From contig NC_088793.1 in assembly GCF_011386835.1 (NCBI RefSeq), positions 147,870,001 to 147,934,000 on the forward strand: a stretch of DNA of 64,000 nt. The letters are read 5' to 3'. Both the position numbers and the translations under genes were made by a program. Shown here one piece after another: positions 1 through 64,000 of this stretch (positions are counted from its first letter, which is position 1; the number at the start of each line of letters is the position of its first letter). Source of the stretch: Chrysemys picta bellii. Its lineage: Eukaryota. A model generated the notes under the pieces. That model did not search any database, was not told the origin of the DNA, and saw only the letters and a program-made list of their open reading frames with translations.

Positions 1-210
1 ATGCCTTTGCCACCTCAGGATTGGATTGCTGCATCACACTGCATCTTAAATCCTGGCAGAAGCTTGTGCTGCCTACTCAGTGGTGTATCTTACCAGGAGC
101 ACATGCCAACAGTGCTCCAGGATGCATGCTGTGGATGGCTAGATGGAGTTTAAGACCAGGAAAGCCCCAGATGGCCCAGGACCTGCCTATTTGAGAGACT
201 GCTTCTTCCC

Positions 211-433
211 CAGGGCCGGCTCCAGGCACCAGCTGGCCAAGCAGGTGCTTGGGGCGGCCACTCCGGAGAGGGGCGGCAGGTCCAGCTATTCGGCGGCAAT
301 TCAGCGGACGGTCCCTCACTCCTGCTCGGAGCGAAGGACCTCCCGCCGAATTGCCATCGCAGATTGCGATCGCGGCTTTTTTTTTTTTTTTTTTTGGCCG
401 CTTGGGGCGGCAAAAACCCTGGAGCCGGCCCTG
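211..433. mobile_element. Non-autonomous hAT-type DNA transposon (MITE), 223 bp
   Basis: Terminal inverted repeats CAGGGCCGGCTCCAGG ... CCTGGAGCCGGCCCTG. 8-bp flanks TTCTTCCC (203-210) / CTCTTCCC (434-441), 7/8 identical; 8-bp TSD is typical of hAT. Near-identical relative at 49244. Confidence 0.9.
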
Positions 434-3049
434 CTCTTCCCCATGCCATATTGCTGCAGTTGAGGTAGTGGCACTGCTCGGTATGAAACAGAAGGGGCAG
501 AGGGCAGGGTATTCTCTGTACGGGCCTCTTGGCTTTGGAGTTCTCTTCCCCACCAAGTCCAAAATAGTCCAGGTCTGCTGACCTCAGGCTACGCTGCCAG
601 GGTCTTCTTTGGAGGAGGGGGAAATTGCTCAGGGTGCTATATGGGGAGGGCTAGGTGCTTTCCCTCGTTTCTCCTTTGCTGTAAGATTTGATCAATTACT
701 TTTGGATGTTGCAGATTAATTCCTCCCTGTTTGTGATACGTTGTCATGGCACTGTACATATTGGCCTCTGTGCAGTGTTCTTGCTTGGGAGCATGCTAAC
801 ATGACTGAGATGATGGTAAAAATGGCAGGAGCTGCTAAGGCTGGGGAGCGCTCCAGCCATTTGGGGAATGTTTAATAACAGCTCAGCAACTGCTTCGATC
901 TAAAGAGAAAACATTTTCTGAAGCATCACGCATAAGATCTGCCTTCCCAAAACATGGGTTAAGCATCAGCTTCCTCTGTTTAGACAGAAGATAAATACTG
1001 GGGAAAGATACTCAGGAGATCTGTTAACCTTTTGGAGCTCTTGTTTCAGGCTGTGTGCAGACTCAGGCAGGCAACTAGGGCTGCATTGAAAGATTTTGTG
1101 CATAACCGTAGCAGCTAGAGACTTTATCTCTTTAAAATGAAGAGTAAGAGGCTGGAGCTTGAGTCTGTGGGGAGGGATAGCTCCATAGCGGCAGCGTCTA
1201 CGGGTAATGGGGGTACAGCTTTCTCTGTTGCTAGGGCAGGAAGAGCTCTGTGTTTGAGCAGTGAAGGGGAGAAGGTGTGGGAACACGGCTTACTACTGCA
1301 GGCCTTTTTGAATCCACTGTGTGTGTGATGCTGGAGAGGAGCAGATATCCCTGGCAGGGAAGCAGGTTAGCCAGACCCAGCACCTGCAGGGCTGATAGCT
1401 GGGATGTCGGAGTCAGTAACTCCAAATCCCAGCCCATCCCCAAACACAGGTGGCTCAGTAACATGATTGGATCAGAAGCCCAGAACTCAGGCAGGCTGTC
1501 AGTGTTACAGTCTGGCATTCCTGGTGGCAAAGCTTGGTCTGGGGTGAGCTAAGGTCATGCTAGCTCTGAACCCAGACATTGGTTTGTTCTAGTGCTGCCA
1601 AGGAACAAGCATCTGATTGCAGCCTAGAGGGGGTGGGGGTGTCTCCCAGCCCCTTTCTCATCCTCTGGCTGTTAGGGTTGGCATTCAGCTGCTGGGACAA
1701 GCAGGTGATGAAAACACAGTGGTATAGTGCGTCCTGCCAGGGGCAGTCCGGGTTCCTCTGGCACCCTGCTACCCCAGGGCCATGTGCAGGCTTGGCAGGC
1801 CCTGGGGTGCAAGGTGCAGGGAGTGGCTACACAGGAGCATGGCGCTGGATTTTGAGGGAGCAGTGCTTAGTGGGAATGGTTCATTCTGATTTTTAAAGGG
1901 CTGTAAGTGTGCCCAGAAGCCGCGGTGATGGGCACATTCTTAGAAATCTGTAAGAAGCCCCCATTTCTGGGGAGCTCATAGGCAGGGAGACAGTACTGTC
2001 ATGCCAGCTACAGCGGCACCACCTGCACATGGGTGCATGAGGGCGGAGAGTGCACTGTGGCAGGTGCCATAAAATAGGGTTGTATGTGCCGTCCTGTGGG
2101 TCAATGGGAGTGGGCATGGAGTCCTGGGCTGGGGAGAGCTGCCATGGCTGGCAGGAATGGAAGAGAGGGGAGCTGTCCTGCAGTCTCGGAGTGAAGGGGC
2201 CTCTGTGACAGCTCCCTCCCCATGCGGAGGACTTGATCCTTCCCAGCCGTCCATCTCTCCCTCATTGTATTTGATGAGCCTGGCTGGCCTCCAGCAGCCA
2301 CTCTCAGCAAAGAGCTCTGCTCCTTCTCAGGGCTCTGGCTCCAGCAGCCAAGGAGCTGGCATTCATGTGCACGTTGTACTTGCTGAACTGGTCTGTCCGG
2401 TCCCTGCTCTGCCAGTGCCCTGGGGCGGGGGGCAGTGAAGTTACCGCTGGTGTTCGATGGAATTCACTTGGGGCCTGACGGGCAAGGTGAGAAGGGCTTC
2501 CCTGTGGCTGAGGGGGCAGGACCTGGGTAATGGCGTGAGGGTGATGGATGGGAGGTGGGCAGCTTGGCTCTGGGTGTCGCTGTGCCCCCAGCAGTTCATT
2601 CCCTCTGCACCTACCCCAGGGCAGCGGGAAGCTGGGAAACCCCATCTAATCTCCCATGGGCCCCATATGAACACGGGTCACTCCTGGAACCACTCTACTA
2701 CCACAAGCCCATGTAATACTGGGGTCTCAGCTCTGTCCGTCCCAGGTGATGTATATGGGATCTCCTTCCCCGCTGCACCCTGCTGGGAGCATGTAATGCC
2801 TGAGCAGTCAGCCATGTGGGCACTGGGCACACTCTGCTCTCAGCACCACAGCAGCGGGGCTGTCCCTCCGCAATTAGCCTCCCCTGCCTGGGGAAGTGGA
2901 GCCATTAGGCGGTTAATTATTGCAGTAGGAGGGAGTGAAGGTGCCGCTTGCACTGGCAGGGGGCAGAGGCTGGGAAGAAGGGAATGTTAGAGGTGGAGGA
3001 GTGGCAAAGGGAGTGAAGAGTGCTGGGGGTGATAAAGAAGGGGTGTTGG

Positions 3050-3365
3050 GGTGGGGGTGGCTGGGGAGGGAGGTACAGGAGAGTGCTGGCGTGGGGAAGG
3101 GGGGCTGGGGAGGGAGGTACAGGAGAGGCTGCTGGCGTGGGGAAGGGAGGTGAGGAAGTGGGGCTGGGGAGGGAGGTACAGGAGGCTGCTACCGAGGAGG
3201 AGGGAGGTGATGCAGGGGGACTGGGGAGGGAGGTACAGGAGAGGCTGCTGGCGTGGGGAAGGGGAGCTGGGAAAGGAGGTACAGGAGAGGCTGCTGCCCT
3301 GGGCGAGGGAAGCGGGGCTGGGGAGGGAGGTACAGGAGAGGCTGCTGGCGTGGAGGAGGGAGGTG
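3050..3365 (+). repeat. G-rich tandem repeat, ~45-60 bp variable unit (GGGGCTGGGGAGGGAGGTACAGGAGAGGCTGCTGGCGTGGGGAAG)
   Basis: About six imperfect copies of the GGGAGGGAGGTACAGGAG core are readable. This repeat explains the low-complexity ORFs at 2917-3589. Confidence 0.9.
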
Positions 3366-3840
3366 GGAAAAGATCACGTCCAAAGCTGGCCTGTCCAGGT
3401 GAGGGCACCATAGACAGCACTCTTGGCAGAGGGCCAGTTGCTCCCCCATGGGCCTGTGAACTGGGTGGAGTGGAAAGCCCCCTACAGGCTTTGGGGGAGC
3501 GGAGCCCCCGGCCATCAGCCCATGCCCTGCTTCCTGAGAGAGCGAGTGGCCGTCTCCTCGCATCTATACAGGGGTGTCCTTTGGTCTAAATGAATGTGGG
3601 AGGAGGGGTCTGGCCAGGAGCAATGACCGTGTGACCCCAACAGTGTCAACATTTAACTCCCCCTCCTTCCCAGCTGTGCCAGACTACTCTGGTGATTATA
3701 CTGACCAGGGGCTCCCTGGAGCTGCAGTTTGGATTTAGCCTCATGTCATGCCAGTCCCACAAACCCAGCCCTTCCCCCAATTCACGGGGCACTAGACACC
3801 CCTGAGCCTGACCCGGCTGTGGGGAGGCAGCTGAGCTGCC

Positions 3841-5415
3841 TTTAAATCGGCTTCTGTACCCAATGACTGGAAGTTAGCTAATGTAACGCCAATATTTAAA
3901 AAGGGATCTAGAGGTGATCCTGGCAATTACAGACCGGTAAGTCTAACGTCGGTACCGGGCAAATTAGTCGAAACAATAGTTAAGAATAAAATTGTCCGAC
4001 ACATAGAAAAACATAAACTGTTGAGCAATAGTCAACATGGTTTCTGTAAAGGAAAATCGTGTCTTACTAATCTATTAGAATTCTTTGAAAGGGTCAACAA
4101 ACATGTGGACAAGGGGGATCCAGTGGACATAGTGTACTTAGATTTCCAGAAAGCCTTTGACAAGGTCCCTCACCAAAGGCTCTTATGTAAATTAAGCTGC
4201 CATGGGATAAAAGGGAAGGTCCTTTCATGGATTGAGAACTGGTTAAAAGACAGGGAACAAAGGGTAGGAATTAATGGTAAATTCTCACAATGGAGAGGGG
4301 TAACTAGTGGTGTTCCCCAAGGGTCAGTCCTCAGACCGATCCTATTCAACTTATTCATAAATGATCTGGAGAAAGGGGTAAACAGTGAGGTGGCAAAGTT
4401 TGCAGATGATACTAAACTGCTCAAGATAGTTAAGTCCAAAGCAGACTGTGAAGAACTTCAAAAAGATCTCACAAAACTAAGTGATTGGGCAACAAAATGG
4501 CAAATGAAATTTAATGTGGATAAATGTAAAGTAATGCACATTGGAAAAAATAACCCCAACTATACATACAATATTATTTATGGGGGCTAATTTAGCTACA
4601 ACAAGTCAGGAAAAAGATCTTGGAGTCATCGTGGATAGTTCTCTGAAAATGTCCACGCAGTGTGCAGAGGCGGTCAAAAAAGCAAACAGGATGTTAGGAA
4701 TCATTAAAAAGGGGATAGAGAATAAGACTGAGAATATATTATTGCCCTTATATAAATCGATGGTACGCCCTCATCTCGAATACTGCATACAGATGTGGTC
4801 TCCTCATCTCAAAAAAGATATACTGGCACTAGAAAAGGTTCAGAAAAGGGCAACTAAAATGATTAAGGGTTTGGAACGGGTCCCATATGAGGAGAGATTA
4901 AAGAGGCTAGGACTCTTCAGCTTGGAAAAGAGGAGACTAAGGGGGGATATGATAGAGGTATATAAAATCATGAGTGATGTGGAGAAAGTGGATAAGGAAA
5001 AGTTTTTTACTTATTCCCATAATACAAGAACTAGGGGTCATCAAATTAAATTAATAGGCAGCAGGTTTAAAACAAATAAAAGGAAGTTCTTCTTCACGCA
5101 GCGCACAGTCAACTTGTGGAACTCCTTACCTGAGGAGGTTGTGAAGGCTAGGACTATAACAGAGTTTAAAAGAGAACTGGATAAATTCATGGTGGTTAAG
5201 TCCATTAATGCTATTAGCCAGGACGGGTAAGGAATGGTGTCCCTAGCCTCTGTCTGTCAGAGGGTGGAGATGGATGGCAGGAGAGAGATCACTTGATCAT
5301 TGCCTGTTAGGTTCACTCCCTCTGGGGCACCTGGCATTGGCCACTGTCGGTAGACAGGATACTGGGCTAGATGGACCTTTGGTCTGACCCGGTACGGCCT
5401 TTCTTATGTTCTATG
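3841..5415 (+). mobile_element. 5'-truncated CR1 LINE: ORF2 reverse transcriptase C-terminal half plus 3' UTR
   Basis: Translates to ...GNYRPVSLTSVPGK...YLDFQKAFDKVPH...GVPQGSVL.P...KFADDTKL (FADD at 4399-4410). One frameshift near 4575-4585, ORF ends at 5230. CR1-type 3' tail TTCTTATGTTCTATG at ~5401-5415. Confidence 0.95.
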
Positions 5416-5914
5416 AGGGGGCCCCTGGCAGGGCTGCTGCCTGACACACAGACAATGTGGGTTTGTTTGTGCCCGCTGAGCCGGAAAGGCAGAGCCCAAA
5501 CCCCCGCTGCCCCTCCCAGGACACCAGGGATGGCTAGAGTCCCAAAAGGCCTCACCCAGAGGGGAGCACGGGTGCCAGAGGGAAGGGGCCAGGAGCTCAG
5601 GCCAGTGTGGGAAGCACAGGGTTGGTATCCATTAGTCTGTCTGAGCACCTGTCACTGGGTTTACTGTCTGGGGTGGCCTTCTGGGCACAATAGGCAGCGT
5701 GAACCATTGCATCTCCATCTGCATCATCAGGGGCTTAGAGGCACAAGCAGGCTGCCTTGCTATGCTCCTGAGGGGCATAGAAAGTGCTCTTATCCGCCAG
5801 AGGGTATCTGGGACACAGTGAGCAGCCCTGTCTGCATGCAGGGAGGGAGGGAGTCACAACAGTTGCTCTGCTTTTAGGAAGGGAATCATACATACAGGTG
5901 CTTTCTGTCATTCC

Positions 5915-5928
5915 CCAGCAGAGGGCAG
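5915..5928 (+). promoter_or_regulatory. CTCF consensus motif CCAGCAGAGGGCAG
   Basis: Matches the CTCF core CCASYAGRKGGCRS. Binding is not shown. Confidence 0.45.
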
Positions 5929-8889
5929 ACATCACATGCATTGGCATTGCCACTGAGCCCTGTGAAAATATTGATTAGTTTAGTTAGTTAGGCCTTCTAT
6001 TGGGGCCAGGGCTGGGTATAGGCCCCCACAATAAAGCATGGACCTTACCCTGCTTGGCTCTTAGCTAGGAGCTGTGCAGTGTTGGGGAGCCAGCGATAAA
6101 AGTATGAAAGGGAAACATGCAGGCTGTGTCTGGAGGACCTTCCTGGCACTTAGCTGTGAATTGCCTGTCCAGAGAAGAAGGCCCTAGGCTGGACAGAGCC
6201 CTGGGGGATGTGCTATAGGGCCTAATCCTGCCTTGCTTTCCTTGGGAGGGATTAGGTGGAATCTACCGAGGCATCTCCCATCTCTGATTTCTCTGCTGAT
6301 TTGAAGCCTCACTTTTATCCACAGCCTGCTCTAGACAGCTGCTTCTAGCAAAAGCCTATTGGAGAGACAAGCAGGGGTGGAACTGTGCTGGCTTATGGCA
6401 GCTGGGCAGACCAGAATGCTCGCCTGCTGTCAGCAGCTTGTGCTGCAGCTTCTCAGCATTCAGCTAAAATAAATCTGTAGCCCTTGAGATTGTGAAGGAA
6501 AAACTTAAAATCACGACACAAATGTCAGCAATGCCTGAGTCTGCAGAGAGCCCGATACAGGTGCTCTAGGACATGTGAACTGCCCCCATTCTTCTCAGTG
6601 AAGTGTTAATTATGATGCAAGGTGAGGAGAGTGTAAACGTCAGCCTTGTTAACTATTTCACTTCAGGTTGAATCATGCAAGAAAGGAGAGGGAAGATCAC
6701 ACTGAAGATCTGCACAGTCCACTGTGAGTGGTGATGCTAGTAGATGGAACTCAAGCTGTGGCGGGACTTGGGAGAGGACTGTGACATATTCTTCCCTGGA
6801 AACAAACCAGCCTGCATAAAGAAACCAGGTTAGTTTCCCAACTGCCCTGCCACCTCTCCCTCACTTTCTGTTCAAACCCACAAGGGCCAAGTTCTGCATT
6901 CAGCTGTCATCCTCTGTCAAGGTGATATTCAGCCAGCCAGCCAGCTCCCCCGGCTCTTTCACACGGAACCTCTAAGCTTTCAGGTAATAGATGTGATGGT
7001 GGATCTGCCATACCCATGAATCCCTGACTCAGCATGGTAAAGTGAGGAGGTAAAAATAAAATAATGCATCACCCCTGCTCTGTTCCCCCTCCCCAGAACC
7101 TAAGGACACACCAGGTGGCTGCTGTTGTTTCTTAGGTTGTGTTTTTTAATAGAGACACTCGTATTGTTTATTTTTGTCTCCAAATGAATCATCAACAGAT
7201 GTTAAAGTCTCATTTTTAACCCAATTCCTAGGCCCCTGCTTGTGGGTTTATTTCCCATGGTCAGTAATCGGCTGGCAATTGAAACAGTTCCCGCGCCACT
7301 TGTGAATTCCTTGGGACAGCTGATTAAAATACACATCCCCCTTCCCCTTTTTTTATAAGAACAGCAGTGAAAAGGCCGTCATTTCCGGCATCTGTAGGGA
7401 CATGCAGAGGGTGATTCTACTCCAGATCTGCCCTTTCGTCATGGCTGTGCCCTGAGCCCTGCTCCTTGCCACCCACCACCCCTCTCTGTTTTTAACAAAC
7501 TCTCTGTTGGTTTCTCAGCAGCCCCTGATTCTCAGTGCTATTCACAGCTGGTGATTTAAGCGGCTGCATCCATTTTTGAGGTGGGAAATGTCTGTTACAC
7601 CACTCAACCCATTTCCCCCAGAGCCAGGGCAAGGCTAGCATGTTCCAGTTTCAGGATCAGGGCAGGAGCCACTGCTGCCGGCTAGTGCTTGATCCACTAT
7701 GGGGCTCCAAAGCTCTGCGGGGCTTCAAGGAGGCAGCTGCCCTACACTGAATGTGGTAAGTGAGCGTTCTTGCCCATCCAGCAGCTGTGTCCCCGCTACT
7801 GTCTTCCCCACTGCAGCATGGCGTGCTCTGCAGTGCACGACTAGTGGTGTTAAGACCAGGTGTGCTTGGGAGACTAGATTCTGGGACTCCTGACTGGCAG
7901 TGAGGGATTAGCTCAGCAAACTGGCCCCAGGTGTGCTAAGAGAGCCTGCGGCCGGCGAGGGTTTCCCCAGGCCCAAGGATGCAGACCATGGCAGAGCGTC
8001 TTGCTTGGCTGGTTTTATGGTCTTGTTTTCGTGTTAATGGGACACTAATGACGCAAGTCCTGTGCTTCTGCCTTTGTTCTCGCAGAGCCCTTTGCAGCAG
8101 AGTGACCCCTTGGCATCCTGCCGATATCTGCCAGGCCCCGGGAGCTTAGAACAGGAAATCCACTTGGAGAAGCCCTGAATGGATTTGGTGCCAACAGGTG
8201 CCAGGTTGAACTCTGCAGATGGATGGCCTCTATGCACAGAGTAGGGGACTTGCCCAGGCTGCTGTAGTGTTCCTCATCCCTGCTCTGCAGGGACCCTCTC
8301 TAGACAGGAGCTCCATCTTAGTGGTTCCTTGGCCTCTGCTGAAACTGCCAGCAAGTGGGCCAATAAGTGCCATGTTGTGCCATGGACACATGTTCACCGG
8401 GAACTGGGCTGAGAACCCACCAACTCACTTCACATGTAGGCCCTCGAACATCTGTCAGAAGGGGATAACTCAATCACTGCTGCCCGGAGCTATAACTGGA
8501 ATCAGCAGTAGCTTAGAGGATAATGGCTCCTTGCTCCCAGCCTCCTATGCTCTCCAGTACCTTCTAAACTGAGCTCTGTTTTGGAACAAAATGATGGAGG
8601 GGTGACCCCAGGACTTCTTGGTGCCAACTGGCAAAGGGCATGGGAATGCATAAGAGTTACAGGCTTGTGGTTCCCCATTTGTAAGTGTCTATAGATCCCT
8701 GTCTCTGCTGCTCTTGTCTATAGAGGGGAGGGAAGCAGCCCCAGACTGTGTTACAACAGCAATGCTAGATTTTGCCTGTGCATTGGGGAGCAAGCAGGCC
8801 TTCACTAGCAAGCAAAGTCTAGTAGCTAAAGAGGTTTGGAAGTCCGGATGCTTGGTTCTTTTCCAGGCTCAGTAGGGGAATATTGTCAT

Positions 8890-9110
8890 GTTGTTAGAGT
8901 GGGAGACTGATACTTTAGAACTCCTGGGTTCTGTTTCCAGTTACGCCACTGACTCATTTGTGTGACATTGGGCAAGACGTTTCATCTCTCTGCACCTCCA
9001 TCTGTTGCGCCAGGGTAGTGCTCGTACTCTGCAGGTTATCGAGGGGTTGTGAGGGTTAGTTAATGAATGGTTGTAAAGTGCTTCAGATCTCCAGACAAAA
9101 GTTTCTATAT
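8890..9110 (+). mobile_element. Degenerate MIR-like (CORE) SINE
   Basis: ...ACTCCTGGGTTCTG...GCCACTGACTCATTTGTGTGACATTGGGCAAG...CTCTCTGCACCTCCATCTG resembles the MIR head and core. Boundaries approximate. Confidence 0.6.
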
Positions 9111-10508
9111 GGGTGCAAAGTGTAAAGGGTTCTAAACACACTGAGCTCATACAAACATTGACCAGCTCCCCGGGCCCTAGAAATCAAATATTGGCCAAGG
9201 GGAGAAAAATAAATCCTGAGATGATCTGGTGTATTGCCCAACGCCTAGGGCAAATCCCGTTTTCTGCTGCTGCCCTCAGAGACAGGTGTTTGTTTTTTCC
9301 CTTTGGATTTTGTTATTTAAGTAGAAGACACTGAATGGCTGAAAACAAATGAAGCTTTCATTAAACATTTTGCAGGAAATGGGATGTGTAAAAGATCATG
9401 TAGCACATTTATTTATGGAGTTAAAAAAAATAACTGAAGGGGAAGGAAACAAATGGCCCATTTGTGAGGAGTTTTCTGTCCAACGCTCCACACTTTAGAA
9501 AGTTTTGGAAGCTCCAGTGGGCTGGATCATGGCTCTGGTGCAAGCGGGGTTGGCATGTAGCTGTGCCACCCTAGAAGCAGTGCAGGGGGAGGTTTTAGAG
9601 TGGAACAGCATCCTTTGCTTCCCCCGTGCTCCAGATTTGTTGCTGGCCTGTAGCAAAAGCAAATTGTGATGGCACCATGAGGATTCAGCTGTGTTAATGA
9701 GACCATTACAGGGGCCGGAACCAACGCACTGCCCTGCCCCGTCAGGTCAGGAAGGAATAGTGGGCACACCGCCCCCAGTTATGCCTGTGTGTCTTCCCTA
9801 GGGAGGCTATGCAGGGATATAAGGGGGGCTCTTACTTCCCCTTAGACTCCAAGGCAGTGGTTGTAATCCAGGGCACAGTTTAGCTCAATGTGCGGTAGCT
9901 ATAATTTGTAAAGTTCTCAGTGCTGATTCCTGCACAAAGCCCTGGTTTTCTGCAGGATTGAGCAAAGGTACTTTAGGTTTCTGTGGGTGTTTGTTCCTGC
10001 CAAATAGCTTAGACGCAGTGCTATGATGGCGTGTGAAACATTTTTGTTTTTGTTTTTGTTTTGGTCAGTGACTGAGATATTATTGGAAAGGTATTTGGCA
10101 AGACCGTAGCTGCTCAAGCCGGGGCTCCTAGCTGCGTGTGGATTAGGTGGAGTCACAGGATACAGGGTGATTCATCTGCCTTGTAATGAAAACCCTGCCA
10201 CATGAACTGCGAGTTACTAATTACGCTTCAGATCCAGGGCTACTTAACAGAATTAGCGTCACCTTCTTCAAACGCACTCCTGTCTCGTGTGGTGATGGGA
10301 GTTACGCGACAAAGGCAGCGATGTTCGTAAATATCATTGAGCGGCTCCTGCCCTGAAATGACTCAGTTCACCTAACTGAGTGAAGCCTGCTTCAGTTCTG
10401 CCATTGGCAGTTGCCAGAAGTTGTCGTTGGCTGGGTGGAGTTTAAAGAAGTAGCCCAGCTGTTTGGGTTTTCATTCTTGGGTAAGTTCTCCTAACAACAC
10501 TGACTTGC

Positions 10509-11325
10509 TGTCCAGGCTGCTTCCCCACTCTGAACTTTAGGGTACAAATGTGGGGGCCTGCATGAAAACTTCTAAGCTTAACTACCAGCTTAGATCTGGT
10601 CCGCTGCCACCATCCCAAAGCTAATTCCCTTCCCTGGGTAGCCTTGAGAGACCTTCACCAATTCCCTGGTGAATACAGATCCAAACCCCTTGGATCTTAA
10701 AACAAGGAGAAATTAACCATCCCCCTCCTTCCTCCCACCAACTCCTGGTGGATCAAGATCCAAACCCCTTGGATATAAAAACAAGGAAAAATCAATCAGG
10801 TTCTTAAAAAGAAGGCTTTTAATTAAAGAAAAAGGTAAAAATCCTCTCTGTAAAATCAGGATGGGAAAATAACTTTACAGGGTAATCAAACTAAAAGAGC
10901 TCAGAGGACCCCCCTCTAGCCTTAGGTTCAAAGTACAGCAAACAGAGATAAACACTCTAGCAAAAGGTACATTTACAAGTTGAGAAAACAAAGATAAACT
11001 AACACGCCTTGCCTGGCTGTTTACTTACAAGTTTGAAATATGAGAGACTTGTTCAGAAAGATTTGGAGAACCTGGATTGATGTCTGGTCCCTCTCAGTCC
11101 CAAGAGCGAACAACCTCCCAAACAAAGAGCACAAACAAAAGCCTTCCCCCCCCCAAGATTTGAAAGTATCTTGTCCCCTTATTGGTCCTTTGGGTCAGGT
11201 GTCAGCCAGGTTACCTGAGCTTCTTAACCCTTTACAGGGAAAAGGATTTGGGAGTCTCTGGCCAGGAGGGATTTTATAGTACTGTACACAGGAGAGCTGT
11301 TACCCTTCCCTTTATAGTTATGACA
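10509..11325. mobile_element. Solo LTR (817 bp), probably Gypsy/Ty3-type
   Basis: Begins TGTCC and ends ATGACA (TG...CA). Perfect 5-bp TSD CTTGC at 10504-10508 and 11326-11330. Internal duplicated GATCCAAACCCCTTGGAT. No internal gag/pol. Confidence 0.85.
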
Positions 11326-11346
11326 CTTGCCTACCTGCCTTGCAGT

Positions 11347-11538
11347 GCTGTTGTAGCCGTGTTGATCCCAGGATATCAGAGAGACAAGATGAGTGAGGTA
11401 ATATCTTTTATTAGACCAACTTCTGTTGGGGAGAGAGACCAGCTTTCGAGCCACCCAGAGCTCTTCTTCAGGTGTAAGCACGAAAGCTTGTCTCTCTCTC
11501 CAACAGAAATTGGTCCAGTAGAAGATATTACCTCACCC
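11347..11538. mobile_element. Penelope-like-derived fold-back (inverted repeat) element
   Basis: Inverted arms 11391-11448 and 11481-11538 (GTGAGGTAATATCTTTTATTAGACCAAC... / ...TTGGTCCAGTAGAAGATATTACCTCAC). Same organisation as the 49721 element. Family assignment is from recalled similarity. Confidence 0.7.
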
Positions 11539-13559
11539 AAGGCCCTGCTCCTGCAATTAGATCCACAGGGGCCAAGGGTTTGCCTGAACAGATCCAGTTG
11601 CAGGATCAGGGCCTCTGTGTGCATACAGCACTTTGAAAATGAAAACTGCTATGTCTTTCTGCCATTTCCTACATTGTGCTAGGCTTGTGTTTCCTAGTGG
11701 CCACTGGTGGCTGCTGTGCGATTTGGCACTAATGAATTTTAAGCCTAGAGACTCTACTGAAGGGAAATTAATTCCTGTGCTTGGAAGCTCTGGCGTCTCT
11801 TGCAAAGGTCTGTGAATGAATTAGATGATGTCTGTCGAGCACTTTGAAGCTTGAAAGCACTAAATACTATGTTGATTGTGAACCCTTTGGGGAATATGGT
11901 AGGATATAAACGTCCGGTCCTGAAGTAGAAATTTCCTATAACATCCTCCCAGATGGAAGTGGTGTCTCCCTTCCCCTTGCATTCTGACTGTTCACATCCC
12001 TGAGAGCACTCGCTTCCTGAAATTACAGGGGCACAAATAACAGCTTTGTGGATGACTTGCTCAGAGTGTTTGTGGAATCTACAGCAAATTGTGACCTTGG
12101 ATTTTTGCTTCAGTTTACAGTTCTGAGCCCTGAGTGCAGAGGTCTCAAGAGGACATGCGGGGCCTGATCTTCAGAGGGGCTGAGCACCCATAGACTTCAG
12201 TTGGACCTACTGGTGCGTCTCAGACCCATTGCGCTTGAAACAGAAGGCATATTAAGTTAGAGATCATTAACTCTTAGGTTCGCTGAAGCGCAGGGGCAAG
12301 TCTATGTCTGATCTTGTTTGTTTCTGGTGGTTTCTGAGTCTTTTTTTTAGGTTCTGTCTGTCTTTATTCCCACAGTAAGATTTTTCCCTGACAGAGTTCC
12401 CATCACTCAGGACATGTCAATCTAGAGGGGAGAACGCTCTGAGAAGTAGGCTATAGGACAGGCTCCATACACTCCTGGCAAGATGGGCCTGAATTCTGCA
12501 GCGTGACCCCTTGATTCTGCAACGTTCTGATGTAGCAGACGTGAGATTCGTTAAGAGCTTCATTTACGTGAGAAAAGAAGGCTTTTAAGAACTTGGATCT
12601 GAAATGAATAATATCCTCAGATCAGCAGTCCCTGTGTTGTTTATTTTGATATTCAGTTTATTTTATGCTGTCCCCACTTAATTTTAATTTGCCACACAGT
12701 TTTATACTAAAATACATAACTGTATCAATGGAGTAGACAAGGGGCAGCTGTGGAGGTGGTTTGATACTGTGGGATAAGGACATTACCTGGATGCCTCTGC
12801 TAAAATTATAGCAGCAAATTAGATAACAATGTTGATTTCTAATTTTATCATCACTAGGTCTCAGAGTCGGTGCCTCATTGAGGTGAATGGGTGGTTCACC
12901 CCTCTCCGACCTATTGTTTCAGGCTGTTTGCAGATCCAGGCATCACTGCTTCGGTTACATTTGGATCATATTTTCAAGGCTTTTTTGCAACTGTAAGGGC
13001 TACAAACATATTTTCTTTTCTTTTCTTTTTTTTAAATGAAAGCGCAGTGCTGGAGCATGATTCTTCAGCCAGGGTTGGATTCTGGCACATATTTCACAGC
13101 TGCAGAAGTCTGACTGCAGAGAGTAATCTTGCCCTAGGAGACGGAGAGGCTGGGATCTACTGGAGGTTTTTCCATCTCTAATTTCTACCACCATCTGAAG
13201 CTGACGAAAAGTTGGATGGTTTTTTTTTTTTGGGTGTTTCTTAATAACGTAAGACAGCTGCAATAGCGGGGATTTGGGGTAAGCAGTTGCAGTTTCCGTT
13301 TCCTGCCATTGCTGTTGGTCTTGTGACCTCATTGTCTAGCTGAGTTACACATAGGAAGGGGTGCTGTGTACGGAGAGCATATGATTACTTTTGTGTGCCA
13401 GTTTCCAGGGCATGAGCAGAGGTTGCTTTTATTATAACGATGTGTTTTGACCCCAGTGGCAGGCCATCTAAGTCTGCAGACAGGTAACTTGAAACAATAG
13501 CTCTCTAGGAGTAATGACTAACCTATGGATATGGGGTAAGGGGTTAACGCTAATGATGA

Positions 13560-14108
13560 TTGAATACAAGTATCTTTCTATTGTGCATCCTGGAGGGTCA
13601 ACCCCTACAATGGCAAAGAAAGAGGTGGACAAATTGGAGAGTCCAGAGGAGAGCAAAAAAAAAAAAAAATTGGTCAGAGGTTTGGAAAATCTGACTTATG
13701 TGGAAAGTTAAAAAACTTGGGCATGTTTAGTCTTGATAAAAGAAGATTGAGGGAGGGACCTGACCTGGTAACAGTCTTCAAATATGTTAAGGGCTGTTAT
13801 AAAGAGGACAGTGACCAATTGTTCTCCATGACCTACCTAAAGATAGGACAAGAAGTACTTGACTTAATCTGCAGCAAGGGAAATTTAGGTTAGATAATAG
13901 GAAAAACTTTCTGACTATAATGGTAGGTTAAACTCTGGATTAGGTTTCCAAGTGAGGCTGTGGAATCCCCATCACTGGAGGTTTTTTAAGAACAGGTTAG
14001 ACAAACACCTGTCAGGGCGGGTCTAGGTATTCTTGGTCCTGCCTCAGCACAGGGGGCTGGACTGGATGATCTCTTGAGGTCGCTTTCCCTACATGTCTAT
14101 GATTCTAT
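13560..14108 (+). mobile_element. Degenerate CR1 LINE 3' fragment
   Basis: Contains ...KKEVDKLE..., ...GMFSL.KRRLR..., and a 3' end GGACTGGATGATCTCTTGAGGTC...TCTATGATTCTAT. Confidence 0.8.
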
Positions 14109-14491
14109 AATGCATTTAGATTAGGTGCTAAGTGATATTTCTAACGGGGATGGCTAACTCAGTTTAAGAATACACCTTTTTTTCCAGTCCAGACATACAA
14201 TAAGGGGCAAGCCTCAGCAGAAAGGCCTTTGCCTAGACTAGGTTTATGATGTGATATTCGCTTGCTGAAGTCTGACGTACACATATTTGAGCGAGGGCTG
14301 TGTTTCGTTTTACTAATATAGTTACACTGGTGCAACCCCTCCTGTGGATGTAGTTATGTTGGAGTAAAGGTGCCTTTTACCAGTGTAGCTTAACTATACT
14401 GGTCTAAAGCACATTTATACGCATATAGCTGTGTCACACTAGGAGGTTGCACTGCACTACCTGTACCAGTATAGTTAAAGTGATACAATTA

Positions 14492-14943
14492 GGGTATGTC
14501 TATACATCCAGTGCTACAGTGGCGCAGCTGTACCGATACAGTGTCACTTATGTCGCTCAGCGGGATAGAATAACATAAATGTTGCCGACATAGGCTGTAA
14601 TGTAGACATCGCTCTGGTGTGTAACCAAGGCCTAACTAGCCCAAGGCACATTTCCTTTAACACGTTAAAATTGCTTGAATTAACGCCGAGGCCTACTTTA
14701 CACTAGGAACTTACATCGGTATAGCTATGTCTCTTAGGGGGTTGAAAAACGCAGGTGTAGACAGCACTAGGCTGATGGAAGAATTCTTCTGTCGATCTAG
14801 CTACCGCCTCTCGGGGAGGGGGGGGGATTAACTAAGTTGACGGGAGAACCTCTCCTGTTGGCAGAGGTAGTGTCTTGTCTACACTGAATGCTGCTTGCAG
14901 CTGGTGCAATTGCTCCTCTAGCATTTTAAATGTAGACATAGCC
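14492..14943. mobile_element. Cluster of Harbinger-like MITEs (14492-~14612 and 14690-14943)
   Basis: Termini of the GGGTATGTCTA(C/T)AC ... GTGTAGACATAGCC type with TTA flanks; 3-bp TWA TSD is typical of PIF/Harbinger. Confidence 0.65.
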
Positions 14944-15219
14944 TTAGTCTCTCTGCCCTCCAACGTGTGCTAACGTCACACCTTAGCTCTTTGTCTAGAC
15001 AAAGTCTGGGACAGAGTGAGCATACGTGTTTCAGTGCTTTGGGAAATGTATTGCAACATGCACCCAGCCTGGGGACAGCCAATGTGGGACATCAGCCAGA
15101 AGCTGAACTGGTCTAATGAGGTAGGCAGAGACTCGCACCGGGGAGGTTGTGCGTAGAGGGTTGGGCTCCATCAGTCCATGCCACTTGGTTTTGAAGAACA
15201 GTGTTCTGAAGCAGAGGAA

Positions 15220-15410
15220 GGATGGTTTATTGGGAGCCAGGAATCCTCTGCCTCTGACTCACCATGTGACTTTACGCACGTCATTGTCACCCTGTGTGCT
15301 ATAGTTTCCCCATCTGCAAGCTGAGGAGCAGGATACTAAACCACGCAGCGGGCCTGCAAAGCTAAATTCATTGATGTCTGTAAAGTGCTTTGGGATCCTC
15401 ACATGGAAGG
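15220..15410 (+). mobile_element. Degenerate MIR-like SINE
   Basis: GGGAGCCAGGA...CTGACTCACCATGTGACTT...AGTTTCCCCATCTGCAA...GTAAAGTGCTTTGGGATCC. Confidence 0.6.
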
Positions 15411-16379
15411 GGCCAAAAACGGGCAGAGCAGTCATTATCGAGTGATGCTAGAACAGCTGTTTGGAGTAGCAGCGACGCTGAGAAACAGTTCTGCTCCTGG
15501 TCCTGTGCATTCCTCTCCCTGGCTGATGCACGCTGGGGACAAGGATGAGAAAATAAGCTCTTTGCCCCTTTGGAGGCTTCTTGCTCCTCTGCATGGGGCT
15601 GCAGTGGAGGTGGCAGTGCTGTGACCCTCGGGATCCTGAGCTCAGCTGGGGAATAAGCCCAGGAGTAGCAGGTGAGGGGGCAAAGAGCCTGTTTTCGTGC
15701 CAAGGCCCCTGTGCAGCACACAATGAATGGAGAGGAGGAAGCCAGCTTGATTCCCAGCAGAACTTCTAGGAGTTGTCGGTGGCTCACGAGTCTCTGGAAT
15801 GATAAATACACCCTGGCATCTCCTGGCTCCTGCTGCCTGTTTAATAGGCACCCAGGACGGAGTGGGGGTTATTGAAGAGGAGACGGGCCCTCTGCCAAGG
15901 GCTGTGGTGCCTGGCAGACAACTCAAGAGCCTTGTTAAGATCCCCAGCCCCTAGCTTTGGAAATATCCATGACCCACTTTGGGCCCTGGGCTGGCTCCTG
16001 AGCAGAGGAGACTGCACCTGGTGCCCTGCAGAGGGGAAGAGCAAAGAACCCTTTAATGGGTGGGCAGCAGAGAACAAGGGCGGGGGTGGTGCCCGCCAGA
16101 GAGGAAGGACTGCTGGTTGGGAGGAGGAGCGGGGGATTGAACAGCTAGGGAGGATGCCAGCCATGAAGCGGAGAAGGGATGGGTTGGAGGGGGACAGAGG
16201 AAGGTGCCAGCCTGGAGCAGAGGTGGGGTGCCAAGGAAGGAGAGGGTCGAGGGAGGATATCTGGGGAAGGAGAGGGTGGGGAGGAAGGTGCCGGGGGCAG
16301 TGAGGGCACCGGCCCGGAGTTGAGGGAACGGGGAGGGCGTTGGGCTGAGCCTGGGGAGGAGAGGAAGGCGGGCAATGGG

Positions 16380-17000
16380 CGTGGCTGGGCCAGCCCGGTG
16401 GCTACATGTGGTTCCCACCACCACTTCGGCGCTCAGCAGCAACGCGGGAGCGGACAGAGAGCGCGTCGGAGCGCGGCCACGCGGAGCCGTCCCGGAGCAG
16501 GTGGGTGATGCTGGGGCACCGACCCCCTTCCTGCACCGCCGCCGCTGCTGCCGCACCGGGACAGGCGGGACTTCAGCCGGCGAGGGGCGGACTGCGCGCT
16601 CCGGGGAAGCCAAGTCCCCGGCTCATCCGCTAGTAGGAGAGGAAGGGCACCGGATCCCGGTGGGGGCGAGGGGGTCTGACCCGCCGCCTGGCTCGTGGAT
16701 AAGCGGGGGTCGGGGAGGGCGAGCTGCTCCTTGCCCAGCACGTGGATCCCCGGCACTGGCGATGGGACCGCGGGTGTTGCGGTCGGTGCCCGACCCCCGC
16801 CAACCCGCTCCCCCGTCTCTCTCATGCCAGCCACGTGTAAATCTACTTCCCGCAGAGACTACCGCCGCTGTGCGCAGCCCAGGCCGCCGGCGCGGGGCAC
16901 AGCCTGCCCCATTGCTGATGGTCACCCCAGGCGTTTGTGGAGTAACAGAAGCAGGTACTTTCCTGGGCGTGTGTGTCCCACTTCTCCACCGGTGTCGTGT
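16380..17000 (+). promoter_or_regulatory. SLC29A1: CpG island, probable main SLC29A1 promoter
   Basis: Visibly CpG-dense GC-rich block preceded by purine/G-rich sequence. It is the only clear CpG island in the window upstream of the ENT1 coding exons. Assignment is inferred. Confidence 0.7.
16430..16500 (+). other. SLC29A1: Probable non-coding first exon of SLC29A1 (5' boundary approximate)
   Basis: ATG-free CpG-rich segment ending in a splice donor CAG|GTGGGT at 16500/16501 inside the island. Confidence 0.55.
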
Positions 17001-18368
17001 CTTGGACGCATGAATGTCCCGGGCACAGGAATCTGGCGGCACCCAGTGAACTGGGCATGAGTAGAGAGGTGCCAGTTGTCAGTTCCTCGGAACAGGGCAG
17101 GTCGGTAGAATGTGTTTGGTGTGTTTTCCCCCAAAGCCGAGCAAGCGTCATTAATCCCTGCGGCGCTGCTCCCTGTCAGAGGTGGAGCTATTCCTGGGGC
17201 GGTGGGTGAGGGACGGTGGTGGTGTCCCACCTGCACCATGCAGCCCGGCCCAGATGCGGGACTTTACCGTGTACAGCCTTGGCATTGGGCAGGGTGGATG
17301 ACTTTAGTGCCCACGATGGGGGCGACTGTTTGGGGCTGCTCAGGTTACAGCTCTTACGTCTGTAGCACCAGCCAGTGTGTGCGGCACTTTACAAACATGC
17401 GGGATTAAGGCAAGGTCCCAGCCCCGAGGAATATACAGTCTGCGTGGGCAGATCCAGCCCAATAAGGGAGCAGGCAGTGCTGGAGGGGAGGTGGAAGAAG
17501 GAAGCTCTGAAGGAGGTTTGGTGTGTGGGCCTAGGGAAGCTGCTGCATTCTGATGGCTGCGGGGAGCTACAGCGCTCTCTTTGTAACCCCTTTGTCTTAC
17601 ATTGATTCCAGTGGGTTTGGAAGGCTCTTGTGTAAGAGGAGCTGGAGGGTGGGCTGGGGTAGCTCCCTGTATCTGGCCGTGCTGCCTCGTCTCCTGCACT
17701 CCCCCTGGTTAGTGGCTGTAAGGAGGATGGCCAAGGTAGGAATTGCTCTGAATGGGGTGACAGGACACAATGGAAATTTTAGTGAGCATCTCTTTCTTTT
17801 TCCTGAGAGTGACAACTGCATTAATAGTGAGTCTGATAGGAGCAAGACCAGAGACAGTCACACTGGACCCTGCGTCCACCGCTCTTTAGTAGACTTTATT
17901 GAAGCCAGATAGGGGCATCCCAACCTTGCTGGGCACTAGTGCCAGTTCAGCTGACTAAGATCTCAGTTGTACCAGCCATTGCCCACTGTCTGCCTTTGAG
18001 TGGGACGCCTTCAAGCTGTGAGTTGGGGGTGGTGGTGACCAGGCTCTGGGGCCTGGCGCTGAGACTCATCATCGAGGTCCTGGGTAAATGAGCCTCGACC
18101 CCCAATCCCACAGCTGGTGGGTTCCCTTAGGTTAGAGGCATGCAAGTCATCCAAATGTCACAGCTGGGATGTGCTTCCCTTTTCATCCCGAGCAGCAAGC
18201 TGCCTCCCTTGAGCTGCCTTTTCCAGCCAGCTCCCTCATTGTCCAGGGTCTATGCCAAAACATGACATCTCCGGTCTCTCTTGTGCTGCTCTCCCGTCTC
18301 TGTGTCAGCAGCCAGCTCCTGCCCTAAATAGCTTTGAGTTTCTCAGGGCTTGTCTTCACTCAGTTAAC

Positions 18369-18445
18369 TTGGTCCTGCCATGAGGGCAGGGGACTGGACT
18401 CGATGACCTCTCGAGGTCTCTTCCAGTCCTAGAATCTATGAATCT
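18369..18445 (+). mobile_element. Short CR1 3' tail fragment
   Basis: CTTGGTCCTGCCATGAGGGCAGGGGACTGGACTCGATGACCTCTCGAGGTCTCTTCCAGTCCTAGAATCTATGAATCT. Confidence 0.8.
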
Positions 18446-18662
18446 GTCCACACACCCACAACCCTGACTGGGGCATGACCTGGTGGGGTATAGGCTAAAG
18501 CTTGAGTGAGCAAAACTCATCAGTCGCTAACGTGACTGCTCTGTAATGTGGACGCAGGCTAGATCCACCAGTGCATTCCCACAATTCACTGGGAAAGAAT
18601 TCAAAGAGCGGCTCAGCTTACTGCAGCACAAGGAGCCATGGGAAACAGCCCCAGCAATCATA

Positions 18663-18933
18663 GGGCTAGTCTACACTACAAAGTTAGGACGACCTAGCTA
18701 AGTCACTCCAAGGGTGTGAAAAATTCACTCCCCTACGAGACGTGTTCAAGTTGGCCTAAGCCCTGGTGTAGACACTGCTAGGTCGATGGAAGAATTCTTC
18801 TGTACATCTAGCTATCCGCCTCTCAGAGGGGTGGATTTACTGCAGTGATGGAAGAACCCTTCCCATCATTGTAGTAGAGTCTACATTACAGTGGTCTGAC
18901 TGCAGTTGTGCTGTTGTAGGGTTTCTAATGTAG
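18663..18933. mobile_element. Harbinger-like MITE
   Basis: Starts GGGCTAGTCTACACT. Internal GGTGTAGAC...GATGGAAGAATTCTTCTGT block is shared with the 14690 element. Confidence 0.65.
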
Positions 18934-21900
18934 GTGAGTGAATGCAGAGCCAGTGAAGACGCAGCAGCTGGCATGTTATGTCATTGTGTGGCTGCTGTCT
19001 CTCAAGCTAGGCCAACTCGAGAGGGGTAACTTGAGCATAGATCACTCAAGTTAGCTCTGCAGGGAAGACAAACCTTCAGAAATAGGAGTTGGGTGAGAAG
19101 GAATCTGCTTCAACCCACTCAGCAGGGCTGGGATCCCAGGCACAGGAAGTGAGTAGCTTGGGTCTTGCAAGGTGTTTCTGGGCCTCCTCCCCTTCCCAAA
19201 CTATTTAATGAGAGGAGGAATCCTGCCATGAGGAAGTAATGCTAGTACCTCATTAGCTCCTGGGTGGAGGACATTAATGAATCTGCTAGCGTTTGAGGAT
19301 CAGCATTATTGTTCAGTCACTTGAGGACTTGGCTTGGCCTGGCCTTACTGTGACTGCCTGGAAGCCAGAGCACATGGAGCAGGGCCTCCTACATGCAGTC
19401 CAGAGTCTTCCACCTTCTGCAGTTAGCCCCACATCCTAGGTTGTCCAAGGAGGAGGGAGCTACTGGCTGTGACGGAAAGGGGAGCCTTCAGGGCTACGGA
19501 CCCTGGACTGCCAAGGAGTTGGGAGCTGGGGCTTTCAGGTTCCCATCAGCTTTCCAAAGAGCCAGGTGCCGGATGGGCCAGAGGGCAGCAAACCAGAACC
19601 CCACCTGTTTTCTGTGGCACCATCAGTGAAATGGAACCATCTTCCCAGAAAGCTTAGATTTTGACAAATCAGCATTCTGTGATGGAAAGCCAGTCCCACA
19701 GATCCTTTCTGACCAGCTCTAGTTGGGAGTGAAGTTCACAAGGTGGGGAAACAGGGATGTGCAGAGGGAAGAGAGGAGAACACACAGGCAGGGAAGAGGG
19801 AGAGAAACAAAGGAGGGTGGGGGGGGGAAGAAAGAGAAATGAGTCAGAAATAGTCATGGCTCTAAAGGGGAACGTCTTCTCCCACTGAGTGATGCTGGGC
19901 AAACAACTGATCATCACACAGGTTGCTTAGTACATAAGGGCATGTGCTCCCCTTGATCTTTGTGCAAACCATCCCTGGGAGAGCATTGTCCTAACCTCAT
20001 ACCCCAGCCCAGAATTAAAATGGAGTTCACCCTTCTCCGCATTGAGTTAACTCCTTTGCCACAGACCTTGCAGGCCGGCACAGAATCTGAACTGTGCCAC
20101 CTTGCCTGGCTTCTCCGGCTGCTTGCACTGTTCCAGCTGGAAGTGAGATCTGAGTGTGCACCAATAGCTCACCCTGTTTAACTGCTACAGGCAGAGCCCA
20201 GCTGTTTCCATCCACCCTGGAAGCCAGATAACGCAGTGCTGCTGCGGGACGGTCTAGTCCCTACCACTGGATGGAACAGGAACTTTCTGTTCCATGAGTC
20301 TGCCTTCCAAAACAGCTCACCCTGAGATCCCCACCCAGAGGAGATGGAGATTCTCCCAGGGGCCTCTGGATTTGCTGCAGCATGTCTCTATCTCCCCCAC
20401 CAGCCTATGGTAGAGATTCCCTAGAGAAGCAACAGACACGCTATCCTGTGAGACACTTATAACTATTCTCCAGGGGAATTTTTGTAGACCATGGAGACGC
20501 ATCCTGGCCCTCACTTCCTGGTCTGTGCCGAGCTAGGAGCACAGGAGAGCTGCCAGTTCTGATTTCCAACTAGCTGCGTCTGATTTTGGCGCCAGGGTGA
20601 AGGCAACGCCTTTTTCTCCCTAGAATGTCTTGCATCAGAATCCAGATGTGAGTTTGATGCCATTTCTGGTGAAGCCAGCTGCTGTGGTACTCCCATGGTA
20701 TTGCTCTGTGCTTTACACTGGGATTTTATTCTTTTTGGAGAGCCTAGTGCTATGGGATCTCCCATCCCTTATTTGGTGCTTGCAATAAGTCTGCAGCTCT
20801 CTCTCTGACAGTCACAACCCCATCAGCTCTGAGACGCTAAGGAGTGCTCGCTGTAGGCGGAGGAGGACTCATGGGCCTGACTCCGTATGGGGCAGGCTTT
20901 CTCAAAGTATGGAACTCAATACCCTAGTGTACGTTAGGGCGTGCCATGCTGCCGAGGGCCCTGACCATTTGTGCTTATTAAAGATCTCAAGGCATTTCTG
21001 TCAAGAAGAGGAGCATTATTAACCCTGCTGTTTTGCCCAGACTGAAATTCAGGCAATTCAACTTGGTCTCTCGAAAGTCTCCCTTCCAGTTCTGGTTGTA
21101 AGTGGGACTCTCCTTCACTGCCTGTTGTGCTGTGTGTTCTTAAACACCGCCCGATCCCCCTGTCCCCAGTGGTGGCAGGAAAGGAGGTGGTTGCTGGATG
21201 CACTGCTGGCAAAGCTGGTTGGGAATGGATGCCGCTGTTATTCCAGCTGGGTAGAGGGAGCGATGTGTCTCTGAAGCCTGCCCAGGGTGGTGGCTAGTTG
21301 GGCTGGTGTCTCTTCCTGGGCAGAGGGAGGGGAGGCTGCAGGGCACAGATTGCTCCCCCTTGCTCTTTCACCAGGCCCTACCTCTGGGCTTGCTCAGCCT
21401 CAACTGATGCAAACTTTCCACTGAGAGCCCTGCTCTCTGGCCAACCTTCCCGCTCCTCTCTGTGGGGCTGCTGGGTCTGAAGGGCAGAGAGAGATTTCTC
21501 CTTTTTGAATTGCGAGCCCAGAGAGGGGCTCTGTCTGGGGAGTGAGGGGATGGCCTGCCCCAGTGCTAGGGCCTCATTATCAATTCCATTGGATGGGGTC
21601 CCTCTGATGCTGATGGAGCTGGAGCTGCAGCCTGGTGCTGAATGTAGCTTCTGCTAGGAGCTGCTGACACCAAACAAGCCCTGCAACTCCCTGTGTTGGG
21701 TACATCCTCCAGGAACTGACTTCCAAAGAATTGGAGTGCTCTAAGACAGTGAGAGAGAGCAGAGCACAGGAAGTAGATCCAGGAGCTGCTGATCCTTTAG
21801 CCTGGGCTCTGGCACCTTCTCCCTCTGTGGCTCTAGTACAATCTTTGTTCCTTCTCTTCTCCCATAAAGTACAATCCAGGCCACTCAACTGAGGCATCTC

Positions 21901-24530
21901 CTCACCCCAGCCCCGTCTAGACAGACGCTGGCCAATACCCGTGTGAGCCAGTTTCCTTTCTAGGCTGGAGTCAAGGGCCCCTGTGGGATCTTTGTAGGAA
22001 GTGTAGCCCACCCTAACGTGGCTTCGGTGCATGCTGGAGGGGGATCATTTCTTGGCGCTCTTCCAGGGCCAGCCAGCTGAAACGCATGGTGATCTCATTG
22101 GCTTGGCCACCCTCTGTTATTCCCGGCACCCCTTGTCACACCAGGAGGGCTGCCCTGATGCAGTAGACAGCAGGATTCGCCGCACTGGCTTTTGGAGCAA
22201 TAATGATCTTTAGGCAAAGGCCGGACCTGAAGTGGGGACCGAACTGAGCCATTTCTGATTCTCCCAGAGCTGGGGGAGGCCTGGGCCCCATCCCCTCCTG
22301 TCAGTTACTCTCCACTAAACCCTGTGTCTGGGGCTGAAAGGAACTTTCAACAGAGATAAACTCCAACCCCACTAAATCACTTTGCTGTCTAAACAAAGAC
22401 AATAATCCCCTGGTGGCTCCCACGGGCGCGTGTGCCAGAAAGCTATTCATTAGGCAGGTTTCTGCCAGTGGGCCTTTTATCAGTCTTCCCAGCCCACAAG
22501 CATTCCAACACGTATAGACAGTAAAGACTCTGGAACAGGCTCTAGTGAGACTCTGAGCAATCTCCGGGTGGGTCAGCCTGTGCCCAGGGAGGGACTGGCC
22601 TGCTCAGGCCCCTTCCTCAGAAGGGAGGGGCTCATGGCCTTGCGGCTGTGCGTCTGGCTAGTAGTTGCCTCCCTCCTGTGGGAGATGCGGAAGGAGACAG
22701 AGTCCCCACCCTAAAGAGCTTATAAGCAAATAGTGCCACGGTGTTCAGATGTCCTCACGGAGCTGTGGGTGTCCCTCCTGAGACAAGGGCTAGGGCCTGA
22801 TTTTCAGAAGAGCTGAGCACCTACAGCTCCAGGTAAAGCACATGGGAGCTGTGGGTGCACAGCACCCCGGACGATCCATCCCCAGCTGTCCCAGGTTGGG
22901 AACCCAGAACTTAGGGACATGTGCTGTCCCAGCTGGTCCTTGACTGACAGCCAGTAGTGGGGGGAGGGGGGACTGCATGAGGGTATCTAGCTACAGGGGG
23001 ACAGGTTACCTGCTTTGCCCTGGCCAAGCAACAGGCATCTCAATATTTGCATTGCAGAGCTATCCATGGCCCCACTCAAGGTCAGGGCCTCACTGTGCTA
23101 AACACAGGGACACACCCTACCACCTCTGACTGCTCACAGTGACCCTGCTGGTCCTTGTGCTTGTCCCATCTCGCCCCATGCCCCTAAGGGTGCGGGGAGA
23201 CCCCTTGGGAGTTGGCCGTGGGTGTGATTGTGTTGAAGGGGTGGAGCTAGCATTCCAGCCAGCCCCCTGGCTGTGGGCAGTGCCCCATAGCAGTGGTACT
23301 TGGCTGCATTGCATGTGAGCTCTCTCTGCCATGGGGTTTGAAGATCAGCATCTCCTGGGACTACCCAGTCCTTGTGGCTGGGGACAGGGCTCTGCCCCAT
23401 CATTGTGAGGTGTCTGCAGCATGGGAGGATGTGGCCTGCAAAGCCAGGGATCCCCCTCAGCTGGTGGGGGAAGGCGGGGGCTGTTTTGGGGAGGGCATGT
23501 TATCAGGAAAGCCTCCCCTCCTAATTCCAGCTGTGTGGCTGGGGTGAGGAGACTGGCCAGAGGGTCACTCCCACTCACCATATGCTTCTTGGGGCCATGC
23601 CTGTGCCAGGGACACCCCTGCTCCAGCCATGTGACACACACCTCTCCTGCCATCTCAGATCGGTGGACTTATGATCAGTCCCAGAGAATGGGGAGCGAAT
23701 GGCCCCTTAGCATCAGGCTGTTACCCCCAAAGTCCAGTGCAGAGAAACTCCTGATTAGCCTGTAGCAGAGTTTGGGGGATGTAAGTCAGGGTGCAAGGTG
23801 GAGAGCTGAGGGGAGAGGGTTGGGAAGTTGGGGTGATGAGTTAGTGCACTGGCCTTCCATCTCTGCAGAGCTGGATTTAACTTCTGACTCGGGTCACATG
23901 TGAGATGACTTTGCAGTGCTCAGCCTATTCTTCCCCCATCCACCTGCCCTTCTCACTAGTCAGAGTGACATAATAGTCGCTCTGGAGAGCAGCAGTGAAA
24001 GTAGAATGGTGGGAGAGAGCAGTTCAGATTTGAGGGGCACCAGCAGAGCTCGAGGGCCAGCCCATGTAGCACCTACCCATCCCTTCCCTGGCACTGAAGT
24101 CTCATGCCCCTGCCCACCTGATGAAGCCGAGCTAGCTACCTCTCTCCCTGCCCTGCTTCCCAATATGGGGACAACACAGGTATGTCCCTTTCCCTCCCAG
24201 AGCACCAGGCTCTGTCCCTGTCTGGTAGAGAGGGAGGGGCCAGTTGGTCTCTGGGGGCTGGGGCCCAAAATAGTTGCTGCATTTCTGTCACACCCATGCT
24301 AAGAACTGGCCGTGACTGGCGGAAAGGGCAGAAAATCCCAGCCTCATTGCCACCTGACACCCCGCTGGGAACAGCTGGTTGAGCTGAGCAGGGAGCCTAG
24401 CTCCTAGGAAGAGCCCCACAGCCCCCCCCCCCCCCCCAATCTTTGCAACTTGGGGAAATGGTAATGGTCAGCCCACAGAACATTTTGTGCTGTTTTGGCT
24501 GCATTTCCCCCTCCACCACTAAATTGGAAC

Positions 24531-24662
24531 CAGCTGCAAGTCTCACGTGGGCCCCCAGTCCAGGGGCCTCCTATAAATAGCTAAGCAGGAGCAGCTGGGT
24601 AGTAGAAATAGCCCAGTGGGAGCTACACCTTCACCAAAGAGGGGGAGAGGAACTGCGTAAGT
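24531..24662 (+). promoter_or_regulatory. Candidate muscle-type promoter with short non-coding exon (MEF2/TATA composite, E-boxes, GTAAGT donor)
   Basis: CAGCTG 24531-36, CACGTG 24544-49, perfect MEF2 site CTATAAATAG 24571-80 (contains TATAAA), CAGCTG 24592-97, donor GTAAGT 24657-62. Confidence 0.5.
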
Positions 24663-26154
24663 GCAGCAGCCCCCAGCTCTGCAAGTGGTCCCTTGCCGTC
24701 AGGGCAACCCTCACTCCGTATTTCCCCAGGGAGCTGGGCTCGAACCTGCTGTGGGCAGCTAAGGCTTGAGAGTGAATTACAGGCCTAAACCAGCAACAGG
24801 CCAAAGTTGGGGAGCACAAAGGGGGAGCACCAGGGAGAGGCTGCTGGCTGCCCTAGGCTTCTGAATGTTATCTTAAGAGCCACAGAATGGCAGCAGCTAG
24901 CCCGAGCCCAGCTCAGGGCAGCTCTTAGCAACTTAACCTGGGGGAGGGGGATGCAATTCCCAGCCTACAGCCAGCTCAGCACAGCTGTTCCCGGCTGTTC
25001 CAACACCACTGGGCTGCCCCTAGCACTGTAGTTCCACCTGGGGATGATGCTCAGGGAGAAGTGGGCCCAGCAAACATGGCCACTCTAAGCGAGAGGGAAC
25101 AAATCCATAAATGCAGCCACCTCTGGAGCGGTGTGTCTCAGTGATGGGTGAGTGATTCCTGTCTCTATGAAAGGAGCCATAGAAATGTGACTTATTCACG
25201 GGGGGCAGAAAGATTCCTTGTCAGGGTGTGTTTGGCTCTGAGAGCTCCCAGGTACTTCCCCTGGGGAGAATATGAGCACCTTTAACGCTACCCCCCCCCC
25301 TCTGAAATCCCCAGAGCAATTGCAGTCCACCTCTCCCTGAGCTGCAGCAACGGCCACACAAACACAGGAGATGGGCACCTGAGGAAAGCTAGCACCAGGC
25401 TGCTTAGAAATTGTCAAGTTGGAACCAGCCACCCCTGCCCTTTGAAGGCAAAGAAGGCCCAGGCTGCTCTGAGCATCAGCAGAGGCGGGGCCTGACCCAC
25501 TGAATAGTAGCTATGCAGAACAGGCCCAGTTCCCAAGGAGCAGGAGGTTCTAATCTCCCCAGGCACCCTCTCGGTTGCTCTGCCAATCCACACTAGCTTC
25601 CCATCTGCCCCTAGTTTCTTTCCCTGATTTGACTCTGTCCTGAGCCTAGACCCTGGTGCCAACAGTGAAGCAACAAGGTTTGAATCCACCCCCTCATTCC
25701 CACTCCCTCCCAGCACTCCCAGGGACCTCTCGCCTCCTATGCACACTGCCCCTGGAAGGGGAATTTACTACTCCCCCCCCCCCCCCCAATCACTGCCCAG
25801 GCTGGTGAACTGGGGGATAGTGAGCAACTCAGGACTCTGCAGGGGCAAGGGTGTGTGAAAATGGGGGGGTTCAACGCTAGTTTGAAACACACAGGCAGCA
25901 AAGAGTTAGGCCCTGGGGCAGGGGTCAGTGGGGAGAGCAAGGGTGTGGGAGGGCAGGGAGGAGAGCAAGGAATGTGTGTGCGCAGGGATTCTTGGGGCAT
26001 GGGGAAAGAGGAAGAAGATCTGTGAAGGGGTGAAGATCAGGGTGCATTATGGAAGCAGGAGTGTGGAATTCCCCTCTGCCACCACTATGCTGGATGAAGG
26101 CTTTCCCAGCACTACTGCTGAACAAGTTTTTCCAGCTCCCCCATTCAGCACTTA

Positions 26155-26546
26155 CAGTAGACCCTCCGAGATACCGACAGCTGGGGTGGAGTGAGTTTGT
26201 AACTCTGAACAAAATGTTATGGTTGTTCTTTCAAATGTTTACAATTGAACACTGACTTCATACAGCTTTGAAGCTTTACTATGCAGAAGAAAAATGCTGC
26301 TTTTAACCATCTTACTTTAAATGAAACAATCACCATTTCCTTGCCTTGTCAAGTCTTTTATTTTATTTTTTAAAAAACTTTCCCTTTATTTATTTAGTAG
26401 TTTATGTTGAACATAGTACAGTGCTGTACAGTATTTGTGTGTATGGTCACTGCTGCTGCCTGATTGCGTACTTCCAGATCCAAATGAGGTGCATGGCTGA
26501 CCGGTCAGTTCATAACTTGGGTGTTTCTAACTCTGAGGTTCCGCTA
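26155..26546. mobile_element. Tc1/mariner (Tigger-like) MITE
   Basis: TA|CAGTAGACCCTC ... GAGGTTCCGCTA|TA: degenerate TIRs with a TA TSD and an AT-rich interior. Confidence 0.7.
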
Positions 26547-26847
26547 TACAGTACCACCTTTCCCTTTCCCACTGATGGCCAGTATCAGAAGGCTGCCCTG
26601 TCTGCAGCACCCCCGGGTGGCAAGCCATGGTATGACATGTGTGGCCTGCCCTTAGCATCCCCCTCTCAGGTAACCCAAGAGCTCCAATGCGGTTCTCTTG
26701 CTACAATAATGCCCTTCCTTGGGGCAAGTTTATTATCAAAAGTCCCAAACCAAAGTCCATTTATCACCCTAGTGCAAGCTGTCCTGAAAATCACACATCC
26801 TCTCAGCCATGGACGTAACACATACCACATCCTGGCATCGCCCGCCA

Positions 26848-26899
26848 CACCCAGATTCTGTCACTCCTCCTGTCACCCAGATTCTGTCACTCCTCCTGT
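26848..26899 (+). repeat. Perfect 26-bp tandem duplication CACCCAGATTCTGTCACTCCTCCTGT x2
   Basis: Copies at 26848-26873 and 26874-26899. Confidence 0.95.
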
Positions 26900-27900
26900 C
26901 TCTCTGCCAGGACAGCCAGCCCAGCCCTTCCTCCTGTGGTGTAACCCCTGTTCTTCACAGCAGGAACCCCCCAGCCTCTCTGCTGGCAGCATCCTTGCCA
27001 GGGAAGCATCCCTCACTCTCCCTGGCCCTCTCACAGTTCCTCTGGCACGAGCTTTCGAGCCCTGGAGGTGGCAGTGGGTAGGCCCCTCCATTGCTCCTCT
27101 GCCTTCCAGCCTCCCTTGTCCCCAGCTCCAGCTGGAGCCAACAGGCAGCTCCCGATGCTGCTGCTGCACCTCCAGCCCTGGCTCTTTGGCTTGGGGACAT
27201 CAGCCAGCAACCTTCTCTTGCTGCTCTCCCGCCTTCAGCCCTCTCCCAGGTTCCAAACATACAGGCTCTGGTAGCGCTAACTTGCCTCTTCCCTTGTTCC
27301 TCTAGTCGGTGCTGCCAGGCAGCCCTGACTCACCAGATATTTCTCTCAGGGTCTCTTCCGGATCTTTGATAGCACCCAGTGCTGCCCTCCCCTTTTAATT
27401 GGAATGAGCTGATGAGGCTCAGGTGCACTGGCCCCGCTCTGCCCCAAAGGGGCAGTGTCAGCCTGTGACAGCTCGGCAGGAGGAGGTTGGTTAGGATTCT
27501 GGAGAATGCCAAGTAAGGCCTGGGACTGACTGCTGCCTAGCATGGTGCTGTCTTGGAAGCAGGACCATGGGACGCAGGGCTGAACACTTAAGCACTGGGT
27601 ACAGTTCTGGATGCTGGGCGGGCTCTGGATATTTAATAGACCAATATTAACTCCATGGCAGAGCCTCCTTCTGTAAACCCTCAGTGACCTGGCTTGCATC
27701 TCCTAGGACACTTCAGTGGCATCTGCTTCTCTGAGCAGGGCCAACCCCCTTCCCTCCCTTCCTGGGGATTTTACAGTCAGCTGTTCTTGGCTCTTCCTTG
27801 GTTACTGCTGTGGTAACCACTTTTAATTTCTCCTAAGCCTGTTCTGACCTTCCAGGGTTCTAGTTCTGGTGATCTTAGGGTTTGGGTAGGAATTGGTTGT

Positions 27901-28606
27901 TGTGACACAGGGCTCACTGTTCTCTACAAACAACTCCTGTCTCATACCTGACAAACTCACTCCACCTCAGACACCATTTTCTGGGTGTTTATCCATGAAG
28001 GGTAGCATGTGATGTCTCTATTGAATGCTTGTAATTTATTAATACTTATAACCATTGTTTGTCCGGGTAATGTTTAAGGAATAATGTAACTATATTGAAA
28101 GCTGTGCCTTATGGTCTTGGAGTAAAAATGAGTCCGCAGGAAATCATGCATCTTGGTGATGGCCCATTGAAGTGGAAGGGAGCATTCCTCCCACTCTCTG
28201 CCTAGCTGATTGTCACATATTTCTCAATTTTCTACGATTGCAGCAGTTGAGAACAGTCATTGGAAAACCCTCAAAGACAAACTATAAACATTGAAACCAC
28301 TTGGAGGTAAAAAGGAAGAATACAACAGACGGGGTCATCCTGTCTGTGAAAGAAAACAAAATTCTGATTGTCTATCACAGCGTGGAGAAAGATCCTCTGC
28401 ATTCCTTCACCGAGAACACATCTTGTCAAGCGAGCGTTTTTCATAAAAGATTGGATCCTGGTTCCTCTGAAGTCAGCCCACTCTGCAACTGACTGAACTT
28501 AGGGGAAAACCTACTGTACTAACTGGGAAGGCTGGTGGTATCAGGGAGCTAATACCTAGCTACCACAGGCAAGACTCCTTTGCTCTGGAGGCAGGGTGTG
28601 CCAAGT
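27901..28606. mobile_element. Possible old LTR-like repeat
   Basis: AT-richer block starting TGTGACA and ending near ACCACA. No TSD found. Weak call. Confidence 0.3.
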
Positions 28607-30875
28607 TCTGGGTACCCCGAGAACCATCACAGTAGGTTCTAGGGGAGAAAATGGTCCAGTCAGCAAATTTGTTCAAATGTGTATAGATCTTTCCTTCTGC
28701 AGGCTAGCAGTTAGCACACCCCAGTCCTTTGACTCCCTGAGTGAGTCTGGAGCAGAGCAGAGACAACCTGCGTGTGGCTAACTCTGTGGAGATAGTTAGC
28801 CAGAGTTCTGCTCTGGCCCTGGGGCCCAGGTCCTTCCCTCCAACCTGTCTGTATCCCTACTGCGTTACACTCAAGTGGCCAGACCTTTGACTTCTGGATA
28901 CCCAGAATGCACACAGATTTACTGCCTATGTAAAAAAAGTGCCCCCCACCCCATTCACTAGCTTCACCTCCGTTCAACACTCTCCTTCACACACACAGAG
29001 CGTTTCTCCGATTGCTCCAGTGCAGCCACTGTTGGGGTGGAGCGTGGCAGCCTTTTAACAGTGCACAGTGACATGGCACAATTTTTTAAGCCAGGAAGCG
29101 ATGCGGGAATTCAGTATCTGTTTGAAACGGCAAGGGAGAGTGAGGGGAACTGAATGGACTTGCTAGAGTTGGGCTGAGGCCAGGACACAGGACCTAACAC
29201 CCTGCATCGCCAGAAGTGATTGGGAATCTCTAGCGGCATAAGTAATCGGGGTCCCTGTGTGACGTCTCGGTGGGGAGACAAGCTATTCTCAGTGTGGATG
29301 CCAAGCACATGGGTCAGGGCCTATCTCCGCTCCTCTGACATAGCAGGTTGTCAGGGGAGAGTTCTTCATCTTTTCTCAGAAAGAGGCCCTGGGTCAGTTC
29401 TTTTTATCTGCCCCTCCCCTTTTGGGACAGATACCAGCCGCAGGGCCTTTAGGGCACTTCCCTGAGCCGCTGCTCCATGGAGTCTCTGCCCAGTGCAGCC
29501 TGAAGGGTCTGGAGCGACCTGACTGACAGAGACCCACCTGCCCTCTTGACAACAAAGAGAGATTTACTGGCTGGGGCAAGGGGGATCCTCACCTCGAACC
29601 AGCCAGTTGTTCCCAGCTGCAGGATCTAAGGTCTGCAGCTGGGTTTAGACAACAGGTCAGTTTCCATTCTGTCACATACTGCAGGGGGGTTGGGAGATTG
29701 CTGCAGCTGAAGGGAGCCGGGAGCATGGGGGCTGAGTCCTCCCCCTGTTGTGAGAACACAGCATTGTTTTTGCTGTTATTTAAGTGGCTGGAATTGTGTT
29801 TGTGGGAGTCTCTCTAATGGTCTATTTTATATGTTAGCCTCTTAGGAATTGTTCCAAAATGTGTGTAATTCTGGGGGAACTGTGCCCAGGGCACAGAGAG
29901 CATGAAGGAGCTATTGGGAGCACCTGGCTGGCAGGATGGGGGCACTTAGTAAGGGGTTGCAGGCAGGGATCCCAGAAGTCCAATCTGCAGGGAAAACTTA
30001 CCCCAAACTCTATGGGCCAGCTCTCTCTTTTTCACAGGAAAACTCTTTAGTCTGGTGTAAACACACAGAGTCTGATTGTGCTGTCAGCTACAGCAGGGTA
30101 CATCTGAAGTCACTCCAGGCAGCAATACTGGATTTACTGTACAACTCAGATCCGACTCTGAGCCCAAGGGCCACTTCTAGCAGAACTGTGTGGAATGGTC
30201 GGGAAGCAGGTGGGAGCGAATGCTCTGGTAAAACTGTGTGACTGGGACTGATCTGGCATTGGGGTTGGGGGTTGAAAGGAGTTTGTCTTGTGCACTAAGC
30301 GGGGAGTGTGTGGCAGGAGAAGTAACTAACAGGTGGGTTTAAGATAAAGCAGCTCTTCAGTTTACTCTGTGCCCATCCATTAGTTGCTGCAACCAACCGA
30401 GCCCCTCAGCATGTGTGTTACACTCTTTCTCCACACTCGCCTGCTGCCAGATCAGTGTCAGTAGCATGACTTTACTCCAGGCACCCACTTACAGCTGTTT
30501 GTGATCATTGGTACTGCAACCCTGGATTCTCCCTGGAAGGTCTGTTTCTCCTCTCACACGAGTGTAAATCAGGAGGGATTCCAGTGAGGTCCAGGCTGGG
30601 TGAGTCAAACTGGGTCAGAGATGCCTGGGGAGCTGGCTACATTTGGCTCCTCAAGTAGTGTGGAGTGCACTGACCGGGTAGGTTAGCTCAGGTCCCGCAT
30701 AGTGTCAGGAACTGCGCTCATTAGCTTTGGAAGTGGCTGGTGCAGTGGGCTGTAGTATGTAACTCAAGGCATATCCCAGCCCTGAAACACTCCCTTCCCA
30801 CTCCCCTCCAGACTTCTGGGCAGCTGAGATAAGGAGCTGGGTGCAAAGAAAGATATAAAACACCTTGTTTATATT

Positions 30876-31059
30876 NNNNNNNNNNNNNNNNNNNNNNNNN
30901 NNNNNNNNNNNNNNNNNNNNNNNNNNNNNNNNNNNNNNNNNNNNNNNNNNNNNNNNNNNNNNNNNNNNNNNNNNNNNNNNNNNNNNNNNNNNNNNNNNNN
31001 NNNNNNNNNNNNNNNNNNNNNNNNNNNNNNNNNNNNNNNNNNNNNNNNNNNNNNNNNNN
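30876..31059. other. Assembly gap (184 N)
   Basis: Run of N. Confidence 1.
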
Positions 31060-31236
31060 GCTGTCCTCGGGAGCCAAAAAATCTTACCGTGTTATAGGTG
31101 AAACCACATTATATTGAACTTGCTTTGATTCACTAGAGTGCGCAGCCCCCCACCCTTCCCCCTCCCGAGTGCTGCTTTACCGCATTATATCCGAATTAGT
31201 GTTATATTGAGTCGGGCTATATCCGGGTAGAGGTGT
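31060..31236 (-). mobile_element. Partial Tc1/mariner-type MITE abutting the gap
   Basis: ...GCTTTACCGCATTATATCCGAATTAGTGTTATATTGAGTCGGGCTATATCCGGGTAGAGGTGT terminus. The other end presumably lies in the gap. Confidence 0.55.
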
Positions 31237-32143
31237 GTGTAATTATATATACACACAAACAGAGAGAGAGTGTTCCTCGGGGAGTTCCCACTGGCTGCAG
31301 AGTTCCCACCTGAGGCTCTGCAGATGGGGTGGCTGAGAGGGGCTGGGCTCGGGTCACCCTCTCACTCCGAGTGCTGGGATTATGACTCCCCTTCAGGGCT
31401 GGCTGATTTCACACTCCCTGCCAAAGAGATGGGGGAGTGAGAATGGAGCAGGACAGGACAGGGTCATGGCTGTGGACAATGCTAGGAGCTGCTGCAGGGT
31501 CCCTGACCTGGAGGAAGGGGGTGCGTGTCTGGAATGAGAGTCGTAGGACTGTCAACAACTTTGCCGGGGCGAGAGAGCAGGCATTACTGCCCCCATTAGA
31601 GACACCCAAGCAGGGTGGGGGAGCCTGGTGTCCAACTGCCTCTGCTCTCTTATTGGCCCCAGCATACAGAGCCTCTGTAACAATGGAGCAGAGACTCTAG
31701 GCACTGGCCCTTCAGAGACTGCCCTGATCCTGCTGCCTCTTCCCAGGGAGGGTCAGAGTCTCGGGCTTGGAAGCCTGTGGGAAGTGGCTGTGGGGTTCCC
31801 AGGGTTCTGGGCTCGAGTGAGCAGTGGAAGAGGATGTCTGAAAACGGGACTCAGGAAGGAGGGGAGATGATGACTGGAAACTGTGGCTGTTTCCTTATCA
31901 GCTCTCTGATGGTGACTGTTGAAACAAAGGGTTTGTCATAATTCTGGGAATAGTATGAGACACACCATCCCCTGGGTGCAAACGTATGCAGGCAGGCCCC
32001 TGCGCGCACACACATACAGCTCTCTGTGCACACAGCCTCTGCCTGCGGTGTAGAAATACAAGAGGCTAACTGTAAAAACCTGCATTTACGAGGGACCTGA
32101 CCCTCACCAGGCCAGACAGCTCCAAATTAGTGTGCCCGCAGCC

Positions 32144-33000
32144 TCATTAGTTCTAGAGTTGAAGGCCAAACTGGGACCACCAGGTCATAATAGTCTGACC
32201 TCCTGTATATCTCAGACCAACAGCACCACCCAGCAACCGAAATGAGACCGAAGTATTACAGCCCACAGGAAACTAGACTGTTATGTGCCACAGGCAGAGG
32301 ATAGGAGGGACCGAGGTGCACCAGTGCCCGAGTTCCCCTGCAATGACAGGGAAATTATTAAGTGCAATATACCCAGATCATCCTGCAAGTGACCCACATG
32401 CTGCAGAGGAAGGCAAAAAAACAAAAACAAACCCAAGGGTTTCCCCCAATCCCTGGGTGGGGGGAAATTCCTTCCTAATTCCACATATGGCGATTGGTTA
32501 GACCGTGAGCATGTGGGCAAGTACCAGAGAGAGAGCGCTTGGTGCCACCTCAGAGCTCTGACCCTCCCCACGCAATGAACCATCTCTGGCCATGGCCATC
32601 CCTGATGCTTCAGAGGAAGAAGATTTTAAAAAACAAAACCCTCCCAGAATACGTTGGTAGGAAGGGGGGAGTCCCTTCCTGACCCCTGCGGGTGGCCGGC
32701 TGGAACCCTGAAACAAGAGCTTTTAGGAACATAAGACGTAAACTGGAAGAGAGTCCCAAGGCTGCTGAGCCCTGACCTTTCGATCACAAGCAACCCCATC
32801 ATACAATCACACGCATACATTTGTCCAGCTCGCTCTTAAAACTAGATAGTTGTTTGCCCCTGCAACTCCTATTGGGGGCTGTTCCAGATCCCCATCTGTC
32901 TGAGGGTTAGAAACCTTCTTCTAATTGCCATCCTAAATGTGTTCATGGTCAGTTGATGCCCATATGTTCTTGTGCCCAATTGCCCGTTAGCTTAAATAGC
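32144..33000 (-). mobile_element. CR1 LINE 3' portion, antisense
   Basis: Reverse complement of CR1 3' UTR (AAGGCCAAACTGGGACCACCAGGTCATAATAGTCTGACCTCCTG) and ORF2 end (AGGGTTAGAAACCTTCTTCTAATT). Confidence 0.75.
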
Positions 33001-36000
33001 GGCCAGGTTAGGGTCCATATGGGAACCAGGTGGGAGTGTCAAATCTCAGATATGCCATAGTGCAGCATCAGTGAGATTTTGCGATCAATGTACAACTGCC
33101 ATATATACACTGTATCCGTATCAAAAGCGTACGTGGGCACTCCCCTAAGGGCGGTGTGAACTCAGATGGAGTCCCTTCAAGTCAGCCCCTGCACTGGGAC
33201 ATCGGGAAAGACTTTTGACTCTCTGAAGAATATCTATAGATAAGGGCAGGAAAGGCATCCAGGCCTGTCCTGTCCTGATCATTTTATGGGAATAATGTCC
33301 TTGACAGCCATTATCAGCGGGTGCTGGGGTCAAAGTACTGACTGTGGACTGCTCATGCCGTCCCATTTGTCCTGGAGCCCTGAAAGGGCCATGCAGTTTG
33401 TCAGAGGTAGCCCTGCAGTGGATTCACAAGAGGGAGCAGCAGCATGGCTTGTTACAAGGGCTCCCACATCCCTCCCCTGCAGGGAGATTTCATTTCTAAG
33501 CTCTGCAGCACTGTCACAAAGCTGTTCTGCCATGACCTTGAAATAAATCTTTCCTCTCCCTGATGTGCGGGGGATCTCACGATCCATGAAGGCGCATGTA
33601 TCCTCTGAGGGGGAGTGCGGGCCCAGCAGCTGTCTCTTGCAGGCGTTCTTAGCCCAGCTGTGCATTCTCGCAGGGTTGCTTGTGAAGGCCGGGCTACATA
33701 CGCTGGTTGGTTGTAGGGCACTGTTGTTGGGTTGCCCAAGGCGGCACAGGCTGAGTCACTCGCTCTGGTTTGTTATTGTAGGGTTCCTTGTAAGGGTTGG
33801 CTGCATTACAGGTATTTGGGAGTAATGAGCACTGGGCTGTGTGTGTTGGCAATAAGCCGGCACTCTGTGGAAAGAAATGGAGGCACTTAGCAAAATGAGA
33901 TCATGGGATTAGGCAGCTCTGGCACCTTCCCTTAGGAAGCCCCCTCATCCCTCCCAGAGTGACATGGGCTCACGGTCAGCAGGGAAACAGGAATGAGTGG
34001 CCCCCTTGGGGCAGAGAGAGGGGTCCTGGGAGAGGAGTGTGTGGGGACCCACCAGCTTAGGGCAGCAGAACTAAACCAGGAGTGTGATGTGAGTGGGACA
34101 GATAGGCTTGCCGAGGCTGCTGCAAGCGGGCCCACCGCAGCTGCACTGCTGTCAGGGAGAGCCGTTCCCACACCAGCAAACTCCCCAGCTCCTGGGCCGT
34201 GCTGCCCTGCTCCATCGTTCCTCTGGGATCCTGAAGATGGCAGCCTATGGTACTGCTCACATGCTATCCCCTCCGCGAAATCCTCCATTTCCTCACTTCC
34301 CTTGGCTCCGTGTGACCTGACCTGATGCCAGCTGACACCAACTCATCTGCTCCAACGCAGCCCCCGTGACCAAGAGGAGCTCAGCACTCACCCCCGTGGG
34401 AGGCGAAACACCGTCCCGCTGCCTTCAGACACGCCTTCCCATTCAGTGGGCACGGGGCTGCCAGAGTCTCCATTGGCTCTGTCAGCCCCGGGTGTGTGCA
34501 TGGGCTCGGCCTCTCCATCAGCCCCTCTCTGGTGTGGTGGGGAAGCAGGGGCGTGTCTCTCCGTCAGGGAGTTTATCAGGCAGCGTATTGGGATCCAGGC
34601 TCTGCTCAGCCCCATTGGAACTGTCCCGACAGGAGGGAGCCGGTTGCCCTGGGCCCCTTGTGCAGTGCGGGAGGGGGTGCACTCCCCTGCCGGCAGAGGC
34701 AGGATGGATCTGGCTGGGGAGCAGGATGTGCAGCAGGAACACTTGCAGCTCTCTGCACACTGACCTGAGGGCAACTGGAGGTCACGCTTCACAGTGTCAG
34801 CTGGCTGGGGAGAGGGTTGCACACCTGGCCAGGTGCATGATGGGGGATTTTTTTAAACTTTCTCTGCGCCATCAAGTGGGACCAGCCAGTGCAGCAGGGG
34901 ACATGAGGGGGGCATCAGATTAGATGGGCCCATTGATCTGATCCAGCTCAGCGAGGACAGAGGATGCTGGGCACATGGGCCCACTGGTCTCTTCTGGTGC
35001 AGCAGCTTCCACCTTCGTAGCGGTCTTCCCAAGTTCCTTCCCGCACTCGCGTGCCCCCTGAGCTGAACTCGCCTGGAGTGGGGTTTTTCCCACCAGACAC
35101 AGTGGCTTTCCCGTTTGCTCTCCATTATTTTGGGGCTCCCTTAGACTGATGCTGGAGCCTTGAGGAGCAGTCCCAGCTGTGGCTGGGCGCTGGCTGTCTG
35201 GGAGGCGGCCCCTGGCAGGAGGAAGTGGGTGAGATGTACTGGGTAACTACGCCGTGCCCCATAACCGACAAAAGGGATCGCACTTCCGCCCTGTCCAGAG
35301 GGGGAGTCGTGCGATCTGCAGAGGGGAGTGAGCTAGACGGGGGCGCACAGAGCATGCCCACTGCGTGTGGAGAGGAGGTGCCCAATGTAGTAACAGGCCA
35401 ACCTGGCAAGGGCCAGGCTAAGGCTGCTCCTGCTGATGGGGCAGCAAATCCTGCAGCCTCTGTGGGAGGAGGGGATTGGCCTATGCTCAGACCCTCCAGC
35501 TGGCCCTTGATTCCCCCAGACTCATGGATCCGTCCTCAGGGCTGAAGAGCCATTGGTGTAAGGGGATAAAGCAGGGCCGGGTCTCTGCAGGACGCAGACG
35601 TGGCTGGAGCAGGTGCCTAAAAGTTCTTGTCACTTGGTACCAAAGAGGGGTTGGGAGGAGGACTCGCTCCAGAGTACGTGGCAGAGAAAAGGGGGTGGGG
35701 GATATGCACCAGCTTAGAGCATGCCAGAGCCGGACACTCCCCTTCTCTGGAGATGGGGTATTTGCCCCTCCTGGAGTCGCGGCTGGGCTGGCAACTCCAC
35801 ATAGCCTGGAATGGAGGAGCCAGGCCTCCTGGGTGGGTATGTAACTGAAGGGGAACAGATATGCCTGGCTGAGGCAGAGGGGACTGGGAAGCTGGGAAAA
35901 ATGCCAGCTCAGCTCACCCAGGGGAGAAAGGGCCAATGTCAGGGCCTGGCTTCCCTGCAGGAGGAAGGGGCTTCAGGCCTCCAACCCCACTGCCCTGTGT

Positions 36001-36300
36001 CCCAGCCTGTCCTGAGCAAGTCACCTTCCAGTTTCGACGAGCTCAGAGCGGCGGCTCTGCATAGGAGAGGCAGATCTGTGCGGGTACCATTCCCTTTCAG
36101 AGTGTTGCTGATCCCCGCCCTTTGGGAGCTCACCCAGGATGCCCCCAGCACTAAAACCAGCACAGTGCCCCTTGCTCCCGGGATTCCAGATCCCCACTAA
36201 GCGCTCTCTGTTTGGTTTGGATTTGCAGGAGACCAGCAGCACAGTGAAGGAGTGAGAGTTGCTGGGAGCTACCAAACGTCGCTGACCGCCACCAGGCACC

Positions 36301-36329
36301 ATGACGACGAGCAATGGTCCCTCAGACAG
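36301..36329 (+). CDS. SLC29A1: ENT1 coding exon 1 (MTTSNGPSDR); exon starts at 36229 with 5' UTR
   Basis: Acceptor TTTGCAG|36229, GGCACC-ATG, donor AG|GTATGG. Confidence 0.93.
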
Positions 36330-39300
36330 GTATGGCCAGGCCTCAGTGTGCATGCACACGCGTCCCCTGGAAACATCACCTCCCACGCTGGTCCCCAACC
36401 AGCCCCTCCTTACAGAACCACAGCTGCAGTGGTGTTTACAGGATCCTCTCCCTGCAGCCTGGCAGGCTCACCAAGTGACAGGATCTCCAGAAGAGCCCAA
36501 GGATGAGTCCACAGGTGCCATGATCTTGGCAAATCCAATGTCCCTGGAACTTGGAGGTGGGATGGTGGGGAGCTATTGTTGTCCCCAAACCCAGAAACCC
36601 TGCTGCCCTGCCTTCTGCCCTGGCCCTGCAGCTGAGGGCTGGGGGAGCAGCAGCCAGTGCTGTGCTATATGTAGCTCTATGGTGGAGCCCAGTCTGTAGC
36701 ACCGGACGTGACTAAAGCAGCAGAATCAGGTCTGTGGCACTCTCCTCCCTTGGAGGCTCTCCTTGTCAGTTTTCCCATAGCTCATGGGCTGCAAACATTC
36801 TGCACTGCAAGGAGGAAGATGAATACTAAGAGACTTGGCCCCCTCCCACATCTGCCAGCACACATCTGGCTGCCACGGGCCTGTGAGCAGCCAACACCCT
36901 CGCTCCCTCCCTCTTTCATAACAGCTTGGAAATCCCCAGGTCCCAGGGTAGCACTCTTGCTTAAGGTCAGTGGGAGGAGGGGACTCTCTCAGCACTCGCA
37001 GGGCTCCACACAACCCCTCCTGGGCCAAGCAGACCCCCTTCTCCCCACTGCCCCTCTCCTACAATAGAGATCCATTCTCCTGCCTTCGCATCAATGCCGT
37101 ATGGATGTGTCAGATGTAGCTCCCCCTCCCCCCCCGTTACACCTCGTTGGGGGCACCCAGTCTCTTCTCTGGGAAGGCACACGCAGCGGGTAAGGAAGTG
37201 GGAGCCCCTGGTATTCGCAGCTAACAACCCACTTGGCCTTATTTCTCCAAACACATCCAACCTCCCATTAGGGGATTCTGGGTCCAACAGGCGGGTGCTG
37301 TACTAAGCAGCACTATGATTAGAGCTGCCACTAGGGGGCAGTCAGGACTCCGCATGCCCATTTGACTGCATTAAGGCCTAGGTCGACAAAAGCAGCTATT
37401 GGCTTTGAGTGTTCCATGTTGGATGTCTAGGGCCTGGTTCTCAGAGGGGCTGAGCACTCCCCACTCCAGGTGAAGCCAGTGGGAGCTGCAGGTGTTCAGC
37501 ACCTCTGTAAAAACAGGCACAACGGCGCAGCACCCCACTGAATGGAGAACCCTCTGACAAAGGCTTGGGTGTCCTGGTGGCTAATCAGCTGACCATGTGC
37601 TCTCAGTGCTACACTGGAGGCAAAAGTGCTAAAGCGATCCAGGGATGTATAAACAGGGGAATCTCGAGTAGGAGTGGAGAGGTTCATTTACTGTTGCATT
37701 TGATGCTGGTGTGACTGCTGCTGGCACACTGTGTCCAGTTCTGGTGCCCACAGACCAATCAAGAAGGAGGTTGATAAATTGGGGAGAGATTCAGAGAAGA
37801 ACCACAAGAATGATTAAAAGATTAGAAAACAGGCCTTATAGTGATAGACTCAAGGCGCTCAATCAATTTAGCTTAACAAAGAGAAGGTTAAGAGGTGACT
37901 TGATTCCAGTCTATAAGTATCTATATGGGGAACAAATAGTTAATAATGGGCTCTTGAAGCTAGCAGAGAAAGGTACAACACAATCCAATGGCTGGAAGTC
38001 AAAGCGAGGCAAGTTCAGACTGGAAATAAGACAGAGTTTTACTAGGGAGGGTAATTAACCACTGGATCAATTTACCAAGGGTCGTGGTGGATACTCCAGC
38101 CCTGGCAGTGTTTAAACCAAGATTGGATGTTTTTCTAAAAGATCTGCTCTGGGAATTATTCTGGGGCAGTTCTCTGGCTTGTGTTATATGTGGGGGTCAG
38201 ACTAGATGATCACAATGGTCCCTTCTGTCCTGGGAATCTCTGAATCTGGGAACTGGCAGGTGACATTAGTGCTTGTAAGGGTGCTGCAGAATTCAGCAGG
38301 GGTGCCCCAAAGGCTAGTGTGTGTGTCTGTGTTGTGTTGTGTGAGGGAGATTGAGCAGCACCAGCCTGCACTGTCCTGAGGTCCAGGAAGTATAATTAAT
38401 GTCTGCTTAAGGGAGCCTAGAGCTGGAACAGCCGGGGGCTGCAGGTCAGCAGTGATAGGGATGGGAAGAGCTGTGTGGGGGGAGCCCAAGGCTGGGATAG
38501 CAGGGGGGCTGCAGGTCAGCAGTGATGGGCATTGGCAGAGCTGTGGGAGTGGCAGGTAGTCCAGGCCCCTGCCTTCTCTGAGAAAATCTCTCCTCTGCCC
38601 TCCCTTTATGAACTCTGAACCTAAGCTAATTCATGATTCGGTGCCTCCTTCCTCTCTCCCCCGTTCTGGGCCAGGGATGGTCAGGAGATGGGGGGCAATA
38701 TCCACGTATCCTCCTCCCGCCTGTCCTGTCCCAGCAGCAGCCTGCTCAGAGACCCTCTGACTCTGCCCATCTCTCGCACAGGTATAAAGCCGTCTGGCTG
38801 ATCTTCTTCACCCTCGGCCTGGGGACGCTGCTGCCATGGAATTTTTTCATGACAGCCACCAGGGTAAGGAGCTCTGTGCCCCGTGTGTCTGGGAGGGATT
38901 AAGTGTGTGTGGCGCATGCGGCCCATGCTCGTGTTGGCGTGGGAACTGGTGTGCACCAGGAGGGACGTGCGTGAGGCATGGGTAGTGCAGTCTGGGTGTG
39001 TCGGAGGCGGGTGAGTTCATTTCGCTCTCTCCGTTTCAGTATTTCACCAACCGCCTCGGGGATCCCCAGAACACTTCCTCCTTGGAACGCCTCCCTGGGC
39101 TGAACCGCACGTATGAGGGCCGGGAGCTTCCCCCCACCTACCTGCAGGCCAGGTTCAACAACTTCATGACGCTCTGCGCCATGCTACCCCTGCTCATCTT
39201 CACCTGCCTCAACTCCTTCCTCCACCAGAGGTGAGTCTGGGCCTCTGCCCTGGCCCAATCCCTCATCTCCATCCCCTCTGGCCAAGCGGGGAACTCAGCC

Positions 39301-42300
39301 TCCCGCTGGGTCCCCTTCACCCCCAGAGCCCAGCTGGACCAATCCCCACTCAACACAGCCTGGCCTTTGTGACCCAATTCCCCTTTGAGGCAGGCCTGCT
39401 GAAGTGGGTGCCTCCCGCAGCCCCCCATGGTCCTGCTGGTGGGGTCTCTTCTCACTGAGGGGCTCTCTCTTGCCACCCTGCAGGATCCCCCAGAAAGTCC
39501 GTATCCTGGGCAGCCTGGTTGCCATCCTTCTGGTCTTCATGATGACAGCTGCCTTGGTAAAGGTCCCCCTGGAGCCGCTCTCCTTCTTCATTGTCACCAT
39601 GGTCAAGATCATCCTCATCAATTGTGAGTGGGGCCTTGGGCAATCCTGGATGCCACTGGGATCGGGGAAGCTGGCCCCAGAGGGGTGGAAAGAGGCACGG
39701 GCCCCGTTCCACCTCTCCCTTCATTGTTACCCCAGGCAGTGGCAACCCACTCTGCTGCTACAGGGTCTTGCGTCTGGGTCTGATCTCCTGGCGCTGAAGT
39801 GTATGGCTACACCTCCCCCAGCAGGAGGCGCTGTAGGGAGCAGGGCAGGGGCATGGCTGTGGGGGAAGCTCCCAGCCATCCTGGACCCAGCCTCCCCCAG
39901 CAGGAGGTGCCGTAGGGAGCCGGGCAGGGGCACTGGCCATGGTGTAGTGTGGATCCGCAGTTCGTCTTGCAGCACGGGTGGGAGAAGGGCACTGTTCTGT
40001 GTCACCCCTATTTGCCGATCCTCATTATTACCTGTCTTTGTCCTTGCAGCCTTTGGTGCCATCCTCCAAGGCAGCCTCTTTGGATTGGCTGGGCTGCTGC
40101 CTGTCAGCTACACAGCCCCCATCATGAGCGGACAGGGCATGGCAGGGACCTTCGCAGCTCTGGCCATGATCTGCGCTATCGCCAGTGAGTAACTCCCATG
40201 CGGACCCATCTACAGCCCTCCAGTCGCCCACCTTCCAGTGGGATCTGCTGCAAAACCGCCTGTGCCCAGGAGCTGCAGGAGGGCCTGCTCGGTACAGAGG
40301 CGGTGCAGGTTGCCCTTCCCCTGATCCACCGCAGTTCAGAGCCAGCTGCCAGGGAACCTCTAGGGAAGGGCACACTTGGGGGTCACTCTGGGGGGGCACT
40401 AAAATCCAATTTTTGGGGAGGTGATCACTGCAGGGGGTCTCCACAGGCTTCTGCAAACATCCTGTCCTAGGAGAGGGGTGTCCTCTGGCAGATCGGGGAG
40501 GGAGGGGGCAAGTCTCTCCCCTGTTGTTGCTTTCCCCAGCAACCTCCTCTGCCCTTCCCTCACCTCTGGCCTCTCTCCTCTCTGTGCTCCCAGGTGGCTC
40601 ATTGCTGGCAGACAGCGCCTTTGGCTACTTCATCACAGCCTGCGTGGTGGTCCTGCTGGCCATCGGCTCCTACATCCTGCTGCCCCGCCTGGTAAGGACT
40701 CGCCCTTCTTGGGGAGGTGGGGGTGGGGACCACCCAGCCAGCAGAGGGGAGTGTGGCGGGGGGGCGCTGTGCTCCACAGGAGCCATAGTGCACGGGGAAG
40801 CCAGCCTCATTCCTGTGCCTGCAGGTTTCCCCAGTGACACTCCAGTCCTGGCCGTGGACAGCCCCCATCCCTGGGGGCAGAGAGGTCCACCCCACACACA
40901 CGCACATGTGAGCTCTCTGGGTGGTCTCTCTGCAGGATTTCTTCCGTTTCCACTCAATGAAGGACAAGACCGAGTATCGGGTCCACGAGAGGCATGCTGA
41001 GCTGGAGACCAAGATCGACCTGATCAAGAAAGGTGAGGCACGCCAGGGGGAGGGGAATATTGACAGGTGGGCTGGAGGGGGAGCTGGGGACTGGAGCTGG
41101 ACCTGGGAAGGCTATTGGCTCTGGGGAAGCCTGCAGCCTCTCTGCATGCGGCCCGGCCCAGAATCCCGGGGGAGGGGGAAGCAGCAGGCGTGAGCTGTGC
41201 TGGCTCTGGGACTGGGCTCAGGCATGGAGCTACTGGCCACACTTGGGGTCACCCACTACCTTGGGACCTCCCCTTACCCTTCCTATCTCTCCCTACAGAT
41301 GAGCCCAATGGGGTGGAACAGAGTTACCCGAGCAACACGGCCCCCCAAGTTCCCGGCCAGAAGCCCTCCGTCTTCAGCATCTTTAAGAAGGTACGTGAGT
41401 CGGTGACACCCCCTACCCTTCGTGCCTGGGTTATGGGTCCCTGGGTCACATCTCTACCTCCCTGCATATTTGGGTAACGGGTCCTGGCTCTGTTTTCACC
41501 CTCCAGATCTGGATCATGGCTCTGTCCGTCTGCTTGGTCTTCACTGTCACCATTGGGGTCTTCCCGGCCGTCACCGCCGAGGTGAAGTCCACGATCGCCG
41601 GGAGCAGCAAGTGGGGTGAGTGACAGCAGACTTCCTATCATTCATTACTGGGGAGACTAGGGACGGGGCGGGCTAGAAGCGAGTAGACCCCCAGGGTCAG
41701 TGCTGGAGGAAAGTAGGGCTCGGGTGTGGAAGGAGCTACAGGGGAGAGGCCTCAGTGACATCTGTTGGCAACCAGAGAGCTGGACAGGCCCGCTGTGCCC
41801 TCTGACAGACTGGGCGCCAGGTTTCCGTCCCAGGCTTGGGCAGGATCCATGGGCAACGGTGTGGGCTGGGCCCAGGCCCCGTCCTGGCTGCTGAGGAGAC
41901 GTGGAGAGTCGTGTTGGAGGAAGGGGGAGGGTGCGAGCCTGTGCCCCTGGGAGGGGCCATGTTGTTGGGTAAGGCCTGATTTCCCCCTGTCCCTTCTGCA
42001 CTGTGGGGGGCACCTCACGCAGCAGACAGGAGGGGGTGGGGTGTCCTGTCACCTGTCACTCCCCTTTCCTCTCTCTCCAGAGATGTACTTCATCCCTGTC
42101 TCCTGTTTCCTGATGTTTAATGTCTTCGACTGGCTGGGACGAAGCCTCACGGCCGTCTGCTTGTGGGTAAGTATGGGGCAGAGTGGAGGGGGCAAGGGCC
42201 TGGCAGCTGGGCCCTGACCCGTCAGCCAATCAGAGTTCACCTCTCGGGGCTGCCCTGTGTCCTGACAGCCCAGCTGCCCATGCAGGACACAAGGAAGTGG

Positions 42301-45300
42301 GTGTTGGCAAATTAGCACAAGGGGCTCTGCATTGAATTCTGCTCCTGGCGAGGACTGTTGGGTTACAGCAGGGTGCTGGGAGTCCAGACTCCTGGTTTCT
42401 GTCCCTGGCTCTTACCGCCTCATGGCATGCCCTTGTGTGAGTCATTTCCCTGCGTCCTGCCTCAGTTTCTCCACCTGTACAATAGGGATCCTGCTGCTGA
42501 CCCCTACCTCCCAGTGGACTGGGCTCAAGTACAATTGTGTGTATGTGCGAGGGAAGGGCCAGGGGTGACTGTCATGGAGATGTAGGGAGCCCGTCCCCCT
42601 GGAATCCTGTCCTGTCTCTTTTGGCTGGGGAAGCTAAATGCACTGTGAATTTGGGCTGTTTTCCCAGCTGAGTCTGACACGCTTTTCCCAACTCCCTGGG
42701 AAATGGCTGTAACTGGCACCCCAGAGAGAGCTAGCAAGCAAGGGGATGGTGCCCTGAGGGACACCAGCATCTGGGGGCAGCAAAGTACTGCAGGGAGAGA
42801 AGTGGAGAGCCCAGAGAAAAGCGAGGTGCAGGGTGCCAAGGGCATAGAAGGGACCCATAGGTGGTACTGGCAGAAAGCCATCAGCTGCCTTGTGGAGAGT
42901 GCAGAGGGCAGCAGCTACTTGGGAGGGAGGAGCCCAGGGAGCAGAAGCAGATGGGCTGCTCTGGGTGTGTGTGTGACAGGGCAGGAGGGGTGGGGATGGC
43001 AGCTGGCAAATATCTCCAGTGGCAGACATGGGACACTAGCTGGGGCTCTGAGTTACTACAGAGAATTCTTTCCCAGGTGTCTGGCTGGTGGGTCCCACCC
43101 ACATGCTCAAGGTCTAACTGATCATCATATTTGGGGTCGGGAAGGAATTTTCCCCCAGGTCAGATTGGCAGAGACCCTGGGGAATTTCTCCTTCCTCAGC
43201 AGCTTGGGGCACGGATCATTTGTGGGTTTGATCTAGAGTCAATAGTGGGTTCTCTGTAACTTGAAATCTTTAAATGAGGATTGGAGGACATCAATAGCTC
43301 AGCCAGCGGTTAGGGGCCTGTCACAGGAGTGGATGGGCGAGGTTCTGTGGCCGGCGACGTGCAGGAGGTCAGACTGGATGATCGTGCTGGTCCTTTCTGG
43401 CATAAAGTCTGAGTGGGAGCTAGGTCCAAGGGAAGAGCAGTTCACTGCTGGGGTGTGGAGGAGGTGGGAGAGGATGGAGCTGAGGGGTCTCCAGCCGGGA
43501 AGGAGGTTTCCCCTTCAGAGATGGGTAGGTGCTGGAGAAGTCCGAGAGGGGATCTGGTGAATGGGAGCGGGGGCGGGATCCTGTGCAGTTCCAATTAGAC
43601 GTTCCCTTGGTGCTGTTTTCCCGGCAGTGTGGCTTGGAGGAAACCATCTCCTCAATTGCAGCCTCCTTGTAAACAAACCCAGGCTGCTGCTACACAAACA
43701 GCTGGCTGGGGCAGAGGAGGAGCAGCGGGGAGGGCTGCACTGCTCGCAGGCAGTCTAGGGCTGGGCTCACAAAGGGCACCAAATGGGCTACAGTCCCCTC
43801 CATGGCAGCAGTGCCCAAGGCTGCCCCTTCCCTGGCCCCTCTCTGTCTCTTTCTCTTGCCCCCTCGGGCCTGCCCCATATGGTGCCATTGAAGCTCTGGA
43901 GTTCTATGGCATTTGCTTTGGGGTCTGGCCCTGTACCCACTCTGCCCTGGAATTGCCACCTGCCATCCTCCAGGCACGGCCAGCAGCAGGGAACTGAGAA
44001 TGCAGGAGCAGGGCTAAACACCCCCCGTAGCCAGTATGTGTCTCTGGCCCTTCCTGCCTCCTCCACGCCCCATACAATGCTTCCCCCATTACTGTTCAGG
44101 CTGTTTTGTTTGAATAAACTCTTGACAGCATGAGACAACGGGGAGCCTGTCCGGTCTGAGCCAGCCGGCCTGGCCAAGCTAGGATCCCCTGCTGCTGGGA
44201 GCTGCCTCTCTGAACCTCCCTCCCGGCAGTGGGGTCACATCGTCTGACTGCCCTCGCCCTCGCCCCCGAGCTACCTCGCCAGGCCACATCCCCGCTGGCA
44301 GGAGATGGTTCCAAAACAGCTCTATGGAACTCGGATGTGGCTGCATGTGGTTTGGCCTGGCTGATCCGCCGGAGGCCCTCCTTTCCCGGGGTGGGGCCGC
44401 TCAGTCAACAGGACGCTGGTTTTGGCTGTGCCCACAAACCCGCCGACTGGCCCGCCCCAATCCCGCAGCATACTTTGTGCCCACGACTGCCCCACCGCCG
44501 TGCCAGCCCAGCCCAATGTGCCCTGCAGGGTCCCGAGCTGAGGGGACAACGAAGGCTCGTGTCAGACGCAGGCAGCGAAACCTGGCTCAGGGACCTTAGG
44601 GTGACCCCATTGCAACCACTCTGGAGAGGCCTAGGTGGAACTGAGAGGAGCAGCTGGGATGTCCCAGCATCATGTCCATGGGGCACGTTGTCACACCCAG
44701 CTGGAGAAAGACAAAGATGGGCGTCCCACTCTGCGCTGAACCTGCCAAAGGGAAGGGACTGAGCAGGGCAGGTACCAGCCAGAACCGAAGTGTTCCCTTG
44801 GGAGGGCTCACCCCTGCATACTCAGCAGGCAGGAGAAGGGAGACTGACCAGAAACTGGCCAAGCCAGTGCCTCCGCCACTAGCTGGGGCAGGGGTCAGAG
44901 AGCATGGGGCAGGGGAGTTCAGGGAGCTGGTGAAAGCCGACCCGAAGTACGGGCATTTCCCATGGATGGCTGTCCCCTCAGGAGAGGGCGTGGGGCTGCA
45001 TGCGTGCAGGGCTTTCACAGCTGCCTTCAGCCTGTTGTTTTCCATCTGTTAGTTATTGACTCTGCAGAACCCTGGCTCAGCATTCTGGCTCCTGCCGCCG
45101 CCCAGCGCTCCAGCAGCACGAGTCAGCAGGCTGGAAGAGTCCCAGCCCAGTCCTAGGGAATGGGCCTGAAGGGGTTGCAAGAGCCAGGGACTGCGTCCCA
45201 GTGACCTGCCTGCTGACCCCGCTATTCTCCCTGGGGCCTAAGCCAGCAGCTCCAGCGCAGGAGCTCAGTGACTCCAGTCCTCCCCAGCCACATTCGCATT

Positions 45301-47857
45301 GATCGGGGGCGCAGGCAGTGCAAAGGGCATTGCAGGGCAGAGAGAGGGAGCCCGTGTCACTCATCAGCACCCCCTTTGAGTGGGTAGGCACCGCACTGAG
45401 CTGCCTGGGTTAGAAGGGGGGGCCTAGAGTTGAGTAGGACAATGGGAAGCTCCCTCAACAGGCTCCTTCCTAGCCCTTACCAGTGTGGCTCCCCCCTCCA
45501 CCCTCACCTCTTGCTGTCGGATGCACCTTAGTGCCCTGCGGGTGCCATGGGGAGACACCCCTCGCCTGCCTGGTTCCCTGGTGCCCTGTGGCACACTACC
45601 CACTCATAGGTCTGGGTTTTTCTCTCTCTCTCTCTCTCTCTCTCTCAGCCCGGGAAAGACAGCCGGCTCCTGCCCTTCATGGTGGCTGCCCGCATAGTCT
45701 TCATCCCCCTCTTCATGCTGTGCAACGTGCAGCCCCGCAGCCACATGCCCGTTTTCTTCCACCATGACGCCTGGTACATCAGCTTCATCATCCTCTTCTC
45801 CGTCTCCAATGGCTACCTGGCCAGCCTCTGCATGTGCTTTGGGCCCAAGTGAGTGTGACCTGAGGCGGGGGGAAGGGACCCAAGGGACCTCTTACCACGC
45901 AACAGCCCATGCTGCTGCACTGGGTACTGGCTGGTGGCAATTCTGCCTCTGGGCACAGCCCCTTATCCTGAAGGGACTGGAGGTTCCCCTATCTAATGGG
46001 TGCTTCTCCAGTGCCTTGGTGCAGTGGGTTAGGATCACTCTCCTCATGTTACAGAGGGAGAAATGGGGGGGGGGATTCACCCCAGGCCACCCAGGTGTCC
46101 TGGCTCCCAGTCCTGTGCTTCAGCCACAAGTCTTCTCCTTCCTCCACAGCCCAGAGCTGAGCTCAGACTTGTGCCTCCTAAGAGAGGAGTAAAAGCGACA
46201 GGGGCCAGGGCTGATCCCTGGATGGGGGGGCGGGGAGAGCTGCCTCCAGAGCTAGGCAGCCAAAGGCGACTGGCCCTGCAGAGCACTCGGCCAGGGACAC
46301 GGCCTCGTCCCCAGCGCAGGGAGCTGCTGGGCTCAGCCGGGTGGCCTGCAGTCTGTCAAGGCAGGGGGGATGCTGGCGCCGGGAGCTGCAGTGTGGCGCT
46401 TTGCCTGACACTTCGCAGGCGCGTTCTTTTTACGAGCCCATAACTCAGAGCTGGGCACTCATCCCAGCAGGGTGTGCGGATGGGATTACTGCTGTGGAGA
46501 AGCCCTGACGGGAAGCAGTCAGCACCCTCCCTGCCCTTCACTGTGGCTACCCCCTCGGCCCCCTTCCCTTCCAGAAGCAGGTGCCCTTCCTGCCCCCCTT
46601 TCCCTCTCCCCATCACCAGTGTGTGTGATTATCAAGTGGCAGCCATTCCAGCGCTCCTCCCTGCTCCTAGCCTGGCCGGCCTGGTTCCTAACCCCGCCCC
46701 CCTGCTGCACATACAGCGCGAGCTCAACCCCAGACTCCGCTTCAATCCCGTGTGACTGTGTGTGTGACACCCCGGCCCAGCCCCACCATTCCTCACACAG
46801 CCTGAAACAAACGTGCTCCTGGTTTGAGCACCACCCTCAGCGCAGACTTTTGCTCTTCCTGCCATGTTCCAGCAGAGGGCGCATGAGAGCACCACCGACT
46901 GCTTGGGCCGGGCCTACATACACTCTGCCAGTGCTTTTCCAACGCCTAACAGCTGGGCAGTTCAATGAACTCGCTCCCCGAGCGCATTCCCAGTGGAGCG
47001 AAAGGAGCCCAGGCCTCCTGCCTGCCTGCCACCATTGGTGGCCCTTTGCAGGCTGCTCCCCCTTACATGCCATCCTGTCCCCTCCTTCCCTACACTGTCC
47101 GTACCCCAGCCCTTGGGGGGCCTTGCAAACTGGACTAAACTGTTCCCTGTCTGGCACCTGAGGCTTCTTTCTGACGATAGAACAATTGGTCTCTAAAGGG
47201 CCCTGGCTCCCCTGGCCACAGGGCGGGGAGAAGAGCCTATGTGTGCCCCAGGATCGCCCCAACCCCTCACTCGGACCTACAAGCAGGGTTTAAAGCACGG
47301 ATCTGGGAGTCAGGAGACCTGGGTTCTCAACCCATTTCTGCTACAAGGGGTGGGGCATCCAGCAGAAATATCTTAACTGCTCTGTGCCTTGGTCTCCCCA
47401 TCTGTGTGGGGAGCCTAGAGCTGGGACAGCAGGAGGCAGGGTGGGAAGAGACGGGGGGGCAGCCTGCCTGCTCTAGTTCCCACATTGTTCTGCTGAAGTG
47501 CGCATTGAGAAGCCCTTTAGGTCCCTCCTAGTCCTTCTGACGGGGGTGGCGCAGGATCATTCCCCAAGGACAACTCCTAGTTCATTCCAGGTCCTCCTTC
47601 CCTTTCCCCTCAGCCCTGAGAATGGAGGGGGAGATGTGGGGAAGCTGCAGGGCACCGATTCCTGCAGAAGGGCTTAGGACAGGAGCCACCAAGGGTGGGG
47701 GCTGGTGCATAGTGCCGCTGGGCTGACGCTTCTCTCCTCCCCCAGGAAGGTGCTCAACCACGAAGCTGAGACGGCCGGAGCCATCATGGCATTTTTCCTC
47801 TCGCTGGGCCTGGCGCTGGGAGCCATGTTCTCCTTCCTCTTCCGGGTGGTGATCTAG
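36301..47857 (+). CDS. SLC29A1: Equilibrative nucleoside transporter 1 (ENT1), 12 coding exons, 456 aa (span includes introns)
   Basis: Coding exon lengths 29, 82, 191, 140, 135, 98, 97, 92, 109, 86, 200, 112 sum to 1371 nt. All junctions GT-AG and in phase. Peptides MTTSNGPSDRYKAVWLIFF...LPWNFFMTA, FGAILQGSLFGLAG, SNGYLASLCMCFGPK, ETAGAIMAFFLSLGLALGA are ENT1-type. Neighbour HSP90AB1 matches human synteny. Confidence 0.97.
37328..37341 (+). promoter_or_regulatory. CTCF consensus motif CCACTAGGGGGCAG
   Basis: Exact match to the CTCF core in context TGCCACTAGGGGGCAGTC. Binding is not shown. Confidence 0.55.
37545..38247 (+). mobile_element. CR1 LINE 3' fragment (intronic)
   Basis: IQRRTTRMIKRLENRPYSDRLKALNQFSLTKRRLRGDLI.VYKYL peptide and a tail GATCACAATGGTCCCTTCTG...AATCTCTGAATCT. 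Confidence 0.88.
38421..38550 (-). repeat. Two degenerate units of the 70-bp minisatellite family, reverse orientation
   Basis: GGGCTGCAGGTCAG...GAGCTGTGTGGGGGGAGCCCAAGGCTGGGATAGCAGGGGGGCTGCAGGTCAG is the reverse complement of the 51175 array unit. Confidence 0.8.
38782..38863 (+). CDS. SLC29A1: ENT1 coding exon 2 (YKAVWLIFFTLGLGTLLPWNFFMTATR)
   Basis: CACAG| acceptor, |GTAAGG donor, 82 nt. Confidence 0.96.
39040..39230 (+). CDS. SLC29A1: ENT1 coding exon 3 (YFTNRL...FNNFMTLCAMLPLLIFTCLNSFLHQR)
   Basis: TTTCAG| acceptor, |GTGAGT donor, 191 nt. Confidence 0.96.
39484..39623 (+). CDS. SLC29A1: ENT1 coding exon 4 (IPQKVRILGSLVAILLVF...KIILIN)
   Basis: TGCAG| acceptor, |GTGAGT donor, 140 nt. 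Confidence 0.96.
40050..40184 (+). CDS. SLC29A1: ENT1 coding exon 5 (FGAILQGSLFGLAG...AMICAIA)
   Basis: TTGCAG| acceptor, |GTGAGT donor, 135 nt. Confidence 0.96.
40594..40691 (+). CDS. SLC29A1: ENT1 coding exon 6 (GSLLADSAFGYFITACVVVLLAIGSYILLPRL)
   Basis: CCCAG| acceptor, |GTAAGG donor, 98 nt. Confidence 0.95.
40936..41032 (+). CDS. SLC29A1: ENT1 coding exon 7 (DFFRFHSMKDKTEY...LETKIDLIKK)
   Basis: TGCAG| acceptor, |GTGAGG donor, 97 nt, phase consistent. Confidence 0.93.
41299..41390 (+). CDS. SLC29A1: ENT1 coding exon 8 (EPNGVEQ...KPSVFSIFKK)
   Basis: CTACAG| acceptor, |GTACGT donor, 92 nt. Confidence 0.93.
41507..41615 (+). CDS. SLC29A1: ENT1 coding exon 9 (IWIMALSVCLVFTVTIGVFPAVT...SSKW)
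   Basis: CTCCAG| acceptor, |GTGAGT donor, 109 nt. Confidence 0.96.
42081..42166 (+). CDS. SLC29A1: ENT1 coding exon 10 (MYFIPVSCFLMFNVFDWLGRSLTAVCLW)
   Basis: CTCCAG| acceptor, |GTAAGT donor, 86 nt. Confidence 0.96.
42355..42510 (+). mobile_element. MIR-like SINE
   Basis: GGGAGTCCAGACTCCTGGTTTCTGTCCCTGGCTC...GCCTCAGTTTCTCCACCTGTACAATAGGGAT. Confidence 0.65.
43060..43415 (+). mobile_element. CR1 3' UTR fragment
   Basis: GGGGTCGGGAAGGAATTTTCCCCCAGGTCAGATTGGCAG...GGAGGTCAGACTGGATGATCGTGCTGGTCCTTTCTGGC. Confidence 0.75.
45621..45646 (+). repeat. (TC)13 microsatellite forming the polypyrimidine tract of the ENT1 coding exon 11 acceptor
   Basis: TTTT(TC)13AG|CCC directly before 45649. Confidence 0.9.
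45649..45848 (+). CDS. SLC29A1: ENT1 coding exon 11 (PGKDSRLLP...SNGYLASLCMCFGPK)
   Basis: TCAG| acceptor, |GTGAGT donor, 200 nt. Confidence 0.96.
46869..46882 (+). promoter_or_regulatory. CTCF consensus motif CCAGCAGAGGGCGC
   Basis: Exact match to the CTCF core, in the last ENT1 intron. Binding is not shown. Confidence 0.55.
47285..47405 (+). mobile_element. MIR-like SINE fragment
   Basis: GGGAGTCAGGAGACCTGGGTTCTC...CTTAACTGCTCTGTGCCTTGGTCTCCCCATCTGT. Confidence 0.6.
47746..47857 (+). CDS. SLC29A1: ENT1 last coding exon (KVLNHEAETAGAIMAFFLSLGLALGAMFSFLFRVVI*)
   Basis: CCCAG| acceptor, TAG stop at 47855-47857, 112 nt. Confidence 0.96.
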
Positions 47858-49243
47858 TGGGGCGGCAGCATGGACACTGAGGCCATGCTTGGCTCAGCTT
47901 CTCATCCCCTGGCCAGCGCATAGAGGCTACAGTGCTGGGGGGGACGTCTCTTGTGCACTGCTATGAACTCTCACTGCCTTAGCAGACCTTATGTCCTGTG
48001 ACCTGGGGGGTGACCTCCACCTGCCCTGAGGATGGCTTGGGGCTCCTATGGCTGGGTCACTTTGCCCTACCCCTGGCTTGTGTGATGGCTCCAGGACTTG
48101 TGTGCCATCATGTGCCCCCGTACTATGTGTGACCGCTGGATCCCATGCACACACAGATCTCCCCCTGCCCAGTGTTGTGTGACTTTCTCCCCACACACAG
48201 ATGTCAGGATCCTGTCTCGAATTCATATCACACCCGCCAAGTGTGGGGTCTTTGGCTCAGAAGAGAAGAGAGTGCCTGAGGTCACTGCTCCCTTGGGGGC
48301 TGCTTGTGACTTGCTCTCCCCATCCCGGCCTCCTCTCAAGGGGTCCCTGGAGAGTTCACCCTTGTCCAGTTTCTCTCCCCCTGCCCCCAGCAAGGGAAAT
48401 GAACTAACCCCCATGCCTGGCTGAGGGAAGGGGAGCCCTGCAGACTGCACCCCTGCCCCCTCCCCCCTATATACGTGTGTGCTGCCCATCCCTATAGCTG
48501 CTGATCCTCTCAGACATTTGTGGCTTTATTCCTTCCCACTCCCTCCCGCGAGCTAGGGAATGTCATGACCCCAGACTCCAGATGGGGAACTGGGGCAGGG
48601 CTGGAGATAGAGCCCAGGTGGCTGGAGTGCCTGTCAGATGCCTCAATTACTGCACCTCCTTCCTCTTCTCCTGCCCTGGCCTTTCCCCTGCTCCTGACCT
48701 CCCTCCAGGTGCCATTCACCCCAGCTGCTTGCACTGCCCCAGACTTTGATCTGCCCCCTGCGGCAGTCCCTGCCTTCCCCAGCAGGAGGTGGTACAGGAG
48801 TGGAGCAGGCACGCTAGCAGTGGGGGGCGCCCAGAGAGTGAGAAGACCAATGCAGGACAGCACTGCCACGAGCCACCCCATGTTCCGCGAGGCCTTGCCT
48901 GGCTGAGTGCCCCTTGGTGCGGGCGGGGGCCCGGCCCGTTTGTCTCTGTAAATGTATCTGTACAGTTGCCATTTTCTATACAAAGAGTGAACATGCCTCC
49001 TCGTGTGTCTGCCACTGACTCCCACGCCGCCACTGGGGGAGGGGAGCGCGAGCACCACGCAGGCCTCAGCCACAGGCGTCGGCCCCAGCAGAGCCGGGCC
49101 CCCAGGGCTGAGCGTGGCCGGGGGCTGGTGTGGAGACATCTTGGTGTCTCCTTCCTCAACCCCTACTCAGCTCACTCCCACTTTGGGTTCCCATCTGGGG
49201 GTGGGGCCTCCATGGGCAGTGAGGGGGTAGGGGGTCCCAACCA

Positions 49244-49478
49244 CAGGGCCGGCTCCAGGCACCAGCTTCTCAAGCAGGTGCTTGGTGTGGCCGCTCCGGA
49301 GAGGGGCGGCACGTCCAGGTATTCGGCGGCAATTCGGCGGATGGTCCCTCACTCCGCCTGGGAGTGAAGGACCTCCTGCTGAATTGCCGCCGCAGATCGC
49401 GATCACGATTGCGGCTTTTGTTTTTTTGTTTTTTTGTTTTGGCTGCTTGGGGCAGCCAAAACCCTGGAGCCGGCCCTG
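49244..49478. mobile_element. hAT MITE, 235 bp, same family as 211-433
   Basis: TIRs CAGGGCCGGCTCCAGG/CCTGGAGCCGGCCCTG. Perfect 8-bp TSD CCCAACCA (49236-43, 49479-86). Confidence 0.93.
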
Positions 49479-49720
49479 CCCAACCATATCCCCAGCATGT
49501 GAACACATGGCCAGTACTTTGAGTGCTGAGAGCAGGCTAGGGGGGCGGCGGTCTGGGCCGGTACTGGCAGGGTGGGGGTGCTGGGGTCTGATGCCCTGAG
49601 AGGTGCTGGAGAGTTGCTAAGCTAATCCATTCTGCAAAACTTGCCCTGGCAGGTGCATTGGCTGAGCTGTTTCGCCACCTAGTGACCACAATAGTGAACT
49701 GCAGCGTTCTGTCCTGTCTC

Positions 49721-49925
49721 AAAAAGAAGAACAGGAGGACTTGTGGCACCTTAGAGACTAACAAATTTATTAGAGCATAAGCTTTCGTGGGCTACTGCAT
49801 CCGAAGAAGTGGGCAGTAGCCCACGAAAGCTTATGCTCTAATAAATTTGTTAGTCTCTAAGGTGCCACAAGTACTCCTGTTCTTCTTTTTGCGGATACAG
49901 ACTAACACGGCTGTTACTCTGAAAC
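49721..49925 (+). mobile_element. Penelope-like-derived fold-back element with a 12-bp target duplication
   Basis: 78-nt inverted arms 49721-49798 and 49813-49890 (1 mismatch), 14-nt spacer, 35-nt tail. Flanked by CTGTCCTGTCTC at 49709-20 and 49926-37. Confidence 0.85.
49797..49836 (+). ncRNA. Minimal type I hammerhead ribozyme-like motif
   Basis: GCAT-CCGAAGA-A-GTGGGC(AGTA)GCCCAC-GAA-AGCT-T-ATGC: helix I GCAT/ATGC, helix II 6 bp, palindromic helix III AGCT. U4->C deviation. Activity is untested. Confidence 0.55.
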
Positions 49926-50197
49926 CTGTCCTGTCTCAGCATCCCTGCACCTTTGCCTCTCCTGGAAGCAGTTTCCCCAGAAACATTCTCCCAGCTCCTA
50001 GGGACAGCGATGGTTCCTCTGAACACCAGGACTACCTGCCCCTGGCACACACATACACATGCCAGCTTCACACTAGCATAGCCCACTGATGCCCCCCATC
50101 TACACCGCCTGTAACCCATGTCCAGGATAGCAACTATCCCTGGCACCAGACCTAGTTGTGCAGAACCCCCAGCATTTGCTCTTTGATTCTCCCCTGA

Positions 50198-50450
50198 GGT
50201 ACGTGTACAGCCAATGAAGGTGGGATTGCAGCTCGCGGAGGGATACTCACGTGAGCTAGCACAACCAAACCTAGCAGTGAAGTCACAGCCGCACAGGTGC
50301 AGGCTCTGGATGGGACTATATCCCAGGTGCAGGCTGTGCTGAAACCCAGGCTGCTGCAGCTACCTGCTCTTCTTAGCCACGCTAAATTCAAACTGGCTGG
50401 GGCACATGCCGAGCTGCAGTCACACCTCCTATTGCAGTGTAGACGTAGCC
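50198..50450. mobile_element. Harbinger-like MITE
   Basis: TGA|GGTACGTGTACAG ... AGTGTAGACGTAGCC termini. Confidence 0.65.
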
Positions 50451-51174
50451 TTGGGAATTTGTGTTACCTCAAGTTAATTGAGTGCCATCGTCCCAGCCTA
50501 GGGTGAACCACAATTGTTTGTGTCTTGGACAAAACATTCCTGGAATGTCTAGCTTAGTACACACAGTTGTGTTCGGTGCTGTGCATTCATTAGCAATGAC
50601 CTCCAGTTAAAGCAGGATCACAACCACTAATGTAGCCGCAGGCCAGGTCTGCACTCAGAAGTAATGTTGACCCAGCTATCTTGCTCGGGTGTGAAAAATC
50701 GAGTGTAGATAAGCCCATACCCTGTACTGCAGGCGTCTGGGTCTGTCCCCAAAACACACATCACAGCCATGGAGGGGGTGAATGGCCCATGGGATGGTTA
50801 TGCCACTGATCTTTCCTCCCTTCAGATGAGTAAGCCCTGGTGACACCGCCTCTGCCCCAGCAGCCTGCTAGCGAAGGCCCAATAGTTCATCTCATCAGCC
50901 CTGAAGACCACCCCCACTCACACCCCACCATACATCAGCCCTGTGCTGGAGGGACCGCAGGCTTTGTGGCACACTCCTTGGCCTTACTGTTGGGAGCGGG
51001 GGGGGGGGGGGGGGAGGCGGGCTGAGGAGAGGCTCATTACAATAGGGGTTTGTGAAGGCTGCTTTTGTCTGCCTAGTGCTGTACACACCCTGAACACATG
51101 ATTCACAGGGGTCACCAACCAGCTGAACAATAGGAGTGACATACACTCAACACTGACCTGAGCTGCTATTCTTC

Positions 51175-52560
51175 CCACACAGCGCTGCCCGTGCCCCTCA
51201 CCTGCAGCCCCCCTGCTATCCCTCTGGGCTCCCCTCACACAGCTCTGCCCGTGCCCCTCACCCCTGACCTGCAGCCAGGGCCGGCTCTGGCTTTTTTGCC
51301 GCCCCAGGCAAAAAAGCCTCCCGCTGCCCCCCGCCCCCAGCGCGGCAGAGGAGGGCACCGAGCCCGGCCGCAGGCTGCTCTCCCCAACCGGCCAGAGTGC
51401 CGGGGGGAGGGCGGCGAGCCTGCTGCGGCTCCGCTGGCGGCCGGAGCCCCGGGAGGAGGGCGGAGAGCCCAGCCGCGGCTCCGCTCTCCCCGGCGGCCAG
51501 AGTGCCGGAGGGGGGGCGGAGAGCCCGCCGCGGCTCCGCTCTCCCCGGCGGCCAGAGCGCCGGGGGGAGGGCGGAGTGGCGGCCAGAGCGCCGGGTGGAG
51601 GGCGGAGAGCCCGCCGCGGCTCCACTCTCCCCGGCGGCCAGAGTGCCGGAGGGAGGGCGGCGAGCCTGCCGCAGCTCCGCTCTCCCCGGTGGCCAGAGAG
51701 ATGGGGGGAGGGCGGAGTGGTGGCCAGAGCGCCGGGGGGTGCCGGAGAGCCCAGCCGGGGCTCCGCTCTCCCCGGCGGCCGGAGTCGGAGCACCGCGCCG
51801 CCCCCCTCCAGGTGCCGCCCCAAGCACAAGCTTGGTGGGCTGGTGCCTGGAGCCGGCCCTGCCTGCAGCCCCCCTGCTATCCCTCTGGGCTCCCCTCACA
51901 CAACTCTGCCAGTGCCCCTCACCCCTGACCTGCAGCCCCCCTGCTATCCCAGCCCTGGGCTCCCTTCACACAGCTCTGCCAGTGCCCCTCACCCCTGACC
52001 TGCAGCCCCCTGCTATCCCAGCCCTGGGCTCCCCTCACATAGCTCTGCCAGTGCCCCTCACCCCTGACCTGCAGCCCCCCGGCTATCCCAGCCCTGGGCT
52101 CCCCTCACACAGCTCTGCCCGTGCCCCTCACCCCTGACCTGCAGCCCCCTGCTATCCCAGCCCTGGGCTCCCCTCACATAGCTCTGCCAGTGCCCCTCAC
52201 CCCTGACCTGCAGCCCCCCTGCTATCCCAGCCCTGGGCTCCCCTCACATAGCTCTGCCAGTGCCCCTCACCCCTGACCTGCAGCCCCCCTGCTATCCCAG
52301 CCCTGGGCTCCCCTCACACAGCTCTGCCAGTGCCCCTGACCCCTGACCTGCAGCCCCCCCTGCTATCCCAGCCCTGGGCTCCCCACACAGCTCTGCCAGT
52401 GCCCCTCACCCCTGACCTGCAGCCCCCCTGCTATCCCAGCCCTGGGCTCCCCACACAGCTCTGCCAGTGCCCTTCACCCCTGACCTGCAGCCCCACTGCT
52501 ATCCCAGCCCTGGGCTCCCAACATACAGCTTTGCCCATGCCCCTCACCTCTGACCTATAG
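51175..52560 (+). repeat. Minisatellite, ~68-70 bp unit, ~11-12 copies, interrupted by a hAT element
   Basis: Unit GCAGCCCCCCTGCTATCCCAGCCCTGGGCTCCCCTCACACAGCTCTGCCAGTGCCCCTCACCCCTGACCT. Unit starts at 51204, 51271/51865, 51932, 52002, 52071, 52141, 52210, 52280, 52350, 52419, 52487. Confidence 0.95.
51276..51861. mobile_element. hAT non-autonomous element (586 bp) with GC-rich internal tandem repeats, nested in the minisatellite
   Basis: TIRs CAGGGCCGGCTC ... GAGCCGGCCCTG. Perfect 8-bp TSD CCTGCAGC (51268-75, 51862-69). Internal repeats of GCTCCGCTCTCCCCGGCGGCCAGAGTGCCGG. Confidence 0.92.
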
Positions 52561-54559
52561 TCCATCCCCCCTCCCCACACACTATTCCAGTGCTGGGTCC
52601 CTGGAGGTCTGCATATCCCAGTTTGCATCTGGCTCAGCACAGAGCTCATGCCCATGGCCTCCGGAAAGTCAGGCAGAATCGTGAGCTCATCGGCCAGGTT
52701 TGTAACAACAGTCACGTTATCCAGTCATTCTACCCATGGCCCTGAGCCCTAGAAGAGCTGCTGTCTCCCTAAAGCCAGAAAACAAGGGCCCTGTGTGTGA
52801 GAGGAGCCAGGGTGGGGACACACACACCAGACATCCAACCCCAGGTCCCAGCCATTCCCCTGTGTTTCCCTTCCTGCCCTGGCATCTCATTCCTACCTCT
52901 CCCCACCCACCTGTCCCAGGGTTACGGACACTGTAACCATGCATTCAGTCTGGAGATGGGACAGCTGAGCTGGCAGAGGAACCTCCCACAGGACAGGATG
53001 TATCCAGGGTGGAGATGGCATGGCAGGGTTGTGCTGGCATCTCAGCTGGGTTCAGATCAGTTCCACTCTCTGTGAGGAGGCCGCCAGAGGACACATACTC
53101 CTGTCCTAGGTCCCCAGGAGTGTCCATCCCAGACTAACAAGGTCACTTCCAGCCTAGGGCTCCCCCTGGACATGCTCGGGGGGGGGGAGGAACTGGGGAA
53201 ACCCCCAACAGTGGGGGACTCTGGCCTCCTCATAGGCATTTGCTGTCTGATTCCAAAGGGTTTGGCCCAAATGAAGCTGATTGGTGCTCCAGTACCCCCT
53301 TACCTGTTGCCTGTTCGGGAAGCAGGGTCTCTCCAGAGTAGCACCTGCCCAGCTGCAGACTGGAAACTTGCAAGAAAAGCAGGAGAAGCCCATTGGGAGA
53401 GACCGGAAGTGTGGTGCACGGGGTCTCCTCAGCTGACCCCTGTTCTCAGCTCTCCTTTGGGTTTCTGGAAAAGCCATCATCACCCCAATGGTGACATTTG
53501 CCTCAATCCAGAGGTGAGGCTCTCCGGTTTGTCACATGTCTGCTGGGTGCTCTCATCCCTAACGGGAAGCACTTCCTTCCCTTCCTATAAGTCTTGGTCC
53601 CCACTTTCCCTGAGCTGCCCCCGATGGGATGGCGTTGGAATTGCTCCCAAGGGTCAGAGGCCCAATACTTCTGGCAACAGAGATTCTCCTTGTGGTTGGA
53701 CCTTACGGAGCAGAAGGCTCTAAGTCCTGTCCCCACTTCCCAGCACGGGGTTTGAGGGGTGCCACAGAGCAACCCCTGCTCAGTCAGGTTTGTTACAGTG
53801 GAGGCTGCATTGTGACTGAAGTGGCTCCCCCCTGATGTGGCCCAGCCAGTGTGGATGGGGATGGGACCCAAACTGGGTCACAGCATCAATCCCTGCCATG
53901 ATGGATTGATCATGGTTACACCCGCCCCATCTGCAGTGGCCAGACCCCACCAGGGAGGAATGTGCTCCAGTCACAGTGGAGACGCCTTTACTCAATTCAC
54001 ACTGTTCAGAGGGGCTGAGAAGCCCAGAGATCCCCAGGGCAACTACATGGGTCCCAGGTTCGCAGTCCCTCCCTGTTGCAGGGCCATCGGTTGTGTTTCT
54101 GCCGGGTCCCTGCTGGCAACACAGCAATGCAAATACTTGTCATACTGGAGATTGGGCACTAGGTGGTGCCATGGGGAGGGGTCCAGAGCTGCAAGCAATT
54201 CCATTCAATGAGACTTAATTGACATGACAAACTATTCAGGTGTTGCCAAAGGGTAGGTAGATCCTGTGTCTGAGGGAGATCCCTGCACTACCAGCCTCGG
54301 GGGTGGGGAGGAAGTTATGACTCAGAGACAACCCCTTCCACCCCATTTTGAGGCCCAAACTGGTTCACCAAGGAGGACAGCAGTTACTGGCTCAGGTAGC
54401 TGACAGACATCACCCTCCTCTTCTTCCCCTCCTTTCTCTTGTTTGTTTTGGAAACAGGAGCTTAACGTTAATGAGTGTTTGCAAACAAACCAAAAGCGGG
54501 AGCGAGGGAGGGAAAGAGACAGGCAAGTGTGGAAACAAGCCGAGGTCTGGACAAATGGA

Positions 54560-54935
54560 GTGATGTCTAGTGGTTAGAGCAGGGGTGGCTGGGAGTCAGG
54601 ACTCCTGGGTTCTATTCCAATAGTTTGTCCTTATCTAGCATTTTCTGTTGGAGGGGCTTGTTTTTTTTCACCGATAAACCAAGGTCATTAAATCAGGGCA
54701 GCTCCCTAGCAGGGACACGCTTAAACCAATTTAAGGCCACTCCAGGGTGTTGCATCAAGATGGAGATAATTAAATCAGTGCAAAAACCATGCAGCCCAGG
54801 CCTTTCAGTGCTTTACAAGCAGGAGCATTTTACAGAGGGGGACTCTGAGTTCCGGGGGTGGGGAGGTGCCCCCAGGTCACACAGTGAATGGGTGACAGAG
54901 CCAGGAGTCCTGTCCCTTGGCTCTAATCACTAGAC
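54560..54935. mobile_element. Two MIR-like SINE heads in opposite orientation (~54560-54620 +, ~54880-54935 -) flanking a degenerate MITE
   Basis: TCTAGTGGTTAGAGC...GGGAGTCAGGACTCCTGGGTTCTATTCC, and the reverse GAGCCAGGAGTCCTG...CTCTAATCACTAGACC. Confidence 0.55.
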
Positions 54936-55249
54936 CATACTGTCCTCCCTTCTGAGACCTCGGCCTGCCTGGCTTCCTGCAGCAGGGAGCTGATCTCATT
55001 ATGAGTCTGTAACGTGCCAGTATAGCTAGGACGTGGGGTAAATCTGGGGGGCATTTCCCCCACCCCTTCTGAGCCCCCCCCCTCCCCTGTGCAGCGTCCC
55101 AGCACCTGGGGGGGCATCCTCTCCCCCGAGCTGGCAGGAGGTTGGGGGGCTCAATAGGTGCCAAGAGAGTAGCCACAGCTCCCTCCCCCGTGGTCATCAG
55201 GCTGCAGAGCAGCTTTGGAGGCTTGGGGGTAACTGGGAAGAGGAGTGGG

Positions 55250-55900
55250 CAGCAAGGGGGGCCCCTCCCCAGCTAGGCTCCCCCTGCGCCAGGGCTCCCC
55301 CTTGCGGTGCTGCAGTGGCAGGCACTGGGCTGCTGCGGGTTCCCCGGGGAGATGGGGTGCAGGGGGAGGGGGAGGCCTAGCATGGAAACTACTGGAAGAA
55401 AGTTGCAGCACAGCCCGGCCAAGCCACCGGTCTCCCTCCGCCGCCTCTCACAGCAGCTCAGGAAATAGTCCCGCCCTCTCCTCCACTCAGACACGCGGAG
55501 CAGCTGCTCCTCCCCCCGGGTGACACACAGCGCCGTGACTGTGCAAATCCCAGCCCGCAGCGGGAAGGGCGCCCAGCGAGCCGGGGGGGGGGGGGGGAGC
55601 GCGGAGAGCCGGGACGCCTGGGTTCTGTTCCTGGCAAGCGGGGTCCCCGCTCCGTGCCTCGGTTTCCCCACCCCCGCCTGCAGCTACCGCCCCCGGGTTC
55701 CATGTGCGCCGCTGGGCGGTGGCTGAGGAGCCCCCGGGGGCTCGCCCGGAGAAAGGGTCCCGGGCACCGTCAGCTCGGGGGGATCAGATTTCCCGGATCA
55801 AGGATCTCTGGTCCCCCCGGGTGCCAGCTCTAGGCCCCCCCCGCACGGGCGCGCGCCTCTGGGGAGCAGCCCCAGCGGGAGGCCCGAGGCTGCAAAGATC
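55250..55900. promoter_or_regulatory. Intergenic (orphan) CpG island
   Basis: CpG-dense GC-rich unique sequence with GC-boxes (CCCGCCC), no recognisable TE termini and no recognisable coding exon. Confidence 0.6.
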
Positions 55901-56500
55901 CAGGTAGTGGCCTTCATCGCCTGCGTCTGCACATTTCCTCTTGAATTAAGTGAGAAACACGTGTGGGCCCCACACTGCGGGCTACAGTAGGGGATGAGAT
56001 CGGAGTCCCAGGGAGCATCTGTCCCCAACAGGAAATATCCCGCCCAGGATTCAGCAGGAAGGCAAGGAGGAGGGATTGTCCCTCACCCAGGGGCAGCAGA
56101 GATGGCGCTGTGCTGCAAAGCAACTTGCCACCTGAATGGGACAGGAGTGACAAATGGATGCGGGGGTCCAGCCCCGAGCACCCAGCCCCAACTGTGTATT
56201 TGAGGCCAAGCATATTGCACAGCCCCATGCTGGTGGGTGTATTTATCCCTGACCAACACTACAGGGTTCTGTGCTTCGTTTACCCTTCAGCAGCCCCTAA
56301 ATACTTTATCATGCTAATGAACGGCCTAACTCTGCATCCTCCTCCTCATTTACACGGGGGCAGTCTCAGAGTGGTGTAAAATGCTCCCATTCTAGCCTGG
56401 TGGTGGTTTTATACCTGCTTTTCCCTTGGCCCACATGATTTTGAATTTAACTGGTAGTCTTGTTTTAGGAGGAGCAGAACTGGAACATCATGGCAGCTGA

Positions 56501-56787
56501 GGCTACATCTACACTACGGGGGGGGGTGTCGATTTAAGATACGCAAATTCAGCTACGCGAATAGCGTAGCTGAATTCGATGTATCGCAGCCGACTTACCC
56601 CGCTGTAGGGACGGCGGCAAAATCGACCTCTGCGGCTTCCCGTCGACGGCGCTTACTCCCACCTCCGCTGGTGGAGTAAGAGCGTCAATTCGGGGATCGA
56701 TTGTCGCGTCCCAACGGGACGCAATAAATCGATCCCCGAGAGGTCAATTTCTACCCGCCGATTCAGACGGGTAGTGTAGACCCAGCC
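56501..56787. mobile_element. Young CpG-rich Harbinger-like MITE (287 bp)
   Basis: TGA|GGCTACATCTACAC ... GTGTAGACCCAGCC|TGA: 3-bp TSD and many intact CpGs. Confidence 0.85.
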
Positions 56788-56789
56788 TG

Positions 56790-56995
56790 AGAGTTAGGAG
56801 TGAGGGGTATCGGCAGAGTTGGGAGTGGGGAGCCCCAGGCTGGGATATCAGGGAGGCTGTTGGTCAAGGGTGAGGGGCCCTGGCAGAGCTGTGTGTGGGG
56901 TGGGGAGCCCAGGGCTGGGATAGCGGGAGGGGGTGTGCAGGTGAGGGGCATTGACAGAGTTTGGGGAGGGGGACAGGGCTGGAATAGCAGAGGCT
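56790..56995 (-). repeat. About three degenerate units of the 70-bp minisatellite family, reverse orientation
   Basis: GTGAGGGGCCCTGGCAGAGCTGTGTGTGGGGTGGGGAGCCCAGGGCTGGGATAGC. Confidence 0.75.
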
Positions 56996-57317
56996 ATTCT
57001 ACAAATTGTTGAATTAAGCAGAGAGCATCAGAAAATCATTGTTCACCAACGAGAAAAAGTTAATCCTGTTAAGTCCAAACACTGGTTCCAGAACCAAAAG
57101 TATATTTAAAATAAAATTAACACACAAAGCGAACTGCAGATGCTTGTGGGATTTCTGAGGCTTTAGTAAAATGGTGGGTGCTCCTGTTTTATAAACTAAC
57201 CCTCAACTGTTGGGCTTTCTGTAATCCGCTCCTACTGAGTGAAGCTAGGGGCTTGCCTTGGTTAGCAAACTTGTCCCAGGGCTCCACTGAAACTCAGTTT
57301 TTATACCAATTTAACTA

Positions 57318-58185
57318 GGGGTACGTCTACACTTTGAACTGGGGGTGTAATTTCTAGCTCGGGACCGTACGTGCTCTAGCTTTGATGAAGCTAGCATGCT
57401 AAAAACAGAACTGCTCTCTGGCATGGGCAGTGGGATGAGTTAGCCCCCTGAGTTAAGTACCAGGAATCCTGGACAGGATTGTACTTGGGGCAGCTACCTC
57501 GTCCCACCATCTGTTGCACTGGGGCTGTGCTTCCATTGTTAGAGCATTAGACTGGTCAAAGTTAGCACACAAACGTATATCTGAGCTGACACCTCCAGAA
57601 GAAAATCCAGTGTAGTTAAATTGCTATAACCCTCTAGATACCCTTGTGAAGATACTATTTATTCCAATATAAACGTCTCACTGGTATAAAGATCTTTCTG
57701 CTGATTTAGTTAAATTGGTGCAAAAATAGAGAGTAGACCAGCCCACAGTTCAACTAAAAATGATTTAGTCACTACAAAGCAAACCCCTAACGTAGATGCA
57801 TTTAAACCAGTTTTGTCTGACATGGTAAATTATCAGATTAGAGTGAACCAGGGCTCATCTATCCTTGAAACGCTAGAGCGGGGTTCTCCCATTGGTATGG
57901 GAAATCCATGTCTCCAAGAGGCGGTAGCTAGGGCGACGGAAGAATTCTAGCCCTGTCTACACTGGGGGTTAGGTCGGCTTAACTAAGTCGCTCAGGGAGA
58001 TGGATTTTTCACCCTCCTAAGCAATGTACATGGGTCAACCTCACGTTTTAGTGTAGACCAGGCCCCAGTTTGAGCATGAATTACAGTGGTTTAAAAGCTT
58101 CTACATGAGGGGTTTGCCCTGGTGTAGCTACATTGATGTAGTTAGTTACACCGGTGCAAAAAGCCCATGTGTAGACCGTCCCTAA
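57318..58185. mobile_element. Cluster of older Harbinger-like MITEs
   Basis: Several GTCTACAC / GTGTAGAC terminal motifs (e.g. ~57323, ~57956, ~58051, ~58170). Individual boundaries are uncertain. Confidence 0.55.
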
Positions 58186-58794
58186 GGCAGCGTCTAGGAC
58201 CTGGGGTGCTGAGAGCAATAGGCATTTCCCAGGGCTTCCCCCATTTGAAATCTGCCCCAGCCCCTGCTGGATAATTGAACTGTTTCTCACCAAGGGAGCA
58301 AGAAGGTAATACCTGCTTTCCACACACAACTGTGAGCTTGCAAACCTACCATAAGGCCCTTCAGTGAAGCAGCCAAGGGCATTTGCACCCCAAGAAGGCT
58401 TGTTATGCTGCTTCTACTGTTATAACCGTGTCCACACTAGCAGGGTTGCACTGATTTAACTCTGTTGGTTTCTATATCAATACAATTACCGCAATGCAAA
58501 AACAGCACAGAGACCTAAATACTACCCCTCAACACAAGCAGGGAGAGTGCCGGCTTCCACCCCAAAACATGATGGGGCAATTTGATCCGTGGAGTAACTC
58601 TGTGCCTTTCTCTGCCCCATGGAACTCATTATGTAGTGAAACTCATCCTGAGAGCTACAAAGGGCAGGGGAGGGAGAGAACATGGGACATTCTACTAGTG
58701 GGGTCCATCCAAACCCTTTGGGGACAGTTGCTCCAGGATTGCACAGGTGCCAGGTGGGAGACCATGGAGCAAGCGCAGTAGGCACCTCCAAAGC

Positions 58795-59905
58795 TTCATA
58801 GATTTTAAGGCCAGAAAGGACCACTGTGATCACCTCTTCTGACCTCCTTGGTAACACAGGCCATAGAACCTCACCCACTGATTCCTGCAGCAAGCCCCTC
58901 ACTTCTGGTTGAGCTAGAATATATCTTCTAGACAGACAGACAGTCTACCTGTAAAGACCGCAAGTGATGGACAATCCTCCACATTCCTAGGTACGTTTTT
59001 TCCTCCCAATGGTTTATTACCCTCACTGTTCAAAATTTGCACCTTATTTCTAGTCTGAATTTGACTTCATTGAGCTTCAGCTCCAACCAGTGGATCTTGT
59101 TATGACTTTTCCTGCGAGATTAGAGAGGCAGCTACTATCAGAAATCTCTTCCCATGTAGGTACTTGAAGGTGGACTGTGATGAAGTTCTCTCACTATCAG
59201 GCATGCTTTCAAGACCTTGAATCATTCTTGTTGCTTTCTACTGAATGCTTTCCAATTTGTAAACATCCTTCTCCATTTACAATTACTCTTTGCAAGCCAT
59301 TAGTTAATCATTTTTTAAATCCATTTAATATGGGTCACGTTGATGTTTGTATAGTGCTACATTTTTTAAATCAAAATGTCACATGGGACTGAGGCCTTGT
59401 CTACCCTGCCACTGTACAGTGCTGAAACTGTCTCGCTCAGGGGTGTGAAAAAACACTCCCCCAAGCAATGCAAGTTTCAGTGCTGTACAGTGGCAGTGTA
59501 GACAGTGCACCAGTGGTGGGAGCCACTCCCCTCATGGGGTTGGGTTTTTTTTACAGCGCTGGTGCCACGACTACACAGCCATGTTAAAGCGCTTTAACGT
59601 TGGTAGTAAAGACGTACCCTAAGTTAAATATGCTTTGCAGAAACCTGTTATCTCAACACAGTTACCTTTGTCAACCAAACTTGTGATCTTATCCAATTAT
59701 ACCAAGTTTCTTTGACAAGATCTATTTGTCATAAAACCATGTTGTTTGGCATTGCTTACATGACCATCTTTTAGGTCTTTACTGACTGCACCCCATATCA
59801 GTCTTTCCATGTTTTGCCTAAGATTGCTGTCAGGTTAACCAGCTTATAGCTTCCCTGGTCATTCAGTTTACCCTTCTTAAATGTTGGCAATCAACTTTTT
59901 TCAAG
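58795..59905 (-). mobile_element. Old CR1 LINE (antisense), interrupted by a Harbinger-like MITE at ~59394-59620
   Basis: Reverse complement of the CR1 3' end (TCATAGATTTTAAGGCCAGAAAGGACCACTGTGATC). Decayed RT motif GSYKLVNLT (cf. GNYRPVSLT) near 59835-59860. Confidence 0.65.
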
Positions 59906-60471
59906 TCTTCTTGAAAATTACAGGTAAGGGAGATTGGGACCAGGGGTGGAAGCAGAAGAGGGAATGCAGGGGTATGAGGAGAAGAGATGGTGGAAGGGAA
60001 ACACAGGGGATGGTACTTGGAATAAAGTTGCTGAGGTGTTAAGGAGTCCCTAGGATTTTGAGTTACAAGGGAATTGGCTACTAGTGGGGCCCCCAAGAAT
60101 TGAGGAGGAGGGGTGGGGTACCAGGAAAAATCCTTAAGAGATTTGAGGCATCGGGGATAGGGCACAGGAATTCCTGGATAGTGGGGTGAGTGGGGAATTG
60201 GGGTGTCAAGAGTTGGACTAGCATGGGAACTTACAAGTAGTGGGGTGTCAGGGTCCCAGGGGATACCTCAGTAGTGGGGTGACAGGGTACCTGGGGATAT
60301 AAGGAGCTTCCCGGGTATTGGGGTGAGAGGGAGAACTGGGGCATCTGTGCATGGTGGGGAAAGGGCTGCAGGGAGACAAAATACCAGGAGCCGCAGCAAT
60401 CTCCGGCCCTGCAAAGCCAGCCCGGCCCTTTTAAGGCGGAGGGAGACGGGGGCCGGGCCGGGCTCAGCCCC

Positions 60472-60477
60472 TATATA
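60472..60477 (+). promoter_or_regulatory. HSP90AB1: HSP90AB1 TATA box
   Basis: TATATA in a GC-box-rich CpG island, ~30 nt before a pyrimidine tract and ~105 nt before a GTAAGG donor. Confidence 0.85.
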
Positions 60478-60499
60478 GGGCGGGCGGAGGCGGCCCCGT

Positions 60500-60580
60500 T
60501 TTCTCTCTCTCCCGGCCGCGCCGCAGTCCCCGCACCAGGGACCGAGCCCGCTCCTGCCCGATCTCCCGCTACCCGTCACG
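60500..60580 (+). other. HSP90AB1: HSP90AB1 non-coding exon 1 (TSS approximate)
   Basis: Ends ACG|GTAAGG. The next exon begins directly with ATG, as in mammalian HSP90AB1. Confidence 0.8.
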
Positions 60581-60726
60581 GTAAGGGTGGCCGGGGGCCT
60601 GGCCCGGCGCGGGCGGGCGGGCTCGGCCCCGGGCTCGGCCCCGGCAGGGGTGGGGGGCGCCGCGCCCCGCACGGGGGGCGCCGGGGTGGGGGGCGCACGT
60701 GGCTCCGCTGGGCGCTGCCATGTTGA

Positions 60727-61338
<612 letters not shown>

Positions 61339-61925
61339 TAGTGACGAAAGGGCCCTGTATGGTGCTTTGGCCCTGCCCTAGATGACCCATCCTTAAGGGG
61401 GGTTCTGTCTCCCTGCCTTTGTCCTAAGATTGCCAGCGAGGGGGCTTGTTAATGCCAGATGTGCTGGTGGTCACCTGCCTTTAGGAAAGGGTTGGAGAGC
61501 CCCAAATAATCCCTCTCTTCTCTCCTGCCACCTGCACGCTCTCAATGGAGTAGTAGATCAGTATTCCCATAGCTCCTGGCAGGAGCAGAAGATGCAGCTC
61601 TGCTGGCAGTGGCCCCTATCCCCTAGTTTCGTTTCTGCTGCCCTTGGAGGAGCTGGCATTTGGTGTCACCTGTTTGTTTCTAGGCATTCTCTCTGCCCTG
61701 CATGCTGTTCTGAGGGGGTAGCCGTGGTGCGTCTCTCAAGTAGGGCCTCTTGTTTTGCCCTCTGGAAGGGTTTGAGTGAAGCCAGAGCTTTTGTGGCAGA
61801 TCTGTGCCATGATGATGCTATCACGAAAGTCCATGGGCCTCACTGCCCAAAGCAGGGAGCGTACAGGATCCATGGAGCGGCTGAATGATGGGTGAGCATT
61901 GCTAACTGTCTCTGTCCTCCCCTAG

Positions 61926-62156
<231 letters not shown>

Positions 62157-62486
62157 TAGAGCGCTTGGACCCCTTGTGGGCCTGGGCATCTAGTGGGCTC
62201 ATGTCCTCCACAGAGCCTTGCGACTTCAACACTCAGTAGTTGGCTAAGAGATGACCCCTTTCTGGGCCTGTGTTCTCTCAGGAGCAGCCTGCAGTGCTTT
62301 TGGCTTGTCCATGTGTTCCTGCACAGAGAGGAGGTGATGCTGCCCTGCCTTGTCCCTGTCTGTATTTGTGGCCTTATCTCTGTGTGTTGGCGCTTGGCCC
62401 AGCTCTCTGCTATTGGGACACACCTGGCTGTATCACAGACATCACCTGTCTCTTGCTCTTCTCACCCATTCTCCTTCCTCTTGCAG

Positions 62487-62646
62487 GCTGGCGCTGATAT
62501 CTCTATGATTGGGCAGTTTGGCGTGGGCTTCTACTCCGCCTACCTGGTGGCCGAAAAGGTTGTAGTCATTTCCAAACACAATGACGACGAGCAGTATGCC
62601 TGGGAGTCATCGGCAGGGGGCTCCTTCACTGTCAAATCCGATCATG
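62487..62646 (+). CDS. HSP90AB1: HSP90-beta exon 4 ([25 protein letters not shown]...GSFTVKSDH)
   Basis: TTGCAG| acceptor, |GTATGG donor, 160 nt. Confidence 0.97.
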
Positions 62647-63262
62647 GTATGGACTGTGGCGATAGGGTCTGCAGGGAATCAGCCATCCCTTTCCCCTCTG
62701 TCTGCCAAGGGGTCCCAGAGAGAGGGGTCCGTATAGAGTTAATCACCCCCCTCCCACCCTGTCGGCCACAAATCCCAGAGAGGGGTCTGTGGGGAACCAG
62801 CCATGTCCCTCCCACCCAGTCTGTCATGGGGGCCCCCAGAGTGGTTTGAGGTGGCTGGTGACAAGATGGTATGGAGGGATGAGGTGTTGTAGTCTGTAGC
62901 TGTCACTTGATGGGGAAGCTAGGGGGAGAGGGTCCAGGCTCATGGGATCATATGTGGAGCTTAAGTGACTTGTCAGCTTGGATTAGGTCCCAGGCCTAAG
63001 CTGTAGGAGCTGGGGGAGGAAGTGCCCCTCAGTGCTACCCAAAACCATGGTCTAAGCCTGGTGCTGGGCCAGTGGTAGCTGTGGGTCTGTCCTCCCTGCT
63101 CATGGATGCGTTTTCTGACCTTGGTTCTCGTTAGAAACACTGTGATGATCCTCCCTTTAGTTTAGCTGTGGGGTGTACCTGGCATTGGCATGAGATCTGC
63201 AGAGTGAGCTCTGTCCAGTGCCTGTGGCCAGTAATGCCACTGCCTCTCTCCTGATGTCACAG

Positions 63263-63396
63263 GCGAGCCCATCGGGCGCGGCACCAAGGTGATCCTGTAC
63301 TTGAAGGAGGATCAGACAGAATACCTTGAGGAGCGGCGGGTCAAGGAGGTGGTGAAGAAGCACTCCCAGTTCATCGGCTACCCCATCACCCTTTAT
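63263..63396 (+). CDS. HSP90AB1: HSP90-beta exon 5 ([44 protein letters not shown]); gene continues beyond the window
   Basis: CACAG| acceptor, |GTACGT donor, 134 nt. Confidence 0.97.
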
Positions 63397-64000
63397 GTAC
63401 GTATGTGAGAGATGGTGGGACCCATGGGAAGACCAGATGGAGCATAGGGGGAGGCCCAAGCTGAGAATGGGGAAAGGATGGTACATTCCACCTTGAGCCT
63501 TCCCATCTGCACATGGGTGTGCATGTAAGAGACAGTGATGGGCTTTACCAGGCTCTGGAGGCAAGGGCTGTGCACTTATTCTGCTGCTGCAGGAGTTGGC
63601 CAGCAGAATGGTACAAGGGTGGGAACTAGTTCAATGCTGCTAGGGGGTGGAGATCACCGAAAGGGTGTACTGCATAGTCAGACTCGCACCCCTAAAATCT
63701 GTACAGGCACCTTGGGCCATTGCCTAAACTACCAGGCGAGGGACTGGGGCTGGAACTTCACCTACATGGGCCTCTATTGCATGAGCTATGGGAGGTCTCA
63801 CCAGCTGGTGGTAGCTATAGATCCTTTATCCTCTTTGTCAGCCCAGCCACTGGAAGGCACCATGTGCGAAATTTGAACCAGTGCTTTACCTGCAGTGCAT
63901 CACTGCAATGTTTAGCCTTTGCATGGTGCCCATCAGACTGAAACTCCCATCTCCCTTGGGGCAACGGAGTCTCTGTCACTGCTCCGATCTGCTTGCCTGT

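What the first reader, a model, noticed from the sequence alone, without database searches (positions are those of the whole stretch)
49709..49937. Sense-strand minimal hammerhead ribozyme locked in a 78-bp hairpin just downstream of SLC29A1
Seen: an insertion with a 12-bp TSD whose + strand reads helix I GCAT (49797) - core CCGAAGA plus an extra A - helix II GTGGGC/GCCCAC - GAA - palindromic AGCT - U17 (49832) - helix I ATGC. AATAAA follows 8 nt later (49840). The motif is overlapped by a 78-nt near-perfect inverted copy that is transcribed first. Established: Penelope-like retroelements carry minimal type I hammerheads with tiny palindromic helix III that cleave as dimers; an extra A after A9 is tolerated in a viroid hammerhead; hammerheads in mammalian Clec2 3' UTRs reduce expression. 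Inference: read-through ENT1 RNA could either self-cleave (termination or decay) or fold into long dsRNA (ADAR/Dicer substrate) that masks the ribozyme, a possible fold-back on/off switch. Caveats: U4->C, the need for dimerisation, and hairpin competition may make it inactive.
Basis: partly seen in the sequence, partly recalled or inferred. Interest (0 to 1): 0.8.

Follow-up and report, generated by a model that had tools for sequence, protein, structure and literature searches.

The report
Young Penelope-like fold-back retroelement insertion
This is one recent copy of a very abundant Penelope-like retroelement, inserted as a hairpin about 1.85 kb past the ENT1 stop codon; its hammerhead-like motif is an inherited and probably inactive relic, so the locus is ordinary.

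Summary
A 204-bp insertion (49722-49925) lies between perfect 13-bp target-site duplications. It has 79-nt inverted arms (one mismatch) around a 14-nt loop. A 40-nt minimal type-I hammerhead-like motif sits on the + strand at 49797-49836. The ENT1 (SLC29A1-like) stop codon is about 1.85 kb upstream on the same strand.

The interpretation as a ribozyme/dsRNA switch for ENT1 is not supported.
- The motif has every accessory trait of Penelope-like-element (PLE) minimal hammerheads, but C replaces the conserved U4. No Rfam hammerhead model matches.
- No second copy lies within 64 kb, so there is no partner for dimerisation.
- Any fold that keeps helices I and II is 36 kcal/mol less stable than the hairpin.
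- The repeat family is very abundant: about 50,000 contigs aligned in one DNA run. Many other fold-back copies have different junctions.
- The two outer ends of this copy match the two PLE reverse-transcription start sites, 34-36 nt apart (the "tail").
- A contig from a closely related organism carries the precise empty site, so the insertion is recent.
- No RNA contig covers the flanks of the insertion in the organism that carries it.

The scan has already noted this element type more than 130 times elsewhere in this genome. Verdict: an ordinary member of a known kind, of low interest.

The parts
49709..49721 (.). Left target-site duplication, CTGTCCTGTCTCA
   Evidence: Direct repeat D2, 13 nt, 100% identical to 49926-49938. 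A contig from organism B joins 49708 directly to 49926, which is the empty site with a single copy of this 13-mer (record 23).
49722..49798 (-). Left arm: inverted (antisense) copy of element positions 49813-49889. It lacks the 34-36-nt tail and holds only the 3' half of the hammerhead-like motif, in antisense.
   Evidence: Inverted repeat I1, 79 nt, 99% complementary; BLAST of the element against the window. Its outer end corresponds to about 49889, where many family copies also end (loose ends at 49878, 49884 and 49889).
49797..49836 (+). Minimal type-I hammerhead-like motif (PLE min-HHR type) with C at core position 4; predicted cleavage site after T 49832
   Evidence: Read from the sequence. 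It is the only hit of the relaxed descriptor in the window, with 0 of 100 shuffles. No Rfam hammerhead hit at E<=10. The isolated 40-mer adopts helices I and II at -14.1 kcal/mol against an MFE of -14.3.
49797..49925 (+). Right, sense-oriented PLE fragment, from the 5' edge of the hammerhead motif to the distal reverse-transcription start site
   Evidence: 207 contigs in X1 and 131 in X10 diverge from this copy just before 49797. Family copies end at 49924-49930. The distance from the cut site to the 3' end is 93 nt, against about 89 nt in Poseidon_Ac.
49840..49845 (+). AATAAA hexamer carried by the element
   Evidence: It is the only AATAAA or ATTAAA on the + strand between 45000 and 54687. 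In the hairpin it pairs with TTTATT at 49766-49771.
49890..49925 (+). PLE 'tail': the segment between the two alternative 3' termini, present only in the right arm
   Evidence: The arms end at equivalents of about 49889 and at 49925, a difference of 34-36 nt. Family 3' ends are bimodal. Frangieh et al. 2024 describe two RT start sites about 34 nt apart that define the PLE tail.
49926..49938 (.). Right target-site duplication
   Evidence: D2.
47678..47857 (+). Open frame 47678-47854 holding the last coding exon of the ENT1 (SLC29A1-like) gene, then the TAG stop codon (context, not part of the element). The match to ENT1 starts about 40 nt inside the frame; the exon's 5' boundary was not mapped.
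   Evidence: Pfam Nucleoside_tran E 1.9e-12, profile positions 267-308 of 309. Aligns to the C-terminus of human ENT1, 6ob6. TAG follows GTGATC.

Best explanation
The feature is a recent, heavily 5'-truncated insertion of a very abundant Penelope-like retroelement (PLE) or a PLE-derived short element. It consists of two head-to-head cDNA copies of the element's 3' region. The right copy (49797-49925, sense) starts at the distal reverse-transcription start site and so includes the 34-36-nt 'tail'. The left copy (49722-49798, antisense) starts at the proximal site and has no tail. Most likely both strands of a 13-bp staggered cut primed reverse transcription, and the two cDNAs were joined at a 3-nt microhomology (TGC, 49796-49798) (inferred). 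This gives a 79-bp hairpin and a 13-bp TSD. The hammerhead-like motif is simply the part of the PLE template that the right copy reached. It is an inherited retroelement motif, not something evolved for ENT1. At this locus it is very probably catalytically silent, for three reasons: C at core position 4, no helix III and no partner for dimerisation, and sequestration of its 3' two-thirds in a far more stable hairpin. The AATAAA and the hairpin are likewise family features. Any effect on ENT1 RNA would be incidental to a new insertion.
For: - Anatomy: perfect 13-bp TSD and 79-nt arms with one mismatch.
- Family abundance: 49,881 contigs of DNA run X1 and 26,318 of X10 align to the stretch at >=80% identity. 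Summed word depth over the element runs to millions, against 18-53 in unique flanks.
- Fold-back is generic: more than 250 joint classes link left-arm to right-arm positions at varying points (for example 49765->49856 and 49778->49850). Many of these lack the hammerhead region altogether (table 5).
- PLE traits of the motif named by Cervera & de la Pena 2014 (PMC4209133) are all present: one extra nucleotide between A9 and 10.1, a G10.1-C11.1 pair, a 6-bp helix II, a 4-bp helix I, and palindromic 15.2-16.2. That paper reports such motifs in turtle and snakes.
- Geometry matches the Anolis PLE PAc (PMC11167929). PAc: cut site at about nt 30, RT start sites at about nt 85 and 119, a tail of about 34 nt, and both DNA strands cleaved and extended in vitro. 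Here: cut site to arm ends is about 57 and 93 nt, and family 3' ends cluster at 49878-49889 and 49924-49930.
- Youth: organism B contig record 23 joins 49708 to 49926, the precise empty site.
- Inactivity: the canonical-core descriptor gives no hit. There is no Rfam hammerhead hit. U4C 'considerably decreases activity in vitro' (PMC3088659). PLE min-HHRs show no activity as monomers and only low activity as dimers, or need the PLE protein. The element occurs once in the 64-kb window. The hairpin is -154.4 kcal/mol, against -118.3 for the best fold that keeps helices I and II.
- The inserted copy spans the predicted cut site, so its template RNA was not cleaved there. This agrees with PAc, where unprocessed RNA is the substrate.
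Against: - No other copy could be read base by base, so PLE membership rests on motif architecture, end geometry and abundance. No linked RT/EN ORF was seen.
- I could not determine whether C4 is private to this copy or the family consensus. If it is the consensus, the family's motif may keep some protein-assisted activity.
- The target site here is not AT-rich, unlike the PAc preference, although the flanks of other copies are AT-rich (table 7).
- A U4C hammerhead retains enough activity in vivo for viroid infectivity, so zero activity is not proven.
- The dual-priming origin of the fold-back is inferred from one copy plus the family end distribution. Snap-back self-priming is not excluded.
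Confidence: 0.85

Rival explanations
1. The motif is an active self-cleaving hammerhead that cuts ENT1 read-through or long-3'UTR RNA after 49832, with the left arm acting as a fold-back off-switch.
For: The motif is complete apart from U4, sits on the sense strand relative to ENT1, and is far from a chance match. The isolated 40-mer folds into helices I and II. U4C is tolerated in vivo in one viroid. Probable RNA runs of organism B hold sequence across the (empty) site, so the region may be transcribed.
Against: The core carries U4C with no stabilising loop-loop contacts. There is no helix III and no second copy in 64 kb for dimerisation. PLE min-HHRs are inactive as monomers. Hammerhead-compatible folds are 36 kcal/mol worse than the hairpin, and the left arm is transcribed first. 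There is no Rfam hit. The architecture is generic to thousands of copies, and the fold-back junction position varies. The insertion is too young for selection to have acted (empty site). No RNA contig covers the flanks in organism A (X37).
Confidence: 0.03
2. The ribozyme is irrelevant, but the insertion incidentally alters ENT1 RNA in carriers. It would supply a 79-bp dsRNA (a substrate for ADAR or Dicer) and the only canonical AAUAAA for several kb, changing 3'-end choice, editing or stability.
For: AATAAA at 49840 is the only AATAAA or ATTAAA on the + strand between 45000 and 54687. The hairpin is long and nearly perfect. Fourteen small, probably RNA, runs from 5 studies hold 48-70% of the words of 47650-49990. 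An organism B contig spans the site and continues beyond 50200.
Against: The runs' RNA status is a guess. In organism A (X37) only 48279-48943 is covered, and nothing flanks the insertion. The hexamer is base-paired inside the hairpin. No editing-like differences could be assessed. Such an effect would be a by-product of a new insertion, not a designed element.
Confidence: 0.1
3. The element has the same identity, but the hairpin arose by snap-back. The 3' end of the first-strand cDNA folded back on itself and self-primed, rather than both target strands priming on RNA.
For: Snap-back gives exactly this topology: an inverted copy joined at a short microhomology. The arms are 78/79 identical, as expected if one was copied from the other.
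Against: Under snap-back the outer end of the left arm should fall at an arbitrary position. Instead it falls at about 49889, the position where many independent family copies terminate (49878-49889). That position is 34-36 nt from the other terminus, matching the two RT start sites and the two-strand extension of PAc.
Confidence: 0.2

Closest known systems
Minimal hammerhead motifs (min-HHRs) of metazoan Penelope-like elements (Cervera & de la Pena 2014, PMC4209133)
   Same: Type-I topology with an open helix I of 4 bp. One extra nucleotide between A9 and 10.1. A G10.1-C11.1 pair and a long (6-bp) helix II. No helix III hairpin, only a palindromic AGCU that could pair between two molecules. 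Massive genomic copy number, mostly as single truncated copies, some in opposite orientation close together. Reported in reptiles (turtle, snakes).
   Different: Core position 4 is C, not U. This copy is not seen inside a full PLE with an RT-EN ORF. Self-cleavage is untested.
Poseidon_Ac (PAc) PLE of Anolis carolinensis (Frangieh et al. 2024, PMC11167929)
   Same: The hammerhead sits at the pLTR/ORF junction, with the cut site 55-90 nt upstream of two alternative RT start sites about 34 nt apart (the 'tail'). Both target strands are used as primers. The inserted copies contain the uncleaved hammerhead.
   Different: There is no detectable sequence similarity outside the core, judged by eye against File S1. 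In this copy core position N7 is A, so the AUG that opens the PAc ORF inside the core is absent, and that frame stops after 18 codons. The target site is not AT-rich.
Hammerheads in rodent Clec2 3' UTRs (Martick et al. 2008, as cited in PMC6155905)
   Same: A hammerhead motif downstream of a coding region on the sense strand.
   Different: The Clec2 ribozymes are full, discontinuous, high-activity hammerheads with tertiary contacts, conserved among species. This one is a minimal, core-mutated, hairpin-sequestered relic of a very recent transposon insertion.
Animal non-LTR retrozymes (tandem type-I HHR repeats; PMC7229834; bioRxiv 10.64898/2026.07.22.740005)
   Same: Non-autonomous, HHR-bearing sequences related to PLE pLTRs. 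They are absent from birds and mammals.
   Different: Retrozymes are head-to-tail tandem arrays that yield circular RNAs. This is a single inverted-duplicate insertion with a TSD.

Membership tests
Hammerhead ribozyme (catalytic core) | Conserved core C3-U4-G5-A6-N7-G8-A9 ... G12-A13-A14, A15.1-U16.1, H17 | tested here: not met
   All positions match except position 4, which is C (49802) instead of U. The descriptor with the canonical core gives 0 hits in the window; with position 4 free it gives this one site. U4C 'considerably decreases activity in vitro' (PMC3088659).
Hammerhead ribozyme (catalytic core) | Match to curated covariance models (Rfam Hammerhead_1, _3, _II, HH9, HH10) | tested here: not met
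   No hammerhead family is listed at E<=10 on 901-nt and 66-nt stretches, or at gathering score on the whole window. This is weak evidence, because PLE min-HHRs lack the helix III hairpin those models expect (my inference).
Hammerhead ribozyme (catalytic core) | Site-specific self-cleavage 3' of H17 | not testable with these tools
   Needs in vitro transcription and cleavage assays or 5'/3'-end mapping.
PLE minimal hammerhead (min-HHR) | Extra unpaired nucleotide between A9 and 10.1; G10.1-C11.1; helix II 6-8 bp; helix I 4-5 bp; palindromic 15.2-16.2 and no helix III loop | tested here: met
   Extra A at 49808; G49809-C49824; a 6-bp helix II; a 4-bp helix I (GCAU/AUGC); AGCU at 49828-49831. 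The criteria are from PMC4209133.
PLE minimal hammerhead (min-HHR) | Family-level covariation in helices I and II among copies | not tested
   Other copies could not be read base by base. Read laying shows only that 82% of family depth has T at loop position 49815. No copies were found in the metagenome or viral collections.
Penelope-like element insertion | 'Tail' signature: two alternative 3' termini 30-40 bp apart, from internal RT initiation | tested here: met
   The arm termini in this copy differ by 34-36 nt. Family contigs diverge after 49878, 49884 and 49889, and after 49924 and 49930, in four runs (table 7). The criterion is from PMC11167929.
Penelope-like element insertion | Linked ORF with telomerase-like RT and GIY-YIG endonuclease in full-length copies | not tested
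   No full-length copy lies in the window, and none was retrievable from the accessible collections.
Penelope-like element insertion | Target-site duplication and 5' truncation, with frequent inverted or tandem partial copies | tested here: met
   13-bp TSD; a precise empty site in organism B (record 23); many other fold-back junctions in the family (table 5).
microRNA precursor (MIR2084, mir-4861, mir-569) | Score at or above the Rfam gathering threshold | tested here: not met
   55.5, 43 and 42.5 bits against thresholds of 100, 100 and 110, with hits on both strands. These are generic long-hairpin matches.

The most novel reading that the evidence does not exclude
In individuals that carry it, this insertion places a 79-bp perfect dsRNA and the only canonical AAUAAA within several kb into ENT1 read-through or long-3'UTR RNA. 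That would give a presence/absence polymorphism altering ENT1 3'-end formation, editing or stability. Separately, fold-back copies like this one could be in vivo footprints of PLE reverse transcription primed from both target strands at the two mapped start sites.
Probability: 0.1. Interest if true: 0.35.

Novelty: new member of a known kind. Interest (0 to 1): 0.12.

Why it matters
It matters little for ENT1 or for ribozyme biology. The locus is one of a very large number of copies of a known kind of retroelement motif, and nothing points to a function at this locus.

There are two modest points of value.
- The copy illustrates cleanly how PLE fold-backs may arise. Its two outer ends sit at the two reverse-transcription start sites defined in vitro for an Anolis PLE. 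A genome-wide census could test this.
- The result tells the scan that 'hammerhead locked in a hairpin' findings in this genome are a generic by-product of PLE insertion. They should be judged at the family level, not locus by locus.

Tried and rejected
- Rfam scans at three scales found no hammerhead. The miRNA-family hits are all far below gathering scores and occur on both strands, so I rejected them as generic hairpin matches.
- BLAST of the element against the window found no other copy, so no family alignment or covariation test was possible locally.
- Exact-pattern scans of metagenome contigs (two patterns) and viral contigs found nothing.
- The supplement of Cervera 2014 is not held, and Lunse et al. 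2017 (PMC5785218) is not held. I therefore could not compare with published reptile min-HHR sequences.
- Read laying shows family variants only where they pass its display filter, and 43 rows were hidden. I could not establish C versus U at 49802 in the family. I recall a very similar turtle repeat that also reads CCGA at this point, but that is memory, not a test.
- I first read the fall in depth between 49815 and 49796 as showing that most copies lack the 5' half of the motif. I dropped this, because contigs that begin at 49797 do not count at 49796 and mismatch-rich ends may be clipped.
- I considered the end of the X37 contig at 48943 as a poly(A) site. I rejected it: it falls in a GC-rich run with no signal.
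- I inferred that organism C also has the empty site. Contigs 15 and 16 end at 49721 and start at 49926 with 17 unaligned letters, which would be a 30-nt k-1 overlap. This is inference only.
- Word shares (0.94 in X3 of organism B, against the empty site in X25 of organism B) hint at polymorphism but do not prove it.

Full report
**1. The observation**

- A perfect 13-bp direct repeat, CTGTCCTGTCTCA, lies at 49709-49721 and 49926-49938. It brackets a 204-bp insert.
- Inside, arms 49720-49798 and 49813-49891 are 79 nt long and 99% complementary. They are separated by 14 nt.
- The + strand reads as follows:
  - helix I: GCAU, 49797-49800
  - core: C3 49801, C4 49802, G5 A6 A7 G8 A9 49803-49807
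  - one extra A: 49808
  - helix II: GUGGGC 49809-49814, loop AGUA, GCCCAC 49819-49824
  - GAA: 49825-49827
  - AGCU: 49828-49831
  - U17: 49832
  - helix I: AUGC, 49833-49836
- AATAAA follows at 49840.

I wrote an RNAmotif-style descriptor for the minimal hammerhead and ran it on both strands of the window.
- With the canonical CUGANGA core it finds nothing.
- With position 4 left free it finds exactly this site.
- It finds nothing in 100 locally composition-matched shuffles.

So the motif is real and not a chance match. It deviates from the hammerhead core at U4.

**2. Gene context**

Two open frames on the + strand, 45610-45849 and 47678-47854, match Pfam Nucleoside_tran (E 2.3e-26 and 1.9e-12). 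The second reaches the end of the profile. Both align best to human ENT1, PDB 6ob6, through its C-terminus. A TAG stop follows at 47855.

The insertion therefore begins about 1.85 kb downstream of the ENT1 stop codon, on the sense strand. Whether this lies inside the 3' UTR is open.

**3. What the element is**

Laying contigs from four public runs on 47600-50200 at >=80% identity shows a very abundant repeat.
- 49,881 contigs of DNA run X1 and 26,318 of X10 align to the stretch, which also holds a second repeat at 49244-49478.
- Summed word depth over the element runs to millions. Unique flanks have 18-53.
- More than 250 joint classes connect left-arm to right-arm positions at different points (for example 49765->49856 and 49778->49850). 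Fold-back copies with variable junctions are therefore common, and many lack the hammerhead region.
- Family copies diverge from this one at recurrent points: just before 49797; after 49878, 49884 and 49889; and after 49924 and 49930. The sequences beyond those points are heterogeneous and AT-rich, as genomic flanks would be.

The motif has all the accessory traits that Cervera & de la Pena (PMC4209133) list for the minimal hammerheads of Penelope-like elements:
- a nucleotide between A9 and 10.1
- a G10.1-C11.1 pair
- a long helix II and a short helix I
- palindromic 15.2-16.2 with no helix III loop

That paper reports such motifs in turtle and snakes.

The geometry also matches the Anolis PLE PAc (Frangieh et al. 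2024, PMC11167929).
- In PAc the cut site lies at about nt 30. Reverse transcription starts at two sites, about nt 85 and 119, which define a tail of about 34 nt. The protein cleaves and extends both DNA strands.
- Here the predicted cut site (after 49832) is 93 nt from the right end (49925). It is about 57 nt from the position equivalent to the outer end of the left arm (about 49889).
- The two ends differ by 34-36 nt. They coincide with the two clusters of family 3' termini.

I conclude that this is a 5'-truncated PLE-type insertion made of two head-to-head cDNAs, one started at each RT start site. They are joined at a TGC microhomology (49796-49798). The dual-priming step is inferred, and snap-back self-priming remains possible. 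The insert spans the predicted cut site, so its template RNA was uncleaved, as in PAc.

**4. Age**

Record 23 of run X25 (organism B) aligns to 49449-49708 and then directly to 49926-50200. This is the precise empty site with one copy of the 13-mer.

Contigs of organism C end at 49721 and start at 49926 with 17 extra letters. That fits a 30-nt unitig overlap across an empty site, but this is my inference.

With a perfect TSD and 78/79 arm identity, the insertion is recent and lineage-specific. It may be polymorphic: word shares differ among runs.

**5. Is the ribozyme likely to work here?**

It is unlikely, for five reasons.
- **Core defect.** U4C 'considerably decreases activity in vitro'. 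It is tolerated in a viroid hammerhead, a type thought to be offset by tertiary contacts outside the core (PMC3088659). This minimal motif has no such contacts.
- **Class behaviour.** PLE min-HHRs show no cleavage as monomers and only low activity as dimers or trimers. The PAc motif needs its protein, and no cleaved ends are seen in RNA-seq.
- **No partner.** The element occurs once in 64 kb. The antisense arm holds only the 3' half of the motif.
- **Hairpin competition.**
  - The whole transcript folds at -154.4 kcal/mol as the hairpin.
  - The best structure retaining helices I and II is -118.3 kcal/mol.
  - The isolated 40-mer does adopt the hammerhead secondary structure (-14.1 against an MFE of -14.3).
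  - The left arm is transcribed first.
- **No model match.** No Rfam hammerhead model matches. This is weak evidence for this minimal type.

**6. Transcription**

Fourteen small runs that are probably RNA, from five studies, hold 48-70% of the words of 47650-49990.
- In organism B a low-depth contig spans the empty site and runs beyond 50200. The region may be part of a long 3' UTR or read-through there.
- In organism A, the carrier, run X37 covers only 48279-48943 of the unique sequence. It covers nothing next to the insertion.

Transcription through the element is thus not shown.

One curiosity is that the element's AATAAA is the only AATAAA or ATTAAA on the + strand between 45000 and 54687. 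It is a family feature and is base-paired in the hairpin.

**7. Comparison and verdict**

The element works like, and by architecture belongs with, PLE minimal hammerhead-bearing insertions. As a hammerhead it fails the core test at U4.

The scan's own first-stage notes list more than 130 similar 'hammerhead in Penelope fold-back' observations elsewhere in this genome. These are unchecked, but one search is consistent with them.

This is an ordinary member of a known kind. The proposed ENT1 switch is not supported. A residual possibility, about 10%, is an incidental effect of the hairpin or the poly(A) signal on ENT1 RNA in carriers.

Noticed in passing
window 49248-49478: A second very abundant repeat lies just upstream. 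It is a roughly 230-bp MITE-like element with 14-bp terminal inverted repeats (GGGCCGGCTCCAGG ... CCTGGAGCCGGCCC) and an internal (TTTTGTTT)n run. Summed depth is in the millions in DNA runs of organisms A and C. In 20 contigs of X1, sequence like 49884 is joined to sequence like 49244, so the two repeats are adjacent at other loci too.
   Followed up: partly
window 45000-54687, + strand: There is no AATAAA or ATTAAA on the ENT1 sense strand for about 9.7 kb, apart from the one brought in by the insertion at 49840. The native ENT1 poly(A) signal must be non-canonical or distant. A cluster of three UGUA motifs lies at 48947-48966.
   Followed up: partly
window 51348-51785 and 51857-52556: There are GC-rich minisatellites downstream of ENT1. 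One has 55/86/141-bp periods (75-78% GC region). The other is a 70-bp unit repeated about 10 times at 94% identity.
   Followed up: no
window 49797 (5' edge of the hammerhead-like motif): Hundreds of family contigs (207 in X1, 131 in X10) stop matching this copy exactly before 49797, and their upstream sequences are heterogeneous and AT-rich. This suggests that many copies have their 5' end at the edge of the hammerhead motif. [quoted passage not shown]
   Followed up: partly
window 30876-31059: A run of 184 N (assembly gap or masked stretch); left untouched.
   Followed up: no
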